DNA of 64,000 bases from Isurus oxyrinchus (Eukaryota): assembly GCA_026770705.1 (NCBI GenBank), contig JANJGN010000026.1, positions 32,240,001-32,304,000 on the forward strand, in the 5' to 3' direction. Within the stretch, counting starts at the first letter, position 1. Each line of letters starts with the position of its first letter. The notes beneath the pieces are model-generated. The model made no database searches, was not told where the DNA came from, and saw only the letters and a list, made by a program, of their open reading frames with translations. Shown in pieces: positions 1 through 64,000 of this stretch. A program made the position numbers and the translations under genes.

Positions 1-196
1 TCAACACATAGATAACAGTGGATTGATCCTGGGTGAGGAAATCTTCCGTATCCACTTTGCCCCAACACGGGCTTTGACAAACACTCGAGTTTTTAACCCA
101 TAGACGGTTTTCCGTTTGCCCTCCAATTTACAGGAAACGCGTCGAAATGTCCGTTTATTTAATCGGTCCAAACAGCTTCCAGTTACAGCCCCTGAG

Positions 197-620
197 CTGC
201 GGGAAATCTACATCTGTTTAGCCGCCCTGATTCATTTCTCAGGTTAACGGGCCGATTCTGGCGGGGACGTAGTGAAGTGACATTGTATAATTGAATATCT
301 CTCTGGGCTCTTACAGGACATTGTGGAGGAGATTCCGTTTCACAGACACCGGCCACAGTCACAGTGAGTGAAGGACATAATGTTCAGTTGCTCTGTAATT
401 TTACAGCTACAACCAGCAACCCTGACCTTTTGTGGTACCGTCAGTATCCCAGCGGATCCCTGGAGTATCTGCTGCAGAGGAATAAATTTAGCGAGGACAC
501 AGGAAGATTACCGGGAGACCGTTTTTCAGCGGCGTTTGATGATATGAATCGCACGGTCCCGCTGAAAGTGTCTAAAACTGAACTGAGCGACTCCGCGGTC
601 TATTACTGCGCAGTGAGACC
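197..620 (+). CDS. TRAV/TRDV: TCR alpha/delta V segment (V1): V exon intact, leader begins with CTG rather than ATG
   Basis: Leader exon 197-242 is 46 nt ((L)REIYICLAALIHFS, donor GT at 243). Acceptor ttacag is followed by V exon 317-620: GHCGGDSVSQTP...LLCNF...LWYRQYP...DRFS...DSAVYYCAVRP, with Cys23, Trp41 and Cys104 intact. An RSS follows. Confidence 0.9.
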
Positions 621-659
621 CACAGAGACACAGAGCTAGGCTGAACCTGTACAAAAACT
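621..659 (+). other. 23-RSS of V1
   Basis: CACAGAG + 23 nt + ACAAAAACT. Confidence 0.93.
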
Positions 660-934
660 GCCAGACTGTCTCTCAACATAACCGTGCAGTAGGCAAACAA
701 TATGATCAGGGGTGAGTCTGACTTGATTCATGAATTTCCGATGTCTCGTACTTTTAACTCTATTATATAGTTCATTCGTAATATGTATATTATTAAAGTG
801 CAGTCAGTTTCCTGATATCCCAAAGTATCTCACCGTCACTGTTATAAAGCAACTCAGAAAGCTCAGCGCCAGTTGGACCCAGCATGATCCTACATACAGT
901 AATTTTTCAATGGCTTACCCGTTCCGGTGACGGT

Positions 935-1140
935 GATTGATGGATAGATATTGCCCAGGACAATTTCCTTCTCCTTCTTCCAAAGTGGAGCCGGAGGCAT
1001 CCTGCACAGCCGATTTAAAAGCTGGCCCCTCTGACGGTGCACCATTCCCTAAGGGCTGCATTGGGATATCAGCATTGATCCTGGGCCTCAAGTCTCTGAA
1101 AGGGGATTGGAAGCTTGAAGCTCCTGATTCAGAGGCGATA
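935..1140 (-). mobile_element. Degenerate SacSINE1/DeuSINE-like tRNA-derived SINE (5' part)
   Basis: The reverse complement resembles the shark SINE head/body (gcctctgaatcagg...agagacttgagg...tgcaccgtcagagggg...tcctgggcaatatctatcc). Recognised from memory, not by search. Confidence 0.6.
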
Positions 1141-2496
1141 GGGCTAATATCGGAGCCTCATCTGATAAACAATGGTTTCAAATTAGCCCTTATGCTGTTA
1201 ATTCTAAGACACCTGTATTTTTATGATAGGTAATATATAATGCATATGTGCACATGCAGGTAGGTGAGTGCAAAGTTTCATAGAGGTGATCAGCCTGATG
1301 ATTCATTGGCAGATTGGCATCGGCCTCTCGGTATTTCTACCACCTCCTCTCCCTGAACAGGATGTCAGTTTCGATCAGGTTCTCCCCAGTAAATGCCCGG
1401 ACTGTAGTTCCCGACAAACTGCCGATATCCTGTTGAGCGGAAAATATCTCTGAACAGACTGGAGACCAAATCCGGGAAACCCCAGGATGTGGTGACCGCT
1501 CATCAATACAATCCAGGAAGGAGGACAGGTTGAAATAAAGAAAAACAACTAAATCATACATTACTGGTCTACGTGGAAATAAGCAGACAATAAATTTAAC
1601 CCCTGGATTGAAACATTACTCGACAAGACAAAGAAAATCTTCTCCTGATGTCGTGCTTTTCCTGACTCAGGGCGTTCGGAAGCCTTTCCAACTTCAGCAA
1701 GTACGTTTCCAGTGAAGTCACTGTTGTGATGTTAGAAGAATTATTTCCACAGTGGGCAGCAGAGATGTTTACTTCTCTGTTAGAATGGGTTGTCACTCTG
1801 ACCCTGGATTAAAGGAATTTGTGGTTCCAGGTATTTTCCGGATACTTTGAACTTGTGGCAAATGGCAACCAGAAGATTTGGTGACAACATGTCTTTCTCT
1901 CACTGTGTTTTTGCCTCATTGAGGAATATTGATCAAAAAATTATGCTGCCCTCCTTATACGGGCTACCTCGTGATAACGGACCACGAAATACAATGGCTT
2001 AGCGAGTTCACTCTCTTGATCTCCTGTGTCATTCTCCTCCACATATCATGTAGTAAGATGGCATTAGCAACCAAAAACTTGCGTTGAATTTGTCCATGAT
2101 TATGCGTGGTAAAGTACTGTGGTGGTTTAATGTTGCCTTCTGCAGTATGGGTAATCTGGAAACTCTCCTGTTCTTACTGCCTGCCATGAGGCGTATTGAA
2201 AGGATTTACAAGCTGATAATTAACCTGCTTGTCCGCGTTATGAACGCACACTCGGTGGCGAACAAGTCTTGAAATGGGAATTGAACCGGGCACTTCTGAC
2301 CAAGAGGACAGGGACACTGCCTTTGCTCCGGCGCACCTCGTTCTGTGCTATGACAGCAGTAATCCACATAAAGGCTCTTGCCCTAAACGCGCAATCGTTT
2401 GCGGTGAACTGTCACGACGCCAAGCTATTTCCGCAGCTGTCACCTGTGACAGTGGAGAACTGACAGCTTTGTGAGTTTTGCCAAAGATAACGTCTT

Positions 2497-2515
2497 TCAG
2501 CGCCATCTAGTGGAG
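2497..2515 (-). promoter_or_regulatory. CTCF-binding motif candidate
   Basis: Minus strand CCACTAGATGGCGCT, near-consensus core. Confidence 0.7.
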
Positions 2516-3084
2516 TCCTGTCTGTGTAACAGCGATTCTCAATCTATTCTCCAATATTGCTGCATGACATTGCTGGATAATTATTGTCAGATTATTAAGG
2601 TTCCTTCGATTTCATTATTACCATCACTGCTGTATTTTTCATTGTTTTGCTTTTCCTACCTTTACTAGTGAAAACTAATTCCGAAGTTATTTGTCTTAGT
2701 TTTCTGACAAGCCTCCGTCATTAAGATGGTAAGCGCTAATTTGCACAGATAGATGAAATTCACTTTCATAAATTCATAAATCCAAAACTGATAAAGTTGG
2801 ATTGTTCCTTTGTAATAACGGAAGGGTTGATACGGCTCTAATAATCAAATAAGGATATTGAATGATGTATATATTTCAATTGAACATTAATCTTTATGTT
2901 CTATAATTATAAATATTAAAGTGCTGTGTTATTATGTTAAATTTCACGGATAAAGCGATTTACACTTCCCTTTACCGATTTTAGCTGTGTTGCTTTCATC
3001 CTGGAGCCCATGGGCGTGTTGTCTTCTCAGTCCCCATGTCGATTCAGTTACAGAACAGACTCCACGCATTTTTGCTTTACCGTG

Positions 3085-3328
3085 TTTCACTGCACTGTTA
3101 TACACGGCAGCTTCAGCCAGCCGAAACAGTGAGAGTGGAGGATCCTTTCTCACCGTTCACAGATGCTGCAAACCTTACCCGAACACTGTCATTTCTGAGA
3201 GTGGAGACGAGATACTCGTGAGCTTGATTGGAGAATTGCCTGTACCAGAAAACAAAGTCATTTGCAGCGAAATTGGCAACATTGTGAAGCGAAATGGTTT
3301 GAGCTGCAGTCCTTGGGTAAAATAATAC
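3085..3328 (-). pseudogene. TCR V pseudogene (V2)
   Basis: FVFWYRQF...RFAASVNGEKGSSTLTVS, then a frameshift to LAEAAVYNSAVK (Cys104 lost). Heptamer-like CACGGTA at 3078-3084; nonamer degraded. Confidence 0.85.
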
Positions 3329-3799
3329 CTGCAATGCCTCCGAGTGACAAGAAATGGCTGCCAAAGCAAACAAAAAAAAATTACATAGCTGTTTATAAAA
3401 GGAGAATCAAATAAAATGCTTGTGGATATAGGAATAATAAACTTATCGATCTCTATCTATCTCTTTATCTATCTATCTCTCTCCGTGCTTATTTTTCTTT
3501 CTTTCGCATATGGATCTTTCTAGGTACATGAGAATCAGAACTCTTTTTCTGCCCATCCCTTTATTTGATGTGTTGTAGAACCAAACAGAGAACATTTTAT
3601 TTAAAATATTTCGATATTCTATGTCTGCAGTAACAGCGAGAGGATGTTGCAACTTCATCCAGACCGAAGCTTCAAAAAGGAAAGAGTACAATTTCTGAAT
3701 ATCAGCGGAGTTTCAAAAGTTCTTGGTTTGAGGAAAGGGGGTGAAACACGACAACAAACAAGGTATTGTACAGCCGGATCCGCTCTATGTCTCATTGTG

Positions 3800-4077
3800 T
3801 CCCCATCGCATAATAATGCAATCCGGTGTCCTGGGCCGCGGTGCCATCTATAGAAATGGTATTGGAATTCTTTGCTCGGTCAACGGACAGTGTGTAGCGT
3901 CCTCTGTTCATATTCCTCTGGTATATGGATCCGATAAAGGCAGGAGCCCCTGTTAGTGCTTGTCTTAACCAGGCTACGGTACGGCTTGTACGGAAAGCCG
4001 ACAGTCCAGTTCAACCCGTTCCCGTTCCCGAGACATCATCTGCTCAGGGTGGGAACTCTGATCCTCACACTGAGCGG
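3800..4077 (-). pseudogene. TCR V pseudogene (V3)
   Basis: AQCEDQ...VELDCRLS, frameshift, then VAWLRQ...GRYTLSVDRAKNSNTISI...DTGLHYYAMG (Cys104->Tyr). RSS CACAATG(3793-3799)+23+ACAATACCT(3761-3769). Confidence 0.88.
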
Positions 4078-4167
4078 CTGCGAAAAAAAGAAAAATCATT
4101 CACAGACTGCACGGTATTAAGAGTTTGGTGAAACAAGGCGTCTGATCAGATACCTAAACTCACGCTG

Positions 4168-4380
4168 GTTCCGATTTCCATCTCAAAAAGGGCATTAGCG
4201 TTTGCTTAGACAGCAATCGACAATGGCTTCATGATCATCATTAGACTTTCAATGGCAGATTTTTTATTAAATTAAAATTCTACCATCTGCTATGGTAGGA
4301 TTGTGAACCCAGGTTTCGAGCGAACTACTCTCGATCGCTGGAGTACTAGTCCAGGGGAAGTGCCACTACGTTATCGCCAC
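4168..4380 (-). mobile_element. tRNA-derived SINE remnant
   Basis: Minus strand has an A-box-like (taacgtagtgg) and B-box-like (gggttcacaatcc) head, followed by a body typical of a common shark SINE. Confidence 0.55.
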
Positions 4381-4751
4381 CTCTCACCCATTGCCTTTTG
4401 ATGCTGTTTCGGTGCCAGTATGTAATATTGACCAACGCCTCCCCATCTCTCCCGACCGTTCCCGGCAGCCTTTGACCGCGGCCTGTTCACAGGGTTTATT
4501 TTGATCAGAGTGTGTTGCTGGGTCAGAGAATGTTTATGCACAATGAGCAGCTTTCACAAGGTAGTGACTGTGATCTTTAACACAAACCCAAAGTACAGAG
4601 TTCCCCCGCTGACCATTGAGCTTCAGAATGTTTCTTTAATGCTGGAATGTCTTCTGTTCCCATTAACAATCCCGAGATTGCAAGTTATAATTACTAGGCC
4701 AGGATTTCATCCCCCTCACCCCCATCTCTAAAAGTGCAGTCATTCCTCTAT

Positions 4752-4903
4752 CAGGACACTGACTGGACGGCAGCTCGGGGTGTTTGTATTCAATGTCAGA
4801 CAGCTCACCGCCGACGGATCTCACAGGCTAATGGAGGCACAAGGAAGTGAGGTGAGAACATCCTGAGACATGGCAGCAAATTATTGAGAGTGGGGATTAG
4901 AAC
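4752..4903 (+). promoter_or_regulatory. Orphan inverted copy of the V4 promoter/5'UTR region
   Basis: Aligns to the reverse complement of ~5635-5790 (shared acactgactg...aagtgaggtgagaacatcctga...ttagaac). No leader or V exon follows. Confidence 0.7.
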
Positions 4904-5129
4904 GGGTGTGTTCATGTCTGATTCTGTGATGGATCTGTTGGTTCGGTCGGATTCTACAGTTTAAAGCAAACTGGAAACCGTTTCGTGACAGTTTCATTCG
5001 AGGTTCATTTGGTTTCCTAGCTGGTTGTGTTTGAGCGACTGACAGTCGTATCTGCATCTGCGGAGATGCCATATAACCTGCAACGGGCAGCAGCTGGAAT
5101 CTATAGTTGAAATAAATTTTTGTAGAGTG

Positions 5130-5585
5130 AGTGAGAGAGCGCAGTAATACACGGCAGCGTCAGACAGCTGCAGAACCGAGATGGTTAAACTGTTGAATTT
5201 ATTCGAGGTCTGGAGCTTTACAAAAATAGACTTTAAAGAATATCTGATTTATCTTCACCACCACCCTAGTATTTCGCCAATATTAACTCAGGCTGTGAGT
5301 CTGGGTGTCGCCGGTACCAGAACAAATAGTAGATGCTCATTGTGGTATCATAGGTACAGCTTAAAGTTACCGCTTCTCCTTCTGTCTTAACATCTGAGCG
5401 ACAGCGGCTAATTGACAGAATCTCCATGACTCAGATCTGAAAAGCATGTGGAAACAGAAAAAAGTCAGACTGACGGCTGTTTAAAATTAACGTTTCAACC
5501 ATGTTGTTAAAATCAGAGAAAATATGAAACGTGTCTAGTCTGTCAGAAATGCTCCCCACATAACCCAGATGCTGAGTTGCCGCAT
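5130..5585 (-). pseudogene. TCR V pseudogene (V4)
   Basis: Leader 5540-5585 MRQLSIWVMWGAFLT with donor GT lost. V exon 5130-5436 (EGEAVTLSCTYDT...YLFWYRRHP...DAAVYYCALS) has stops and frameshifts. RSS collapsed. Confidence 0.9.
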
Positions 5586-6345
5586 TGTCGCTGTCCGCTC
5601 TGTAAAAGGAGAGTTGGATATTTGAAGATATCTGTTCTAAATGCCACCTTCAAAAATCTGCTGTCGTGATTCAGGATGTTCTCACCTCACTTTTGTATGT
5701 CCCCAGTGGTGTTGTGAGACCGGTAAATGATGAGTTTACGGTCAGTGAACGGAAACATCCCGGGCCGAGAGACAGTCAGTGTTCTTACAGGGTGAAATGG
5801 TTTCGCAGTTAGTCACGTCGGACAGGAGACTGAAACCTTTGATTAGTTGTTGTGATCGGAAACATGGGATTGCAAATTGGGTTCTTTATTCTGGCGTCAA
5901 TTCTTCAGTTCGAGTTCCAGTAGCCTTACCATCAGGGCACAGGTAACTGTGATTCCGCTGAGATTTCCATCCTCAATCAGTGAAGTAGTGAACTAACAAT
6001 CATTCCGCATTTTTCCAGAGTGGTTTTTTGCGTCCGCCATATTAAAGGGGTGTTACCTGCTTTTGCTAAACATGAAACGAGGTAAACATAAATAATAAAC
6101 TCGTGCTGCAATTTAATCAGCGTTACCATAACTGTCCTTTTCTATGGCCTACATTTAAATTTCTGTTTAAATTAGTTTTGCTCAATTGTGACATTCTTTA
6201 TGTTCGTGATGATTAATCTAAACATCCATAATAGACAGTTTGGATTTGCGATGAAAGAGAATTTGGAGTGCGGCACATCATTTTTCTTTTAGCAATTTGC
6301 CTCTCATGGGTTTGAAGTGGCAGGGAACAGAGCGCGGGTTGAATG

Positions 6346-6604
6346 TAAAATACTGCGGATGCTGGAAATCTGAAATAAAACAGAAAATGCTGGCAAATCT
6401 CAGCATCTGGGTGGTGGGGGGGGGGGGGGGGGGGAGGGCGGTGGGGGGGGGGGGAGTGGGGGGAACAAGTTTAACATTTCGAGTCCGTATGACTCTTTAT
6501 CAGGGCTATGTTTCCCTCTCCACAGAAGCTGCCAGACCTGCTGAGTTTTTCCAGGTATTTTTGTTTTTGTTTTGGATTTCCAGCATCCGCAGTTTTTTGC
6601 TTTT
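6346..6604. mobile_element. Non-autonomous hairpin element made of two inverted Penelope-like termini
   Basis: Starts aaaatactgcggatgctggaaatc and ends gatttccagcatccgcagttttttgctttt (inverted ends); same termini as the Penelope elements below. Confidence 0.75.
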
Positions 6605-7088
6605 CTCTGAGACATGTTCAGGCGCCTCTGATCAGGTTGTAAGAGGTTAAGCGTTTAATCACCGACAGTTCTTATTTCTAGGATGTGCAGTTTGAGCTGT
6701 CCTGGCTTAATATTCAGAACAGAAGCAAAGGTTTTATATCATTCAGCTACAGACTATAACAAGGAAGGTGAAAGGATTATGGATGAAAAATTGAGGCAGG
6801 CAACGAGACGGAATGAACAGGGAAAATATATCGAAAGGCAGGAAGTCAGTTAACCTTCCACAGGTGCATCTGTAAAGTTTATTTTCATTATAAATGTGAG
6901 CTGTTGATACAATTTTACAAGTGGACCTCACCTGTTCTTGTTGGGTGTTGTGTTTCAATGCAGTTTATATAAACCCTGTTAATCTTACGGTGACGGCTGA
7001 ATTATTGCTTCTGTTTTAATACTACCTCTAACTGGAACACTCGGCTTGAGTTTTTGTACAGTATCCGCTATATCACTGCAGCATTGTG

Positions 7089-7555
7089 GCTTCATGGTAC
7101 AGAAATACACGGCGGTGTCGGAGAACAGGGCTTTGATAATCATTAATTCAGTAATTTCGGCAGCTTTCCTAAACGTCGAAGAGAATCTCTCTGTAAAGTC
7201 TGGGTTCGCTTTGCTATCGCTCCATAGGGATAAAACACAAACTTTGGAGGCTGCCCGGGCTGCTGACCGTACCAGAAGAGATAAGGGCTGGGGCCGCTGG
7301 TTTTCAACGTGCACTTTATGGTGACATTTCCTTCCTGTTCAACCGTCATTTCAGGTACTGACTGCTCCACTGAATCTTTATGACTCCATTCTGACACAGA
7401 TGATGACAATATTTATCGTACATTATCATAACAAGCGCTTTGCTATTAACGATGTTTGAGATACGGCAGCCAGGGGCAGAATGGATTTTTACTGGGAAGC
7501 ATATACTTACTGAGAGGCGATATAATGAGTGGCGTGAGATAGTTCCACGAGATGT
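7089..7555 (-). pseudogene. TCR V pseudogene (V5)
   Basis: V exon 7089-7390: WSHKDSVEQ...IKCTLKTS...YLFWYGQQP, frameshift, then DFTERFSS...DTAVYFCTMK. Leader from 7511 lacks ATG. RSS CACAATG+24+ACAAAAACT (7049-7088). Confidence 0.9.
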
Positions 7556-7920
7556 TCTCTGGGCCTGTAACTTTGCAGTCTGTGAAATCCTATGTCAGGG
7601 TAGAAAAAGAGATCGCTCTCCCACTGTCCATCCAACCAATGTCAAACTGGAAAAAGCGGCAACAATGTCTACTTTAAACAGGGCAGGCAAGGCAAGTCAG
7701 AGCGAGAACAGCAAAAGGAAGCTGCGGGCGGGGCTACTGCAGGCAGCTTTGTCACACATAAGATTTATCTACTGAATCACACCTCCGAAAATTATATAAC
7801 TTTCACTCTCTGTAAGAACGGTAGTTTCATCCTTATTCCATATTGCCGACCAGCAGGCTTGCAAAAGCAATGTCCGAGTTAGCAAATTATTCAATAGTAA
7901 GCAAAAGCTTCACCAATGAC

Positions 7921-10530
7921 AAAAAGTACCTGGAAACACTTAGTGGGTCTGGTAGCATCTGCGGAGAGCAACACAGTTAACGTTTCAAGTCCGTATGACT
8001 CTTCAACAGATCTAAGTAAAAATAGAAAAGAGGTGAAATATAAGCTGGTTTAAGGTGGGGCGGGGGGTGGGGGTTGGAGTGCAGGAGGTGTGGTGGGGGG
8101 GGGAACAGGTTGAGCTGGATAAGGGCCAGTGATAGGTGGAGACAGGCAAAAGATGTCATGGACAAAAGGACAAAGAGGGGTTGAAGGCGGTGATATTATC
8201 TAAGGAATGTTCATATTAAGAGTAGTAAGCAGGACAAGCAAGCACAGATAGCCCTAGTGGGGGTGGAGTGGGGTGAAGGGAAGAGATCGAAATAGGCTAA
8301 AAGGTAGAGATAAAACAATGGATGGAAATTCATTTAAAAATAATGAAAATAGGTGGGAAAAGAAAAATCTACATAGATTATTGGAAAAAAGGGGCTATCG
8401 GAAAGGGGGTGGGAATGGAGGACAGAGTTCATGATCTAAAATTGTTCAACTCAATATTCAGTCTGGAAGGCTGTGAAGTGCCTATTTGGAAGATGAGGTG
8501 CTGTTCCTCCAGTTTGCGTTGGGAAGGGACTGACAAAGGGAGAGAGAATCCAGTCCCTTCCCACCTACATCCACGATTCCTCTGACACTCTCCATCATAT
8601 CAACAATTTCCAGTTCTCTGGCCCCAACTGCCTCCTCTTCACTATGGACGTCCAATCCCTCTACACCTCCATCCTCCACTGGTATGGCCTGATGGCTCTC
8701 CACTTCTTCCTCGGACAGAGGCCCGAACAATCGCCATCCACCACTACTCTCCTCTCTCTGGCTGAACTTGTTCTCTCACTGAACAATTTCTACTTAAACT
8801 CCTCTCACTTCCTCCACATAAAAAGTGTGACTGTGGGTACCCACATGGGCCACAGTTATGCCTGTCTCTTTATGGGGTATGTGGAACATTGTTTGTTCCA
8901 GTCCTATTCTGGCCCCTTCCTACAACCCTTTCTCCAGTACATCGATGATTGCTTCAGTGCTGCTTTATGCTGTCTTCTGGACCTGGAAAAATGTATTAAT
9001 TTTGCTTCCAATTTCCGCCCCTCCATCATTTTCACATGGTCCATCTCTGACACTTCCCTTCCCTTCCTTGACCTCTCTGTCTCAATCTCTGGTGATAGAC
9101 TGTCCACCAATATTCATTACAAGCCTACCGAATCCCACAGCCACCTCGAATACAGCTCCTCACACCCCGCTTCCTGTAAGGACTCAATGCCATTCTCTCA
9201 GTTCCTTTGCCTCCATCACATCTGTTCTGATGATGCCTCTTTCAAAATCAGTTCCTCTGACATGTCTTCCTTCTTCCTTAACCGAGGTTTTCCACCCACG
9301 GAGGTTGACAGGGCCCTCAATCACGTCCGGCCCATCTCCCACACATCTGCCCTCACATCTTCTTCTCCCTCCCAGAACCATGATAGGGCCCCCCTTGCCC
9401 TCACTTATCACCACACCAGCCTCCGCATTCAAAGGATCATACTCTGCCATTTCCACCAACCCCAGCATGCTGCCACCACCAAACACATCTTCCCTTCACC
9501 CCCCCTCCCCCTGGCGGCATTCCGCAGGGATCGTTCCCTCTGGGACACCCTGGCCCACTCCTCCATCACCCCCTACACCTCAACCCCTTCTCACAGCACC
9601 TTCTCATGCAACCGCTGAAGGTGCTACACCTGCCCATTTACCTCCCTTCTCCTCACCGTCCAAGGGTCCAAACACTCCCTTCAAGTGAAGTAGCATTTCC
9701 CTTGCACTTCCCTCAATTTAGCCTACTGCATTCGTTGCTCCCAATGCGGTTTCCTCTACATTGGAGAGACCAAACGCAAACTGGGTGACAGCTTTGTGAA
9801 CACCTTCGGTCTGTCCGCAAGCATGACCCAGACATCCCTGTCGCTTGCCATTTCAACACTCCACCCTGCTCTCATGCCCACATGTCTGTCCTTGGCTTGC
9901 TGCATTGTTCCAGTGAAGCTCAACGCAAACTGGAGGAACAGCACCTCATCTTCCAACTAGGCACTTTACAGCCTTCTGGACTGAATATTGAGTACAACAA
10001 TTTTAGATCATGAACTCTCTGATCCATCCCCATCCCCTTTCTGATCCCCCCTTTTTTTCCAATAATTTATGTAGATTTTTCTTTTCCCACCTATTTTCGT
10101 TATTTTTAAATGTATTTCCATCTATTGTTTTATCTCTACCTGTTTTCGATCTCTTCCCTTCACCCCACTCCAGCCCAACTAAGGCTATCTGTACCTTGCT
10201 TGTCCTGCTTACGACCCTTAATTTGGACATCCTTAGATAACATCACCACCTTCAACACCTCTTTGTCCTTTTGTCTGTGACATCTTTTGGCTATCCCCAC
10301 CTTTCACTGGCCCTCTATCCAGCTCTAACTGTCCCACCACCAACCCCCCACCCCCTTAAACCAGCTTATATTTCACTTCTTTTCTATTTTTAATTAGTTC
10401 TGTTGAAAAGTCATACGGACTCGAAACGTTAACTGTGTGCCTCCCCACAGATGCTGCCAGACCTGCTGAGTTTTTCCAGGTATTTTTATTTTTGTTTTGG
10501 ATTTCCAGCATCTGCAGTTTTTTGCTTTTA
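7921..10530 (+). mobile_element. Penelope-like retroelement, 5'-truncated, with an inverted copy of its 3' end
   Basis: RT remnant (MDVQSLYT...GTHMG...QYIDD) at 8644-9618, then a GIY-YIG remnant (LYIGETKRKLGD). 7921-8523 is an inverted copy of ~9920-10500. Degenerate TSD 7907-7920 / 10531-10544. Confidence 0.92.
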
Positions 10531-10944
10531 TCTTCATTAGTGATGCAGACTGAAATCAGGACCGAATACATGAGCAACAGGATTTGGAGTGGTTCTGTAT
10601 GAACGTACCAGCTAGTAGGAAAAGCTTTAAGTTGACATTAAAGGCGAGAAAAAGGAAATGTGCACAATTTTCAGAAAGACTGAAGACACGAGGGATAAGG
10701 AATAACTGGGAAGGGAAACATGTCGAAAAGTAAAAAAGAAGAAATAAGGCATCACCAATCCATTTCTCAATCTCATATCTATTAAAAATACAAGGTGCAA
10801 TTACAAACCAATATGATTGTGCAAGTGGACCTCACTTGCTGCTGTTATTGAGTGCTGTGTTTTGGTGCAATTTTAAGAATCTCCCTGTCACTTTCACTGT
10901 GGAAACTGAATTACCGGTGAGCACAGGATGAAACTGCCAGTGAG

Positions 10945-10984
10945 GGTTTTTGTACGTGTTCCGCTGTAGGTCTGTAGCAGTGTG
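10945..10984 (-). other. RSS of V6 (24-nt spacer)
   Basis: CACACTG + 24 nt + ACAAAAACC. Confidence 0.88.
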
Positions 10985-11474
10985 GGCTGCATGGCACAGA
11001 AATACACGGCGCCGTCAGGGATCATTGTGTTATTGATCGTTAGTTCTGTAATCCTGTTATTTTTATTAAACATCGAAGAAAATCGATCCGTGAGGTCGGT
11101 GTTCCTGTGCACATTCTCTCCAATAAGATGAAACATGTACATTGGAGGTTTCCCGGGGCGCTGACTATACCAGTACACATAAGGGTTAGGATCGCTTGTT
11201 TTCAAGATGCAGGTTAGTGTGACATTTCTCTCCTCTTCAACAGTTATTTCAGCAACCAGCTGTTCCACTGTATCTTGGTGGCTCCATTCTAATATAAACA
11301 ATAGCAATAACAACAATCAGTATCAAATTAACTAACATAAACATCATCACTGTTATTTTACTAACAATAACATCTGGGTCACAGCAGTCAGGAGGAGAAT
11401 GGAATTTTACTGGAAAGGAAATACTTACTGAGAAGTGAGATAATGACGAGGAGCGGAGCGAGTCTGTTCCCCAT
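10985..11474 (-). CDS. TRAV/TRDV: Intact TCR alpha/delta V segment (V6)
   Basis: Leader 11429-11474 MGNRLAPLLVIISLL with GTAAGT donor. V exon 10985-11288 is open: WSHQDTVEQ...VTLTCILKTS...VYWYSQRP...DRFSS...DGAVYFCAMQP. RSS present. Confidence 0.93.
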
Positions 11475-12631
11475 GTTACTTCCTGAGTCTGTAACTCTGC
11501 AGTGCGAAGAAATCTTCTGTTGGAGCAGAAATGGAGATCCCAGTCCCGCTGCACTGTTGATACCACCAATGACAGGAATGGACCAGCGGCAGTAACTTCT
11601 CCAATAACACAATCAGGCCAGAACGACAGCAGCAAATGGAAGCTATGGGCGGGGATACCGCAGTTGTAAAACTGAGCAAAGTGCGCGGAGACTCTCAGCT
11701 GCACTTTGAGTGGAAATAGTGACGGTTGAATCTCCAGCAGCCTGTGACAATCTGCACCTGCTCACTGTTCACGTGGCTGAGAAGAAATAGAGTGAAAGGG
11801 GCATAAAGAGACCACGAGTATGAAGACATTGGAATCATAGAATATTATAGCAAGCAATGAGGGCTCTCAGTCGATGATGCCAGAGCCACTAGCTTGACTA
11901 TCCATAAGATGAAAGTAAAAACGAATGTTGCCACAGTGACTGAGGTTCCTACGTGGGATGTTTTGGACTGAGGTCAGAATGGCGTGAACAGCATGAGGCT
12001 GGATTCCCGACCCAGGCGCTGTAGATTTGTGACCTTCTCCCTTGTCCTGCCGGTGTTAGAGGTCATAGCGTGGTGAATCGGACCTGCCCTTTGGCAGAGA
12101 ACCGAAGAAGATACAGGTGAACCATCTCAGTTTACCTTGCCTATTCGCATAGAAGTCTCTAATCTCTGGTGTATTGCCTCTGCACTTTCCCCGAAGTCAT
12201 GACATTCTTTCTAATTCACCTCGCTCAGAATTGGACACTGACTTCTAGTCGATCGCTAAACAGTGATTTATGAAGATTTGACATCACATTCTGGTTTCAC
12301 ATCCTAAGCACAGTGTATAATCAATTTCAGTTTAGGTTTCTGGGAGACATTGTCTGATATTTGTCCTTTGATATGTAAACCAGTGAACACTGAATCCACT
12401 CAATGGCCCCATTCTTAGTGGATTGAACAGAATCCATTTGCAGAGGGCGTTACGATAAAGCATGGGCCTCACTGAGTCACGTGGTGGAAACGCGAAAGCT
12501 AATAGGGAAGATTTCCTGAGTGACGTCACAATGGGCCTGGCCCCCTGCAGTGTGTGGGTGGAACAATGAGCTGAACGGAGCCCAGGTTCCCGGTCTGCTT
12601 CTCAATCCCTGGCTCATTCTATTCACATTCA

Positions 12632-13156
12632 ATGAGAGAGATTCAGTCAGAGATGTTTCTGATAATTCTGGCAGCTGTGTTTTACAGTAAGTACTGGATG
12701 ATGTTCATCGAGACAGTTTAGAAGATTGATGCGAAGAGTTGTACTGGGATTTAATGTACTTAGCGGTCATATATGTTATGGACAGCTTGGTAGATGACTA
12801 TTTTTACACACAGCCAAATAAGTTTAGTTAGATTCTGTTTAACATCGTGCTTTTTTGTTCCTCTACATTCACTGGTGGGCTATTTGAAATTCAGTAACTC
12901 AATCTCCGATGACATCAATGGTGTCTGAAGGGGGCACGGTGCAGTTAGATTGCGAATTTACAGCCCAGGATTGTTAAAACTTGCGATGTTATCGGCAGAA
13001 CCCAGCACACACTCCAACTAGATTATTAGCAAAACAGTCGGCTTTAGGGGAAAGGAAATCTCCGTGCAATACCTGGCGACTGCTGACAAGTCTGGTTACC
13101 TCAATGTAAACGGACTGATTGTGGAGGGCAGGTTCGTCTATTACTAGGCAGTGAAG
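12632..13156 (+). pseudogene. TCR V pseudogene (V7), paralog of V20
   Basis: Leader (MREIQSE)MFLIILAAVFY ends at 12686. Acceptor AG->TG, frameshifts, and a stop at the Cys104 codon (YY*). RSS CACTGTG+23+ACAAAAGAT (13157-13195). Confidence 0.88.
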
Positions 13157-13294
13157 CACTGTGTCAGAGAAAAGCCAAGACTCGGCACAAAAGATTAAGC
13201 AATTGCTTACAGATCCGCTAGGTATTATTTGCTGCATTTATCTGCTGAGTTAGTTTGATCCCAGGCTCAGGGAGAACAAAGACTATCATTTTTT

Positions 13295-13652
13295 AATATT
13301 GTTGTCTTTATTTTGTCCCAATGAACAGGAAATCGGTTTGGGAAATCTACAGACTTATTTCCATGTTCCGAGCTGTATTGCCTAAGTAAATATCTCAGAG
13401 CTTCCCTGGATCATGATGGAGCAACGCGTGTAGAGGAATCTGTAGCTGAACATGATGGAGTGCCCTTTCAAGGACACTAAGCCAGACGGATCCTGGGGCA
13501 ACAGGTCTGTGTCACTCATTCCTGTAAAAACAAATGGAATGGGTTAAAAATCTAGGATTGAACATGATGCAGGGATATACAATTCCCCATTTAAACATAG
13601 ATTCACCAAGAAGCACGACCACTATTATCAGGGAAGTACATTGCGAACACAT
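13295..13652 (-). pseudogene. 3'-truncated V relic (V8; V14 family)
   Basis: Intact leader 13607-13652 MCSQCTSLIIVVVLL. Degenerate exon from 13521 (QDPS...RYLLRQYS...DFPNRF). No YYC or RSS. Confidence 0.78.
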
Positions 13653-13890
13653 GGTGCCTGCTTTAGAACTGGACAGACAATAACAGAATATTCAAAATAT
13701 GTCGACCCTTCTTGTCTGATATTCAAGAGCAAACCAAGATAGGGGCAGGATTCACTCATTGAAGACGGAGAGATGTTTTACAGTGAGTTGTAAAAAAAAA
13801 CGGCACTCTGGTAACGACACAGACTACAAACGTTCAGAATCAAATCCCACAGGTGTTTGTATGGTCCCTGTTGATCTTCGCTCCACTTTG

Positions 13891-14406
13891 TTTGTACTGC
13901 ACAAAAATAGGTGGCGGTGTCTGCCACGCAAGTGTCATGAACATTCTGAGCACTGTGCTTCTCTGCAGCAATGAACCTAGCCATGACCGTGTCCTGATCA
14001 CCTCTACCTCTCGCTAGGTGATGCATGGTTGGACCTGTGTATCGTCTGTAACATTGGAGGATCAGTCCTGCTACTGTGGTCCAATAGGTCCATGATGAAG
14101 TGTTTCCCTCGGTAACAACCACTGACTTAGGAAATTGCAATACCTCTTCATTGCCAGTTGTGTATGGAAGGAATATGCAGATGTCGAAATATATAATTAA
14201 TAAATAATATTATAAAATGCTATCATAATATAGTACAATAAAACACAACATTTTATAATACAATCAAGTAAAATCTAACCCAACATAACACAATGCACAT
14301 AGTATCAGGTGTGTAATATATTCCTGTCAGAGATAGTGGCCACACTCACATGTGGGCAGAGTAAGGAATTCAAGAGGATAAACACGAAAGTGAAGCTCAG
14401 ACTCAT
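13891..14406 (-). pseudogene. TCR V pseudogene (V9), paralog of V18
   Basis: Leader 14350-14406 MSLSFTFVFILLNSLLCPH. Acceptor mutated; Cys23 and Trp41 lost; ends DTATYFCAVQ. RSS CAAAGTG+23+ACAAACACC (13852-13890). Confidence 0.87.
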
Positions 14407-14611
14407 GCCTCCTATCGACTGTTGTAAAGTAGCTGTCGTCAGATCCAAGGCCCAGATGGTCTTCTGGGAAATGCAACGCTCTTGAGTATCAAACTGAGCC
14501 GAAGTGCAGTTTACACTGTAGCCGCCAGACACGGATCTCTGAGACTTGTGATCAGAAAGTGAAGTTGTGAGGGAGGCTTCAGCATTGATGAAGCTTGAGG
14601 GGAGGAGGGGG

Positions 14612-14716
14612 GGTGCGCATGCGTCAGAACATGCGCCTGTCTGACGTCAGACTGTACCCTCTGTGGCGTCAGTCTGTTGGATCTGTGACGTCAGAGCGTA
14701 GACTTCGAGACGCATG
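14612..14716. promoter_or_regulatory. CRE array plus NRF1-like site upstream of V9
   Basis: TGACGTCA at 14642 and 14686, TGGCGTCA at 14664, half sites at 14619 and 14708; GCGCATGCG at ~14615. Confidence 0.75.
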
Positions 14717-15135
14717 TCTGCAAACTCTGTGATATCAACATGTAATGATTACCTGACGTGCGTCTGTCTACACTGTAGACTGATATTTTAAACAAATTAG
14801 TACCTCCCTGTTTGCCATGAGCTATCTTTGAAACAGCGGTAAAACAGCAGAACTCGTTCCAGTAAAGCGGCTGGAGTTTGTTTTGCCAATGAGAATGGTG
14901 AGCAGCCAGTTTTGCCTTCACATCGTGAATGTCAAAATCAGGCGGAATCAATGGTTACAGGAAATGGTTTTAGATGATGTTTGTGTGGATTGTGCTCAGG
15001 GCCTGCGCTCAGAGGAATGGATTCACTTGTCAGTGTCTGACCCGCTGTGATAAACATCCCTCAGCAGACAGCAACTGTGACCCAGAAACCTGCGGCAGTT
15101 ATAATGTGAGGGTTTCACTCGTTCCCATCACTGTG

Positions 15136-15433
15136 AGACTCAGTGTACAGTAATAGACCGCGGTGTCAGACAGACGCAGCTCCGAGATGGTCAATCAGTA
15201 CGACTTGTATGACTGCTGGACTGTATCAGAAAACCCGCTCTGAGCGAAATCCGCCTTCAATTCCCAACTGCCGTCCGTGTATCTGCAATGCAAACTCGGG
15301 ATGTTTGCCGGGGTATTGTCGGCACCAGAATAAGTAATAACCAGCGTCGGTATAGGTGCGGTTTAAAGTGACATCCTCTCCCTCTGTGTGAGCGAGGATT
15401 CCCCATGAGTAACAGAATCTCCATCGCTCAGAT
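15136..15433 (-). pseudogene. TCR V pseudogene (V10), paralog of V16
   Basis: LSDGDSVT, frameshift, then EGEDVTLNRTY (Cys23->Arg)...YLFWCRQYP...stop...DTAVYYCTLS. CACAGTG at 15129-15135, poor nonamer. Confidence 0.9.
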
Positions 15434-16119
15434 CTGGAACGGGTCAGAATAAATCGTAGTCAGTGTTCCATTGAATTAGATAGCACTTGGAGCCTAGAAT
15501 AAAACTTCATTCGACACAATGGATTTCAATGTTTTACACCCCGACAGCATCCTCCACCTCTCTTCATCTCACTCTATGAGAATGCCCTTCCAACCCTTTC
15601 TACACAATCCTTTCATTTCGTTTCTCCCTAAGTCCATCGAGGTTATTCACCTCATCCCTCCATGTGACATTGATTTCCACAGCACTGACTCTCTCTGGGT
15701 AGTGCAGTTTGTCATCAGTCCCGCTTCTTAATATTTATCGTTTTCTAATCGTCCAGAGATGGAATAATTCCCTGAAAGACTAACATATGAAACAGCTTCA
15801 ATATTGCTAAAGACCTCTATCAAGTTGTCCCTCTGTCCTCGCGGTGCGAGAGGGAAGATCCCCAGCTTGAACAATGATTTCTGATAGTTATTGAATTCTA
15901 ATATCATCCTGGTAAATCGCTTTTTCCATTTACACCGTTGCCCTTATATCATTTTCCTAACACTCCAAGTCCGGTGTAACACTGCTCGGTACAAATTTAC
16001 AAGGAAGTATTTGCATTTGAGATTCATTCCTCTGAAAATCATTCATTTGAAAAAAAAATGTATTAATCTTCTTATCGATGCTGAATGTTATCCAGGCCAC
16101 AGCGAACAGGGGAAGCCGC

Positions 16120-16290
16120 AATGCTGTTGCTCCCGAACTCAAGAGAGAGATTTTGCATCTCAGGAACATGCAGAATGACCAACAAAAAGAGAGCGGATGT
16201 CACCACCTGCAAACTAGACTGGTTTGACGTCACTTCCTGCAGAAAATCGGAGCGGAAGGAGTTGGATCTTGTCTGATGTCACTCCATGCT
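16120..16290 (-). promoter_or_regulatory. Possible promoter/leader relic (CRE, ETS, E-box) upstream of V10
   Basis: TGACGTCA next to ACTTCCTG at ~16225-16240; a 46-nt ATG-initiated stretch MFLRCKISLLSSGAT lacks a GT donor. Confidence 0.4.
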
Positions 16291-16794
16291 CGATGTCATA
16301 GTGAGCTCCATGGACTGAGTCTGACTGCTCTGATCTTCCTTTGCAACAAGTGCGTTTTTATTTAAGGGAATGTGAAGATTAACACCACAGGGAATCTTCT
16401 GTGGAAAGCAGGAATATAGATCACCGCCATACTGCACAGCACCTCACAACAGACCCAAAGGAGGCAGGTGTGCGGAAATGTCTACAATAAAACTGGGCAA
16501 GCGATGCAGGTCCGAAGGAGAGAAGCAATGGGGATGCTGCGGACTGAGTGTTCAATGGATGTTCAAGCTGTAAAGAACTGAATTCAGTAATAATATCTTA
16601 ATTGACTATTATATAAGTCCGCATGTTTGCAATGGTCACGTGACTTTGCCATTGCCTGCGTGTCGGGACAAGCAGGACAGCGACAGGAATTGAAGAATTA
16701 TTATATGACTAAACTGCATCAATGGATGTGCACAGCTTATTTACACAGGACTCACAGGTGTCACGATGCAAATTTGGGAGCGTATGATATTCAC

Positions 16795-17905
16795 AGGATC
16801 ACAGAATTACAGTGCAGAAGAGGCCCTTCGGCCCATCGAGTCTGCACCGACACGTGAGAAATACCTGACCTACCTACCTAATCCGATTTACCAGCACTTG
16901 GCCCATCACCCTGAATGCTATGACGTGCCAAGTGCTCTTCCAGATAATATTAAAGGATGTGAAGCAACCCGCCTCCACCACCCTCCCAGGCAATGCATTC
17001 CAGACCATCACCACTTTCTGGGTAAAAAAGGTTTTCTGCACATCCCCCCTAAAACCCCTGCCCCTCACATTGAACTTGTGTCCCCTCGTGACTGACCCTT
17101 CAACTAAGGGGAACGGCCGCTCCCTATCTACTTTGTGTATGCCCCTCATGATCTTGCACACCTCGATCAGGTCGCCCCTCAGTCTTCTCTGCTCCAACGA
17201 AAACAACCAAAGTCTATCCAACCACTCTTCATAAGTTAAATGTTTCATCTCAGGCAACATCCTGGTGAATGTCCTCTGCACCCTCCATTGCAATCACATA
17301 CTTCTTATAATGCAGCGACCAGAACTGCACACAGTATTCCAACTGTGGCCTCACCAAGATTCTAGACAAGTCCAACATGACCTCCCTATTTTTGTAATCT
17401 ATGCCTCGGTTGATAAAGGCAAGTGTCCCTTATGCCTTTTTCACCGCCCCACTAACATGCCCCTCCGCCTTCAGAGGTCTCTGGACACACATGCTAAGGT
17501 CTCTTTGTTCCTCAGGACATCCTAGTTTCATGCCGTTCATTGAATACTTCCTTGTCAAATTGCTCCTACCAAATGGTACCACCTCACACTTTTCAGGGTT
17601 ACATTCCATCTGCCACTTATCTGCCCATTTGGCCATCCCATCTTTATCTTCCTGTAGCCCAAGACACTCAACCTCACTGTTAACCACCCGGCTAATCTTT
17701 GTGTCATCTGCAAACTTACCAATCCTACCCCCACATAGTCATCTATGTCGTTTATATAAATGAGAAATATTAGGGGACCCAGCACAGATTCCTGTGGTAC
17801 GCCACTGGACACTGGCTAAGGCATCCTTCTGCCTTCACCGTCTGTCTCCTACAACTAAACCAATTTTGAATCCATCTCATCAATTTACTCTGTATCCCAG
17901 ATGCA
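16795..17905 (-). mobile_element. CR1-clade LINE, 5'-truncated
   Basis: RT C-terminal remnants (SGVPQESVLGPLIFLIYIND, KWQMECNPEKCEV, LFSLEQRRLRGDLIEV) and 3' tail. Confidence 0.92.
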
Positions 17906-18016
17906 TTAATGGGGATAGAGATTAGTTCAAAGCAATTTTGCCATAATTGATATCGAGCAAGTTTCAGTCAATGTTGGTCGATGCGCGGTTTGCAAAAGTG
18001 GGAAACTGTGTTCTCT

Positions 18017-18035
18017 CACTGCCACCTGGTGGCCT
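18017..18035 (-). promoter_or_regulatory. CTCF-binding motif candidate
   Basis: Minus strand GGCCACCAGGTGGCAGTG. Confidence 0.72.
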
Positions 18036-18999
18036 GTCTTAACATTCTTAGTCCGGGCTTAACAGAACACGGTTATCTCGAAGTAATTCTGTGCAAAACC
18101 TTCCCATATCATATTACCTGTGAGTAGAGCCCATGTCCAGTGAGCTGCTCCATCAATGGGGATCTCTGGCACTGACAAGGGACTAAGGATAAATGCTTTG
18201 CTTTGGTTTTCCCATGTCAAATACTGCCCCCGTCAATGCTGTAATCAGAAGGATTTCACTCGAACCCCTGCCCCCTGCACTGCCCCCATCAACTGGAGAG
18301 CAACTGGGCTCAGCGCTGAATGGATGGATGATGGTCAGTTGATTGGGTGACACCTGCTGCCTTGGTCCAGGCCGAATAAATGGGCAGAGGGATCGCATGT
18401 CACCCATCATCGCCCCACTTCTGGACAGGAAGCCATTTAAGTTCAACCCGCACAGAGAAATGAATCAGTGGAAACGTTGGAGTAAAAAGATAATGCATAT
18501 CTTGACCCTGTGGGGCATGTGGACATAGATCATGATATCCGGGACCAGTTAAATGGAAAGAAAATTTAAGTTACTTTTATAAATGCAGGATAGCTGTATG
18601 TTTTGCAGTTCATTAATTCTCAAATTGGCGACCAGAGGCTCTGAATTTCCAATCGCCATTTCATCGGATTATTTTTATGTCCTGGGACCGTTGATATGAG
18701 GAATGACATTCACAACCAGCATCTCCCTATAAAAAGGAATTTGAAAAGTCCCCGAAGATGCATTGATTGTGCATATAGGTACACTGTTTTCACCCTGTAA
18801 GCAATGTGCAATTTCACATCACCTCCACCGGAGGACGCTATCGTCACATTTTTCTCACTCCTCCCTCAGGAATCAAGCAAAGTTCTCAAAAGTTTGTGGA
18901 AAGCCAAAGATTTCTGAAACCTGTTTAGAATTCAAGCGGTGTTTGTCGGATTCGGAAATAAAGTGTTTTTGAACTCAGTCTATTTTTTCTGGAAGTCGT

Positions 19000-19532
19000 G
19001 GTGAAAATACACCGTACAACAGTGAATAATGATCTAACTATACCGAAGGTTTCAATGCAATTAAAAATGAATGCTCTAATAACATTTCAAAGACTCATTT
19101 CGAAACTATAATCTTAAACATGACATCATGAATGAAGTCATATTCATACGAACATTTTGCCTGGGTTCTTGACTGTACCAGAACACGAAAAGGTTAAGGA
19201 GACTTGTTTCCAAGATGCAGGTCAGTGTGATGTTGTTTTCCTCTTTGCCCATTGTATCAGCAGCAGACGCGGCCAATGTGCCTTGGTTGCCCCATTCTAA
19301 AATAAAGTTAAGGTGCTTCTAACATAAAGGGATAGATGTTTTTGTCATCGGGGTCATCATCATCACCACCAAGCAGCATAATAAGCAAGCAGTACCATTT
19401 TATAAATAATAACATTTGGGTTACTGGGTTACTTATCAAGATGTCGGGGGATTGTGGATTTTTTTTTCTGGGAAGGAAATACTTACTGAGAAGTAACATA
19501 ATAATAAGGAGAGGTGTGATGCAATTCCCCAA
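19000..19532 (-). pseudogene. Highly degenerate V pseudogene (V11; V6 family)
   Basis: Leader 19487-19532 starts with TTG (LGNCITPLLIIMLLL). Exon from 19296: WGNQGT...ITLTCILETS...VFWYSQEP. The 3' half is scrambled (TVYF remnant near 19005). Confidence 0.8.
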
Positions 19533-19749
19533 GATGCTTCCTGACCTCTGCAATCCGCCCAGTTCTCTGTCAGGACTGGAATACAAATCCCGAACCCCTG
19601 TGCTGCTGATCCAACCAACATCAAACAGGGGATAGAGGCAACCATCCCTCCAATAACACAGGAAAGACAAGGGAGGTCAGCGTCAGAGAAACAAAGAGAA
19701 GCTGTGGGTGAGGCTGGCGCTGAGGTCTTGTCACACGTAAAATCCAGCT

Positions 19750-21650
19750 GCACAAAAGTGAAAGGAAAAGAGCAAGTGAGTGATGTTCCTCTAGAGAGTG
19801 AGGCTGGGGAATTAATAATGGAAAACAAAGAAATGGTGGACGAATTGAACAGGTGTCTTGTGTCTGTCTTCACTGTAGAGAATACAAATAACATCCCGGA
19901 AATAACTGGCGATCAAGAGGTGAAAGGGAAGGAGGAGTTTTAAAAAGTACAACACCAGGGAAAGGGAACTGGGAAAAGTATTAGAACCGAAAGCTGACAA
20001 ATCGCTGGCTCCTGGCGGACTTCATCTTAGACAGGGAAACGAAGATGCAGCTGGGATAGTAGATTCATTGGTTTTAATTTTTCAAAATTCCTTAGATTCT
20101 GGAAAGCTCCCAGCAGATTGATAAATAGCAAATGTAACACCTCTATTCAGGAAAGAAGGGAGGCAGAAAAGAGGAAACTATTGGTCAATTAGCTTAACAT
20201 CTGTTATAAGCAAATTGCTGGAATCTATTATTAAGGAGGTTATAGCAGGGCACTTAGAAAATCTCACTGCAATCCGGCAGAGTCAACATGGTTTTGTGAA
20301 AATGAATCTGTGTTTAACTAATCTATTAGAGTTTTTTGAGGAAGTAGCAAGCAACGTGGACAAAGAGAAACGGTGGATGTTGTGAACTTAGATTTCCAGA
20401 AGGTATTTTACAAGTTATTGATCTCCTAATAACACCAAAAGTTAGCACACGAAGCAAGAGTTCGTATTGTACAGGGTAAAATTTTGGCATGGATAGAGGA
20501 TATTTAGGTAACAGGAAACAGAGAATAGACAATAATTGATCATTTATGTGTTGGCAAGACACAACAATAGGAGTTGACCTGCCACTGGTATCAGTGCAGG
20601 GGCTTCAACTAGTTATAATCTATGTCAAGGACTTGGGCGATTGGACTGAATATTTTGTTGCTAAATTTGCTCATGACACAAATATAGGTAAGAAAGTAGT
20701 GAAGAGGACATAAAAAGCCTGCAAAGGGACATAGATTGGTTAAGTGAATGAGCAAAAAAATGGGCAGATGTGATGTAACGTGGGAGAATGTGGACAGCCC
20801 ATTTTGGCAGGAAGAATAGAAAATCGTAATATTACCTAAACAGAGAGATATTGCAGGGCAGTGAGTTACAGAGGGATCTGGGTGTCCTGGTCCATGATCA
20901 AAAAAATACGGTGCAAGTACAGCGAGTGGTAAGAAAGGCAAATACAATGTTGCATTTTATTGCAAGGTGGCTGGAATATACACATAGAGACGGCGTTTCA
21001 CGCCAGAGGGGTTTTGTTGTCCCGCCGAACTCGATAGAGTTTAGAATGACTCCCGCATGTGACGGCCCCATACCTGCCATGATAGGGAAGTTTCGTTATT
21101 GCTGATATTAGGGCATATAGGGTATTGCTGAGACCATATCCAGAGCACTTTGTACAGTTTTGGCCTCCTTATTTAAGAAAGGATATAACTGCATTGGAAA
21201 CAGTTCAGAGAAACGTCACTCGACTGATCCTTGAGATGGGGGGGTTATCTTATGACGAAATGTTGGACAGCTTGGGCGTAAGTGCACCTGAGTTTAGAAG
21301 AATGAATGTAATCCTATTGAAACAAATAAGACCATGAGAGGACTTGACAGAGTGGATGAGACCTATGTTGGGCAGGCCAGAGCCAGGGGGTACAGTTGAA
21401 AATTATGGGGTCTCTCATTTACGACGGAGATGAGGAGATTGTTTTCTCTCAGAGTGGTGCAGGCGGGATCATTGAATATTTTTAAAGCAGAGGTGGATAA
21501 ATTCTTGACTAACAAGGTAGTCAAAAGGTAAATGGGGTAGGCAGGAAAGTGGCATTGAGGCCACAATCAGATCACCCATGACCTTATTGAATGCCCGAGG
21601 AGATTCGAGGGGCCGAATGATTTACACGTGCTCCTAATTAGTGTGTTCAT
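19750..21650 (+). mobile_element. Degenerate CR1 LINE
   Basis: ORF2 remnants (ELIMENKEMVDELN, QRDLGVLVH, VQFWPPYLRKDI) with many stops. Confidence 0.88.
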
Positions 21651-22064
21651 AAAGACCTGAATTCACAAATAACTCACTAATCAGAAATTCGTTAATTCTG
21701 TCTCTATAAGAACTGCGTTACTTGCAATTTCATGCCAAATCTGAGACAAGCAGGCACGCAACAGGAATCAGGTAATTGTTGTTTGTCTCTATAGTTACCG
21801 ATAACTTCACGGTTGAAATCAGTTAAGGCAAGGGGCTGAATATGTCAGTGGGGAGCCAAACACATGGGCAACCCATCCAATGACCTGGAGCTGAACTGCT
21901 CATTAACACTGACCTAACCTGCTCAATTGTGGGTCTGTAAGCAACCGTCACATTGAAGAGCATAAATATGAGATCAAACACAATTTCTATGGAAGCAATA
22001 TAAATAAATTATCTGTCAGTGTTGGTTCTTGCAACGCAACAGACGGTGGGAATCCGCAGCCTGA

Positions 22065-22083
22065 TTTGCCACCTGGTGGTCGG
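22065..22083 (-). promoter_or_regulatory. CTCF motif ~40 bp downstream of the V12 RSS
   Basis: Minus strand GACCACCAGGTGGCAA. Confidence 0.68.
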
Positions 22084-22160
22084 ATTTAAGGAATCTCAAT
22101 TCGACTGATCTCACAGAACAAGGTATGGGCACGAGGTGACCAGAGGCCTTTTTCAAGGTG

Positions 22161-22400
22161 AACCTCAGCACACCGTAGGACACGGTGCTGTCAGCGATCT
22201 GCAGCCCAGTCAACGTGAAAGCAGCTATATTCTTTGGTGTTCCTAGAATGACTGAAAATAGACCTTTAACTTTGTTCCTTCCGAATTACGAAATGTGACC
22301 GAATTACGAAAGTGGGAGCTATTTTCTGGTTCTGACAATAAAGCTCCATGCAATACCTCAGATCCTGAATTTGAACAGAGGCAATTTATACTCATCAGGC
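22161..22400 (-). pseudogene. Degenerate V pseudogene (V12)
   Basis: VKGLFSVIL...AAFTLTGLQIADSTVSYGVLR followed by CACCTTG+23+GCCCATACC. Confidence 0.72.
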
Positions 22401-22959
22401 TTTCTTACAGACAGATAGATAGATAAATGTATCCATAGATAACTCCATCTTTTAAGAAAACTTTGCTCCAGAGGCAAAGGAGGGAGGGAAAGGTGAATTG
22501 ATAGATTTTATGGTGATGAGTGAGATGGAGATATAATGACACAGACCAGGATAGATAGCTGGGCTGAGAGGCGAATAGAAATATAGATCGATGAATAGAG
22601 GAGAATTGTATCAAGGTTGGAATGAGCAAATAGAAATAAAATCAAAAATGAATAAAGCAACAAAATAACAAAGTTGGAAGAACCATACATCGAAAACCCC
22701 AAACCGCAGTACTTCAGCGCTGGGATCCCGCATTTAACCTGGTGCTTCATGTTATTTGGTGCCTTTGTGCCAAAGGGCGAGAATACCTCATCAGTTCCTG
22801 CATCAGACAAGAGTCTGGTTTCAATGAGCCGCCTGTGGCTATTGGAGCTGCCAGCGTGAATCATCACTACATGTGGCCCGGGCAAGCAGTCTCTTGTGCA
22901 ATTTTGCTTTATCCCTGATATCTGAGCCAAAGACCTCGACAATGAGGATTCCGTCTTGT

Positions 22960-23103
22960 NNNNNNNNNNNNNNNNNNNNNNNNNNNNNNNNNNNNNNNNN
23001 NNNNNNNNNNNNNNNNNNNNNNNNNNNNNNNNNNNNNNNNNNNNNNNNNNNNNNNNNNNNNNNNNNNNNNNNNNNNNNNNNNNNNNNNNNNNNNNNNNNN
23101 NNN
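22960..23103. other. Assembly gap
   Basis: Run of N. Confidence 1.
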
Positions 23104-23925
23104 CTGCAAAAGTAAATCCTTCAATTAAACTTTATTCCCCAAAAGGGTTCCTGTCTAACCGTGTTTTGAAACTGTTGCTCATCATTAAGGAAACAACAAT
23201 TTCTGGGTGCTCTTGTTGCTAAAATTTTCGATTTCACAGCAATAGAAATCTAACAGACATTGCTACAGTGTCATAGCCTCAGGGTATTCTATTATAGAAA
23301 GTTTACTCTCGTACGCTTTTGTCGGTATCTCTAACTGTATTTAACTGCCTCTGCGTCTAATATTGTGTTTAGATGTTTGTCTTTCTCTCTTTCTGTGTTT
23401 GCCAGTTTGTGTGTATTTGTATGTGTTATTTGTCTGTGTGTAGCTGTCTGTATGTATGTATTTACCTATATTAGTATCTATTTTTGCGTTGATCTCTTTG
23501 TATGCCCATGGCTGTCGATTCCTCTGTGTCGGTAGGGTGATTCTGTGCTAAGTATAAGAATATGGAAGGTGCCTCTGGTCACTCACTAAAGAACGTACAA
23601 CTCAACCGATGAGACTTCAATATTCTCCATCAGGATCCTGCCTTTATAACGGCGCATGTTAGATTTGATGGCTGTGTCAGTACATGTCTGTGCACCTGGT
23701 TCTGTGCCGGTTTCCAATACTGTCCACGGGAGGGCAATCTATGATCACTTGCTAAAGATCACGTTTCGCTTCTACAGAAAGTGACTTTGAAGATGTAAGA
23801 CTAGGCGGGGAGAATAAATCCCAGACGATCACATACAGTCCCTGGTTCTGTTTAGTTTCTCCAATTTCAGGTCTGCTGCAGACAGAAAACATTTTCTCTG
23901 TTTATGGAGGTCAGTCTGGAACCAT

Positions 23926-24398
23926 ATGGCTGAAACGCTGTCTCAATCTGGTTATGTCCTGATCACAGGTCGGTCTGATTGAACATCCCTGCTACATTCA
24001 CCAATTCTCATATTATTTCTCATTTTCGGTGGTTATTTTCCTTCTGTTAGTCCATCTAACCCGCTGTGTTTCCGCTGTTTATTTTCAGGGATGAGTCATG
24101 GAGACTCAGTGTCCCAGTCAGAACAAGGCGTGGAAGCAGAAGAGGGTGAAGTTTCATCAATAACCTGCAGTTACTCAGCATCGAGTTCAGCTACAAGCTG
24201 TGGCCTGTTCTGGTGTCGGCAGTATCCAGAAGAAGCTCCACGATATATGATCTGAGTTAATAATTATGGGTATAATGGGACTGCTCCCAGCTTTGAACGC
24301 TTCAGCCGGAATTTCAACCCGACACAAAGCACTTTTCACTTGTCCATGAAAGATTTGAATATGACAGACAGCGCCGTGTATTACAACGCGTTGAGACC
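23926..24398 (+). pseudogene. TCR V pseudogene (V13)
   Basis: Leader 23926-23968. Exon from 24089: MSHGDSVSQS...ITCSYS...LFWCRQYP...in-frame TGA...DSAVYYNALRP. RSS CAAAGTG+23+ACAAAAACT (24399-24437). Confidence 0.9.
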
Positions 24399-24639
24399 CA
24401 AAGTGAATGAGGGCCCTTCGGGTCTCATACAAAAACTGGTGCAACTGGATAAAAGCGCCAGTGCCCGGAAAATACAAGGGGTTGCATCCCGGACAATATG
24501 TACAGACAGTGAATGTGACAATACAACCTGATACGAGCGTTTTCTCCCGTTCAGGCCAATGGTTGTTAGTGTTAGGAAATGTGGCATTTGGCGGCCATCT
24601 TAATCCAGGATCGAATTAACAGGTTTCCCGATCCCATTA

Positions 24640-25040
24640 ACACAAGCCTTGGAAGAATGCGAAATGATCTTCATGAAACATATAAGATTATTAGAGGGGT
24701 TGATAAGCTAGATGCTGGGAAAATTCATTTTTTCCTTTTAGGGGAGTCTAAAACTAAGGAGCGACAGTTTACAAATAAAGAGGATCCCATTTAAGGTGTA
24801 GGCGAAGGAGATTTCACCTCTCAGAGAGCCGTTAATCATTAGAATTCTCTTCCCAAGAGGCCGAGTCACTGAATATATTCGAGGATGAATTAGACATTTT
24901 TTTGATCTACGAGAGAATCAAGGGTTATGGACAGGAAAGTTACTCCAGCCATAACCCGGTCAGCCATCTTCTTATCGAATGCCAGATCAGGATCGAGATG
25001 CAAAATCGCCGACTCCTGTTGTTATTCCTTATAATCTTAT
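24640..25040 (+). mobile_element. CR1 3' fragment
   Basis: RMRNDLHETYKIIRGVDKLD and a CR1-type tail. Confidence 0.75.
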
Positions 25041-25499
25041 GAAGATCTCCGGATCTACCTGTCCTTGTAAAAGTGATAGGTCTGGAGCCTATCTGTAGTC
25101 AACATTTTCCTAATCTCACAGGCGGTCTCAGAGGTGTCACAGATTAAAGTTTCTGGGGTAAAAGTAGTAACTGACTGAAATTTACTGGTGCTATCGGGTC
25201 TCGGTTTGGAGTTGGGTAGCTGCTTATCATTTGGGTTTATTAATTGTACATATGGACTGGACGGCTTTGATTAAATCTAGGCAAAGACTAATTGTGAAGT
25301 ACTTAACTTCTCATCCTAATTAGAAAGAAAGGTCTATCTATCTAAGTATATAGATATTGCGTTCGGAGTGAGGGAGTTAAAGTGAGCAAAAAGACAGTAA
25401 TGTGAAACAGAGGAACGGAACGAGAAAGACAAACAGACAAACACAACCAGGGATAGAATGTGATTGGAGAGAGACAGTTGTTATATAACCCTGAACAAA

Positions 25500-25625
25500 C
25501 AGTAACTGGTCCACAGCTGACGTCAGCTCAGAAAAACCAGCCAATCGCAGCACTGAGAAACGCCCCTCAATTTCCAGTAACTGAAACCTGCCGTTGATCT
25601 GAGTTTACTCTTTGATATAAGACTA
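25500..25625 (+). promoter_or_regulatory. V14 promoter
   Basis: TGACGTCA at 25518, CCAAT at ~25541 and TATA-like GATATAAG at ~25614, all upstream of the leader ATG. Confidence 0.65.
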
Positions 25626-25677
25626 GAAGCAGCAACATATTTTCAGCAGTGTGCTGTTTACTGTCGAGCCTGGAACC

Positions 25678-26115
25678 ATGTGTTCCCTGTATGCTTTACT
25701 GATAACAATGGTCGTGCTACCCGGTGCGTCTGGACTAAAATCCTCAGTGTGTGTTTCATGGGTTATATTTACTCACAGATTGTTGACACATTCTATATGT
25801 TGTTACAGGAACGAATGGCCAAGATTCAGTTTCCCAGGATCCGCTTGAATTAACGTTTCAGGAAGGACAGACCGTAATATTGAACTGCAGTTACACAGCA
25901 AAATACAGTTCAACAACTCTCTTCTGGTACATCCAGTATCCCGGGGAAGTTCCGAGATATTTACTGAAGAAATACAGCATGGGGAAGGGGGATAAGTCTC
26001 CAGATTTCCCTGACAGGTTTTCTGCTGATTTGGATCAGGACAAGAAAACCGTACCTTTAAATATCGACGGGGCTCGTGTGACTGACTCTGCCGTGTATTT
26101 CTGTGCGTTGGTGCC
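25678..26115 (+). CDS. TRAV/TRDV: Intact TCR alpha/delta V segment (V14)
   Basis: Leader 25678-25723 MCSLYALLITMVVLP. V exon 25809-26115 is open: GTNGQDSVSQDP...VILNCSYT...LFWYIQYP...DFPDRFSA...DSAVYFCALVP. Confidence 0.95.
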
Positions 26116-26154
26116 CACAATGTAAAAGAGGCGCAGTCAGTCTGTACAAAAACC
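26116..26154 (+). other. 23-RSS of V14
   Basis: CACAATG + 23 nt + ACAAAAACC. Confidence 0.95.
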
Positions 26155-26352
26155 GGCAAAGGCACTCTCCCCTCCTCTCAGTCACTCAGATATGTGAACT
26201 GGATTGTGAACTGCTAATAAAACCAAAACCACATTATGAAGGCCAGCTTGCCCGAATGATCTCTTTCTCAAGTGCTGAATGTGTGCCGTTCTATGTAAAA
26301 TCCCTCTTTCTACTCGTTTTCATGGTCTCCGAGCAGCTCTCTGAATCGGAGA

Positions 26353-28278
26353 ACAAAAACAGAATTACCTGCAAAAACTCAGCAGGTCTGGTAGTATCGA
26401 CAGAGAAGAAAAGATTGACATTTCGAGTCCTCATGACTCGTCGACAGAACTTGAGTTCGAGTCCAAGAAAGAGTTGAAATATAAGCTGGTTTAAGGTGTG
26501 TGGTGGAGGGGAGAGAGAGAGAGAGAAGTGGAGGGGGTTGGTGTGGTTGTAGGGACAAACAAGCAATGATAGAAGCAGATCATCAAAAGATGTCACAAAC
26601 AACAGAACAAAAGAACACATAGGTGTTAAAGTTGGTGACAATATCTACACGATGTGCTAATTAGAATGGATGGTAGGGCACTCAAGTTACAGCTCTAGTG
26701 GGGCTGAGGAGAGCATAAAAGATTTAAAAATATTTTAAAATAATGGAAATAGGTAGGAAAAGAAAAATCTATATAATTTATTGGAAAAAAACAAAAGGAA
26801 CTGGGAAACAGAAAGGGGTGGGGATGGAGGAGGGAGTTCAAGACCTAAAGTTGTTGAATTCAATAATCAGTCCGGAAAGCTGTAAAGTGCCTAGTCGGAA
26901 GATGAGATGTTGTTCCTCCAGTTTGCGTTGGGCTTCACTGGAACAATGCAGCAAGCCAAGGACAGACATGTGGGCAAGAGAGCAGGGTGACAGGGCTCTC
27001 AACCGTGTCCGGCCCATCTCCCGCGCATCCACCCTCACGCCTTCTCCTCCCTCCCAGAAACATGATAGGGTCCCCCTTGTCCTCACTTATCACCCCACCA
27101 GCCTTCGCATTCAAAGGATCATCCTCTGCCATTTCCGCCAACTCCAGCATGATGCCACCACCAAACATATCTTCCCTTCACCCCCCCTGTCGGCATTCTG
27201 TAGGGATCGCTCCCTCCGGGACACCCTGGTCCACTCCTCCATCACCCCCTACTCCTCAACCCCCTCCTATGGCACCACCCCATGCCCACGCAGAAGATGC
27301 AACACCTGCCCCTTCACTCCCTCTCTCCTCACCGTCCAAGGGTCCAAACACTCCTTTCAAGTGAAGCAGCATTTCACTTGCATTTCCCCCAACTTAGTCT
27401 ACTGCATTCGTTGCTCCCAATGTGGTCTCCTCTACATTGGAGAGACCAAACGTAAACTGGGCGACCGCTTTGCAGAACACCTGCGGTCTGTCCACAAGAA
27501 TAACCCAAACCTCCCTGTCACTTGTCATTTTAACACTCCACCCTGCTCTCTTGCCCACATGTCTGTCCTTCGCTTGCTGCATTGTTCCAGTGAAGCTCAA
27601 CGCAAACTGGAGGAACAACATCTCATCTTCTGACTAGGCACTTTACAGCCTTCCAGACTGAATATTGAATTCAACAACTTTAGGTCTTGAGCTCCCTTCT
27701 CCATCCCCACCCCCTTTCTGTTTCCCACTTCCTTTTGGTTTTTTCCAATAAATTATATAGATTTTTCTTTTCCTACCTATTTCCATTATTTTTAAATCTT
27801 TTATGCTCTCCCCAACCCCACTAGAGCTATACCTTGAGTGCCCTATCATCCATTCTTAATTAGCACATTCGTTCAGATAAGATCACCAACTTTAACACCT
27901 ATGTGTTCTTTTGTTCTGTTGTTTGTGACATCTTTTGATGATCTGCTTCTATCACTGCTTGTTTATCCCTACAACCACACCAACCCCCTCCCCTTCTTTC
28001 TCTCTCTTTCTCTCTCTCCACACCACGCCCCCCCCCCAACCCACACCCCCCCCCCCCACCCCCCATCACACACACACACACACACACGCACACACACCTT
28101 AAACCAGCTTATATTTCAACTCTTTCTTGGACTCGAACATAAGTTCTGTCGAAGGGTCATGAGGACTTAAAACATCACCTCTTTTCTTCTCCGCCGATGC
28201 TGCCAGACCTGCTGAGTTTTTCCAGGTAATTCTGGTTTTGTTTTGGATTTCCAGCATCCGCAGTTTTTTTTGTTTTTA
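26353..28278 (+). mobile_element. Penelope-like retroelement, 5'-truncated with inverted 3' end
   Basis: GIY-YIG region (NLVYCIRCSQCGLLYIGETKRKLGDRFAEHL). 26353-26988 is inverted relative to ~27540-28250. 15-bp TSD tctctgaatcggaga / tctctgaataggaga. Confidence 0.93.
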
Positions 28279-28871
28279 TCTCTGAATAGGAGATTATGGT
28301 TCTGTTATCAGAACAACATTAACTATTACACATCACTGTCCCTTCTCAAAGATTAACTCCGTTAAAGGACAAAAATTCGCTTGATTGCCTATTTTATTAT
28401 TATTCTCGAGTACACAGACGTAATTGTTCAGTAGCTGAGTATCTTCAGGGACGGTGCCGATAGATTTGTCAATATTAAGGAAAATAAGTGATTTGAGGAT
28501 ATTGCAGGAAGGTGGATATGAAGTAACTCCACCATGATCTTATTGAATGGCGGAGCAGGACCAAATGATCCACTTGAGCTTCTATTCTTATTCTCTTATA
28601 TTCTTCAATCCAGTTAGTTTGTTGTCAGAACAATTTCTAGTGATTCCATGCAGCTTACTCTGATGTCATGGATTGGAGCGCAAAGAAAGTGTGAGCTGAT
28701 TGGATGAAATGTAGTACAAAGGAGCTTTGGGCTGATTGGGTGTCACCTGGCTCTGTCAGGAAGGAACCAATCGGTAGCGCGGCCGGATATTACTCAGCAT
28801 CTTATCAACTCTCAATTAAAACAGTTCATCTTTAACTCATTGTGTTCAAATCCACCAGCAGCTCTGTAAAC

Positions 28872-29399
28872 ATGTTGGGTGTTACCTTTTCCTCATTCCT
28901 CACAGCTGTAGCTCTCTTAAATGGTAAGTTCCCAAGTTGCACAAGTTTCACTTTGCTCGTGACACTGTCAAATTAATCTCCCCTTTAATTGTGTTTTCTC
29001 TCTACTTACAATCTATTTCTACAGTTACCTTGATATTATCGTTCATAATAAAGTAACAAAAAGCTTAAGTTCTGTATTTCTTTATTTTGCAGCTGTTAAT
29101 GCTGCAGACACGGTCTCACAGGAGCCGGTTACAGCTGCAAAGTTTGAAGGAGACTCGGTGACCATTAATTAGAGCTATTCAACCATTGCTGATTCATACT
29201 CTTTACAACTGTACCGTCAGGATCGGGGTGAAGCCCCTACAATCTTAATCTACATCCCTAAGTATGGAGATGTTTTCAGAGCAGAAGGCGTGGGGACTTG
29301 ACTTTCTGCCTCTCTTGACTCTTCGAAAAGTGAAGGGAATTTTACCATCCGTGACCTGCGGCTGTCTGACAGTGCCGTGTATTACTGCGGGCTGAGAGA
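28872..29399 (+). pseudogene. TCR V pseudogene (V15)
   Basis: Leader 28872-28923 MLGVTFSSFLTAVALLN. Exon from 29093 has TAG at the Cys23 position and a second stop; ends DSAVYYCGLR. RSS CACAGTG+23+ACAAGGACA (29400-29438). Confidence 0.92.
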
Positions 29400-30516
29400 C
29401 ACAGTGGCAGGAACCAGAGGGAGCCCCGTACAAGGACACTGCCGCAATGTGGCAAGGTGAATGGAATAGGGGGGAGCGGGGGTCAGGGTGGGAAGAAACT
29501 GAAATCAAAGACCAGAATGTGCTAAATTCAAATAACATCAGATAAGCAACAAGCTGAAAGCATCAGGTGCAGGATCGGGGAAGGGTTCCTCTGTTCCATT
29601 AACGTTGAATATATTGTGAACATAATTCAAAAATGCGTTTACAGAATCCCTACCATTTTAAATTAAAGGTATTGCAACAGAGAAGCTGGCCCAAATATTT
29701 GACATTGTTTTTCATCCGTTAAAGTGCATACACACTACAAACAAATAGAGCAGGAAGTATATGACACTGCGGGTCACGCAGGTGAAAATATAAAGTCTTT
29801 GTATTTACATAAAGCTTCATCCAATGTTCAGATTTCCCCAAAGCGCTTCCAGTGCTTCTGGAAAACTTTCTTATACTGTTTTCAATCAGGTTTTTACACT
29901 CAGTAGGTTTTCTGGTCATCTGTTGCTGCGCCTCGAACACACCAAGCCTGTGTTTACAGATTATTTACTTTATTAATCATTGTTCAGCATCGTCGAATCA
30001 TGTCCTGACAATCACCCCTAAGAGCCTGTTTAATTTGTGTGTTATTTGTTTAAACATGTGTAAGTGAGAGGTGTTTCATCAGCTTATTATAATTATTAGA
30101 AGTTTCCCCTCCTGGTGGGATTTGGTTTACTTTATAGACTGATATTTCAAACAAAACATTATCTGTTCATTGGCCGTGAGTTCTTTCAGAAGTAGCGGCA
30201 GACGGATATATCAAGTCCAGACCAACTGCAGGGTGTTGTATTCTCAATGGGAACGGTGAGTTCCCAGGGTTCCCCAAATAAACAGCAGGATTCTGCGCCC
30301 ACACAGTTAACGGAATAATCAGACTGAATCAATGTTTAATGTGATTGATTTTAGATGGTGTTTACGTGGATTGTGCTTGGGGTCTGCGCACATAGGAATG
30401 AATTCAGGTGTCAGTGTCTTATCCGCTGTTAACAACAGACCTCAGCAGACAGCAGCTGTGACCCAGAATGCGGCAGCAGTTATCGCACGAGGTTTCCACT
30501 CGTTCCCATCACTGTG

Positions 30517-30816
30517 AGACTTTGTGCACAGTAATAGACCGTGGTATCAGACAGCCGCAGCTCCGGGATGGTCAATCGATTCAACTTGTCTGACTGCTGG
30601 ACTGTATCAGAAAACCGGCTCTGAGCGAAATCCGCCTTAAATTCAGAACCGCCGCCCGTCTGCCTCCGGCCTGCAAACTCCAGCTGTGTGCCTGGGTATG
30701 GACGCCAAAAGTATAAGTAATGACCATCGTCGGTATAGTTGCAGGTTAACGTGACAGCTTCTCCCTCTGTGTGAGTGAGGATTCCCGCTGAGTCACAGAA
30801 TCTCCATCGCTCAGAT
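30517..30816 (-). pseudogene. TCR V pseudogene (V16)
   Basis: FR1 frameshift relative to the phase-1 acceptor; then EGEAVTLTCNYT...DTTVYYCAQS is open. CACAGTG+23+GCGATAACT (30478-30516). No convincing leader. Confidence 0.87.
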
Positions 30817-31561
30817 CTGAAACACACAGTTAAAGAAAACAGGACTAGGACCGTTTTCAGTTTGGATCGTGTCATTCCCTTTATTTTTTATATCCCAGTC
30901 CTACTTGTTAAATTATGCTCACTTTAATCATTATGAAAACACAGAGATCCTCATACGATTCGGTCTCTTACACGTCCACTCAAAGAAAGGATGTAAATAT
31001 GACTCCTGATTCACACCTATATGATATACTGTGGGATTTAAATGCAGTTGCTTCTATTTTAAACTTCCTTCAGATCTGAGGTTATTATATTGTGCCTATT
31101 ACAACTTTTCGCACTAATGGAAAACTTCATTTGAGGAACTCGTTGAAATGGGAGACTGGGAAGTATTGGATTTTCTACACTGTGCACTTTCCTGGACCAG
31201 GGTAGAATGAGAGAGAGGCTCAGAGGTAGAAAGAGAGAGAGCGAGAGAGGGAGGGGAGATTGACTCACAGAGAGACCAGACGATTGAGGCAGACATCTGG
31301 ACGATGGGGGAGCCATTGACATCGAGAAAAACAGACACGAAGAGACACAGAAACTGCCAGATAAAGCATTAGGGCTCCAACTAACACTTATTGGTGCCCA
31401 ACTGCTGCCGGCTGTGAGAAATCAACCAATCATGTCCTTGGGAAATGTCCCTCAGGTTCCCAATAAATGAAGCCTCTCCATGATCTGTCTTTCATCTTTC
31501 GTTGCAGGTCAGAAGTGCTGTTTAAACTATGTTATTTCCGTCGAATTCTAAACCACGAACC

Positions 31562-31927
31562 ATGTTCTCGCGCTGCTTGTTACTAATAATGTTGGTATTA
31601 CTGACCGGTGAGTCAATGTCTAAATAGTTAGTGTCTGTCCATGGGTCATATTCATACCCAGACATTTGATACATACTGTACTCTGTTGCAGGAACCAATA
31701 GCAAAGGTGAAGTGTCCCAGAGTCCCTCTGATTAACGGTTCTGGAAGGGCAGGCCATAATACTGAACTGCAGTTACTCTGCAACTGCTGTTCGAACTCTG
31801 TTCTGGTACATCAGGATTTCCCAGACAGGTTTTCTGCTGTTTTGCACGAAGGAAACAAAACAGTTCCTTTAAATATCGCCGGGACTCTTCTCTCCAACAC
31901 CGTTGTCTATTTCTGTGCCATTGAGCC
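31562..31927 (+). pseudogene. TCR V pseudogene (V17)
   Basis: Leader 31562-31607 MFSRCLLLIMLVLLT. Exon from 31692 has a 1-nt frameshift and a ~70-nt FR2/CDR2 deletion; ends VVYFCAIEP. Heptamer destroyed. Confidence 0.9.
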
Positions 31928-31987
31928 AATAGCGGTGCAGAGAGAGCGCGGGTTCCGTACAAAAAACCTCAATGAGAGTTTGTTATT

Positions 31988-32006
31988 GTACAGCAGAGGG
32001 CGCACA
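31988..32006 (+). promoter_or_regulatory. CTCF motif ~23 bp after the V17 nonamer
   Basis: ACAGCAGAGGGCGC. Confidence 0.68.
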
Positions 32007-32334
32007 CACGGCAATAAACAGAAGCAACAGCTCAGCCTGTGAGTGTCACAGAGTTATTAATAAAGTATCAAAACAAAACAAGACACTCAATAAGAACAGT
32101 TGAGGAGCAAGTGAGGAATTATATTGATTGATTTTAACTGGCAAGTATACTAAAAGATGCATTCACAAATTAATTTGTGGTGCGTTAACTCACATTTTGC
32201 CAATAAATAATTTTTCCTTGCCTGTCAGAATTATTTTGCAGGCTTTCTACATCTCCAGTCTCCGTTCCTCGGTGCATTTCAAAGCTGACACATATTGCCT
32301 ATTTGATCAGAGTATATTTGGTCATAGTGCAGCT

Positions 32335-32416
32335 GGTAACGTGGCCGAGCGGTCTAAGCCGCTGGATTAAGGCTCCAGTCTCTTCGGGAGCGTGTGTTCG
32401 AATCACACTCAGCTTT
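32335..32416 (+). tRNA. tRNA-Leu(AAG)-derived sequence, probably a pseudogene/retrocopy
   Basis: GGTAACGTGGCCGAGCGGTCTAAGCCGCTGGATTAAGGCTCCAGTCTCTTCGGGAGCGTGTGTTCGAATCACAC closely matches vertebrate tRNA-Leu-AAG. The 3' acceptor strand is degenerate. Confidence 0.85.
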
Positions 32417-32420
32417 CATC

Positions 32421-32706
32421 GCAAAGCCTCAGAGTAAAGGGAAGAACAGAGATGAGGAGAAACCTCTTCAGCCAGGTAGTGGTGAATCTATGGAATTTAT
32501 TGCCGCAGAAGTCTGTGGAGGCCAAGTCATTTAGTGTATTTAATACCGAGATAGATCGGTTCCTGATTGGTAAGGGGTTCAAAGATTGCGGGGAGAAGGC
32601 GGGAGAATCAGGTTGAGAAACTTATCAGACATGATTGAATGGCGGAGCAGACTCAACGGGCCGAATGGCCTACTTTCTGCTATGTCATATGGTCTTATGG
32701 TCTTAT
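32421..32706 (+). mobile_element. CR1 3' tail fused to the tRNA-Leu copy
   Basis: Same family as the tail at 62290-62580; ends in (tcttatgg)-type microsatellite. Confidence 0.88.
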
Positions 32707-33974
32707 ATTGCTGCTTCAGGGCGGTATATGGAAAATGAACACATTTCACAATGAATGCGCCCTTTAAAACAAGTCCCGAGCACAGAGCTCCCTCAGTGCT
32801 CATTGTTGCTTTTCAGTAGCTGTTTAATCCTTTCTGTCACCATTCACAAATTAGTGTTTCTACTTTTCATACCAAGGCTGGGGGATGCATTGCCCTCCCC
32901 CCACCCCACTCACCCACCCATCCACATCCACCCGCTCCTCCCCATCCCCCCAATCCCGTCCCAAACCTTGTAACCATCTCCGTTGTAAGGACATTGATTA
33001 TAGCCCCGCCTGGGCTGTTTCAATTCACAGAGAGCCGACAGGTCTTAAAGCATCACAGGGGACACAAGTAAGTGAGGTGGGAGGACCCTGCGAATGAAGG
33101 GGAATTCTTGAGGGTGCAAATTAGAACGAAGTTGTTCTCATCTCAACTTCCCTTTTACAGAGAGGACAACGGCAAAGCAGTCACCCAGCATCTCGGTTGT
33201 ATGGGGCGGCGGCAGGACCAATTCTGACAGATTGAAATAAACACATTTCATCTCATTTACAGAACACGGTTTGAATCTGAAATTTTGAACACAGTCCTGC
33301 TTGATTATTTCCTGTGTGAATACATATTTCATTTCTGAGCCATGGAGAGTCTGTCACTTAGATATTGTCCTCGAATGTTAAGAAAAAAGGAGATGCAGCT
33401 GCTTTAATTTTCACCTACTGATAGTATATGGAAGGATTTCTTTTTTCTTGTATTGGCTTAACCAGATCGGGCTGTATTCACAGAGGCGGTCTTGCTCCTA
33501 TCTGCAGACAATCGGTGAGACAGAGAACAGCAAGGGTACGGTTCAGGCAGTCAACCCTCCCAGAGTGGAGAAAGTGGAGTCAAAGAGTTGATCAGAAGCA
33601 GGACTGAGAACCGGTGTTTATGATGAAAAGGATCTCCACTCCCGTACTTTAGGCTGTGCCTGGGAGCTCCTGTCTGTGGAGTTTGTATCGAATCTCGGGC
33701 AGGTGCAGCCACAATGTTCAGCGGCGCTGTCAGCCGCTCAAACACACACCGAGAGGAAACCACATTCACTTCGGATCAAACTGTCACTAATTGCTTCCAG
33801 CAGCGGCCGAGAAAACAAACGGCAGAATCTGATCCGACCCACAGATCCATCACCAAATGAATCTACAAGGTAAACTGCCCTTCCTGTTTCTGATCAGCTG
33901 CTAATTCCCTTAAAGACAGGACTCGATGTTCAGATCAGCTCCGGGAAGGATGTTTACGATTCTCGAACCTGACT

Positions 33975-34125
33975 GGCTGACGTCAAGTAGGCTGCGGACT
34001 GACGTCACACAAACTGTAGAGTGACGTCGCACAGACCGCCGACTGACGTCACTCAGACTCTCGACTGGCGTGATAGATGTCCGCATTCTGACGTCACACA
34101 GACGGGTGCTCAGACGCATGCGCAT
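33975..34125. promoter_or_regulatory. 22-bp-phased CRE array plus NRF1-like site upstream of V18
   Basis: TGACGTCA at 33978, 34000, 34044, 34089; variants at 34022, 34066, 34111; CGCATGCGCA at ~34114-34124. Confidence 0.8.
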
Positions 34126-34316
34126 TCCTGTCCACCAAATCACATCCTGTTGAAGCTCCCGAAAAGCTTCACTTTGTGATCACAATTCCCAGACACCCCG
34201 GTCTGACCGACACTGTGTAGGACTCAGTTTGATCTCCAGCAGCACTGCCGGCGAAGGAGTATCTCTTGCCCTGAGGTCTGCTGACAGCTGTTTCCCAATA
34301 ATCGATAGGACCCGAC

Positions 34317-34830
34317 GTGCCACTGAGCTTCACTTTAGTGATTTTCTCCCTGGGTTTCTTATATTTACCTCCGTGTGAGTATGATCGCTATTCCTGGCAG
34401 GATTATCTCACGATTCAGGTCCGTTAGGCTAAATTGCACTTTGTTTTATTGTATTCTCTTGTACTACGCATAAAGGTGTTCTTTATTGTGCTGTATTATA
34501 TTCCATTGCGCTATATGGTATTAATTTTATGAAATTGCGGTATATCCACACATTCTTCTCAGATGCAAGGGGCAGTGAAGAGGTATCACGGCCTCCTGAG
34601 TTAGTAATTCTTACCGAGGGAGATACTGCATCCTTGACCTGTTCCACTACAATAGGAGGAGGATCCCTACACTTCTACAGGCAATAACTGGACCGAACTG
34701 TGCAGCACCTGGCGAGTGGTACCGGTGATCAGGATAGGATCACGGCTCATTTCAGCAGAGAAAAGCAGCACTCTCAATGTTAGCGACACTCAAGTGACAG
34801 GCACCGCCAACTATTTCTGTGCAATGGAAA
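34317..34830 (+). pseudogene. TCR V pseudogene (V18)
   Basis: Leader 34317-34374 starts with GTG. Exon from 34563 (EGDTASLTCST...) has a stop and a frameshift; ends TANYFCAME. RSS CAGAGTG+23+ACAAAACCC (34831-34869). Confidence 0.88.
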
Positions 34831-35079
34831 CAGAGTGTATTCAAGACCATTCAGGACCGTACAAAACCCGCCAGGGCGATCCGGAAAGTATGCAACCCGT
34901 GCAGTTATCAGGGAGCTGAGCGTTTTACACCACTCTCCCTTGGCCTTTTTACACCACTTTCCCTCGGCTACCGAATAAGTGAAACCTTTTTCTCATTTGG
35001 GTTTACTCTTTAATATCAGAGAAGGGTCAAATGCTTTTTAAAATTCCGTTAATTTCTGTGCAAGTCTGAATCAGACAAC

Positions 35080-35445
35080 ATGTTCTCCCCATGGTGCTTT
35101 CCGATAATACCCACGGTGCTGTTCGCTGTGTCTATATTTAAAGGACCGTTGTCTAGTTCATGTGTTAAATCCAATTCCAGACCTTGACATGTTTTGCTGC
35201 AGGAACGAGTGACACACAGTGAATGTCCCAGGATCCGTCGGATTTGAAGTCCTTGGAAGAACAGTCAGTAATGTTAATCTACAATCACCACACATACGAT
35301 GCCTTTCTCTGCCTCTAGGCAGATCAGTATCCCGGGTAGGTTCTGAGATATTTACTGAGGAGACGTAGGCCGAGATATTGAGATAATTCTCAAGATTTCC
35401 TGAACCAGCTCTCTGTTGATTTGATCAAGGACAAAGACAGCAATG
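35080..35445 (+). pseudogene. 3'-truncated V relic (V19), inverted paralog of V8
   Basis: Leader-like 35080-35125 (donor lost). Exon from 35203 (SQDPS...QYPG...RYLLR...DFLNQLSVD). No YYC or RSS. Confidence 0.75.
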
Positions 35446-35600
35446 CAAATGTTTGATAAAAAAAAACCTGACAAACTTTATTCTCCGTGCGCCTGGGATC
35501 AAACTAACCCCTCTGATAAAAGCACCAAAGAAGACTGCGTGCAAAAAACTCGAGGAGGTTTTTGTTTTCTACGGGGTCTTGGCTTTTATGCAACGGTGTG

Positions 35601-36073
35601 CCTCACTACACGGTAATAGACCGCCTTGTCCCCCACACTGAGGCTGCTTATTTTGAGGTAGCCATTCTTCTTAGACTGGTCAGCAGCCAACAGATGTTGT
35701 GCTGATATTTTGTCTTCGTTGAATGCTGCCACTTTGGTAATTATCCAGCTTGGAGGTTGTGCCTGTTTCTGCTGATTCCATTGCACGTTGTCTATAACCT
35801 GCTCTGTATATTCGCAATCGAACTGCACAGAGGCCCCTTCTAACACGGTTAATGCCACCGGTGACTGAGTTACTGGATCTGCAAATAGTTCACCTGTGAA
35901 CGCAGAGGAACAAAAGAGCAGGAAGTTAAACAGGATCGATCAAAACCTGTGTCTATCTGTATGAATGTGCTTAAATTCCAAACTACCAAGCTTGCATCAA
36001 TCTACTAAACTGTCTTGATGAACCTAATTCTAGACTTACTGTCCAACAACGCGACCAGTATTATCAGAAACAT
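35601..36073 (-). CDS. TRAV/TRDV: TCR V segment (V20): open frame but Cys104->Arg, likely non-functional
   Basis: Leader 36040-36073 MFLIILVALLD. Exon 35601-35893 is open (DPVTQSP...VQFDCEY...VQWNQQK...DKAVYYRVVR). RSS CACACCG+23+AGAAAACAA. Confidence 0.85.
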
Positions 36074-37311
36074 GTCTGAGTGAATCTCTCTCAGTGAATG
36101 GGAAGGGAATGAGCCAGATATTGAGGAGAGAGGGGACCCGGGCTCTGTTCAGCTCATTGTTCCACCCACACACTGCAGGGGGCCAGGCCCATTGTGGCCT
36201 CACTCAGGATACGATTCCGAATAGTGCGTCTCATGCAACTTTCTAAAGAATGTGCTTGGGCTTGGCGTCCCCTGCTGGTGGATTCTGTTCAATCCGGTTT
36301 AGAATGGGGTCATTAGGTAGACTTAATATAGTCACATATGTGAATAGACTAGTTAAACTGGGGTTGTTCTTATTATATCTTTCTATTGAATCCTCGACCT
36401 GGAGGCAGGTCCGATCCACTGCACCACCGTGGGTAGAACAAGGAGGTAGGCCCCAAATCCACCCCAGCTGGAACAGGAATTGAACACCGTCCTGGCCTTC
36501 AAACTTGCTGAGCCAACAGTCCGCCCTCCTTCCAAGGATTCAGAAGAGGGTAAGATACCCATTGGCCACAAGACCGCCTTAAATCAAAGGAGGTAAGAGA
36601 GAGACTGAACTGAGGTTTTCAGATTTATGTGGGTTTGTTAGTGTAGATCGTGCATAACTGTTTCCAATTGCGGAACATTGGATATCACAAGGGGCCCGAT
36701 TTAGAGGGAAAAGCAGCTAGGGAAAGATTCGATTAATTTATCATACTGCGATTTGTTAAACTCTGGAAGGCAGAGCCCAATAGTATGGTGGAAGAAGATT
36801 CAACACCATACTTAAGAAGGAAATTGTATATAACTAGAAAGGGAAAATGCCAGGCTCTGTAGAAAATGTGGGCATTGAAAGCCGAACCGAAAAATCATTT
36901 GAAAGTGTCTCAGACATCACAGGCCGAGTGGCCTCATTCGGTGCTCTAAGATTCCATGTTTCTAGTGCCTCCCTGTCCCTCCCACTCTTCTTGTTCTCAA
37001 TCATTTGAACAGTAAACAGGTGCAGGATGGTCAGAGAGTTCTGAAGCTTCGACCGTTGCTATTTCCACTCCATCAGTTCCCAGTGCGGCTGAGAGTAACT
37101 GCACACTTCACTCAATATTCAGTCTGCGGTAACCCCTCCCACAGCTTCCGTTTGCTGCTCTCGCTCTTAACCGATTGTGTTATTGGAGAGATTGCTGCAG
37201 CTGGTCCAATCCTGTCATTGGCTGGATCAGCAGTGCAGTGGGATGGGTACATGTATTTCTGCTCCGACAGAGGATTTCTCGCACTGCAGAGTTACAGACC
37301 GAGGAAATGCC

Positions 37312-37814
37312 ATGGGAAACCATCTCACTCCACTCCTCATCATTATCTCACTTCTCAGTAAGTATTTCCATCCCAGTAAAACTCCGTTCTCCTTCTGACC
37401 TCTGCAATCCAGATGCTATTGTTGGTAAAATAATAGTGATGGCGGCGATGATGATTATGTTTATCAATAGGAAGCTGATTCTGATTGTCATCATTATTAT
37501 TTGTGTTAGAATGGGGTCACCAAGATACAGTGGAACAGCCGATTCCTGGAATAACGTTTGAAGAGGAAAGCAATGTCACATTAACCTACTCCTTGAAAAC
37601 AAGTGATTCTAACCTCTGTGTAAACTGGTACAGCCAGCGCACCGAGAAACCTCCAATGTACCTGTTTCGTCTTATTGTCGAGAATGTGCACAGGAATAAC
37701 GGCATCAATGATCGATTTTATTCTATGTCTAAAAAAAAAAATCAAGATTACCAAGCTAACGATCAATAACACACTGATCCCCGACAGCGCCGTGTATTCC
37801 TGTGCCAGGGACTC
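37312..37814 (+). pseudogene. TCR V pseudogene (V21; V6 family)
   Basis: Leader 37312-37357. Exon from 37510 has Cys23->Tyr and a frameshift in an A-run at ~37731. Heptamer TACACTG+24+ATTAAAACC. Confidence 0.9.
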
Positions 37815-37875
37815 TACACTGTCGCAAAGATATAGGGAATTTCACATTAAAACCATTATTGGCAGTTCCAACCAG

Positions 37876-37894
37876 TGCTCACCAGGGGGCGCGC
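37876..37894 (+). promoter_or_regulatory. CTCF motif ~24 bp after the V21 nonamer
   Basis: CTCACCAGGGGGCGC. Confidence 0.75.
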
Positions 37895-38439
37895 ACGCAC
37901 CGGTAATTCAGTTTTCACGGTGAGGGCGACAGGGAGACTCTTAAAATTACAACAAAACACAACACTCAATAACAGGAACGGGCCAGGCCACTTTCACAGT
38001 CATCTTAGTTTGTGATTGCACATGTCATTTATAATAGATTCACCAATTGTTCTGTGATGTCTTAACTCCTCTTCGCTTTCAACGCCTTTCCCTACCTATG
38101 TATTCATGACCACCCTTCTTTTTACTCATTTCTGAAAACTGTGCACATTTCCTTTTCCAGTCTTTAATTTAAACGTTTGCAGCTTTTTCTGCTCCCTTGT
38201 GCATTAATTCAGAAGAACTCCAACCCGGATGCTCATGTACTCAGGTTTGCATTCAATCCACATCACACTATTGGAAAATTTACTAATTCTGACACTCCTG
38301 TTGTGAGCCTGCTGGCCTGCAATATTGGACGAAGGTTAAACTACCGCAGTTGTTACAGAGAGGCAAAGGTATACAATTTTCAATTTGTGATGATTATAAA
38401 GTTCAGTTTCTTGTAGATAAATCCTACGTCTGACAATAC

Positions 38440-38787
38440 TGCCATTGGTCGCCCCGCCAACAGCTTCCTTTTGCTGTTTTCGTTCTGACCCACCTTGTCT
38501 GCCTTGTTTTGCTGAAGAGTTGTTGCTGCTTCTCCCTATTTGGCATTAGTTAGATCAGATGTCCAGTGGGGAGGCGATTTCCATTTCTACCCTGACAGAG
38601 CATTGCCACGGACAAGCACGGTTACAGACTCAGGGAACTTCATGTTGAATGTATCTAAGATCACTCCTCGTTATTATATCACTTCCCAATACGTATATGT
38701 TTCCCAGTAAAAATTCATTCGCCGCCTCGCTGCCGTATCCCAAACATTACTAATAACAAAATGCAAGTAATGATGATATGACGATAA
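38440..38787 (+). pseudogene. Orphan promoter + leader + intron of the V5/V23 family, V exon missing
   Basis: Aligns with ~40340-40690. Breaks off just before the V acceptor, at the tandem-duplication junction. Confidence 0.7.
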
Positions 38788-39200
38788 CTCCTTCAAAAAG
38801 TTTCGGGCACCATAGGCCGAGTGGCCTCTTTCGGTGCTCTAAGATTCTGTGGTTCTCGTCTCTTCATGCCACGCCCACTCTACTTGTTCTCAGTCACTTG
38901 AACAGTGAGCAGGTGCAGGGTGCTCACAGACTTCCGGAGATTCAACCGTCGCTATTTCCGCTCCACCAGTTCCAGGTGCAGCTGACAGTCACCGCACCCT
39001 TCAGTCAGTATTGAGTCTGCGGTATCCCCGCTCACAGCTTCCTTTGCTGCTCTCGCTCTGACCCGATTGGGTTATTGGAGAGGATGCTGCCGCTGGCCCA
39101 TTCCTGTCACTGGCTGGATCGGCAATGCAGTGGGACGGGGATCTGTATTTCTGCTCCGACAGAGGATTTCTCGCACTGCGGAGTTACAGGCTCAGGAAGT

Positions 39201-39696
39201 ATGATGGGGAACCGTCTCGCTCCGCTCCTCATCATTATCTCACTTCTCAGTAAGTACTTCCTTCCCAGTAAAACTCCATTCTCCTCCTGACTGCTGTAAC
39301 CGAGGTGTTTCTGTTGGTGGTGATGGTGATGGTGATGGTGGTGATGATCAATACGAGGCTGATGCTGATTGCCGTTGTTATTATTTCTATTAGAATGGAG
39401 TCGCCAAGACGCAGTGGAACAACCGGTTGCTGAAGTAAAGGTTGAAGAAGAAAGGAATGTCACATTTACCTGCACCTTGAAAACAAGCTCTTCAACCCTT
39501 ATGTGCACTGGTACAGTCATCACCGCGGGAAACCTCCAATGTACATGTTTCGTCTTGTTAGAGATTATGTGCAAAGGAACGCCGACCTCAATGAGAGGTT
39601 TTCTTCTATGTTTGATAAAAGTAACAAGATTACCGAGCTAACGATCAACAACACACTGATCCCCGATAGCGCCGTGTATTTCTGTGCCATGGAGCC
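39201..39696 (+). pseudogene. TCR V segment (V22; V6 family) with a single 1-nt frameshift in CDR1
   Basis: Leader 39201-39249 intact. Exon from 39394 shifts frame at ~39490; the rest is open to DSAVYFCAMEP. RSS CACACTG+24+ACAAAACAC (39697-39736). Confidence 0.88.
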
Positions 39697-39758
39697 CACA
39701 CTGCTGCAGAGATATAGGGGATTCCGTACAAAACACCCTCATTGGCAGTTCCAGTCAG

Positions 39759-39777
39759 TGCTCACCAGGGGGCGCAC
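39759..39777 (+). promoter_or_regulatory. CTCF motif ~24 bp after the V22 nonamer
   Basis: CTCACCAGGGGGCGC. Confidence 0.75.
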
Positions 39778-40538
39778 ACACCGGTAATTCAATTTCCACA
39801 TTGAGAGCGACAGAGATTCTGAAAATTGCAACAGAACGCAACACTCAAAAACAGCAACAGCTGAGGGTCCACTTGTAAAATTATATTAGTTTTTGGTTGC
39901 ACATTACATTTATAATAGATATGAAACTGACAAATCGACCCATGATGTCTTTCGCTCCGGTTTTTTTTTGTTTCCGACACCTTTCCCTTCCTAGTTGTTC
40001 CTTACCACTCTTGTTTTCAGAATTTTCTGAAAACTGTGCACATTTATTTTTTCCCGTCTTTAATATAAACACTTAAAACTTTTTCTACTGTCTTGCACAT
40101 TGATTCTGAACCACTCCAACCCGGCTGTTCATGTATTCAGGCTTGAGTTCAACCCATATCACTGATGAAGATTTCGCTTACGAGTGAATAATTTCCTAAC
40201 CCAGGCACTGGTGGTGCTGGCCCGCAATATGGAATGAGGATTAAACGACCGTTCTTGCAGAGAGACAAGGTTAGATATTTTTCAAAGGTGTGATTATTAT
40301 TGAGTTCGGTTCCTTTATAGATAAATGCCGCGTGAGGAAACACTGCCTGCGGCAGCCAAACCCACTGCTTCCTTTCCCGCTCTGACCCGCCTTATCTGCT
40401 CTGCTTTATTGGAAAGGTTGTTGCCGCTTTTCCCTGTTTGACATTGGTTGGATCAGCAGTCCAGTGGGGAACCGACTCCGATTTCTACCCTGACAGAACA
40501 TTTCCCTGGACTGAAGAGTTACAAACTCAGGGAACATC

Positions 40539-40976
40539 ATGTGAAACTATCTCAGACGACTCATTATTATAACACACTCAGTAAGTAAATGCTTCCCAGT
40601 AAAAGGAAAACATTCTCACTCAGGCTGCCCTAATCCAAACATTATTGAAGCAAAAATGTTTGTTATGTTGATGTAATGATAAATATTGTCATTGTCCATG
40701 TCAGAATGGAGCCATCAAGACTCATCGGAGCAGTCGGTACCTGAAATGATGGTTGAAGAGGAAAGGAATAAACTGCACCCTGGAAACAAGCGAACCCAGC
40801 CCTTACATGTCACGGTGCAGTCAGCAGCCCGGGCAGCCTCTACAGTGTGTGTTTTATACTTCCGAAGGATAGGAAAACGGAACACCGATTTTAGAGAGCG
40901 ATTCTCTTTCACGTATGTTAACGATTAGGAACGTCCTGATATTCAACACTGCCGTGTATTTCTGTGCCACGAAGAC
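40539..40976 (+). pseudogene. TCR V pseudogene (V23), inverted paralog of V5
   Basis: Leader ATG is followed by TGA. Exon from 40705 has internal deletions; ends TAVYFCATK. Heptamer destroyed, 24-nt spacer, GCAAAACCC. Confidence 0.87.
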
Positions 40977-41036
40977 CAAGCCTCTGCAGAGATATAGCGG
41001 AACCCGCGCAAAACCCGACACTGGGAGCGGCAGTGA

Positions 41037-41055
41037 GTGTCACTAGAGGGCGCTC
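41037..41055 (+). promoter_or_regulatory. CTCF motif ~23 bp after the V23 nonamer
   Basis: GTCACTAGAGGGCGC. Confidence 0.72.
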
Positions 41056-41871
41056 CCACTCTAATAATGCACAAGCAAAATCCGTCTCCCTGTGAGAGCC
41101 ACAGGGGCCATTCAAAACTGCAATAAACCACAACAATCAGCAAGAACAAGTGAGGTCCTGCAGCATTATATTGGCAACTCACATTTATAATGAAAAATAA
41201 ACTTCAGAAATGCACCATATAAAAACTTAAGTGACCTTCTATCCTTCTATATATTTTCCCTCTCTGTTCCCTCTCATCCCCGTCTCAATTTTTATTCGGA
41301 ATTGTTTAACCCTCCGTCTTTCAGTCTTTTAGTTAATAATATGAAACCTTTGTTTCTGTTTGCCATATTGATCCAGAACTGCTCCAACTAAGCTTTCTAT
41401 CAATAGAGGCTTTCAGGTCAGGTCAGTGGGTAAGGGAGGAATCACCCAGAAACTGCACAGCAGCATCTGAACATTTCTCAGAATCCCCAGCGGAGGGTGT
41501 CAGATCACAGGCAGTCTGCAGTGTATTATTGAACACATCACTGGATCCAGTGTAATGATGGCGCAGTCAGTTTCTAGTGCACCCGAATCGAGATTGTGTC
41601 TGATATAATTGTATGTGTGTTGGCTCCTGTTGATATAATAGTTTTATCTAATGCCTTAAAACAGAATCACGCACCACTGCAATATGGATAGAATTGAGTT
41701 AGTGCAATGATCCTGACACGGTTTAGTGTAATTTCAGTTAAAAATAGAAAATCCTTGTAATGTTCTGCAGGGCAGGCAGAATCTGAGGAGATAAACAGGG
41801 TTAATGTTTCATGTTAATGACAGTACATCAGAACAGGGGATTTTTGACTTGAAACTAACTCTGTTCCTCCA

Positions 41872-42095
41872 TTACGATGTTAAAACCCGAGTGGTACATT
41901 TGGTGCTGCAAGATCTGTGTTCACATTCCACTCCAGGGTTTATTGACAATGGAGTAACTCTTTCGACCACAAACCCGTTTCCATCTGTTTCAGATGAAGT
42001 TACATTGTTCCACAGTTTTGCCATTGTGAGATTTGAACTCTTGATCTTGGTGTTACAAACCCAGTACCATAACCACTTGGCTATTTAGGCCAAGC
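41872..42095 (-). mobile_element. tRNA-derived SINE
   Basis: Minus-strand head with A box TAGCCAAGTGG and B box AGTTCAAATC. Confidence 0.6.
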
Positions 42096-44954
42096 CTTGA
42101 CAATGAAGTATTCGTGCAAATCAAAGCAGGTTACTAATTAACCCCCGAAATCCTTCCGCCTTTCCACTCCTTCCTCCAAGAGTGAAGGCATGAAAAATAA
42201 ACAGAATCTATGTCTACATGTTGAGTCTTTCCAGCGTCGAACATTTTTATTTCAGATTTCCAGCATCTTCAGTATGTTACCTTTGTGCTTGTGGAATGGG
42301 AACTCGGCCCGATCAGGTCAGCATTAACTAATTGGTTGTATTCACATCCCTGAATTAAAAGGTTGTGGTTTCAAGTCCCAGTCCAAAGACTTGACCACAT
42401 AACGTGGGCTAATATTCACGGTGGTAATTTATATGTTAGTCTTTCTGTTCTTCAACCATTATTTTCTTAGACTCAGAAGGAGTGAGAGGAATTAAAGACA
42501 GAGCAACTCTGGGCAGTTTCTCCATCCAGCGATGGACGGGTTCCTGAAATATTGTTGCAGCTTTAACTTTCCAACTCACTCCTAAAAAAAATCAACAACT
42601 CCTCCTTCCTAGGATTTGCGAAGGGAGTTGTAACTGCCAGGCCGGGCAAGAATGGGGCCTGGTCTAATAATAATCACAGAGGCAGGCTCCAGTGTATCAA
42701 TAACAGAGGATGCTGGTAATCTTACATAAAGGCAGGCAAGGGAGCCGAGTAAACTCCTGGTTGTTATAAGAAGTGAAAGTGTAAGAAAGCAATGATGTTC
42801 AGGGCCTTAGCACAGGCTTCTGTTACATGGTGAGTGACACAGGGATTTCTGTGGTAAAAATGGATTGGAAACATCATAACAGAGGCCCGTGTGACTGACT
42901 CCACCTGATTAAGAGCTGTTAAACACAAGGGGAGGACAACCATGGCGGACTCCAGAGATTTCAGATATCTGAGGGGTCAATGGTGCATTTCTCAGAGGAA
43001 CAGAAAATAATCTGTTCCATCTCATTCTTACCGACAGTTCTCCATTTACAGACAGGCAAGGGCCGGACACAGCAGCTTGTGGAAACCAATGTTTAAATCT
43101 TCAGCATAACACACATGATTGAAAATATTAAAGACCAAAACTTCACCAGAGGAAAAATCAGAGCCACAAATGTTAAAGGTAATCCTGCTTTTTCTAAACA
43201 AGTTCTATCTAGTAATATTTTGTTCAAACTAGTGGTTTGTAAATAGGAATGAACTTCTGAAGGATTCTTGCTAATTATCGACATGCACACTCAAGTACTG
43301 CCAAAAGACAGGCTTAGCAGAAGACGAAAGCTGTATTACTATTCCATTTTATTCGGGCTCAATGAGGGACAAAGACCGACACAGAAAAGGTGCTGGGACA
43401 ATGATATCGATGAGCCATTCAATTGGTCCTATTCCCTATAATCCTTCAAATTTTAACCCCTTCAAGTATTTATATTTGATTCATTTTACAAAGTTCTATT
43501 GGTCTGATTCCATCGCCCTTTCAAGCTGTGCATTCCAGTTCAGAACAACTCGCAGTGTAAAAAAATAAACAATTATCATCCTGTTTTCCTGTTCAATAAA
43601 ATAAATCTGTGTCCTTTGGTTACCGACCCTCCTGCCACTTGAAATAGTCTCTCCTCATCTAAACTATCAAAACTTTCATGATTTTGAACACGTTTCATAG
43701 ACACACAGAGAGGTGGAGAGAGATAAAACTGAGCGTAGGAGAGTTAAATGAAAAAGGGAGGCGGAGAGAAACAGAGGAAACAAGTGCCGAGGGAGAGAGA
43801 ATGTTTTCAGGGAGTGTGAGTGTGTTGGGGGTTTGTGTGGAGGGGGTGTTGGGGTGTGGGGGACTGGAGGTGGTGGAGAATGACAGCGAAAAATGAAGGG
43901 TAGCAAACTTTCATTTCTCCGCTTCAGAGACCCGGGGGATCTCAGTGACTGATCCACTGGCCACCCAGTTATGTCCTGGAACAGATCACAACAGGCTCAT
44001 TTGTAAATGTCACTGTGATCAGTGTGACTCTGCCCTGACTCTGTGGCCAGATATAAGCCGCCTTGACAGATGTTCTTGCCAGATTGTGGCCCCTGGATTT
44101 ATTTTCTGCTCAGAAGTGAGATGTGCGGTTTGGAACCTGCAGCAGAGAAAGAAGAAGTTGTGTTACCTGAGGATGAAACAGCAGGCGTCAGTTTTATGTT
44201 ATCACTGTGAACAGTCTTCCTGTCTCTAAGGGTGAACTCACTCTGACAGCATCAAGGACAACCAGACAGATTACTGCTGGCCTCAGCAGTACATTCACCT
44301 CCATTCCCAATTTAAAGAATTAAATAAATGAGATTATATTGCTTATAAGATATTAACGGAAGGGGAATGGGAGAAAAGAGGGGAATTAAAACAATAATTT
44401 CGCTCACAGAGGCTAAAATAGAAAGTTTTAAGTTAGGTGCTATCTGAAATAAAGAGAGGAGAGAGGTTAAGTGAGGAAGCTGGTGCCTTTCTGGCACTGA
44501 ACATCCCTCTGATGAGGTTTAGGTGCTTAATCTTTTCAGTGATAATGTCCCTTATACAAAAGATTTAAACGTTGGTTCATCATAGCTGCCAGGTCCCTTG
44601 TGAGCCTGTGTAAGTGAGTTAAGTGAAGTCTGAGAGAAAGAAGAGAGGTTAACTGATTTAGATGTCGTCTGAGGCAGAGGAATAGAGGGTAGAAGTTTAG
44701 TGAGTCAATTGAAGGATGTATTTCCCTTGACAACGGGATGGCCAGCTTGACATTACTTTCCAGAGCACGCAAGACAATGCATTACTGATACATATTAATG
44801 GTAGCATAGGATCTGCAAGTATGTTCTCAATAAGCTATCAAAACATGCTGAAAAATAGTTGTAATGTCTTTTGCAAGCAATGAAAAATGATGTTTTCCAG
44901 ACGTAACCGCCTCCACAAGCACACATATTGCTGCACACATTCACACACAAACAC

Positions 44955-47625
44955 AGAATCACAGAATAACACAGTGCAGAAGAGGCCCTTTGGCCCATCT
45001 AGTCTGCACCAATACGTGAGAAACACCTGACCTACCTATCTAATCCGATTTACCAGTACATGGCCCATAGCCTTGAATGTTATGACGTGCCCAGTGCTCA
45101 TCTAGGTACTTTTTAAAGGATGAGAGGCAACCCGCCTCCACCACCCTCTCATCAGCGCATTCCAGACCGTCACCACCCTCTGGGTAAAAAGGTTTTTCCT
45201 CACAGTTCCCCTAAATCTCCTGCCCCTCACCTTGAACTTGTGTCCCCTCGTGACTGACTCTTCAACTCAGGGGAGCAGCTGCCTCCTATCCACCCTGTCC
45301 ATGCACCTCATAGTCTTGTACACTTGATTATGTCGCCCCTCAGTCTTCTCTGCTCCAGCGAAAACAACCCAAATCTATCCAACCTCTCTTCATAACTTAA
45401 ATGTTTCATCCCAGGCAACATCCTGGTGAATCTCCACTGCACCCCCTCCAGTGCAATTACATCCTTCCTATAATATGGAGACAAGAACTGCACACAGTTC
45501 TCCAGCTGTGGCCTCACCAAGGTTCTATACAACTCCAACATCACCTCCCTACATTTGTAATCTATGACTCGATTGATAAAGGTAAATGTCCCATATGCCT
45601 TTTTCACCACCCCACTAAATGCTCCTCTGCCTTCAGAGATCTATGGGCACACACGCCAAGGTCCCTTTGTTCCTTACAACTTCCTCATGTCACGCCATTC
45701 ATTGAATACTTCCTTGTCAAATTACTCCTTCCAAAGTGTATCACCTCACACTTCTCAGGGTTAAATTCCATCTGCTATGTATCTGCCCACTTGACCATCC
45801 CGCCTATATCTTCATGTAGCCAAAGCCGCTCAACATTACTGTTAACCACCTGGCCAATCATTCAGCCCACCTTGTCTGCACTGATACGTGAGAAACACCT
45901 GACCTACCTACCTAATCCCATTTACCAGCACATGGCCCATAGCCTTGAATGTTATGACGTGCCAAGTGCTCATCTAGGTACTTTTTAAAGGATGAGAGGC
46001 AACCCGCCTCCACCACCCTCTCATCAGCGCATTCCAGACCGTCACAACCCTCTGGGTAAAAAGGTTTTTCCTCACAGTTCCCTTTTTATTAATCCTACAC
46101 CCACATAGTGATCGATGTCATTTATATAAATAACGAATAACTGGGGGCCCAGCACAGATCCCTGTGGTACGCCATGGACATTGGCTTGCAGTCATTAAAG
46201 CAGCATTCTGTCATCACCCTCTGTCTCCTACAACTAAGCCAATTTTGAATCCACCTTATCAAATTATCCTGTATCCCATGTGCATTTGCCTTCTATATAA
46301 ATCGCCCATGTGGGACCTTGTCAAAGGCTTTGCTGAAATCCATATAAACTACATCAACTGTACTACCCTCGTCTGCACACCTGGTCACCTCCTCGAAAAA
46401 TGCAATCAAATGTGTTAGGCATGATCTCCCTCTGTCAAAGCCATGCTTACTTTCCCTGATCAAATCTTGCCTTCTCAGGCGGAGATACGTTCTCTCCTTC
46501 AGAATTTTCTCCAATCCTTTCGCTACCACTGACGTGAGACTCACTGGTCTGTATTTCCCTGGCTTAACTCTACAACCCTTCTTATATAGCGCTACCACAT
46601 GCGCTGTTCTCCAGTCCTCTGACACCTCCCCCCTGACCAGAGACGGATTAAAAAATTGGGTCTGCGAAATCTTCCCTTGCTCCTTCAGCAGTCTGGGGCA
46701 CAAATCATCCAGGCCTGGACATTTGACCACTTTTAAGCCTGCCAACACCTCCAATACCTTGTCACTCATTGTTTCAGTTTGCTCAAAAACCTCGCAGTCT
46801 CTCTCCCCAAGCTCCATACCTTTATCATGATTCCCTTGAGTGAAGACGGATGTGAAGTATTCGTCTAATGCTCTACTGATTCCTCTGGCTCCACCCATAC
46901 ATTTCCCCCTTGGTCCCTTATGGGCCCTGCTCTTTCCCTGGTTATCCTCTTCCCATTGATATACTTATAGAATGCCTTGGGATTTCCCCTACTTTTACTC
47001 AGCCAGAGATTTCTCATATCCCCTCTCTTCTCTCCTATTTGCTTTCTGAAGCTCCACCCTGCACTTTCTGTACTCCACTAATGCCTCTGCTGATTTGCTC
47101 CCCTTGTACCTGCTAAAAGCCTCTGTTTCCTTCTCATCGTATCCTGAATATCTCTGGTCATCCATGGTTCTCTGGGCTTGTTACTCTTTCCTATCACCCT
47201 GGAGGGAACATGTTGAGCCCTCCACTGCTCCCCCCACAAGTCGCTGTTCCCAATCTACCTTGGCCAGATTCTGCTTTATTTTACTAATTTCTGTTCCCCC
47301 CGAATCCAAAACAATTTTTTGCAACTTGTCTAACTCTTTGTCCATAATAAGCTTAAATTGTACCATGTTGTGTTCACTATCACTAAGATGCTCCCCCACC
47401 ACGACCTCTGTGACTTCATTACCCAGAATTAGGTCCAGCAATGCACCCTTGTTGGGCCCTCGATATATTGACCTAAAAGGTTCTCCTGTACAGATTTTAA
47501 GGAATCCACTTCATCCAAGCCCTTAATACTATGTCTATCTCAATTAATGTTGGGAAAGTTGAAATCACCAAATATAATTACCCTATTATTATTGTTTTTA
47601 CACACCTCTGCAAATTGTGCACATA
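44955..47625 (-). mobile_element. CR1 LINE remnants with a duplicated 3' tail
   Basis: ORF2 pieces (YRPVSLTSVVAK, VYMDFSKAFDKVPH, VIIFGDFNFPNIN); 45860-46085 duplicates ~44990-45210. Confidence 0.9.
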
Positions 47626-48344
47626 TTTGCTCCTCAATTTCCCGCTGATACACACACACACATACACACAAACAAACACACACACACACACACACAGACA
47701 CACACACAAACACACACACACTATCCTCACACGCAAGAGATTTAGTCATGAGGACCCTGCGGCAGCTCATTCGCCATTTCAGACCCTCTCTTTCACAATC
47801 AATAGCCACACCAAAAGCAAACAGAAACTCCTTTTGTGAAAAGTGAGAAAAAATCTTCAAATTAAAGAAGACTGTGCAATTGCCACTGAGCAACTCAATT
47901 ATGAATTAGTCATCTCTAACACAATGCAGTTTGTGACTATGTTGTGCATTATACAGTGTAATGTGGCTCATCTTAATTTCTGTCCCTCAATCTCATTGAT
48001 TAAGAGAATGTGACAAGATTCATCCCAACCTTTCAACACAAACATTACACACATAACACTGGAGCAATGAGAAATTGCACCCAACGCCAAATAGGTATTA
48101 ACAAGACTAAGCGTGTTCTTCCAAGCCCTTTTCACCGGCAGGAATATATAACATTTTTAAAATTAGTACCCACCTATCCACCTGGCTCTCTCTCTCTCTA
48201 GCTCTATCTAATTAGCAGGGACCTTGCTTAATGCTGTAATAACTGAGACTCGGTCTAGTTTATTAATAAATGGGGTAGGACCTTTATAATATAAGGTGAG
48301 ACATAGAAGGGTACTGTAATGAATGAAGCAGATTAATGCAGTAA

Positions 48345-49385
48345 TATCATAGAATCACAGAAGCTTAAGGCGCAGAATGAGGTCATTCGGTCCATCGTGT
48401 CTGCATCGACTCTCCAGATGAGTATTCTGACCTAGCGCCATTGGCTTCTCTTTTCCCTATATCCATGCACATTGTCTCTATTCAAATAATTACCTAATGC
48501 CCTCTTGAATACCTCGATTGAACTTCCCTCCACCATACATCCAGGCAGTGCAAGCCAGGCCCGAACAACTCGTTGTGTGATAACGCTTTTTTTCTCACGT
48601 CACATTTGCTTCCTTTTCAAATCATTTTTAATCCGTGCCCTTTCATTCTTGACCCTTTTACGAGTGGGAACAGCTCTTCCCTATCTACACTCTCCAGCCC
48701 CCTCATGATTTTGAAAACGTCTAGCAAGTCTCCTCTTAGCCTTCTCTCCATGGAAAACAATCCAATCTATCCTCATAACTGAAGTTCCTCATCCCTGGTA
48801 GCATTCTTGTAAGCCTCTTCTGCACTCTCTCCAATGTGTTCACATCCTTCCTATAATATGGTGCCTAGAACTGCGAACAATATTCCAGCTGAGGTCTAAC
48901 GATGGTCTTATATAAATTCAGCATAACCTCCCTGCTCTTGTGCTCGATGCCCCTATTAAAAGAGCCCAGGTTACGATATGCTTTATTAACTGTCATCTCC
49001 ATCTGTCCTACCACCTTCAATGATCTATGCACATATACATCCAAGTATTTCTGCTCCTGCATACCTTCAAAATTCCACCCCTTATTTTATATTGTCTGTT
49101 CACCATCCCCCCTGCAGTTCATAACACTCCCAAGCTTCGTATCAAACGCAATCTTTGAATTTGTCCCCTGCACACCAAGATCTGGATCGTTAATGTATAT
49201 CAGGAAAAGCAAGGGTCCCATTGCCGACCTCAGGGAAAATCGGCTATAAACCATCCTCCAGCCCGAAAAGCTTCCATTGACCATTACTCCCTGCCTCCTT
49301 TTTTCAGCCAATTTTGTATCCATGTTGCGATTGTCCCTTTTATTCCATGAACAATAACTTTTCTCACAAGTTGGTTGTCAGATAA
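48345..49385 (-). mobile_element. CR1 LINE fragment
   Basis: GPLLFLIYIND and REVMLNLYKTIVRPQLEYC remnants, with 3' tail. Confidence 0.85.
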
Positions 49386-49659
49386 ACACTAATATAATAC
49401 AAACGGAGACTTTGTGCAATGCAACAGCAGCTCAGGAATTGCCACTTGCAGTATATATAGAGGCATGGCTATGTGCATTAATAAATGAAGCATCATATAA
49501 TGTAATATAAACAGAGACATAGTCTTGTGCAGTAATAATTGAGAAAGGGACAATTGTGGTGTATACTGAGGCATGGTCCACTGCATTAATACATTAAACT
49601 GCAGATAGCGTTAAATCCACAGATGCAGTGCTGAGAGAAAGATAGAAGGAGAAATGTTA

Positions 49660-50420
49660 AGTAATTGGGAAAGCTAATGGAATGTTATCATTTCTTGCGA
49701 GGGGAATTGAACACAGCAGTAGGCAAAAGCAAAATACTGCAGATGCTGGAAATCTGAAACAAAAATAGCTGGAAAACCTCAGCAGGTCTCTGATTCTTCA
49801 TCAGAACAGTAGGCGAGTTCTGCTTCAGTTATACCAGGCACTAGTGAGATCACGTTTGGAGTACTGTGTATAGCATTGCTCACCTTATTTAAGGAAGGGT
49901 GTAAATACGTGAGAAGCAATTCAGAGAAGGATTACTAGACTAATACCTGGATTGGGTGGGTTGTCTAATGAGGAAAGGTTGGACAGACTAGGCTTCTATC
50001 TACTGGAGCTTAGAAGAGTAAGAGGCGACTTGACTGAAACATATAATATCCTGAGGGGTCTTGACAGTGTGGATGTGGAGAGGATGTTTTCTCTTGTGGG
50101 AGAATCTAGAACTAGGGGTGACGGTTTAAAATCAGGGGCCGCCCATGTAAAACGGAGATGAGGCGAATTTTTTTCACTCTCAGGGTCGTGAAACCTTGGG
50201 ACCCTCTTCCTAAAAAGGCAGTGGAAGCAAAGCCTTTGAACATTTCTAAGGCAGAGATGGATAGATTCCTGGTAAGCAAGGAGGAGATAGGTTGCCGGGG
50301 ATAGGCGGGATGAAGAGTTCAGGTTACTATCAGATCAGCCATGACTTTATTAACTGGCAGAACAGCCCCGAGGGGCCGAATGACCTGCTCCTGCTCATTG
50401 TTCATGTGCTCGTATCTTCG
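49660..50420 (+). mobile_element. CR1 3' fragment containing a small Penelope-end insert (~49725-49805)
   Basis: EERLDRLG...RRVRGDLTETY; the insert is flanked by a cagtaggc direct repeat. Confidence 0.8.
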
Positions 50421-50977
50421 TTTGGTTCAGTACAGTCATAATTAAGAGAAGGTCATCAGGCCAACGGCAGTGATAACTGAATCATGGTACAGTGTGGAAT
50501 AACGAAACACAAGGTGCAGTGAAATATAAATTCAGACATGGGAGTACTACAGTACGGACTAAAAAAGGGTCAGTTGAAGTGTCCACAGAAGCACAGCCTA
50601 ATGTAGTAATAACTGACACAAGATCTAATGATATAAACAGCGGCAGGATCAGGTGTAATGGTAACTGGGAAAGGACCAATTGCAACACAAATAGAGAGAT
50701 GGATGACTGCATTAATAAGTAAGATAGGACCCATTGTACTAATAAAAATGACGTTCTCTAGTGCAACAATAACTGAAGCAGATTGTAGTCTAACATTTAC
50801 AGCTACATATGAGGGTGCGAAATAAATTGAACCAGGGATGTTTCGGAATTGCTAAAATGGACCTTGATTGACATAAACTGAGGCAAGATCTAGTTTAGTG
50901 ACTGCTGATTCAGAGTCTGGATTGTTAGAAACTGAGACAGGGTCTAATGCAATGTTTATTGATACGAGGTCTAGATG

Positions 50978-52333
50978 AATATAAAAACAGGAAATTCTGG
51001 AAAAACACCATCCCATTCTCTCAGTTGTTTTGCCTCCTTTGCATCTGGTCTGATGATGCCACTTTCCAAAACGGCGCTTCTGACACGTGTCTTCCTTCTT
51101 CCTTAACCGAGGTGCCCCCCCCCCCCACCCCCCACCCCAACCAATGTGGTTGACAGGGCCGCCAACTGTGTCCGTCCCATCTCCCGAGCCTCAGCTCACA
51201 CTTTCCCCTCCCTCCCCTCCCAGAAACATGATAGGGTCCCCCTTGTCCTCACATTTCACCCCACCATCCTCCACATTCAAATAATCATCCTCCAACATTT
51301 CCGCTAACTCCAGCATGATGCCACCACCAAGCGCACCTTCCCCTCACCACCCAAACCCCCTCTGCCACTGTCAGCACTCCGTAGTGACCATTCCCTACAG
51401 GACATCGTGGCATGCTCGTTCATCACCCCCAGTACCTCATCCCTTCCCAAGGCACCTTCCCATGCAATCACAGAAGATGCCACACCTGCACATTTACTTC
51501 CTCCCTCCTCACTGTCCAGGGGCCCAAACATTCCTTTCAGGTGAAGCACCACTTCATTGCAGCTCTTTCAATTTTGTCCACTGCATATGTTGCTCCTAAT
51601 GCTGTCTCGTTTAGATTGGGGACACCAAACACAGACTGGGTGACCACTTTGTGGAACACCTTTGGTTTGACCACAAGCATGACCCAGACCTCCGTGTCTC
51701 TTGCTATTTCAACACACCACCCTGCTCTGATGCCCACATGTCCGTTCTTGGCCTGCTGCAATGTTCCAGTGAAGCCCAAAATAAACTGGAGGAAGAGCAC
51801 CTCATCTTCCAATTATGCATTTTAAAGCCTTATTCATTTATTCGTTGTTTTAGCCCATTTTTACCCTCTTTTCTTGTTCCCTTTCATACAGTTCTTCCCC
51901 AAACACCATCCCCTTCACCAACCACACACCCCTAAAGGGCCATCTGTTACTTGTTCCATGTTGTTCTTTCACAGTGTGCTGATTCTGGTTCTGCTATTAA
52001 CACATTCTGCTTTCTTACCTTTATGCCACCATCAGCACCTTCTTTAGCCTGACCACTGCCATTAATATTCCCTTAGTCTTTTGCCCATGATATGTTTGTC
52101 AGTGTCACCTTACCTCCACCTATCACCTGCCTTCTATCCAGCCTCACCTGCTCCACCCCATTTAAACAGTAGTAATGTCACATTTCCATTGTTCTTTAGC
52201 TCTGAGGAAGAGTCATACGGTCTTTAAATGTTAACTCTGCTTCTCTCTCCACAGGTGCTGTCAGACCTGCAGAGGTTTGCCATTATTTTATGCTTTTCTT
52301 TCAGACTTCCAGCATCTGCGGTATTTTGCTTTT
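50978..52333 (+). mobile_element. Degenerate Penelope-like element
   Basis: CNHRRCHTC and CSSEAQNKLEEEHLIF remnants, with a Penelope-type terminus. Confidence 0.85.
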
Positions 52334-52369
52334 AACCCTTCCGATATCAATTAAGAAAATGCCTTCTGC

Positions 52370-55300
52370 ATTGATTACTGCTACAGGGTCTAGATTGATA
52401 CAAACTGAGGCAGGGCATAGTACAGTGATCACTGATATAGGGCCGAGATGAATATGAACTAGGACAAGTGCTGGAGCAGTGATTACTCATACAAGATGTA
52501 GATCATATAAGCTGAGACAGTGTCCATTGTAGTGATTACTGATACAGGGTCTGGATTAATATCAACTGAGGAAGGTTCTTGTGCTTTAAGTAGTGATGCA
52601 AGGACTAGACAAATATAAACTGAGACAGGCTTCAGTGCAGAAATACTTGATACAGGGTTGACATGACTATAAACTGAGACAGGGTCTGGTGCATTGATTA
52701 CTTATACAAGGTCTGGATCAGTATAAACTTAGATAGTGTCCAATGCAGTGATTGCTGATACAGGGCCTAGATTGACGTGAACTGAAACAGGCCATCGTGC
52801 AGTGATTACTGATACAGCATCTAGACCAACTTAAACTGAGGCAAGACCTGGTGCCGTGTTTACTGATGCATGGTTAGCATTAATATAAACAGAGACAGGG
52901 TCTAGGGCAGTGATTACTGATACAGAGTCTATATCAATTTAAACTGAGACAGAGTCGATTGCACTGATTACTGACACAGGGTTAAAATTAACATAAGTAA
53001 AATAGAGTCTAGTGCAATTATTACTGATACAGGATCTGGATTAATATAAACTGAGAGAGAGCCAAGTGCAGTAATTATTAATATAGAGTCTAGATTGTTA
53101 TGGACTGAAACAGAGCATAGAGCAGTGATTACTGATGCAGTCTCTAGATTAATATAAACTGAGAGAGGGCCTAGTGCAGTGATTACTGATACAGGTTGTT
53201 TAATAATATAAACTGAAGCATTCTCTAGTGCTGTCATTACTGGAACAGGCTCTGGACTAATAGAAACTGAGGCAGGATCTAGTGCAGTGATTACTGGTAA
53301 AGAGCCTAGATTAATATGAACTGAGACAAGGCCCAGTGCAGTGATTACTGGTACAGGATCTAGATTGATAAAAACTGAGGCAGGGTCAAGTGCAGTGATT
53401 AATAATACAGGTTTAAATTAATATAAACTGATACAGGGCTTAGTGCAATGATTACTGATACAGCATCTAGGTTGATATAATCTGAGGCAGGCCATAGTGC
53501 AGTAAATACCGATACAGGATCTATATCAATATTAGCTGAGTTAGGGTCTAGTGCTGTGATTATTGATACAGGGTCAAGATTAACATAAACTGAGAGAGAG
53601 CCAAATTCAATAATTACTAATATTGGGGCTAGATTGATATAAACTGAGACAGAGCATAGAGCAGTGATTACAGATACAGTGTCTAGATTAATATAAACTG
53701 AGACAAGGCCAAGTGCAGTGATTACAGATACAGGATCTGGTTAACATAAACTGAGAAAGGGTATGGTGCAGTGATTAATGATAAATGGTCTAGGTTATTC
53801 TGAACTGAGACAGGGGCAACTGCAGAAATTACAGATACAGATCCTGTTTTGATATAAACTGAGGCAGGGCAGAGTGCAGTGATTGCTGATGCGGGGTCTA
53901 GATTGATAAATACTGAGGCAGGGCACATTGCAGTGGCAGTGTCCATTGCAGTGATTACTGATATAGGGTCTAGATCAATAGAAACTGACATAGGGCCTAA
54001 TGCGGTGGTTACTGATACTGGGTCTTGATTAATATAAACTGAGACAGGGCCAAGTGCAGTGATTAATGACATAGCGTCTAGGTTGATATAATCTGAGGCA
54101 GGCCATAGTGCAGTAAATACCGATACAGGATCTATATCAATATTAGTCTTGTGCTAGGTTAATAGAAACTGAGGCAGGGCCGAACACAGTAAGTATTGAT
54201 ACTGCATCATCATTGATATAAAATAAGAGGGGGCCTCATGTGGGGTCTAGATTAACATGAACTGAGGCAGGGCCACCTGCATTGCTCACTGATACAGGGC
54301 TTATATTGATATAAACTGAGGCAGGCAGAGTGCAGTGAATGCACATACAGGCTCTAGATTAAATTAAATTCAGACAAGCTCAATGGAGTGATTAATGATG
54401 CAGGGCCTAGATCAACATACATTGAGACAGTGTCGTGTGTAGTGATTACTGATACAGGATCTACATTGATAAAAACTGAGGCAGGGCATAGTCAGATATT
54501 ACTGATACAGGTCCAGATTAATATAAAGTGAGATAAGTCCAAGCTCAGTGATTAGTGATACAGTGTCTGGATTTATAGAAACTGGGGCAGGGCATTGTGC
54601 AGTAATTACTGATACAGTGCCTGTATAATTATAAACTGGGATATGAACTAGTGCAGTGATTAATGTTACACGATTTTGATTACTACACACTGAGATTGTA
54701 TCTAATGCAGTGATCACTGATACAGGGCCTAGTGCAGTGTTTACTGGTACAGGGTCTAGATTAATACAAACTGAGATGGGGCTTAGTACAGTGATTACTG
54801 ATAGAGAGTCTAGACTAACATAAACTATGAGAGGGCCAAGTGCAGAGATTACTGATACAGGCTCCAGATTAATATAAACTGAGACAGGATCTGTTGCAGT
54901 GATTACTGATACACGGACTAGATCAAAATAAACTGAGACCATGTCCATGGCAGTGATTACCGACATAGGGCCTAGGTTAATGTGAACTGAGGCAGAGCAT
55001 ATTGCAGTTTACTGATACATGGCATGGGCTAGTGCAGAGAAACCTGATGCAGGGCCGACATCAACATTAACTGAGACAGTGTCTAGTGCAGTGGTTACTG
55101 ATACTGGGCCTTGATTAGTATGAACTGACACAGTGTTCAGTGCAGTGGTTAGTGACACAGGACATATATCAAAATAAACTGAGTGAGGGTCTAGTGCAGT
55201 GATTACTGATATCGGGTCCAGTTTGATATAAACTGCATCAGCGCATTGTGCAGTGATTGCTGATACAGGGCCTTTATAAACATAAACTGAATGGGGGCTA

Positions 55301-57660
55301 GTGAAGTAATGACTGATACAGCGTCTAGATCAATATAAACAGAGACCGTGTCCATTGCAATAATTACTGATACCGGGTCTGAATTAATATAAACTGAGAC
55401 ATGGTCCATTGCAGTGACTACTGATACAAGGTCTAGATTGGTATAAAGTGAGGCAGTGCATAGTGCAGTGATTACTGATACAGGCTGTAGGTTAAGATAA
55501 ACTGAGACAGGGCCTAGTGCAGTGATTACTGATAAACAGTTTTCATCAATATAAACTGAGACAGTACCCAGTGCAGTGATTACTGTCATAGGGTTTAGAT
55601 TGATATAAACTGAGGCAGTGCATAGTGCAGAGGTTACTGATACAAGGTCTAGATCAACGTTAGCCGAGACGGTGTCTAGTGCAGTGATTATTGATATAAG
55701 GTCTAGGTTGATATAAAGTTTGACAGGGCCAAGTGCTTTGATTACTGATACAGGCTTTGGGTTAAGATAAACTGAGACAGAGCCTAGTGCTGTGATTACT
55801 GATACAGGGTCTAGGTTGATATAAGCTGTGACAGGGTCTACTCCAGTGATTGCTGATGTAGATGCCAGATCAATATAAACTGAGATAGGGTCTTGTGCAG
55901 CGATTTCTGATACAGGGTCTACGATTTTATAAATTTAAGCACGCCATAGTGCAGTGATTACTTATACAGGGCCCAGCTAAATATAAGCTAGGACAGGGGC
56001 TAGTGCAGGGATAACTGACAGGGGGTCTAGACCAACATTAACCGAGACAGGGCCTAGTGCAGTGATGACTGATACAGGGTCTAGTTTAATAGAACTTTAG
56101 ACTGGGCCTAGTGCAGTGAAATCTGATGCAGGGACAACATCAACATTAACTGGACAGGGTCTAATGCAATGCTTCCTGATACTGGGGCTTGATTAATATG
56201 AACTGAGACAGTGTCCAGTGCAGTGATTAGTAACACAGGATCTGGATTAATATAAACTGCAGCAGGGCCTAGAGTAGTGATTTCTGATACAGGGTCTATG
56301 ATTTTATAAATTTAAGTATGCCATAGTGCAGTGATTACTTATACAGGGCCCAGCTAAATATAAGCTAGGACAGGGGCTAGTGCAGGGATAACTGACATAA
56401 GATCTAGACCAACATTAACCGCGACAGGGCCTAGTGCAGTGATGACTGATACAGGGTCTAGTTTAATAGAACTTGAGACTGGGCTTAGTGCAGTGATTAC
56501 TAACACAGGGTCTAGATTGATAAATACTGAGGCAGAGTTTAGTGCAGTGATTACTGATATAGCATCTAGATTATTAGAAACTGAAAGAAGGCCAAGTGCA
56601 GTGATTACTGATACAGGGTCTCGAGATATAAACTGAGGCAGGGCATAGTGCAGTGACTACTGATACAGGCTCTAGATTAATATAAGCTGAGGCATGGTCT
56701 ACTTCAGTGATTACTGATGCAGGGCCTGGATCAACATAAACTGAGGCCATGTGCAGTGCAATGATTACTGATACAGGCCTAGATTAATATAAACTGGGGC
56801 ATGGCCTAGCACAGTGAAAAGTGATACAGGAATTAGATTAATATAAACTGAGACAGGGTCTAGTGCACTGATTACCAATACAGGTTCTAGGTTAATATTA
56901 ACTGAGATGGAGTATATTGCAGATTTTGCTGATACATGGTATGGACTACTATAAACTGAGTCTGGGTCTAGTGCAGTGACATCTGATGCAGGGACAACAT
57001 CAACATTAACTAGACAGAATCTAATACAGTGGTTCCTGAAACTGGGCCTTGAGTAATATGAACTGAGACAGTGTCCAGTGCAGTGATTAGTAACACAGGA
57101 TCTAGATTAATACAAAATGAGTCAGTGACTAGTGCAGCGATTACTGATGCAGGGCCTATCTAAATATAAACTAGGACAGGGGCTAGTGCAGTGATCACTG
57201 ACACAGGATCTAGATCAACATAAACAGAGACCATGTCCATTGCAATAATTACTGATACAGTGTTTGGATTAATATAAACGAAGACAGGGTCTAGTGCTGT
57301 GATTACAGATGCAAGGTCTAGATTGATATACACTGTGACAGGGTCTACTGCAGTGATTACCGATACAGGGCCTCGATTGATATAAACTGAGACAGGATCT
57401 AGTGAGTTATTACTGACAAAGGGATGATGTTAAATTTTAATGAGAAGAGGTCTAGGGTCCGGGTCAATATAAACCGAGACAGTGTCCATTGCAGTGATTA
57501 CTGAGAAAGGATATAGGACAATATAAACTGAGTTAGGGCCTAGAGCAGTGATTACTGATACAGGATATAGATTAATATAAACAGAGACAGGATGTGGTGC
57601 AATGGTTACTGACGTCTGATCTGGATTTATATAAACTGAGACAGGGCCAAGTGCAAGAAT
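52370..57660. repeat. Tandem satellite, 54-bp unit made of two related 27-bp halves (~98 units)
   Basis: Consensus ACTGAGACAGGGTCTAGTGCAGTGATT-ACTGATACAGGGTCTAGATTAATATAA; degenerate copies also at ~49390-49620 and 50420-50975. Confidence 0.95.
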
Positions 57661-57810
57661 TACTTCATCAGTGATCCCCATTTCCCAAGAACCAATTAAA
57701 GTGCTGCAAAATACTGCGGATTCTCGTAATCCAAAGCAAAACAGAAAAAAACTCTCAGCAGGTCAGTGGGCCTCAGTTGAGAGAGAAACAGATCAAACTT
57801 TCAGGTCGAT

Positions 57811-58080
57811 GACAGGTGCAAAATCCCCCTTGGTACTATTCTATTGAGCAGGACTTTTCTGCCCACTATCCTGGACCAATATTCATTCTTCAACTAAACT
57901 CACATATTATCTGGTCATTTTTCACAGCTCTATTCATGGGAGCTTGTTATGCAGAAATCACCGGATGCATTTCCAACATTACAGCAGTGACTAAACTTCA
58001 GCTAACCTACATCAATGAGTTTTAAGGGCTTTAGGACACCCTAGGGTCGTGAGCAGCATTCTATAAATGCAAATTATTTC
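57811..58080 (+). mobile_element. SacSINE1/DeuSINE-like body and 3' tail
   Basis: ccaatatt...ttatctggtcatt...gggagcttg...acattacagcagtgactaaacttca...tataaatgcaa, typical of this shark SINE (recognised from memory). Confidence 0.7.
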
Positions 58081-58934
58081 TAAATGTTAACATTTTAAAA
58101 TGCTAATTGTGATATGTTGAAAACTCAGAGAACAATATGATCGCAGGTCACTCCTCTGGCTGCTGATTTAACTTGTTCAGTTTAAATGGGTTAAATCTTC
58201 AATCAAATTGACATTCAGTGGATGTTCAAAGATTCTTTATTGATTGTGATAGTAGGACTTTTGGAATAAAATTCTTAATTCAAAAGTATTTTTATTTATA
58301 TGCATCTGCTCTTATGGATGTTGAAGAAGTTTCCATTCATTTTGTACCAACTGTCAATATTCTTGAAATAAACCCTTGTTTTGAATTGAAACTAATCAAT
58401 ATAAGTGTCTGTGTTTATCTGGTTTTGCTGCCATGAACACTCCATTGAAACCAGTAAGCCATTTATGTAAATAAACACAGAAACAGAAGTCCCAGATTAG
58501 AGTCTGAAGAGATGAAAACACAGAAAATATTTCCCCACCAACACAGCACAGAAATAGAGTCAAACATGCAAATACATCAACCGATTTCAGTAACAATTAT
58601 TTTTTAGGCATTTTTAAAATCAGTTATATGAGAATGATGTCACGATGATATCTCTGCTCAGAATTAAGAAAGATTCCCACTTATCATGAAGTATAACGAC
58701 ACGGCAAATGTGTTTGTACAACTGTCACAGGTTGCTTCCTGTAACCTATCTCTCTTTGTCTCTTTCTCCTCCCTGGTTCTGTGTCTTGTCTCTCCACCAT
58801 GGGTCATTGCCTTTACTCCACAACATGAAGTCAATGTCTAGCCAATGTATTCTCTCAGCCCGATTCATGCACTTCAAACTAAATGGATCGAATGAAATGA
58901 ATTGGAATCTGTAGAGGGAACTTTACTCTAAATC

Positions 58935-60865
58935 TGGTTAAGAAGAAGAGAGAGGTGTATAGCAGGTATAGGCAAAAAGAAGCAAATGAGGTACTTGTAG
59001 AGTATAGGAAATGTAAGAAAATACTAAAAAAGGAAATCAAGAAGACAAAAAGAAGACACGAGGTTGCTTTGGCAGATAATGTGAAGGTAAACCCGAAGGA
59101 TTTCTACAAGTATATTAAGATTAAAGGATAGTAAGGGACACAATTGGTCCCCTTGAAGATCAGAGTGGTCGTCTATGTGTGGAGCCTCACGAGATGGGGG
59201 AGATCTTAAACCGTTTTTTTGCATCAGTATTTACTCAGGAAACTGGCATAGTGTATAAGGAAGGAAGGGAAACAAGCAGTAGTTTCATGGAATAAAGGTA
59301 GATAAATCCTCGGCCTGACATGATATGCCCTCGGACCTTGACGGAGACTAGTGTAGAAATTGCAGGGACCCTGGCAGAAATATTTCAAATGTCCTTAGCC
59401 ACGGGTGAGGTGCCGGAGGATTGGAGGGTAGTTGTTCCATTGTTTAAAAAAGGCTCCAAAAGTAAACCAGGTAATTACAGGCCAATGAGCCTGACGTCAG
59501 TACTAAGTAAATTATTGGAAGGTGTTCTGAGAGATCGGATATATAATTATTTGGACAGCCAAGGGCTGATTAAGGATAGTCAGCATGGCTTTGTGCGTGG
59601 TAGGTCGTGTTTAATGAACCTTGTAGAGTTTTTCGAGGAGGTTACCAAGAAAGGAGATGAAGGAAAGGCTGTGGATGTTGCTTACATGGACAAGGCCTTT
59701 GACCAGGTCCCACATGGGAGGTTAGTTCAGAAGGTTCAGACACTTGGTAACCAGGGAGAGGTTGTAAACTGGATTCGAAATTGGCTGCGTAGGAGAAGAC
59801 AGAGAGTGGCATTGGATGGTTGCTCCTCAGACTGGAGGTCTATGACTAGTGGTGTGCCTCAGGGATCTGTGCAAGGACCATTGTTGTTTGTTGTCTATAT
59901 CAATGATTTGGATGATAATGTGGTGAATTGGATCAACATGTTTGCTGATGACACTAATATTGGAGGGGTTGTGGACAGCAAGGAAGGTTTTCAAACCTGG
60001 CAGAGAGATCTGGACCAACTGGAAAAATGGACCAGAAAATGGCAGATGGAATTTAAAGGGGAAAAGTGTGAGGTGTTACATTTTGGAAGGTCAAACCAAA
60101 GTAGAACATACACAGTAAATGGTAGGGCACTGAGGAGTGTGGAGGAACAAAGGGATCTGGGAGTTCAGATACATAGTTCCCTGAAAGTGGTGTCACAGGT
60201 AGACAAGGTTGTAAAGAAAGCTTTTGGCATACTGGCCTTCACAAATCAAAATATTGAGTATAGGAGTTGGGATGTTATGGTGAGGTTGTATAAGACATTG
60301 ATGAGGCCAACTTTGGAGTATTCTGTGCAGTTCTGGTAGCCTAACTACAGGAAGTATATCAGTAAGATTGAGAGAATGCAGAGAAGATTTACTAGGATGT
60401 TGCCGGATCTTAAGGAGTTGAGTTACAGGGAAAGATTAAACAGGTTAGGACTTTATTCCTTGGAGTGTAGAGGAATGAGGGGAGATATGATAGAAGTTTA
60501 CAAAATTATGAGGATAATTATGAGGGTAAATACGAGTAGGTTCTTCCCATTTAGATTAGGAGAAATAAACACGAGAGGACATGGCTTTAGGGTGAAAGGG
60601 GAAAGGTTTAGGGGGAACATTAGGAGGAACTTGTTCACTCAGAGCGTGGTGAGAGTGTGAAACGAGCTACCATCTGACATGGTAAATGCGGGCTCACTCT
60701 TAAGTTTTAAGGATAAATTGGATAGATACATGGATGGGAGAGGTCTGGAGGGTTATGGACGAGGTGTAGGTCAATGGGACTAGCGGAATAATATTTTGGC
60801 ACAGACAAGAAGGGCCGAATGGCCAGTTTTCTGTGCTGTATTGTTCTATGATCTATGTTCTATCT
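58935..60865 (+). mobile_element. CR1 LINE with a 339-aa RT ORF remnant
   Basis: GNYRPMSLTS, AFDQVPH, SGVPQGSVQGPLLF, FADD motifs at 59320-60339; (ctatgtt)-like tail. Confidence 0.93.
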
Positions 60866-60874
60866 TGTTTTGAG

Positions 60875-61170
60875 CATTCACTGACCTGGGAGAGCTTGAT
60901 GGGGAACTGAAGGGGAAACTTTACTCTGTATCTAACCTGTGTTGTGACAAGTAGCGAGGATTTGATGTCGCAATGCCGATTGATCTTTCCCTCTATCTAA
61001 CCTGTGCTGTCCCGGCCTTTGGAGTGATTGATTGGACAATATAGAAACTCTGAATCTAACCCGTGCTGTACCTGCTTGGGTGTTTTTCATGTGGTAATGT
61101 AAATGGAATTTTATATTATTAATGTAGCTCCATGTTGCACCTGCCCTGGGAGTGTTTGATGGAGCCGTAG
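60875..61170. repeat. Degenerate ~65-bp tandem repeat, resuming at 62600-62740 after the CR1
   Basis: Recurring tctaacc(c/t)gtgctgtacctgccctgggagtgtttgatgg. Confidence 0.65.
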
Positions 61171-61171
61171 G

Positions 61172-62580
61172 ACCTGCCCGGGAAATTGCAGGTCGATTAG
61201 CTCGACCTCAGTCATTGGCAAGATTTTAGAGTCCATTATTAAGGATGAGATTTCAGAATACTTGGAAGTGCATGTAAAATCGGGCAAAGTCAGCATGGTT
61301 TCATCAAGGGGAGGTCATGCCTGACAAATCTGTTAGAATTCCTTGAGGAGGTAATGAGTAGGTTAGACAAAGGAGAGCCAATAGATGTTATCTACTTGGA
61401 CTTCCAGAAGGCCTTTGACAAGGTGCCGCACAGGAGGCTGCTCAGTAAAATAAGAGCCCATAGTGTTAAAGGCAAGGTAATAGCATGGATAGAAGACTGG
61501 CTGTCTGGCAGGATGCAGAGAGTGGGGATAAAGGGGTCCTTCTCAGGATAGCGGCCAGTGACTAGTGGCGTTCCGCAGGCATCAGTGTTGGGACCACAAC
61601 TTTTCACTTTATACATTAATGATCTAGCTGAAGGAACTGAGGGCATCCTGGCTAAGTTTACAGTTGATACAAAGATAGGTGGAGGGACAGGTAGTATTGA
61701 GGAGGTGGGGAGGCTGCAGAAGGATTTGGACAGGTTAGGAGAATGGGCAAAGAAGTGGCAGATGGAAAACAACGTGCGCAAGTGTGAGGTCATGCACTTT
61801 GGTAGGAAGAATAGAGGCATAGACTATTTTCTAAATGGGGAGAGAATTCAGAAATCTAGAGTGCAAAGGGACTTGGGAGTCCTACTCCAGGATTCTCTTA
61901 AGTTTAACTTGCAGGTCGATGCAGTAGTTAGGAAGGCAAATGCAACGTTGGCATTTATTTCGATAGGACTAGAATATAAAAGCAGGGATGTGCTGCTGAG
62001 GCTTTATAAGGCTCTGGTCAGACCACATTTAGAATATTGTGAGCAATTTGGGGCCCCATATTTCAGGAAGGATGTGCTGGCCCTGAAGAGGGTGCAGAGG
62101 AGGTTCACGAGAATGATCCCAGGAATGAAAGGCTTAACATATGAGGAACATTGGAGGACTCTGGGTCTATATTCGATGGAGTTTAGAAAGATGAGAGGGG
62201 ATCTGATTGAAACTTACAGAATACTGAAAGGCCTGGATCGAGTGGATGTGGGGAAGATGTTGCCATTAGTAGGAGGGACTAGGACCCGAGGGCACAGCCT
62301 CAGAGTAACCTTTTAGAACAGAGATGAGGAGAAACTTCTTTAGCCAGAGAGTGGTGAATCTATGGAATTCATTGCCACACAAGGCTATGGAGGCCAGGTC
62401 ATTGAGTGTATTTAAGAACGAGATAGATAGGTTCTTGATTGGTAAGGGGATCAAAGGTTACAGGGAGAAGGCGGGAGAATGGGGTTGAGAAACTTATCAG
62501 CCATGATTGAATGGCGGCGCAGACGCGATGGGCCAAATGGTTTAATTTCTGCTCCTATGTCTTATAACCTTATCGTCTTA
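61172..62580 (+). mobile_element. CR1 LINE, 5'-truncated
   Basis: YLDFQKAFDKVPH, SGVPQASVLGPQLF, RGDLIETY; tail identical in family to 32421-32706. Confidence 0.93.
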
Positions 62581-62739
62581 TGTCCCTGCATTACACTAGG
62601 TGATGTCTAACCACATCGAACCCGTGCTGTACCTGCCCTGGGAGTATTTAATATGGCAATGGAGAGGGAGCTTTAAATTCTGTGCCTACCTCCATGCTGC
62701 ATCTGCCCTGGGAGTGTTTTATGGGACAGTAGACCCCGT

Positions 62740-63200
62740 GTCAATATTGCACTCGACCATGACCCTGTCCCTGCTTATATTACACAGACCAGATCCTGTC
62801 TCATTTTATATTACACTAGACGCTGTCTCAGTTTGCATTACAGTAGACCCTGTCACAGTTTATATTCCGCTCGCCATGTCTCTGTTTATATTATACTCGA
62901 CATGTCTCTGTTTATACAGCACGTGACACTGTCTCTGTTTATACCACACTAGACTCTGTCTTTGTTTGTATTACATTAGGCTCTCTCCCTGTTTATATCG
63001 CACTTGATATGTTTCTGTTTATATTACACTGGACATGTCTCTGTTTATATTATACTAGACATGTCTCTCTTTATAATACACTAGACCCTGTCTCATATTC
63101 ATCTAGACCTGACTCTGTATTGAAGTAGGTGTTGCCTCAGTTCTGCACTAGATCATCTTTGTATCTAAATTACATTAGACCCTGCCTCAATTATTACTGC
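62740..63200. repeat. Monomeric ~27-bp relative of the satellite, in opposite orientation
   Basis: Repeating actagaccctgtctc(t/a)gtttatattac. Confidence 0.7.
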
Positions 63201-64000
63201 ACTGCACAATGTGGAGATTGGTTGGGGTGGAAATAGTAAAGGTAAAACAGCAAGATGGTGGGAACAGTAATAATGCAAAAATTCTTTAGAGAACAATTAG
63301 CATGGGTGCCTTTTCCGATGTTGTGACTTGTTCTGCCTGCATCCCACATTTATGTTCATAAACTACAGATCTCTCTTATCTTGCAGCTGTTTAAATTAAA
63401 GCATTTAACTCCTATTTCCAGGGCCTAGTGTGATGAAGTAAGGGAATATACTAATGCATTATAAACAGAAAACAATTACATAAATAACTCAGACAGGGTC
63501 TAGTGTTACAGAAACAGAGACATGGACTAGAGCAGTAACAATGAATCAGGCCCAGCATAATATGAGCAGAGACATGGCGAAGTGCAACAATATTGACACC
63601 CAAGTCCTGAAGTCCCACAGAACCAGATAAGATATGGGTGGAGATACGTCTTGGTGATTTCCACTTATTGCCCTCACTCAGCTGATGAACATGTACTCCT
63701 TCATTTTTAGCACTGCTTGGAAGAAACACTGAAGGTAGCAAGGGCAATGAATGTGCCGTGGATTTGCAAAGTCAATTACCATTTGACAGGACCTCTAGTG
63801 ACCAAGCTGGATGAGTCTTGAATGATGTGTCTGCCAGACTGGACCTGCCACAGATTGTGATAGGAAAACTTTACCTGATCTCCGGCCCGTCACACTATTA
63901 ATATAGGTAGAGTGACACGTGCGCTGTCCTTGCAGAAACCAAGGCTGCTGTTCACATTGAGCACATTCTCCATTGTGTTCTGGGGCACTGTCACTGTGCT

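Follow-up and report, generated by a model that had tools for sequence, protein, structure and literature searches.

A CTCF-type motif stands just behind the RSS of many V segments in a TCR alpha/delta array of this shark, on the strand of its V, and it has diverged less than its flanks. The first-pass annotation had proposed a selected motif of this kind, and in this respect it was right. As judged from sequence comparisons, the constraint on the motif follows the CTCF matrix and outlasts the death of both the V gene and its RSS. The window is a stretch of 64,000 nt (C26:32240001-32304000) out of a 5-Gb genome, and carries V segments or V fragments, about 24 in all, on the two strands. Motifs were scored with a 19-column, JASPAR-type CTCF count matrix, which is human-derived. 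The family labels (F0-F17) are our own.

Five motifs in the window scored 16.6-17.4 bits, which with this matrix corresponds to a P of about 1e-6 per position; all five are at the positions first annotated and on the strand of their V. Three of them follow pseudogenes of family F5 on the plus strand. V21 (37503..37814, +), a TCR alpha/delta-type V exon with a frameshift, is followed by an RSS in the 24-bp spacer register with damaged heptamer and nonamer (37815..37854, +) and, 21 bp past the nonamer, by a motif of 17.0 bits (37876..37894, +). V22 (39393..39696, +) has stops in the frame of its final Cys; its RSS (39697..39736, +) consists of the heptamer CACACTG, a 24-bp spacer and a nonamer with two mismatches, and the motif (39759..39777, +; 17.3 bits) starts 22 bp further on. 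V23 (40703..41016, +) has suffered deletions and its heptamer is destroyed, while its nonamer (41008-41016) is followed after 20 bp by a motif of 16.6 bits (41037..41055, +). The fourth plus-strand case is V17 (31632..31967, +), a pseudogene of sub-family F2b, in which F2-type coding sequence is joined to an F5-type 3' cassette; its heptamer is destroyed as well, and the motif (31987..32005, +; 17.3 bits) lies 19 bp past the nonamer. Counted to matrix position 4 instead, these four gaps amount to 22-25 bp, in agreement with the ~23-25 bp reported initially. No other plus-strand matches of 15 bits or more were found in the window, and chance, at the rate of matches in the window, would have given 0.0125 behind V segments (8 offsets for each of 25 V). 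The V exons of all four are broken. The observation that the motif persists where the heptamer is lost applied to V17, V21 and V23, whose heptamers are damaged, and not to V22, whose heptamer is undamaged.

Upstream of the V21 motif, a segment that precedes core position 4 by 9 bp (37860..37869, +) is suggestive of the upstream CTCF motif (ZF9-11), as this is described in an excerpt of PMC12885311. Across the cassettes this upstream motif was closely matched in 4/46 lineages and only loosely in most copies, with three conserved linker columns.

The fifth motif (22064..22082, -; 17.4 bits) is found, as annotated, some 40 bp past the decayed nonamer of V12, which belongs to a separate family. 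The motif was present in all four copies of this family found by coding sequence, 77-79 bp from the coding end, and the RSS is ruined in all of them. V12 is a second, unrelated case of a V-side motif. The idea of a fixed module is limited by two F5 members of the window that have no motif: a V with an open frame and a near-consensus RSS from which the motif has been deleted (10897..11316, -; Cys at 10998), and a pseudogene that has lost it (6988..7412, -; Cys at 7101). A motif of another class (36263..36281, -; 20.3 bits) is found on the promoter side of a V of family F1, some 190 bp ahead of its leader ATG, and recurs in about 20/29 F1 copies at -670 to -770. Other motifs at fixed offsets were seen in F10 (about -1120) and, on the opposite strand, in F9 and F5 (about -1500). 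Further strong CTCF motifs of the window, at 2498, 18017 and 18822 (14.3-22.9 bits), were assigned to neither the RSS nor the promoter class.

Selection on the motif was assessed in 62 lineages that were less than 95% alike. By parsimony counts, which hinge on the alignment used and a single tree, the motif core required 4.3 steps per column, the heptamer 5.6, the nonamer 5.1, and the spacer, linker and downstream flank 6.6-8.4. The core is the 13-bp non-coding window with the fewest changes, its total of 56 steps comparing with 100.7 +/- 10.5 predicted by base- and CpG-matched flank columns. The number of steps per column fell with the information content of the matrix (Spearman rho -0.83), and the CpG of the motif underwent 4+5 steps, compared with 13-26 for nine other CpGs. 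Position 4 is a T in most copies, a base that is disfavoured there. A score of 10 bits or more was kept in 46 of the 58 undeleted copies, when neutral simulation gave 11.6-12.0 copies with a maximum of 30 (3 x 150 runs). Removal of 14 copies that might have been chosen for their motif left 45 steps versus 77.5 expected (P=5e-5). Neutral paralogy does not explain the motif.

The comparison of intact and broken genes confirmed that pseudogenes hold on to the motif. On the terminal branches leading to 41 ORF-broken copies, heptamer and nonamer changed at the rate of the flank (56/628, or 0.089, versus 0.100; P=0.22), whereas the core changed at about half that rate (22/489, or 0.045, versus 553/5549 for the flank; P=1.3e-5). 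On the branches to 21 open-frame copies the RSS was conserved (0.034) and the core did no better than the flank (14/261, or 0.054, versus 0.053-0.073), these being small numbers. The motif was retained in 14/17 intact and 32/45 broken copies (P=0.52), 'intact' meaning an open V exon frame with a good RSS, leaders not entering into the definition. The upkeep of the motif is uncoupled from its gene.

To describe the distribution of the motif, 285 distinct V ends were annotated in ~1.4 Mb of DNA, of which 15 short or misassigned rows were dropped, and the cut-off for presence was set at 10 bits or more. The motif was found in 44/70 V ends of F5, in 35/39 of F2b, in 0/11 of its sister F2a and in 1/150 of the other families, that is in 1/161 V ends outside F5 and F2b, IgH V included; these family counts contain near-identical duplicates, and some of the stretches were chosen with knowledge of the motif. 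F2b clusters with F2a by coding sequence and with F5 by its 3' flank. Informative sites favoured F2a by 36:4 before a switch point some 30 nt upstream of the last base of the Cys codon, and F5 by 29:4 after it (P=1e-11). The pattern of these sites, together with the two trees, identifies F2b as a chimera, although an AU test for F2a and F2b as one clade on the tree of the 3' flank did not reject that grouping (p=0.289). These data show that a cassette comprising the end of FR3, an RSS with a 24-bp spacer, a linker of ~21 bp, the motif and the downstream flank arose in F5, was joined to F2-type coding sequence to give F2b, and then spread by duplication. The sites behind V17, V21, V22 and V23 descend from this one cassette and are not independent events.

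The gap was 19-22 bp in 39/46 motif-bearing lineages and the orientation was always that of the V. The predicted peak of distances over the V flanks was thus found, but it reflects one inherited cassette and not repeated siting: since the linker still aligns, the fixed gap follows from common descent. The 24-bp spacer was similarly restricted, occurring in 51/57 good RSSs of F5 and F2b and in 1/78 elsewhere. It appears as a family trait of these two groups, and a read-through peptide of the horn shark implies the same. This spacer could also be read in a 22-bp register, at the price of a poorer heptamer. Spacers of 22 or 24 bp are in use at some human loci, according to an excerpt of PMC2212390.

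A genome-wide search for a nonamer followed by the motif yielded 95 matches, versus 3 for a reversed control, and 66 of the 95 lay in this V array. None of the 22 off-locus matches that were inspected proved to be a V gene, and 10 of them belonged to one dispersed repeat that has no similarity to V. This repeat family, present on several chromosomes, carries a CTCF motif preceded, at a distance of about 20 bp, by a nonamer-like word, and may be spreading CTCF sites. Two more matches, at C88:422992 and 1385023, have a shorter gap, and their contig also contains Ig constant exons. Nowhere in this genome did an intact RSS have a strict match to the motif at a distance of 28-58 bp.

The V22 cassette was recovered in SRA contigs of two close relatives, organisms B and C, at ~96% identity; its motif is intact in organism B and damaged by one change in organism C. 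The median divergence of the flank among cassettes (0.36) indicates that the cassette is far older than the split between this shark and organism B. A protein record of the horn shark continues past the RSS, and the peptide encoded there is compatible with the motif at a gap of 21 bp, as in this shark; one F2b-type protein record is likewise compatible, and a bamboo-shark record weakly so. With best-case back-translation, 18 bits was reached in 11/49 read-through tails, compared with 0.79 in shuffles, the tails concerned being mostly from teleosts and several of them paralogues. A metagenome scan for an RSS plus the motif returned seven loci, a number from which no frequency can be derived because the search pattern contained the motif itself. 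Six of them were fish-type TCR V of two unrelated families with one RSS and 3' flank in common and a motif of 12.8-14.9 bits at 31 bp. This common flank resembles the capture seen in F5 and F2b. Beyond the motif, shark and teleost flanks could not be aligned (score 15, versus a mean of 14.1 for shuffles), and as far as sequence can tell the teleost motif at 31 bp is not homologous to that of the shark. The first-pass annotation had dated the arrangement to early jawed vertebrates; this dating is not supported, as the teleost and mammalian sites on which it relies are not homologous. A helical phasing across taxa (16-18, 21, 31, 40 and 46 bp) was considered and dropped. We found no published description of an RSS-side CTCF motif in sharks or teleosts, in a search that covered the subscription literature thinly.

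Matches to the V set span 23.1 to 40.3 Mb of C26, a contig of 40.33 Mb, and continue onto scaffolds C140, C151, C152, C210 and C301. The array measures about 17 Mb, with a mixture of TCR V and Ig constant sequences and large segmental duplications on both strands. At least 29 C1-set exons lie between 24 and 40 Mb of C26, among 150 scored out of 973 candidates. The one exon from C26 that was tested resembles IgH constant mu/alpha, which suggests that IgH clusters are interleaved with the TCR V blocks. A separate contig, C242, carries the same V families as C26 in its left part, J-alpha-like segments at 668-743 kb and a C-alpha-like exon at 749.5 kb; the latter was recovered by a pattern scan, the PF09291 profile having found no C-alpha. 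C-delta was not located. The TCR alpha/delta label relies on a catshark record in which a relative of F5 is annotated as TCR alpha chain-like, and on V families in common with C242; a PDB search with an F5 V gave a mixture of Ig and TCR matches and left F5 unclassified.

The motif-bearing V of C26 face both ways in equal numbers (31:31, by contig strand, J-alpha and C-alpha being on the separate C242), and the pattern matches are divided 24:14. On C242, one motif-bearing V is forward and two are reverse, and 800 kb of this contig hold three or four motif-bearing cassettes, all of them flanking broken genes. RSS-type sites are the minority: of the 23 motifs found over an unbroken 200 kb, 4 are of this type, shuffles giving 3.3. 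Six reverse CTCF motifs (13.8-24.2 bits) lie between J-delta-like and J-alpha segments (C242:636990-659305). A 43-bp repeat of 289 copies (C242:764112-776676), 14.5 kb behind C-alpha, contributes 277 reverse matches of 14 bits or more. In most units the CTCF-like motif points back at V/J and has a perfect RSS heptamer immediately before it, and the strongest variant of this motif is confined to C242 behind C-alpha. By its sequence, the repeat is a candidate 3' super-anchor, or else a chance minisatellite.

The shark element had been likened to the RSS-associated CTCF sites of mouse Igh. In excerpts of the literature, these are described as lying 17-19 bp from the nonamer, as sharing one orientation in more than 98% of cases and as occurring for the most part at functional genes (PMC6746451), as restricted to VH clans 2/3, with an 'A state' (PMC4914699), and as raising the use of the adjacent VH, as with the VH81X CBE (review PMC7930373); mouse proximal pseudogenes are without the site (PMC7930373; PMC6746451). 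Like these sites in VH clans 2/3 of the mouse and human IGH loci, the shark motif is just 3' of the nonamer of a 23-type RSS, is co-oriented with its V, is confined to V clades and is better conserved than the linker. Unlike them, it accompanies TCR alpha/delta V with a 24-bp spacer, lies at a gap of 21-22 bp instead of 17-19 bp (on the scale used in the excerpt of PMC6746451), occurs in both chromosomal orientations and is kept by pseudogenes. The element looks Igh-like locally, but it lacks two defining features of the Igh element; the analogy survives for the RSS-side position, the co-orientation and the restriction to clades, and fails for the mixed orientation and the retention in pseudogenes. 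It is further weakened by this shark's own IgH-type V, in which the motif was found in 0/9; this argues against orthology with the mammalian VH element.

A contrast had also been drawn with mouse Tcra/d, whose sites are mostly promoter-side and are listed as upstream or intergenic in the excerpt of PMC5859386. This contrast is not supported in the form proposed, as the same shark array also has promoter-side motifs (F1). The shark array shares with mouse Tcra/d and Tcrb many family-linked sites and the reverse sites near D/J, and with Tcra/d the promoter-side class and the occurrence of both orientations, as given in the excerpt of PMC5859386; the excerpt of PMC10121685 conflicts with the latter in describing Tcra/d V and CBEs as one-directional. 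It differs from both mouse loci in having a whole V clade with RSS-side sites, only two mouse Tcrb sites being near an RSS in the excerpts of PMC5859386 and PMC10772921. At Tcrb one site is described as a loop anchor and joining as orientation-free (excerpt of PMC10772921). Igh scanning requires a uniform orientation and Igk folds via many loops (excerpt of PMC10121685); as at Igk, shark V and motifs are in both orientations, and one long scan is ruled out for the inverted genes. The orientation of Igk CBEs is uncorrelated with that of the V (excerpt of PMC5859386), whereas the shark motif is locked to its V.

We favour the view that the motif may act as a loop anchor that helps to fold the 17-Mb V array as a whole, its role not being confined to assisting the adjacent RSS; on sequence evidence we consider the chances of this to be evenly balanced. 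CTCF would be bound at the cassette motif in thymocytes and would stall cohesin. Cassette, promoter-side and other motifs in both orientations would then produce nested loops across the array, and these would bring V, whichever way they face, close to the D/J centre for a diffusion-type synapsis, as at Igk or Tcrb. The partner anchors could be the reverse motifs that precede J-alpha and those that follow C-alpha. Several observations weigh against this view: the T at position 4, the open-frame branches on which the core fares no better than the flank, the hold that alignment and tree have over the parsimony counts, the human origin of the matrix, the placement of J-alpha and C-alpha on a contig other than that of the window, and the small number of motif-bearing cassettes on C242, which flank broken genes. 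The original use of the motif may have been a local boost to the adjoining RSS, which may persist in intact members.

It is somewhat unlikely that the motif works as an Igh-like local module, which would stall extrusion-driven RAG scanning at its own RSS, raise the use of that V and perhaps offset the 24-bp spacer, the copies in pseudogenes being kept by inertia or as decoys. Such a module would fit with the co-orientation and the narrow range of gaps, with a clade restriction that resembles that of VH clans 2/3 (excerpt of PMC4914699), with the near-exclusive 24-bp spacer of the carrier groups and with the presence of the motif in most copies that have an open frame and a good RSS. However, the gap is accounted for by descent, retention is the same in intact and broken genes (mouse proximal pseudogenes being without the site in the excerpts of PMC7930373 and PMC6746451), the intact V of the window with Cys at 10998 has lost the motif, and V and motifs facing both ways do not suit a scanning process that needs one orientation (excerpt of PMC10121685).

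A role of the sites as insulators between TCR V blocks and interleaved IgH clusters, limiting cross-cluster joining or the spread of chromatin states and taking no part in V choice, appears quite unlikely. The C1-set exons scattered over C26, the tested one being IgH mu/alpha-like, and a constraint independent of V function would agree with it, as would the partial upstream motif, since such a motif is linked to insulation in the excerpt of PMC12885311. However, most copies fit that upstream motif only loosely, the sites track V families and not cluster borders, and teleost TCR V also have RSS-side motifs. An unselected passenger, i.e. a chance motif copied with the V and slowed in its decay by methylation protection or gene conversion, is highly improbable: four of the five window sites do share one origin, and the motif is lost or weakened in 16/62 lineages and damaged in the orthologue of V22 in organism C, but the conserved positions are the non-CpG informative ones, matched-column and simulation tests reject flank-like evolution, and gene conversion would have homogenised the linker too.

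A broader proposal, to which we give a low probability, is that the RSS-plus-CTCF cassette is a portable module captured at the FR3 end by TCR alpha/delta V families, that dead V are kept as anchors by selection and pair with the 289-copy repeat as a super-anchor, and that RSS-side CTCF control is an old design of fish TCR loci, reached separately by mammalian IgH. Capture at the FR3 end is seen in this shark (F5 to F2b) and hinted at in teleosts by the flank that two V families share. For the folding of multi-megabase, two-way V arrays for recombination outside the mouse, sequence yields here, in a cartilaginous fish, selected CTCF-type sites of several classes, a natural contrast in which both intact and dead genes either have or lack the site, and a candidate 3' anchor. 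These make it testable whether an RSS-side CTCF site serves the gene or the locus, and offer a concrete explanation for a possible retention of V pseudogenes.

A few other features of the two contigs were observed. C242 contains, at 370-550 kb, inverted V pairs arranged in tandem, which resemble NAR-TCR V with their supporting V-delta, and an IgH-like V at 584.7 kb, immediately before the D/J region. At 27.178 and 24.433 Mb of C26, an IgH V runs straight into a WGQG J-like sequence with no RSS between them; these two are likely germline-joined VDJ.
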